Shown: positions 1 through 13,515, counted from the stretch's first letter. The stretch: 13,515 nucleotides of DNA from a virus (IMGVR_UViG_3300028952_000008:1-13515), one strand, 5' to 3'. The notes: generated by a model not told the origin, from the letters alone. A program made the numbers and translations.

Positions 1-1678
1 TCAGCGTCTGCCCGTTCCATACCGGCATACAGCGCATCGCCGAGCAGAAATCACTGAGCACATCCCACGCCTTACGCTGCGTGGTCAGCCAGGCATTACA
101 GGTGATGCGCGGCTCCGTGCCGCCAAAGCCGTCCGGCACCGACTGGTCGCAGTACTGGCCGATGACATACAGCGCCCATTTATCCACATCCGACGCACCA
201 AGACGTTTTCCCATGCCGTAGCGCGGATGGGTCAGCATATCCCACAGACACCAGGCCATGTTGTTGCTGTATGCTGGCTTAAACGTTCCGTCCCAGATAC
301 CGCTGTATTGTCGCGTCTGCGGGTTATAGTTCGACGGCACCTGCAGAATGCGCCCGCGAAGATGATAATTACGACTCACCTGCTGGCTGCCGAACTGCTC
401 CGAGTCCACCTGTACGCCGACCAGTGCCGTGTTCGGGTAGCACTGTTTCACATCGATGATTTCGGTGTATGACGACCAGAGCGTTTTGTTCTGCAGCTGG
501 TCTGTGGTGCTGTCCGGCGTCATCCTGCGCATCCGGATATTAAACGGGCGCGGCGGCAGGTTATCCACCACCACCGAGGCCAGATACTGCGAGGTGGTTT
601 TGCCTTTAATGGTGATGTCTTTTTCCGTCACCCAGCCACCGTTACGCTGTATCTGAACCAGCAGGCGGACTTCCGACGGATTCCGGTCCCCCTTTGAGGT
701 GGTTTCCACCAGTGCCTGCACACCGAAGGTAAAGCGCAGACGGTCGATGTTTGCAGACGTGATGGTCCGGGTAATCGGCGTGTCGTACTTCACTTCCGTA
801 CCCAGCACCGTCTCGGAGCCGGAGGATTCAAATCCCTCCGGCGGTGTCTGCTCCTGCTCACCGGCCCGGAACACCACCGTGACACCGGAGATATTGGTAT
901 TCCCCTCCCCGCCATGCATGATCTCCACCATGCGCTGCGTCATTCGGACAAATCCATTTTCAATAGCCTGCTGATAATCAATGATCACCAGCGCCGACTC
1001 CTCGAAAAGGCACTGAATTTCAGCGGGGGCATGAGCGTAATAGTCCGCAATTCTGCTGAAATTAAACACCGTGTGACGTTCTGCCGCACACAGGAGGAAT
1101 TTCTCAATATCAGGATCAAGGGACGCCGAACGTATCCGGCTGATCAGCTCCTGAGTTTTCGTATCGTCGTACAGTTCACTGATATCCGGTTTACCGCCCG
1201 ACGGCTCATAAACAGGCGTATCAATTTTCGTCGTATACGGCTCCTCCTTATTTCCTATACCGGGCAAAACATCCGTCAACAGTTCATCAATTTCTGTCGG
1301 GCCGAAGCCTGTCAGGGAGACATCAAAATCAGCATTGATTAGGACCGACAGCTCCATCCGCAACAGATCTTCATCCCAGCCAGCATTCATCGGTAGGCGA
1401 TTATCTGCCAAGCGGTACGCCTTTTTCTGCTCATCCGTCAGGCCAGACAGAACAATGACCGGAACAGAATCCATTTTGAGCATTTCAGCCGCCATAACAC
1501 GACCGTGACCCGCAATAATTTCGCCCTTTTCGTCAATCAGCACCGGATTAGTCCAGCCGAATTGCTTAATACTTTCTACCAGTTGTGCCACCTGCTCAGT
1601 ACTGTGCGTCCTGGCGTTGTGCGCATACGGTGACAATTCTTGTAATGGGCGATAGACTATCTTTAATTTCTCGCTCAT
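1..1678 (-). CDS. Chimeric ORF, 3'-truncated by the window edge: N-terminal ParB-like nuclease domain fused in frame to a lambda J-like tail tip / host-specificity protein segment (J-like part about nt 2-908)
   Basis: Hand translation from ATG at 1676-1678 (SD AAGG about 5 nt upstream) gives MSEKLKIVYRPLQELSPYAHNARTHSTEQVAQLVESIKQFGWTNPVLIDEKGEIIAGHGR..., a ParB/sulfiredoxin-type N-terminal motif. The frame stays open to ...EGNTNISGVTVVFRAGEQEQTPPEGFESSGSETVLGTEVKYDTPITRTITSANIDRLRFTFGVQALVETTSKGDRNPSEVRL..., which I recognise as phage lambda J from about residue 57. The frame was translated without a stop from 1678 down to about 661 and spot-checked at nt 2-58 (...LSDFCSAMRCMPVWNGQTL); nt 59-660 were not translated and continuity there is assumed. 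Absent from the ORF track because no stop lies inside the window. Confidence 0.75.
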   Translation of the reverse strand, partial: MSEKLKIVYRPLQELSPYAHNARTHSTEQVAQLVESIKQFGWTNPVLIDEKGEIIAGHGRVMAAEMLKMDSVPVIVLSGLTDEQKKAYRLADNRLPMNAGWDEDLLRMELSVLINADFDVSLTGFGPTEIDELLTDVLPGIGNKEEPYTTKIDTPVYEPSGGKPDISELYDDTKTQELISRIRSASLDPDIEKFLLCAAERHTVFNFSRIADYYAHAPAEIQCLFEESALVIIDYQQAIENGFVRMTQRMVEIMHGGEGNTNISGVTVVFRAGEQEQTPPEGFESSGSETVLGTEVKYDTPITRTITSANIDRLRFTFGVQALVETTSKGDRNPSEVRLLVQIQRNGGWVTEKDITIKGKTTSQYLASVVVDNLPPRPFNIRMRRMTPDSTTDQLQNKTLWSSYTEIIDVKQCYPNTALVGVQVDSEQFGSQQVSRNYHLRGRILQVPSNYNPQTRQYSGIWDGTFKPAYSNNMAWCLWDMLTHPRYGMGKRLGASDVDKWALYVIGQYCDQSVPDGFGGTEPRITCNAWLTTQRKAWDVLSDFCSAMRCMPVWNGQTL

Positions 1679-1690
1679 ACAGCCTTGCTT

Positions 1691-1729
1691 TATGAATAAA
1701 ACGCACCCCAGCAGCCAGTGCTACTGGGG
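1691..1729 (-). terminator. Candidate intrinsic terminator downstream of trkG
   Basis: Minus-strand hairpin CCCCAG-12 nt loop-CTGGGG (1706-1711 / 1724-1729) followed on the minus strand by UGCGUUUUAUUCAU. Short stem and long loop, so weak. Confidence 0.35.
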
Positions 1730-1815
1730 GCGGAGGTGTTGCTGGTAAAGTTAGGTATTGGATCAATGAGTGAGTCAATATAATATTAAACTCACAATTA
1801 TAAATCAGCCATATA

Positions 1816-3273
1816 TTAGGAGCGCCAAAAAAAAACTGAAAACAATATAATAACAGGATAAATTTCAAGGCGACCAAGAATCATAGCTATGCACATTAAA
1901 TATTTTGCAATGTCATTAAGCACTCCGAATGACGATGCAGTAGCCCCAAAACCTAATCCCATATTATTAATACATGCAGCCACTGTTGCAAATGATGTAA
2001 GAAAATCATATCCCATACCATTTAACACCAGTATAAAAAACACCGTGAAGAGAGTATAAAGAAAAAAGAAACTCCATACAGACCTCATTACACGATCTGT
2101 AACTATCTTCCCTCCTACATTTACACTCAACAACGCTCTGGGATGAGAAAGCTGATTTATCTCGTGTTTGCTTTGTTTGAAAAGTATAAGAAATCGAAGT
2201 GACTTAATTCCACCACAAGTTGAACCTATACATCCCCCAAAGAAACTTGACAACAGCAAAAACACTATCGTGTGCGTGGGCCAGTTTGCATAATCTTGCG
2301 TAGCTAAACCATTATCAGTGAGCATGGAGCTGGCAAGAAAAAACGAATGAATAAAACTTCCATGCAAGTCATACATACCTATATGCCAGACCTGGAAAGA
2401 GGTAACAATGATCACCACTAAGGCTATTAACAGAAAGAAACGAAGTTCAATATCTCTGATTAAAGGTTTTATCGTTTTTCTGCTAATAACAATATACCAA
2501 AGAGTAAAGTTGAAAGCCGATAGCAGGGAAAAAGCACCAGCCACCAGCTCAACCAAATAGTTATTAAAATATCCGATACTCTCGCTATGAGTTGAGAAAC
2601 CACCAAGCGAAACTGTGGAAATCCCGTGACAAATAGCATCAAACAAAGGCATTCCTGCAAGTCTATAACAGACAATACAAGCAATACCTAATAAAGAATA
2701 AGTTATCCACAGTGTCCGTGACGTATCGGCCAGGCGGGGAGTGAGTTTGTCATCCTTAAATGGCCCCGGCATTTCTGACTGATAAAGCTTTGCACCACCA
2801 ATACCCAATAATGGCAATACTGCAACCGCCAGAACAATAACTCCTAAACCACCTATAAAATTTAACTGTGACCGATAGTACAAATATGCCCGAGGTAATG
2901 AACTAACATCATCAATTACAGTTGCTCCTGTTGTTGTTATTCCAGAAACCCCTTCAAACAGAGCATCAATGAACGTTAAATTAAGTTCTGAGTCAATCCA
3001 TAAAGGGAATGCACTAATAACAGAAAACAAAATCCAAAACATTACAATTATAATAAACCCATCACGGGTACGTAATTGAATGCCAGATTTCTTAGTTGTA
3101 TACCACGCTCCGCCACCAATGCAAAAAAATATAACGAAAGTTATAAAGAAAACGAACAGGCTTTTTTCTTTATAAAACAATGCTACAACCATTGGTGGCA
3201 ACATTGAAAGACTATAGAGCCAAACCAGGAACCCACACATATGAGTAACAACTCTTACATGAGATGTATTCAT
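1816..3273 (-). CDS. trkG: TrkG/TrkH-family potassium uptake protein (485 aa)
   Basis: ORF-track ORF 1816..3291 begins at a TTG; the first ATG at 3273 gives 485 aa starting MNTSHVRVVTHMCGFLVWLYSLSML.... Multi-pass membrane protein with repeated glycine-rich pore-like motifs (TTTGATV, LGGFSTHSESIGYF, NNMGLGFGAT). Visibly AT-rich compared with neighbouring phage genes. Confidence 0.88.
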   Translation of the reverse strand: MNTSHVRVVTHMCGFLVWLYSLSMLPPMVVALFYKEKSLFVFFITFVIFFCIGGGAWYTTKKSGIQLRTRDGFIIIVMFWILFSVISAFPLWIDSELNLTFIDALFEGVSGITTTGATVIDDVSSLPRAYLYYRSQLNFIGGLGVIVLAVAVLPLLGIGGAKLYQSEMPGPFKDDKLTPRLADTSRTLWITYSLLGIACIVCYRLAGMPLFDAICHGISTVSLGGFSTHSESIGYFNNYLVELVAGAFSLLSAFNFTLWYIVISRKTIKPLIRDIELRFFLLIALVVIIVTSFQVWHIGMYDLHGSFIHSFFLASSMLTDNGLATQDYANWPTHTIVFLLLSSFFGGCIGSTCGGIKSLRFLILFKQSKHEINQLSHPRALLSVNVGGKIVTDRVMRSVWSFFFLYTLFTVFFILVLNGMGYDFLTSFATVAACINNMGLGFGATASSFGVLNDIAKYLMCIAMILGRLEIYPVIILFSVFFWRS

Positions 3274-3410
3274 ATCTAAATATTCTTTCAATTATAACCA
3301 CCTTGCTGCAATATTATGATTATACTGTATAAAATTTAACTCCTCTTAGATCTTACTTCACTGTTCCTTATGAAACAATCATCAAAATGAATCATATTGT
3401 AGTTAAGATT

Positions 3411-3875
3411 TTACTTTAAACACTGTTCGGTTATGTATTGCTGAGCACCTTCAAGTTGGGCCTGCATCATTACCAGTCGTTCCCGGAGGGTGAAATAATC
3501 CCGTTCAGCGGTGTCTGCCAGTCTGGGGGAGACTGCATTATCCACGCTGGAGGTGGCGGTGGCTTCACGCACTGACTGACAGACTGCTTTGATGCGCAAC
3601 CGACGACGACCAGCGGCAACATCATCACGCAGAGCATCATTTTCAGCTTTCGCATCAGCTAACTCCTTCAGGTATTTTGCATCGAGTGCAGCAACATCAC
3701 GCTGGCGTATCTGCATGTCAGTAATGATTGCGGTCGCCTGGTTGAGTTTTTCCGTCACATTATCGCGTTGCGCTTTGTAGGTAATGGCATTATCACGGTA
3801 ATGATTAACAGCCCATGACAGGCAGACGATGATGCAGATAACCAGAGCATAAATAATCACGGCAACTCTGCTCAC
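3411..3875 (-). CDS. rzpR: Rz i-spanin (inner-membrane spanin subunit)
   Basis: Translation ...[38 protein letters not shown]...[14 protein letters not shown]... closely resembles lambda Rz. The ORF-track start at 3890 is a TTG; a GTG at 3873-3875 overlaps the endolysin stop (GTGA) and gives a lambda-Rz-like length of 154 aa. Confidence 0.85.
3470..3655 (-). CDS. rzoR: Rz1 o-spanin lipoprotein, embedded in the +1 frame of Rz
   Basis: [61 protein letters not shown]: lipobox LVVVGC followed by a proline-rich stretch, wholly inside the Rz gene in another frame, as in lambda Rz1. Confidence 0.85.
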
Positions 3876-4405
3876 TGCTCTATCCCCCAACAGGCTAATG
3901 CGCTCTCCTGATCACGACGAATAACCTGACCGTAACAGTTATTTGAACGAAGGCGGCAATCGCGCCCCCTGTCCTTAATCCACCAGCGAATCGCCTCGCA
4001 GGCACCTTTACGATCACCTGCATTCAGCCGCTTATAAAATGTCGACGGAAAACACTTAGCGGGGCCAATGTTATAGGGACAAAATGACGCGATACCCGCT
4101 TTTTGTGGTTCGGTCAGTGTTACTTTAATATTGCGATCCACCCATGCCAGCGCCTTATCACGCTCAATGGCATTAACCTGATCGCATTTTTCCTTCGTCA
4201 GCCTCATTCCCGGTATGACGGGCTTACCATCCACCATTGTGGCACCACGACAGATGGTCCATATACCGGAACCATCGCGGTATGCCGTTGTGTGGTTACC
4301 TTCTTTTTCATCCAGAAACTGGTCGAGAATATCAGGCGCAGGCGCACCGACGGCAATCAGTGCCAGAACGGCAGCCGACAGGCCGTATCTGATTTTTGCG
4401 TTCAT
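3872..4405 (-). CDS. SAR endolysin (T4-lysozyme-like muramidase with N-terminal signal-arrest-release domain, phage 21 R type)
   Basis: 177 aa; N-terminal Ala/Gly-rich weakly hydrophobic segment [24 protein letters not shown], then E-x8-D-x5-T catalytic spacing ([18 protein letters not shown]) as in the phage 21 SAR endolysin. Partner pinholin lies upstream. Confidence 0.85.
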
Positions 4406-4510
4406 GGATATTTATCAGGATTTATCGGTTTCTGAACCCTGGATATGTTTATCTGTCCCGGCCTGTTGAATCAGGCAAGGAATAGTTAAATACAATAGAG
4501 AGGATTATTT

Positions 4511-4783
4511 ATGGACAATAGCACCATTTCTCTACAGGAGTTGCTCGACTGCATTTCCAGGCTTCGGGATGATGTAAATGCCCTTACTGTCGCATTTTCA
4601 TATCTGGCATTCTCAATTCCCAAGGAACAAATGCAACCAACACTGGCATCGCTCCAGCTTGAATCACTCAACCCCAAATGGTCCCAGCAACAACAAAATT
4701 CTTTCAAGTGGCTGGCGGTATTACTGGAAGAAAAATATGCTGGTGAAATTACCATTTCGGCGGAGTCTTCAGTGAACCAGTAA
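4511..4783 (+). CDS. Hypothetical 90-aa protein encoded antisense to the lysis cassette
   Basis: ATG at 4511 preceded by GAGGA about 8 nt upstream; protein-like composition (MDNSTISLQELLDCISRLRDDVNALTVAFSYLAFSIPKEQMQ...). Fills an otherwise unexplained ~340-bp gap between the endolysin start and the upstream gene's stop. Overlaps the 3' end of ORF 4749..5093 convergently by about 35 nt. Confidence 0.4.
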   Translation: MDNSTISLQELLDCISRLRDDVNALTVAFSYLAFSIPKEQMQPTLASLQLESLNPKWSQQQQNSFKWLAVLLEEKYAGEITISAESSVNQ

Positions 4784-5093
4784 TTCTTCCCGGCAGTTTT
4801 CCTTTGTAGGTTATCCGCACACCCTGCGCCTCTAAAATTATGGGGCGCTTTTCCGGTGACTGCTCATCCCCTTCACATAACCCGGCAGCAACATCCAGGA
4901 AGACCTGTCTGATGCTTCTTCTGGCTGCTGCCTCATAAAACTCCAGCGCGGCACCTTCAACACGGTCCAGCGAGATGTCCAGGTCTAAAATTTCACCGTC
5001 AAAGCGTTTTTTGTCCCGTAACGCTAAAGTTACCGTAACTTTATTCTCAAAATTGCGGATCCCTTTCACAATCAGTTCATAGTTTTGAGTCAT
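4749..5093 (-). CDS. Hypothetical 114-aa protein between holin and endolysin (YdfR/DUF1327-like by position)
   Basis: ATG at 5093 lies 4 nt after the holin stop, with the holin C-terminal codons GGAGAG acting as SD (translational coupling). Soluble-looking protein MTQNYELIVKGIRNFENKVTVTLALRDKK.... The family assignment is from recalled gene order in the Qin prophage (essQ-ydfR-rrrQ), not from sequence identity. Confidence 0.6.
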   Translation of the reverse strand: MTQNYELIVKGIRNFENKVTVTLALRDKKRFDGEILDLDISLDRVEGAALEFYEAAARRSIRQVFLDVAAGLCEGDEQSPEKRPIILEAQGVRITYKGKLPGRITGSLKTPPKW

Positions 5094-5097
5094 TGAA

Positions 5098-5304
5098 TTA
5101 CTCTCCCCGTGCAGCCTTACGCTTATCTTCTTTAATCTTGAAATAAAGATTTGTCAGATACGTCAACAGGCCAAACACCAGACTACCCAGCACACCTATT
5201 GCTGCCCACTGTGAGGGCGTGACTCTATCGAGCAACTGTAAAAACCAGTAGCCAGCACTGCCTGCGGAGGTGCCATAGGCGACACCTGTTGTTAACTTAT
5301 CCAT
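5098..5304 (-). CDS. Class II holin, pinholin of the phage 21 S type
   Basis: 68 aa [68 protein letters not shown]: two TM segments plus a charged C-terminus, near-identical to the S21 pinholin as I recall it. An in-frame TAA two codons upstream rules out a longer antiholin form. Confidence 0.88.
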
Positions 5305-5364
5305 GGATTAAGGACCACCAGCCCAAGCTCAGGCACCAGAACAGGTCTAAGTAATACCCGCACG

Positions 5365-5637
5365 TTACCTCCAGATCCGTTGCTGGAAAGTGCGGGACGG
5401 ACGTGGTGGGCGTTCGGAATAAGGCAGCCTGACAGAGATTATCCAGTGCCGATAGTCGAGACTGAGAGCTTTCTTAACCTCGAACCCGCGCCTGCGGTAA
5501 GAATGAATCAGCCATTCGGCCTGTTCTTCAGTACATGGTGGGTGTTGGTACCAGTCGGTTTTAAATGCGTGTGAACGCCGCTCATGCCGGATGGCAAGGT
5601 CGGTATCAGAATTGTGAAATTTGGTTTTGTGCGCCAT
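5365..5637 (-). CDS. Hypothetical 90-aa basic protein immediately upstream of the holin
   Basis: ATG at 5637 with only a weak SD (AGAGAAAACAG-ATG); His/Arg-rich (MAHKTKFHNSDTDLAIRHERRSHAFKTDWYQHPP...). It sits 60 bp upstream of the holin and downstream of a strong terminator. No recognisable family. Confidence 0.4.
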   Translation of the reverse strand: MAHKTKFHNSDTDLAIRHERRSHAFKTDWYQHPPCTEEQAEWLIHSYRRRGFEVKKALSLDYRHWIISVRLPYSERPPRPSRTFQQRIWR

Positions 5638-5707
5638 CTGTTTTCTCTGCTGGCGCAGCAGGTGTCAGGTGTTCAGGCTGACGTGCGAATTGTAAACCAG
5701 AATGCCA

Positions 5708-5736
5708 GGAAAAAACAAAACCCGCCGAAGCGGGTT
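5708..5736 (-). terminator. Rho-independent terminator (hok mRNA 3' end, possibly also a late-operon tR'-like terminator)
   Basis: Minus strand reads AACCCGC-UUCG-GCGGGUU followed by UUGUUUUUUCC: a 7-bp GC-rich stem, tetraloop and U-tract, about 70 nt after the hok stop. Confidence 0.7.
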
Positions 5737-5804
5737 AAGTGCGGGTGCGTTGAGGATGCCTGACACATCAGAGGTGGCGAGGGATTTCTCCCCCGCCAGG
5801 TCTC

Positions 5805-5960
5805 TTACTCCTCAGGTTCGTAAGCTGTGAAGACAGCGACCTCCGTCTGGCCGGTTCGGATTCGTACCTCGCAGAGGTCTTTCCTCGTTACCAGTGCCGT
5901 CACTATGACGGTTAAACAGATGACGATCAGGGCGATTAACATCGCCTTTTGCTGCTTCAT
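5805..5960 (-). CDS. hok: Hok/Gef-family type I toxin (51 aa)
   Basis: Not in the ORF track (<60 aa). Hand translation: MKQQKAMLIALIVICLTVIVTALVTRKDLCEVRIRTGQTEVAVFTAYEPEE, with N-terminal TM helix and conserved C-E...R.G..EVA.F.AYE; SD AAGGAG 9 nt upstream. As I recall, near-identical to HokD/RelF and Gef. Confidence 0.9.
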   Translation of the reverse strand: MKQQKAMLIALIVICLTVIVTALVTRKDLCEVRIRTGQTEVAVFTAYEPEE

Positions 5961-6016
5961 AGCCTGCTTCTCCTTGACCTTTCGGTCCGTAAGAGGCTAA
6001 TCTCTATGTGTCGCAT
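5957..6016 (-). promoter_or_regulatory. hok leader with a translationally coupled 19-codon upstream ORF (mok-like)
   Basis: Minus-strand ATG at 6014-6016 opens MRHIEISLLRTERSRRSRL, ending in TGA that overlaps the hok ATG (ATGA). The uORF start sits in the palindrome TCTATGtgtcgCATAGA (6002-6019). Confidence 0.4.
5974..6003 (+). promoter_or_regulatory. Candidate promoter for a Sok-like antisense RNA
   Basis: Plus-strand TTGACC (5974-5979), 18-bp spacer, TAATCT (5998-6003); a transcript from about 6010 rightward would be antisense to the hok leader and uORF start region. No RNA evidence. Confidence 0.3.
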
Positions 6017-6218
6017 AGATATGGCCTCAGATTAATGTTAAGCGTCTTGCAGGACGCGTAATGTTAACTGGGGCTTTTCTCTATCTGCCTTTTGGTGTTC
6101 ATGCCTGAGACAGATAGCCTCAAGCACCCGCAGTTATTCTACTTAACTAAGATTTCCCCGCAAACCGTTTTTGTCCGGCACAGTAAATATCCAACTAAAC
6201 CAATGGCGTTCGCTGTAT

Positions 6219-6398
6219 TTACCGCCAGTATTCAATGCACATGACCGCCATGAACACCCCTAAAAAAAGGGCATTTATATGTCCAAACATTAATATCAAA
6301 ACATCAATTTTTTCCATATACCTTGCTGTGAAGATGATGGGCATACATGATGCGAACAACCAGAACGCAACAAACAAAAACTGCAATGCGTTTTTCAT
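6219..6398 (-). CDS. Hypothetical small membrane protein (59 aa) in an AT-rich island
   Basis: The ATG at 6398 (not the ORF-track start 6437) has a strong SD AGGGGGA 5 nt upstream. MKNALQFLFVAFWLFASCMPIIFTARYMEKIDVLILMFGHINALFLGVFMAVMCIEYWR has two hydrophobic segments. Surrounding sequence about 6230-6520 is markedly AT-rich. Confidence 0.5.
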   Translation of the reverse strand: MKNALQFLFVAFWLFASCMPIIFTARYMEKIDVLILMFGHINALFLGVFMAVMCIEYWR

Positions 6399-6518
6399 TA
6401 TTCCCCCTACAATCAATGTGCAATAACATTTAAACACACCTCAATTTGGCCGGACATATAAATATCTAAACCAGAAAAAATCACTTACATAGCGTTACAA
6501 ACTCTTTAGTCTAAATAT

Positions 6519-7034
6519 TCATCGTAAAACATCCTCCACGCTTATCAGTCCATTTCGTTTCAGGTAATCTATCGCCTTCTCCGGTAATTTGCAGTCCGGC
6601 TGAGCTTTTTTCAGTTGACTGACCAGTCGTTTAACCCACATTGTTAATTCGCTAACCTGATTGCCGGATGCTGGTGGATTGTCGGCTTTACCCAGAATGG
6701 CAGCGCAGCAGGCCTCTCTGAGCACCCAGTCAACAGCATCCTTCCATGCTCCTGTTTCGACTGGCGGATTCTCACGCTTTACCTGTTCATAAAAGCGCAC
6801 GGCTTTAACCAGTCCTTCTGATGTCACCGGGACTGGCGGGCCGATGAATAAGGCCTGAATTTCATAGTTCGGCCTGTCGTTACAATCCTCTTTTGTCGGT
6901 ACATATTTCCAGTCACCAGCCCACGGCTTCCCCTGAAAGTCTGTAACGTCTTTTTTCACGTAGCGATATCGCCATGCAACTGGTTTTGCCTGCCCTGCCG
7001 TTTCATGCCCTTCCTGATAATTAATCTCGCTCAT
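6519..7034 (-). CDS. Hypothetical 171-aa protein, last gene of a three-gene coupled operon
   Basis: ATG at 7034 overlaps the stop of the upstream 58-aa ORF (ATGA). Long ORF with normal composition (MSEINYQEGHETAGQAKPVAWRYRYVKKDVTDFQGKPWAGDWKYVPTKEDCNDRP...). No recognisable family. Confidence 0.7.
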   Translation of the reverse strand: MSEINYQEGHETAGQAKPVAWRYRYVKKDVTDFQGKPWAGDWKYVPTKEDCNDRPNYEIQALFIGPPVPVTSEGLVKAVRFYEQVKRENPPVETGAWKDAVDWVLREACCAAILGKADNPPASGNQVSELTMWVKRLVSQLKKAQPDCKLPEKAIDYLKRNGLISVEDVLR

Positions 7035-7207
7035 TCATCGCCCCACTCATCACAATATGCTTCGACCGGAGTTTTTCCTGCTTCATAATCATCACGCCAT
7101 GCTTCAGCATCAGCAGCACTGCCACCACGTAACTCTGCATAGTCCATTAACAGTTCATGCCATGCTTCAAAACTGACGTTGTATTTAGTTGAACCAAAAT
7201 CAGCCAT
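7031..7207 (-). CDS. Hypothetical small acidic protein (58 aa)
   Basis: Not in the ORF track. Hand translation MADFGSTKYNVSFEAWHELLMDYAELRGGSAADAEAWRDDYEAGKTPVEAYCDEWGDE; by my count 15 Asp/Glu against 4 Lys/Arg. Its start overlaps the stop of the 60-aa ORF (ATGGCTGA) and its stop overlaps the next start (ATGA). Confidence 0.55.
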   Translation of the reverse strand: MADFGSTKYNVSFEAWHELLMDYAELRGGSAADAEAWRDDYEAGKTPVEAYCDEWGDE

Positions 7208-7382
7208 TTTGCTCTTCCTCTTCGTCTTTTATTTCGTGATGTGAGTAATTGCAGTAGTTAAAGAAAATATCTTTTGCTTCGTCATGTATTTCATCAGGCG
7301 TCGCATCATCATCCACTTCGAATTCATCCTCGAAATCTCCACCGGCTATTTCCGTTTCAATAATTATTTTAAACTTTCGCAT
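7200..7382 (-). CDS. Hypothetical small, extremely acidic protein (60 aa)
   Basis: MRKFKIIIETEIAGGDFEDEFEVDDDATPDEIHDEAKDIFFNYCNYSHHEIKDEEEEQNG; by my count 21 Asp/Glu against 5 Lys/Arg. AT-rich coding sequence. Upstream SD AGGAGG is separated from the ATG by a stable hairpin. Confidence 0.6.
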   Translation of the reverse strand: MRKFKIIIETEIAGGDFEDEFEVDDDATPDEIHDEAKDIFFNYCNYSHHEIKDEEEEQNG

Positions 7383-7388
7383 TTAACT

Positions 7389-7411
7389 ACCGCCCTTTCG
7401 GGCGGCCTCCT
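7389..7411 (-). promoter_or_regulatory. SD-hairpin-start arrangement upstream of the 60-aa acidic ORF
   Basis: mRNA reads 5' CAUCAGGAGG-CCGCCC-GAAA-GGGCGG-UAGUUAA-AUG: a 6-bp GC stem with GNRA loop sits between SD and start codon (linear spacing about 23 nt, about 7 nt if folded). Confidence 0.4.
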
Positions 7412-7475
7412 GATGTTCTGAGGGTGCAGAAATCCCTCCGGTTAAGGATTAAATTTTTAACAGAGCTAAATTTAA

Positions 7476-7832
7476 TTATTCAGTTCTGGATTTTGTCGCC
7501 CTGCGTATCCGCGCTTTCGCGTTACGCTCAATCTGAATTAGCTTTTCTATATTTTTTCGCCTTTCCCGCTCCTCCTGACGCAAGAGCCTTACATCATCTG
7601 CCAGTCTGGTTTCTCTTTTCGCCACAGAGAGCATCCAGTCAAATGGCTCCACAACTGCACCGCAGATTTTACAGCGGACCTGACGCTCTTTTTCGTCAAC
7701 CCGGACAGAGGCGTGATGACAATATGGTCTTTCCGATGGCTCATAAAGAAAATTAACCTGATTACGAGGGTCATCCTCTTTTACCGGAAATAAAACGATA
7801 TTGCTTAACTCATCCTCTGGTTTTATTTCCAT
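7476..7832 (-). CDS. Hypothetical zinc-ribbon protein with a basic coiled C-terminus (118 aa)
   Basis: ATG at 7832 with strong SD GGAGAGGAG. Contains PYCHHASVRVDEKERQVRCKICG (Cys/His cluster with C-x2-C) and an Arg/Lys/Glu-rich tail LLRQEERERRKNIEKLIQIERNAKARIRRATKSRTE. Confidence 0.7.
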   Translation of the reverse strand: MEIKPEDELSNIVLFPVKEDDPRNQVNFLYEPSERPYCHHASVRVDEKERQVRCKICGAVVEPFDWMLSVAKRETRLADDVRLLRQEERERRKNIEKLIQIERNAKARIRRATKSRTE

Positions 7833-7875
7833 GCTCCTCTCCTTTGATGCGAATGCCAGCGGTAATTGAAGCCTN

Positions 7876-7885
7876 NNNNNNNNNA
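7876..7885. other. Assembly gap (10 N)
   Basis: Run of n characters; true length and content unknown. Confidence 0.99.
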
Positions 7886-7896
7886 GCTAATTTCAC

Positions 7897-8319
7897 TCAC
7901 AGTACCGCCTCCTGAAAATTACCCTGATAGAAAGCCAGTACACGCTGCATAGCTTCACTCTTCCGGCACTCGCGACAGATTATGTTTAGGCGACTGTCGT
8001 AGCGACGTATTTCTCCGTCAGGTAACGACCAGATAAGGTCCGGATCAACCACAACCGGTTTCTTCAGCTTTGCCCTCGATAATTTTTTGCGGGCATTTTG
8101 CCAGTCTTTACGAGCCTGTTCAGACGGGAATAACCCGTAGCCAGAATTGTATACATCGCCACTGGCAACCAGCTCTCTGGCCAGAACGCTCATCAGATAT
8201 CTTGTCGCCCCCGTTTTAGCTTCCAGTTGTCGTAACGTCTCTCGCCCGCTCTGGCGTACAAGATCAACAATCTGCCCTTTAATTTTTTCTCGCTCTTCCT
8301 GTGTAAATACTTTTGCCAT
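7897..8319 (-). CDS. Hypothetical 140-aa protein (possible N-terminal helix-turn-helix)
   Basis: The ORF-track start at 8385 is a TTG; the ATG at 8319 has strong SD GGGGAGGG 4 nt upstream, giving MAKVFTQEEREKIKGQIVDLVRQSGRETLRQLEAKTGATRYLMSVLARELV.... The stop is only 12 bp from the assembly gap. Confidence 0.6.
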   Translation of the reverse strand: MAKVFTQEEREKIKGQIVDLVRQSGRETLRQLEAKTGATRYLMSVLARELVASGDVYNSGYGLFPSEQARKDWQNARKKLSRAKLKKPVVVDPDLIWSLPDGEIRRYDSRLNIICRECRKSEAMQRVLAFYQGNFQEAVL

Positions 8320-8335
8320 AAGCCCTCCCCAGGAA

Positions 8336-9061
8336 TCACTTTTCCGACACAATACGACTGGAGGAATCGACAATCTGACGGACAATATCCTGGTGCTTGT
8401 TCAGCTCACGCAGCGCGGCGCAGACTCGCTCCCACTTCTGGACATAACTTTTCGCCCGGCGCAGTTCGCGGTTTGCCATTTGCAGCGATGGTATAATCAG
8501 GTCATTGGCTCGCGTTTCAGTGAACGATGGTAGTGACTGCACAATGTCCCCCACAGTATCTGTTTTAATTTCTTCCTGTGTTGCCGCTTCCTGTACTGGT
8601 AACGCAACACCGGCTGGCTGAGGAAAGCCTTTACCAGGTGTTTTCACTACCGATACAACTTTCGGCTCTGCTGGTAAATTACCGTCCGGCAGGCAGTAAC
8701 GAAATTTACCGTTCTGATTTACGCGAATCAGACGACCTTTGCTGATGGCCATAGCCAGCGATGAGTTCACCCTGCGGGAAGTAATTCTGAATATCAGTGC
8801 AAGTTCATCAGCCGCTTTAGGGCCATGCTGTTCAATCGCCTCGATCAGCATTTGCGCTGTCACTTTAGAAGCCTGTGCTACAGATGCGTTTTCGTCGGTT
8901 TGAGTCAACCACCACATCGGGCCCTTGTTATCAGCTTCCCCACGACGCTTCAGTTTCCACAGCTCGTTAATCGCCTCATCCCGGGTCATTCCCAGACGTG
9001 CTGCCACTTCCTGGGAAGAGGCTTTTCCCATTGCTTTCAGTGCGTCAAAAACGGTCTCCAT
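8336..9061 (-). CDS. Hypothetical 241-aa protein with winged-helix-like N-terminus, directly downstream of ydaV
   Basis: The ORF-track ATG at 9112 would overlap ydaV by 29 nt; the ATG at 9061 follows SD GGGAGG (8-nt spacer), 22 nt after the ydaV stop. METVFDALKAMGKASSQEVAARLGMTRDEAINELWKLKRRG... looks like a wHTH. Position corresponds to ydaW of K-12 Rac as I recall it. Confidence 0.6.
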   Translation of the reverse strand: METVFDALKAMGKASSQEVAARLGMTRDEAINELWKLKRRGEADNKGPMWWLTQTDENASVAQASKVTAQMLIEAIEQHGPKAADELALIFRITSRRVNSSLAMAISKGRLIRVNQNGKFRYCLPDGNLPAEPKVVSVVKTPGKGFPQPAGVALPVQEAATQEEIKTDTVGDIVQSLPSFTETRANDLIIPSLQMANRELRRAKSYVQKWERVCAALRELNKHQDIVRQIVDSSSRIVSEK

Positions 9062-9083
9062 TAAAATTTCCTCCCGGTAAAAA

Positions 9084-9830
9084 TTACTTCTCAATTCCTG
9101 GCTGACCAACATTCGGGCGCCAGCTCTCCCAGTTAAAATTCACCCATCGCCCGCCGTTCATGGTCATCCGATCCATAATCCTCTCGCCGAGCAATGTTTT
9201 CATGGCCTCATAGTTCAGGTTTGTCAGCATCCCCACGCTGCGGATCGACGCTGTCCGGCGATCAACAATCTGGTGCAGTACCACCTGCTCGTTTTTTGTC
9301 TCGCGCTGAATGCCAATTTCATCAAGAACCAGCAGATCCACTTCGCACAGTTCCCGCAAAAATTTTTCGCCTGATTGCCCGTCGTCATAGCTGGCGTGTA
9401 GAGCACTCATAACATCAGCCACGGTAACCACAATCACTGTCTGACCGTTTTTCAGCAGGCGATTCCCGATAGCCGCCGCCAGATGGTTTTTTCCGGTACC
9501 AGGTTTTCCGCTAAACGCAAAATTTGTACACCCGACCATCAGTTCATCGGCGATGGATTTCGCCTGGCTCAACGCGTATCGCTGGCCGTCGTTCTGCACC
9601 TGGTAATTCGAAAACGAGCATTTGCGGTGCAACGGCTGGATGCCGGAGCGATTCAGAATTTTTTCCACCCGCAACTGACGATTCTGGCGATTGATCTCCT
9701 CGCAACGTTTCTGGCCTTCTGCAAGTTGCCACTCGCGCCACTCCGCCACCGTCCTGAATGGCGCGGTTACATGTGGCGGGGCCAGTCTGCGGATACGTTC
9801 CAGAACGCCGCCTGTCGCAATATTTTTCAT
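9084..9830 (-). CDS. ydaV: DnaC/IstB-like AAA+ replication protein (helicase loader)
   Basis: 248 aa; Walker A-like GKPGTGKNHLAAAIG and Walker B LLVLDEIG; located immediately downstream of the ydaU-like initiator. Confidence 0.9.
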   Translation of the reverse strand: MKNIATGGVLERIRRLAPPHVTAPFRTVAEWREWQLAEGQKRCEEINRQNRQLRVEKILNRSGIQPLHRKCSFSNYQVQNDGQRYALSQAKSIADELMVGCTNFAFSGKPGTGKNHLAAAIGNRLLKNGQTVIVVTVADVMSALHASYDDGQSGEKFLRELCEVDLLVLDEIGIQRETKNEQVVLHQIVDRRTASIRSVGMLTNLNYEAMKTLLGERIMDRMTMNGGRWVNFNWESWRPNVGQPGIEK

Positions 9831-9836
9831 GGTCAG

Positions 9837-10625
9837 TTACCCCCTGAAGCCTGGCGGGATCGCACTGTCCGGAAACGAGACAGTGTTAACCTGTCGGAGC
9901 AACGTCTCAGGCCGAACACTTTTCGGCGCGAACAAGCCCTGGTATTCATTGGCGATGCTGTGTCGAATCACCTGCTCAGGGGTAAAACCCTGCTGGCGGA
10001 ATTTTTCCAGTTCCCGTATCGCCCCGTTAGCGCCCTGCTCCGTTCGAATCGGTTTTCGCAATGCCTGCCTGAACTGGACCCACTCATTCCAGAGTGTTTC
10101 TGGCAACCAGTCGGGCAGAGCAATGGCCTCCGGCTCGAATTGTTTAGACGCTCGTTTTTGCCGAGGGGGATTTAGGGGGAGATCAGTATTTATATCTTCC
10201 TCTTCCTCTTCCTCTGGTAACGCTTTTTGATCCGTTTGTGTAACGCTGGCAGCGTTACCTTTTCGCTTCAGTTCGCGTATTTTTGTAACTCTCTCGTTTG
10301 TAACCGCCCGTTTTTTCGAGCTTTTTCCGTTATGACGCTCAAAGTTTGGTAGTGAAAGCACTCCATCACTTTCGACCAGCCATCCAACCTGAATTAACGC
10401 ATCAGCAAAACCAGCCATAAAAGTGATACGGTCTATTGCACTTTTTGTAACGCCTCGAGCGTTACACTCTGCGTTACCGTCTATCATTTGTTGATCCGCC
10501 CATGCCCAGAAGCGAATGACTTTCCCTAATGCGGCATCTGGATCAATATTCAGAATCTCAGCAAGCCTGAATATTTCCGGCTTATCCGGCGTAATAACTT
10601 CGAGCTTTATCCAGTTTGAAGCCAT
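9837..10625 (-). CDS. ydaU: Putative phage replication initiator / replisome organiser (YdaU-like)
   Basis: 262 aa, ATG at 10625 with SD AAGGTG; acidic run EEEEEED mid-protein. The 5' half of the gene contains two 19-bp palindromes, reminiscent of lambda ori lying inside gene O. Immediately precedes the DnaC-like gene. Confidence 0.75.
   Translation of the reverse strand: MASNWIKLEVITPDKPEIFRLAEILNIDPDAALGKVIRFWAWADQQMIDGNAECNARGVTKSAIDRITFMAGFADALIQVGWLVESDGVLSLPNFERHNGKSSKKRAVTNERVTKIRELKRKGNAASVTQTDQKALPEEEEEEDINTDLPLNPPRQKRASKQFEPEAIALPDWLPETLWNEWVQFRQALRKPIRTEQGANGAIRELEKFRQQGFTPEQVIRHSIANEYQGLFAPKSVRPETLLRQVNTVSFPDSAIPPGFRG
10240..10258. repeat. 19-bp palindrome GTAACGCTGGCAGCGTTAC (copy 1, inside ydaU)
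   Basis: Direct reading; 7-bp arms GTAACGC/GCGTTAC with 5-bp spacer; an extra GTAACGC half-site at 10217-10223. Confidence 0.85.
10447..10465. repeat. 19-bp palindrome GTAACGCCTCGAGCGTTAC (copy 2, inside ydaU)
   Basis: Direct reading; same 7-bp arms; an extra GCGTTAC half-site at 10471-10477. Confidence 0.85.
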
Positions 10626-10638
10626 TTGTTTTCACCTT

Positions 10639-10657
10639 GTAACGCTCGCAGCGTTAC
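10639..10657. repeat. 19-bp palindrome GTAACGCTCGCAGCGTTAC (copy 3, 13 bp upstream of the ydaU start)
   Basis: Direct reading; same 7-bp arms; lies between the ydaT stop and the ydaU SD. Confidence 0.85.
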
Positions 10658-10667
10658 ATTTAACTGA

Positions 10668-10689
10668 TACCGAACAAAACAGTTCGGTA
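10668..10689 (-). promoter_or_regulatory. Intercistronic hairpin between ydaT and ydaU
   Basis: Perfect 8-bp inverted repeat TACCGAAC-N6-GTTCGGTA, 14 bp after the ydaT stop; downstream minus-strand sequence is only moderately U-rich, so a regulatory or processing hairpin is more likely than a strong terminator. Confidence 0.45.
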
Positions 10690-10702
10690 CGATTAATTTC
10701 AA

Positions 10703-11125
10703 TCAATGCACTACGACAGAATCGCTAGGAGAACCGCCGCCGCTGAAATGTGCTTTACGGTAAACGGCCTGGACTGCATCATCATGCGCATCAATTGCCG
10801 TACTCAGTGCATCCTGTGCCGCCAGTAATGCACGGCGTTCCAGGGTATCGAAGATGCAGAGTCGGTGACGCAGCTCGCGAGGAAGAATTGCCAGAACCGC
10901 AGGGATCAGTTTCTGAATTTTTTCCCTTTGCGCATTCGTTTCACCTTTCAACCAACGATGATAGATATTCTGCTGATTGTTCCAGTCCTTGCCTGGTACC
11001 AGGGGCAATTCGCCGCCCCCCTGGCGCAGATATTCTTCAGTAATTGCGTTAGCGACCCACGCCTGCCCTTTTTCGGCTGCCAGGGCTAACAACACTGATT
11101 CGATGTGCTCATGCTTGATTTTCAT
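10703..11125 (-). CDS. ydaT: YdaT-like protein (140 aa)
   Basis: 140 aa MKIKHEHIESVLLALAAEKGQAWVANAITEEY...; start overlaps the ydaS stop (ATGA). Size and position match Rac ydaT as I recall it. Confidence 0.8.
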   Translation of the reverse strand: MKIKHEHIESVLLALAAEKGQAWVANAITEEYLRQGGGELPLVPGKDWNNQQNIYHRWLKGETNAQREKIQKLIPAVLAILPRELRHRLCIFDTLERRALLAAQDALSTAIDAHDDAVQAVYRKAHFSGGGSPSDSVVVH

Positions 11126-11376
11126 GAATCAACTCCCATCAGCTTTTTCGTAGTAGTTTTATTTCTGCCAATAGTTAAAATTGCATCGGCAGAAAATAAT
11201 CCGTTTGATGCATGAGCGATTTTTTCAGCGTAATTTGTTTCGCCGGTATATTCTGTGCGAGGCAATTTTCCGTTATCCATCCATTTGTAGATTGCTCTTT
11301 GGCTGACACCACAAACGTCGGCCACAACAGAAACGCGAACAGTTTTGATTACATCTTCAAGTGTTTTCTGGTTCAT
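11122..11376 (-). CDS. ydaS: Cro-like HTH protein YdaS
   Basis: The ATG at 11376 has SD GAGGA; the ORF-track start at 11448 would put the N-terminus inside the operator region. MNQKTLEDVIKTVRVSVVADVCGVSQRAIYKWMDNGKLP... contains a helix-turn-helix. Divergent from racR. Confidence 0.8.
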   Translation of the reverse strand: MNQKTLEDVIKTVRVSVVADVCGVSQRAIYKWMDNGKLPRTEYTGETNYAEKIAHASNGLFSADAILTIGRNKTTTKKLMGVDS

Positions 11377-11455
11377 ATCATCCTCACAATGTGAACTTTG
11401 AGTACATGCTATAACAGAACTGACAGTACATTCAAGAGCGAATATCATTGAACTT
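11377..11455. promoter_or_regulatory. Divergent promoter/operator region between ydaS and racR (OR-like)
   Basis: 79-bp intergenic region with two direct AGTACAT motifs (11401-11407, 11425-11431) and AT-rich -10-like hexamers; racR has no clear SD, consistent with a near-leaderless maintenance transcript. Confidence 0.55.
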
Positions 11456-11875
11456 ATGGTTCATGAAGATAAAGCGCGTAAAGAGTTCGCCAGTAGGCTT
11501 GCGCTAGCCTGTGAAAACGCTGGTTATGAACAACATGGAAGGCAGGCAGAAATTGCCCGTCGAATGAAATTAACACCAAAAGCGGTTAGCAAATGGTTTA
11601 ATGGTGAAACAATTCCTCGCCGAGAGAAATTAAGGGAATTAGCAACACTCATTGGAACAACACCAACCTATCTTTTGGGAGAGGATACAGAAGAAAGTGG
11701 ACAGATACGTTTCTATCAGGAGTTAAATCCAAGACAAAAAATCATCATTGACCTTCTGGACGAGCTCCCTGACAGTGAGACAGATGAACTTTTAAAAACT
11801 CTTGAGGAGAAAAAACAGAAGTACAATGCAATTTACGAAGAGTTAGCACGAAAGAAAAAACAAAAAGCCTCTTAA
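11456..11875 (+). CDS. racR: XRE-family HTH prophage repressor
   Basis: 139 aa; HTH RQAEIARRMKLTPKAVSKWFNGETIPRREKLRELATLIG near the N-terminus; divergent from the Cro-like ydaS. The only in-frame ATG after the upstream stop is at 11456. Confidence 0.8.
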   Translation: MVHEDKARKEFASRLALACENAGYEQHGRQAEIARRMKLTPKAVSKWFNGETIPRREKLRELATLIGTTPTYLLGEDTEESGQIRFYQELNPRQKIIIDLLDELPDSETDELLKTLEEKKQKYNAIYEELARKKKQKAS

Positions 11876-11939
11876 ACCAGCATAAATCCGGTAGCGTCCC
11901 CCTCCGGGTTTGTGCTTCACTTTATCCCGTCTCATTTTT

Positions 11940-12000
11940 TTATACATAAAATGTACTTAAAGTACTTTACAATGATGAACACAAAGTACATTATATACCT
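11940..12000. promoter_or_regulatory. Second operator-like cluster downstream of racR (OL-like)
   Basis: ATGTACT (11951-11957) and AGTACAT (11985-11991) form an inverted pair around the palindrome AAGTACTT (11960-11967); TTTACA and TATATA promoter-like hexamers nearby. Confidence 0.45.
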
Positions 12001-12173
12001 ACCAACCCACCCCGCCCCACAGAACGCCGGGCAATACTTCGAGTTACCAGGCAGTGGTCAGGGGTTAAGTAGCCAGCCCGAGGCGTATGAACATGACGGC
12101 GGGGTTCAACTTTAATAACTATGCAGCAGGTTTTTGTTCCGCTACCCCGGCGTTAAGGGGAAATGAGGTCAGC

Positions 12174-12329
12174 ATGGATACTATCGATCTTGGCAACAAC
12201 GAATCTCTGGTGTACGGCGTGTTTCCAAACCAGGACGGCACCTTCACCGCAATGACGTATACAAAAAGCAAAACGTTTAAAACCGAAAATGGTGCGCGCC
12301 GATGGTTGGAGAAGCACACAGTAAGCTAA
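12174..12329 (+). CDS. Small hypothetical protein (51 aa), YdaF/YdaG-like by position
   Basis: ATG at 12174 with SD TGAGGT 6 nt upstream: MDTIDLGNNESLVYGVFPNQDGTFTAMTYTKSKTFKTENGARRWLEKHTVS. The ORF track extends it to an ATG at 12087 that has poor SD spacing. Confidence 0.5.
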   Translation: MDTIDLGNNESLVYGVFPNQDGTFTAMTYTKSKTFKTENGARRWLEKHTVS

Positions 12330-12814
12330 CGATTAAAACGTCTACTCCTGCTGTTCCAGAATAACTTCATAAAATGGGAGTATTTTTCGGTGACGAGATA
12401 ATAAGAACAGTTTGCGCTATCACTCTGATGTTGAATGATGCCCTTCCGTTCTAATTTTTTCATAACCGGGTTACGGCAAGGAGAAGTGATAATAAGATTT
12501 CCTGTTTTAAGGAAATCTTTAAATACAGCGATTTCTTTCTCAGATAAACGAAGCAATACTCGTTGCTCTGGTAGTAATGAATAATGCTTTTGAATATGTG
12601 CTCGCAATCTTGAGAAGGAAATGGCGACCACGAAAGAAAAGGCAAAAACGATAATCTGAAAGAGCCAAGGTATTTCAGTATAAGCATTGAATGCGACAGT
12701 AAACTCTTTCGGTATCAGCCAGAGAGTGAGACCAAAAATGATAATCGTATACATAAGTCTTTCGAGTGGCTCGTTAGCAAAAAGTTTCAACAATGGAGTA
12801 AATACATCCAACAT
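12326..12814 (-). CDS. sieB: Superinfection exclusion protein B
   Basis: The ATG at 12814 gives 162 aa, MLDVFTPLLKLFANEPLERLMYTIIIFGLTLWLIPKEF...IPWLFQIIVFAFSFVVAISF..., with two TM segments; the ORF-track start 13126 is a GTG extension. Size and position match Rac sieB as I recall it. Confidence 0.8.
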   Translation of the reverse strand: MLDVFTPLLKLFANEPLERLMYTIIIFGLTLWLIPKEFTVAFNAYTEIPWLFQIIVFAFSFVVAISFSRLRAHIQKHYSLLPEQRVLLRLSEKEIAVFKDFLKTGNLIITSPCRNPVMKKLERKGIIQHQSDSANCSYYLVTEKYSHFMKLFWNSRSRRFNR

Positions 12815-13254
12815 ATCAATAACTCTCAACTGTAAGGGTATTGAAATGTTAACACAAGCTCTCGCTGTAGGGGTATAGCCGAGACCACCGAAGCCCGGAG
12901 GTGGTGAAATAAAACCGGGCACAACACGAAGGCGCATTTCCGATATCCATAAAGAGTCGGTCTTGTCTGTTAAATTTAAATGGTGGAGTGCGCCTCCGGT
13001 TGTAAATAACGACATTGCTGTGTGTAGTCCTGGCGGCATCAGTTTTTTTCTTGAAGTTCGGCTGATGTCCGCCCTTTTTAAAGTGAATTTTGTGATGCGG
13101 TGAATGCGGCTAAGCGCACGTGGCACAGTTAAAAGTCATGTTAGTCCTTATTGGTTTGGGTGGGAAAGCCGACTGTAATTGTTAACTGGTTGCAGTCACC
13201 TGGAGGCACCAGGCACCGCATCAACAAAGTTCATTTGTAAAAATGGAGATAATT

Positions 13255-13440
13255 ATGATTGCACATCACTTCGGAACTGATGAAATACCACGTCAGTGTG
13301 TGACTCCTGGCGATTATGTTCTTCATGAAGGCCGGACATATATTGCCTCGGCAAACAATATTAAAAAGCGAAAACTATATATTCGTAACCTGACCACAAA
13401 AACATGCATTACTGACCGGGTAATGACTCCAACTTATTGA
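13255..13440 (+). CDS. kilR: Small protein (61 aa) at the position of KilR (Rac FtsZ/division inhibitor)
   Basis: ATG at 13255 with SD GGAG 6 nt upstream (the ORF-track start 13243 lacks an SD): [61 protein letters not shown]. Assignment rests mainly on position divergent from sieB. Confidence 0.5.
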
Positions 13441-13515
13441 TAGTGTTTTATGTTCAGATAATGCCCGATGACTTTGTCATGCAGCTCCACCGATTTTGAG
13501 AACGACAGCGACTTC

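What the first reader, a model, noticed from the sequence alone, without database searches (positions are those of the whole stretch)
11377..12000. Four AGTACAT motifs flanking racR: candidate operator half-sites on both sides of the repressor gene
AGTACAT occurs twice as direct repeats in the racR-ydaS intergenic region (11401, 11425) and twice more in inverted orientation just downstream of racR (11951-11957 reverse, 11985-11991), the latter bracketing the palindrome AAGTACTT (11960-11967). Four copies of a 7-mer within about 600 bp, all in intergenic DNA beside a repressor gene, is far above chance. It suggests an OR/OL-like pair of operator clusters.
Basis: seen in the sequence. Interest (0 to 1): 0.5.

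Follow-up and report, generated by a model that had tools for sequence, protein, structure and literature searches.

The report
HK022-type operators flanking a prophage repressor
The four AGTACAT copies are pieces of five 15-bp repressor-binding sites (three upstream, two downstream) of a textbook lambda-like prophage on/off switch of the already characterised HK022/933W type, so the feature is real but ordinary, and the gene beside it is not the K-12 racR.

Summary
The statistical argument fails: some 7-mer reaches 4 copies in 624 bp in over 90% of simulated windows.

The real unit is a 15-bp near-palindrome, TGWAC-N5-GTWCA. There are five sites:
- oR1 11392-11406, oR2 11416-11430 and oR3 11449-11463 (over the repressor ATG);
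- oL2 11952-11966 and oL1 11976-11990.

Spacings are 24 and 33 bp upstream and 24 bp downstream. AGTACAT is one half-site plus flanking bases.

Matrices built only from the annotated operators of 933W or HK022 rank these five sites as the top five in the 13.5-kb window. The curated HK022 pR and pL hexamers map onto the window at identical offsets. Nine related loci with different repressor gene sizes and gene contexts keep the 3+2 layout.

The gene is not K-12 racR. It encodes a 139-aa protein with an HK022/933W-type DNA-binding domain and a DicA-type C-terminal domain, without the S24 self-cleavage domain. It lies in an ~870-bp immunity cassette swapped into a Rac-like prophage. K-12 carries its own motif at the same positions.

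Verdict: the OR/OL idea is right, several details are wrong, and this is a new member of a known kind. Binding by this protein has not been tested.

The parts
11392..11406 (.). oR1-like operator TGAACTTTGAGTACA (contains AGTACAT copy 1). Lies just downstream of the pR -10, next to the cro-like gene.
   Evidence: Same offset as the HK022 oR site at 430-444 in X16093.
11416..11430 (.). oR2-like operator AGAACTGACAGTACA (contains AGTACAT copy 2). Lies 24 bp from oR1, in the pR spacer, and overlaps the -35 of the repressor promoter.
Lies 33 bp from oR2 and covers the repressor start codon (ATG 11456-11458). Identical in sequence to HK022 oR1 and oR3.
   Evidence: The annotated 933W-type OR3 likewise covers the cI ATG.
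11952..11966 (.). oL2-like operator TGTACTTAAAGTACT. Its last base is the first base of the pL -35.
11976..11990 (.). oL1-like operator TGAACACAAAGTACA (contains AGTACAT copy 4). Lies 24 bp from oL2, in the pL spacer, and overlaps the first 2 bases of the pL -10. It is the lowest-scoring of the five (A at position 6).
11966..11994 (+). pL-like promoter TTTACA-17-CATTAT (-35 at 11966-11971, -10 at 11989-11994). Predicted start is near 12001. It would drive ydaF, kil and the genes beyond.
   Evidence: Consensus scan. Same offsets as the curated HK022 pL -35 and -10. Conserved in 6 loci.
11408..11435 (-). pR-like promoter on the cro strand: -35 TTGAAT (11435-11430), 16-bp spacer holding oR2, -10 TATAGC (11413-11408) preceded by TG. 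An alternative is TTGAAT-18-TAGCAT. The -10 is degenerate compared with CATAAT in relatives.
   Evidence: Offsets transferred from the curated HK022 pR annotation. Alignment. Not found by the consensus scan.
11420..11448 (+). Repressor-maintenance (PRM-like) promoter CTGACA-17-TATCAT. The -10 ends 7 nt before the A of the ATG, which predicts a leaderless repressor mRNA.
   Evidence: A TANNNT hexamer sits at the same fixed position in 7 of 7 loci. Leaderless repressor mRNAs are shown for K-12 racR (PMC9638921) and paaR2 (PMC8630535). The start site here is inferred only.
11456..11875 (+). Repressor gene, 139 aa (WP_000233319.1). It combines an HK022/933W-type HTH domain (recognition helix PKAVSKWFN) with a DicA-type helical C-terminal domain and has no S24 peptidase domain. 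It is NOT K-12 RacR.
11122..11376 (-). Cro-like gene, 84 aa (WP_001072342.1). It is 59% identical to HK022 Cro and 44% to 933W-type Cro, and is not K-12 YdaS.
11132..12003 (.). Swapped immunity cassette of about 870 bp: cro-like gene, OR, repressor gene, and OL/pL. It is unrelated to K-12 Rac between near-identical flanks. The left edge abuts the YdaT box and the right edge lies at about the pL start site.
   Evidence: Alignment with K-12. The cassette alone is found in 1049 of 5426 E. coli genomes and in phage Tritos in a different gene context.
11115..11132 (.). Perfect YdaT (CII-like) box TTGATTTTCATGAATCAA over the ydaT start codon. It lies outside the cassette and is distinct from the operators.
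   Evidence: Consensus from PMC9986795 and PMC11879457.

Best explanation
The window carries the immunity (lysis-lysogeny) switch of a Rac-like lambdoid prophage, and its immunity module is of the HK022/933W type.

The 139-aa repressor, presumably a dimer, recognises 15-bp dyads TGWAC-N5-GTWCA. Three lie between the divergent repressor and cro-like genes (oR1, oR2, oR3). Two lie 77-115 bp past the repressor stop codon (oL2, oL1).

Proposed mechanism:
- Occupancy of oR1 and oR2 blocks pR. pR drives the cro-like gene, ydaT, and the ydaU/ydaV replication genes.
- Occupancy of oL2 and oL1 covers the -35 and -10 of pL. pL drives ydaF, kil and the recombination/excision arm.
- oR3 lies over the start of a probably leaderless repressor mRNA and would give negative autoregulation.
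- The Cro-like protein is expected to use the same sites with a different order of preference.
- The repressor has a DicA-type C-terminal domain instead of an S24 self-cleavage domain. Induction is therefore expected to be independent of RecA-stimulated cleavage, for example through an antirepressor.

Shown here: the sites, their geometry, their conservation, their overlap with promoter hexamers, and the homology of protein and DNA to characterised systems.

Inferred: actual binding, order of occupancy, activation versus repression at the repressor promoter, cooperativity or looping, and the induction route.
For: 1. Five matches to TGWAC-N5-GTWCA, all within the two clusters.
2. Independent matrices rank them 1-5 in the window. 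The 933W-derived matrix gives 16.0-10.6 with the next hit at 8.6, and no more than 3 positions reached the fifth site's score in any of 200 simulated windows. The HK022-derived matrix gives 20.0-13.2 with the next hit at 9.9.
3. The curated HK022 record X16093 has oR sites at 24/33-bp spacing with the third over the cI start, and oL sites 24 bp apart. Its pR and pL hexamers sit at offsets that land on TTGAAT/TATAGC and TTTACA/CATTAT in the window. The 933W-type record has the same layout.
4. For the 933W repressor a 15-bp symmetric site is shown experimentally, with G2, A4 and C5 critical and S41, K42 and K46 as contacts (PMC3317979). The window protein keeps K42 and K46 within PKAVSKWFN. HK022 has PKAISKWFN.
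5. Footprint over 33 sites in 7 loci: G2, A4, C5, G11 and T12 are invariant. Half-site identity is 0.88-0.93 against 0.50-0.55 in flanking DNA.
6. The 3+2 layout holds whether the repressor is short or carries an S24 domain. It also holds whether OL lies 77 bp, about 900 bp (beyond a HigB/HigA pair) or 2.3 kb downstream.
7. Reciprocal control: K-12 Rac has 3+2 copies of its own RacR motif at the same positions and none of this motif. The window has none of the RacR motif.
8. Both clusters lie inside the swapped cassette.
9. Silencing racR in K-12 derepresses the arm downstream of racR (bioRxiv 10.64898/2026.09.06.749655). DicA controls both dicCp and dicBp (PMC10448788).
Against: - There are no binding or expression data for this particular protein or cassette.
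- The pR -10 here (TATAGC) lacks the conserved final T that relatives have (CATAAT), so pR may be weak or shifted.
- oL1 has an A at position 6, a base the 933W repressor disfavours (PMC3317979), and it scores lowest.
- oR2 is centred about 33 bp upstream of the predicted repressor mRNA start and overlaps its -35. Lambda-style activation from oR2 therefore cannot be assumed.
- A review states that the 933W cI mRNA has a Shine-Dalgarno sequence (PMC5977221). This conflicts with the leaderless inference for the family, and the primary paper was not available.
- The C-terminal domain differs from those of HK022 and 933W, so cooperativity and looping cannot be carried over. HK022 CI is cooperative and loops, while the 933W repressor is not cooperative.
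Confidence: 0.85

Rival explanations
1. Chance: AGTACAT is an accidental local cluster of a 7-mer in AT-rich intergenic DNA and has no function.
For: A selection-corrected test shows that 4 copies of some 7-mer in 624 bp is ordinary. A fifth, clearly non-functional copy exists at 5530.
Against: The copies extend to 15-bp dyads with fixed 24/33/24-bp spacing. Matrices made from other phages' annotated operators rank them top 5. None of 300 simulated windows had a 24-bp pair. The sites are conserved in 9 related loci while the flanks diverge.
Confidence: 0.01
2. The sites are a relic. They are homologous to operators, but the switch in this cryptic prophage is decayed: pR is dead, or the repressor is a truncated cI that no longer works.
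For: The pR -10 is degenerate (TATAGC versus CATAAT). The repressor lacks the S24 domain of HK022 and 933W cI. The prophage carries IS1 and frameshifted genes.
Against: The short form is a conserved family, not a truncation. Its C-terminal domain is conserved between E. coli and Salmonella at 62-65% overall identity and is homologous to DicA's. The cassette is 97-100% conserved in 1049 genomes. It is also present in phage records, including Tritos and three vB_EcoS phages. All invariant operator positions are intact.
Confidence: 0.08
3. The sites are used mainly or only by another regulator: either the Cro-like protein alone, or YdaT (CII-like).
For: In lambdoid switches Cro binds the same operators. 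PaaR2 and YdaS footprints overlap in CP-933P (PMC8630535). YdaT binds the K-12 intergenic region (PMC11879457).
Against: The YdaT box is TTGATT-N6-AATCAA. The perfect copy lies at 11115-11132, outside the cassette, and none lies in either cluster. ydaT is shared with K-12 (94% identity) whereas the motif is cassette-specific. The half-site matches what 933W cI contacts through residues conserved in this repressor (PMC3317979). Shared use by Cro complements the best explanation and is not an alternative to it.
Confidence: 0.05

Closest known systems
Phage HK022 immunity region (cI, cro, oR1-3, oL1-3, pR, pL; Oberto et al. 1989 record X16093; Carlson and Little 1993, as cited in PMC8053113)
   Same: - Same 15-bp operator family; oR3 here equals HK022 oR1/oR3, TGAACTTATGGTTCA.
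- Same 24/33 and 24-bp spacing, and the third site lies over the repressor ATG.
- Same positions of the pR and pL hexamers relative to the sites.
- The recognition helix differs by one conservative residue (V/I).
- Cro is 59% identical, and the DNA is about 70% identical across cro, OR and the cI N-terminus.
   Different: - The repressor C-terminal domain is DicA-like and there is no S24 domain.
- There is no OL3 53 bp upstream of oL2 and no OFR site.
- There is no Nun or put context; the pL leader is the Rac one shared with K-12.
- Cooperativity and looping, shown for HK022 CI, are untested here.
Stx phage 933W repressor and operators (OR1-3, OL1-2; Koudelka and Friedman labs; PMC3317979)
   Same: - 15-bp symmetric site with G2-(A/T)3-A4-C5.
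- Three OR sites and only two OL sites, with OR3 over the annotated cI ATG.
- N-terminal domain 51% identical, with K42 and K46 conserved.
- A matrix from 933W sites scores the window sites 10.6-16.0, in or just below the range of 933W's own sites (12.8-17.8 with the same matrix).
   Different: - Position 1/15 is mostly C/G in 933W and T/A here.
- S41 is P41 here.
- OR2-OR3 spacing is 32 bp rather than 33.
- OL lies 2.3 kb away beyond stk and other genes.
- 933W cI has an S24 domain and is reported to be non-cooperative.
DicA/DicC/dicBp of the Qin prophage (PMC10448788)
   Same: - Short repressor (135 versus 139 aa) with a homologous C-terminal helical domain and no RecA cleavage site.
- Divergent cro-like gene.
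- A PL-like promoter just downstream of the repressor gene, followed by a DUF1391 gene (ydfA/ydaF).
- Operators at both promoters.
   Different: - Only 28% identity.
- The DNA-binding specificity differs: DicA-region dyads read TTAG...CTAA (read by eye).
- The match falls below the NCBIfam DicA cutoff (56 versus 101 bits).
K-12 Rac RacR/YdaS and CP-933P PaaR2/YdaS switches (PMC9638921, PMC8630535)
   Same: - Same prophage backbone and gene order; ydaT is 94% identical.
- Same logic: divergent repressor and cro genes, multiple operators, and a site over the repressor ATG.
- Leaderless repressor mRNA.
- PL933P/OL is shown in CP-933P.
   Different: - Repressor, cro and operator sequences are unrelated (TAGGC-n3-GCCTA and GTTTAGTAA respectively).
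- These are heteroimmune cassettes.

Membership tests
HK022/933W-type lambdoid immunity operators | 15-bp rotationally symmetric site, YGWAC-N5-GTWCR, with G2, A4 and C5 conserved | tested here: met
   Five sites. Matrices from annotated 933W and HK022 sites rank them 1-5. G2, A4, C5, G11 and T12 are invariant in 33 sites.
HK022/933W-type lambdoid immunity operators | Three OR sites between divergent cI and cro genes, spaced 24 and 32-33 bp, with the third over the repressor start codon | tested here: met
   Sites at 11392, 11416 and 11449, with the ATG at 11456. Compare X16093 sites at 430, 454 and 487 with the cI start at 494, and GQ499361 sites at 27, 51 and 83 with the cI start at 90.
HK022/933W-type lambdoid immunity operators | Two OL sites 24 bp apart overlapping the -35 and -10 of a pL that reads away from the repressor gene | tested here: met
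   Sites at 11952 and 11976 with TTTACA-17-CATTAT. Offsets are identical to the curated HK022 pL.
HK022/933W-type lambdoid immunity operators | Cognate repressor N-terminal domain with recognition helix (S/P)K(G/A)(V/I)SKWFN, with K42 and K46 as base contacts, plus a cognate Cro | tested here: met
   Alignments A2 and A6. Contacts from PMC3317979. Cro is 59% identical to HK022 Cro and 44% to 933W-type Cro.
HK022/933W-type lambdoid immunity operators | Repressor carries a C-terminal S24 (LexA-like) self-cleavage and oligomerisation domain | tested here: not met
   Pfam finds only HTH families. The alignment shows the S24 part is absent. The C-terminus matches DicA. Membership therefore holds for the operator/DNA-binding module, not for the whole repressor.
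HK022/933W-type lambdoid immunity operators | Demonstrated binding of the repressor to the sites | not testable with these tools
   Needs EMSA, footprinting or ChIP.
K-12 RacR/YdaS system | Repressor orthologous to RacR (NCBIfam NF049929) | tested here: not met
   12 of 33 residues identical, in the HTH only. 13.7 bits against a cutoff of 200.
K-12 RacR/YdaS system | Operators (T/A)TAGGC-n3-GCCTA(T/A) | tested here: not met
   0 matches in the window against 5 in the K-12 locus. Motif from PMC9638921.
K-12 RacR/YdaS system | Position in a Rac-type prophage between ydaT/ydaU and ydaF/sieB/kil | tested here: met
   Annotation and flank identity.
DicA-type short prophage repressors | About 135-140 aa: an HTH_3 domain plus a DicA-like C-terminal helical domain, with no RecA cleavage site or S24 domain | tested here: inconclusive
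   PRK09706 gives E = 2.7e-15 over residues 29-137, and the C-terminal 62 aa alone give E = 4e-7, but 56 bits is below the curated cutoff of 101. BLASTP gives 28% identity, E = 8e-15. The AF2 model has helices 92-103 and 106-138 after a disordered linker.
DicA-type short prophage repressors | Control by an antirepressor rather than RecA-stimulated cleavage | not tested
   Shown for DicA and Rem (PMC10448788). No antirepressor was sought or identified here.

The most novel reading that the evidence does not exclude
The repressor is a natural domain chimera. It couples HK022/933W-type operator specificity to a DicA-type C-terminal domain that RecA cannot cleave, and it resides in about 19% of complete E. 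coli genomes, including O157:H7 and O111 strains.

Its half-sites are essentially those of HK022 and overlap those of 933W. It could therefore give SOS-insensitive cross-immunity against HK022-immunity phages. It could also cross-talk with 933W-type Shiga-toxin prophages in either direction: the Rac-like repressor damping Stx-phage pR/pL, or Stx-phage cI holding the Rac-like prophage silent. Either would influence Stx-phage induction.
Probability: 0.2. Interest if true: 0.6.

Novelty: new member of a known kind. Interest (0 to 1): 0.25.

Why it matters
The main value is correct annotation. The 'racR' of roughly a fifth of E. coli genomes is a different, heteroimmune repressor. Its five operators, pR, pL and maintenance promoter can now be placed to the base by homology with HK022 and 933W. 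Results on K-12 RacR (operators, cross-talk with C proteins, essentiality) should not be transferred to these strains.

The analysis also shows cleanly that lambdoid immunity modules swap as units: cro, OR, the repressor gene and OL/pL together. The breakpoints lie at the YdaT box on one side and at the pL start site on the other.

The hybrid repressor raises a testable question of cross-immunity with HK022-type and Stx (933W-type) phages.

Tried and rejected
- **7-mer enrichment as evidence:** rejected after a selection-corrected simulation.
- **K-12 RacR operators as the explanation:** the motif is absent from the window.
- **YdaT/CII-like sites:** the box lies elsewhere, at 11115-11132.
- **Structured or antitermination (put/nut-like) RNA in the conserved pL leader 12000-12175:** no Rfam match, even at E up to 1, and folding no better than shuffled sequence (z = 0.32).
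- **Terminator between the repressor stop codon and oL2:** none found by the scan.
- **OL3- or OFR-like extra sites in the window:** nothing above a matrix score of 10 outside the five sites.
- **Fold search with the AF2 model:** it returned only generic XRE HTH domains and gave no informative match for the C-terminal domain.
- **Primary 933W papers (PMC524894, PMC3133280):** not held. The 933W PRM start site and the Shine-Dalgarno statement could not be checked.
- **One literature search for HK022 repressor papers:** mostly noise.

Full report
**Observation.** AGTACAT occurs at 11401, 11425 and 11985 on the plus strand and at 11951-11957 on the minus strand. AAGTACTT is at 11960-11967. All of these lie in non-coding DNA on either side of the ORF 11456-11875. 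A fifth copy sits at 5530.

Allowing for the choice of 7-mer after looking, more than 90% of Markov-simulated windows contain some 7-mer with at least 4 copies in 624 bp. About 17 other 7-mers do the same in the real window.

**The real unit.** The flanks of the copies are related (GAAC-N4-AGTACAT). The unit is a 15-bp near-palindrome, TGWAC-N5-GTWCA. With up to one mismatch it occurs five times in the 13.5-kb window, and all five are in the two clusters:

| Site | Coordinates | Sequence |
|---|---|---|
| oR1 | 11392-11406 | TGAACTTTGAGTACA |
| oR2 | 11416-11430 | AGAACTGACAGTACA |
| oR3 | 11449-11463 | TGAACTTATGGTTCA (over the ATG at 11456) |
| oL2 | 11952-11966 | TGTACTTAAAGTACT |
| oL1 | 11976-11990 | TGAACACAAAGTACA |

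Spacings are 24 and 33 bp upstream and 24 bp downstream. AGTACAT is the right half-site GTACA plus one base on each side. The 'inverted' copy is the left half of oL2, and the 'palindrome' is its right half. GTAC is self-complementary, which produces the apparent mix of orientations. The copy at 5530 has no partner half-site (score -3.4).

**Identity of the locus.** The window is a Rac-like prophage of E. coli, 100% identical to strain TUM10008. The repressor is not RacR. It is a 139-aa HTH_3 protein with only 12 of 33 identities to K-12 RacR, and it scores 13.7 bits against the NCBIfam RacR cutoff of 200. The divergent 84-aa gene is not YdaS. YdaT, in contrast, is 94% identical to the K-12 protein.

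A DNA alignment with K-12 shows near-identity left of about 11131 and right of about 12004, with unrelated sequence between. This is an immunity cassette of roughly 870 bp holding the cro-like gene, OR, the repressor gene and the downstream cluster. Its left edge abuts a perfect YdaT box (TTGATTTTCATGAATCAA, 11115-11132). Its right edge lies a few bases after the pL-like -10.

**Independent tests against characterised systems.** The repressor's N-terminal domain is 51% identical to 933W-type cI and 46% to HK022 cI. The Cro-like protein is 59% identical to HK022 Cro.

A 933W-type record (GQ499361) annotates 15-bp OR1, OR2 and OR3 sites spaced 24 and 32 bp, with OR3 over the cI ATG. It also annotates OL2 and OL1, which are 24 bp apart in the 15-bp register. 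The sequences are CGTAC-N5-GTACG, TGAAC-N5-GTTTT, CGTAC-N5-GTTCA, CGTAC-N5-GTTCT and CGAAC-N5-GTTCA.

The original HK022 record (X16093) annotates three oR sites (spacing 24 and 33 bp, the third over the cI start) and two oL sites (24 bp apart), together with the pR and pL hexamers. HK75 carries the same features with their names.

A matrix built only from the five 933W sites ranks the window's five sites 1-5, with scores of 16.0-10.6 and the next hit at 8.6. In 200 simulated windows at most 3 positions reached 10.6. A matrix from the five HK022 sites gives the same ranking (20.0-13.2, next 9.9). No simulated window in 300 had a pair of hits 24 bp apart, against two pairs observed.

Transferring the HK022 promoter offsets gives the following in the window:
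- pR -35 TTGAAT (11435-11430) and -10 TATAGC (11413-11408) on the minus strand;
- pL -35 TTTACA (11966-11971) and -10 CATTAT (11989-11994). The consensus scan had found this pL independently.

**Experimental basis in the relatives.** The 933W repressor binds a 15-bp symmetric site. G2, A4 and C5 are critical, position 3 may be A or T, and position 1 matters little. S41, K42 and K46 of the recognition helix make the contacts (PMC3317979). The window protein reads P41-K42-A-V-S-K46-W-F-N, HK022 reads P-K-A-I-S-K-W-F-N, and 933W reads S-K-G-V-S-K-W-F-N. HK022 CI binds adjacent operators cooperatively and loops OL to OR in vivo (PMC8053113). The 933W repressor is reported to be non-cooperative (PMC3317979).

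**Comparative footprint.** The same 3+2 layout is found in all of these:
- an E. coli relative with an 89% identical repressor;
- two Salmonella prophages with 62-65% identical short-form repressors, where the OL pair lies beyond a HigB/HigA module;
- a Citrobacter phage with a repressor carrying an S24 domain;
- HK022, a 933W-type phage, phage vB_EcoS-673R7 and phage Tritos.

The Klebsiella phage locus shows the three OR sites, but its OL lies outside the stretch fetched. Over 33 sites from seven loci, G2, A4, C5, G11 and T12 are invariant and C14 is present in 32 of 33. Half-site columns average 0.88 (OR) and 0.93 (OL) pairwise identity, against 0.55 and 0.50 for flanking and inter-site columns.

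K-12 Rac serves as a reciprocal control. It has no hit above 10 with this matrix. It has five copies of its own published RacR motif, TAGGC-N3-GCCTA: three in the racR-ydaS spacer and two just downstream of racR. The window has none. The motif therefore changes with the repressor while the architecture stays the same.

**The repressor's C-terminus.** The protein lacks the S24 domain of HK022, 933W and the Klebsiella and Citrobacter relatives. Residues 88-137 are homologous to the C-terminal domain of DicA, the Qin prophage repressor. NCBIfam PRK09706 gives E = 2.7e-15 for the whole protein and 4e-7 for the last 62 residues, below the curated cutoff. BLASTP gives 28% identity, E = 8e-15.

The short form is a conserved family in E. 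coli and Salmonella. The AF2 model (pLDDT 83) shows an HTH domain, a disordered linker at 77-86, and helices 92-103 and 106-138. The fold search added nothing.

DicA is 135 aa, lacks a RecA cleavage site, is relieved by the antirepressor Rem, and controls both dicCp (PR-like) and dicBp (PL-like) (PMC10448788). Qin also has the same gene order, with a DUF1391 gene after the PL-like promoter.

**Mechanism.** The shown and inferred steps are separated under Best explanation. In brief:
- Repressor at oR1 and oR2 occludes pR.
- Repressor at oL2 and oL1 occludes pL.
- oR3 covers the start of the repressor mRNA.

A TANNNT hexamer (TATCAT here, 11443-11448) ends 7 nt before the A of the ATG in all seven loci, which predicts a leaderless mRNA. 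Leaderless repressor mRNAs are shown for K-12 racR and paaR2. One review says the 933W cI mRNA has a Shine-Dalgarno sequence, and I could not check this.

In K-12, depleting RacR induces ydaG, kilR, ydaE, racC, recET, ralR, xisR and intR. That is the arm a pL at this position would drive.

**Caveats.**
- The pR -10 is degenerate here.
- oL1 is the weakest site.
- The effect of oR2 on the repressor promoter is unknown.
- Cooperativity and looping with a DicA-type C-terminal domain are unknown.

**Frequency and novelty.** The cassette alone is present in 1049 of 5426 complete E. coli genomes at 97-100% identity. It is also in phage Tritos, where it is flanked by a Qin-type ydfABC-DicF-dicB arm and a different replication module. 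It is therefore a portable immunity module.

The operator family, the OR/OL architecture and short DicA-type repressors are all known. What is new is only this combination and its base-level annotation. In the papers I could search I found no experimental work on this cassette.

Noticed in passing
L002 (K-12 MG1655 Rac) 2131-2143 and 2156-2168, between racR and ydaG: Two copies of the published RacR operator motif (TAGGTAATGCCTA and TAGGCTATGCCTA, 25 bp apart) lie just downstream of K-12 racR. On the racR strand they overlap a strong promoter-like TTGACA-17-TATAGT. This looks like an OL/PL for RacR. The RacR paper I could search in full (PMC9638921) describes only intergenic operators and never mentions ydaG, ydaF or kilR. 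A 2026 preprint reports that this arm is induced when racR is silenced.
   Followed up: partly
window 10217-10661: Three 20-bp inverted repeats, GTAACGC-N-GCGTTAC (10239-10262, 10446-10469, 10638-10661), are spaced about 200 bp apart, giving 8 copies of GCGTTAC in all. They lie in the 5' half of the ydaU-like replication-initiator gene and in the ydaT-ydaU spacer. They may be origin or initiator binding sites.
   Followed up: no
window 11115-11132: A perfect YdaT (CII-like) box, TTGATTTTCATGAATCAA, lies over the ydaT start codon. It coincides with the left breakpoint of the swapped immunity cassette.
   Followed up: partly
window 12004-12173: The leader downstream of the pL-like promoter is about 99% identical between this prophage and the heteroimmune K-12 Rac over its first ~110 bases (to about 12110) and patchy beyond, so the cassette breakpoint sits at about the transcription start. 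There is no Rfam match and folding is not unusual (z = 0.32). K-12's ydaG is absent here.
   Followed up: partly
window 11408-11413 (minus strand): The pR -10 is TATAGC here and TGTATG in the 89%-identical E. coli relative. HK022, 933W-type, the Citrobacter phage and the Salmonella relative have CATAAT, and the Klebsiella phage has CTTAAT. The lytic promoter may be weakened in the E. coli short-repressor lineage.
   Followed up: no
window 5958-6129 (minus strand): An Rfam sok antitoxin RNA (106.7 bits) overlaps an annotated Hok/Gef family gene (about 6018-6116). This is a hok/sok module inside the prophage.
   Followed up: no
window 7876-7885: A run of 10 N (masked or unknown bases) lies in the window.
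   Followed up: no
window 13255-13515: In the matching RefSeq record, the kil gene (13255-13440) is followed directly by an IS1 transposase and then a partial kilR. IS1 has therefore split kilR in this prophage.
   Followed up: no
L009 3053-3720 and L010 3088-3755 (Salmonella prophages): A HigB-toxin/HTH-antitoxin pair is inserted between the short repressor gene and the OL pair. This is the same position as paaA2-parE2 in CP-933P and rexAB in lambda.
   Followed up: no
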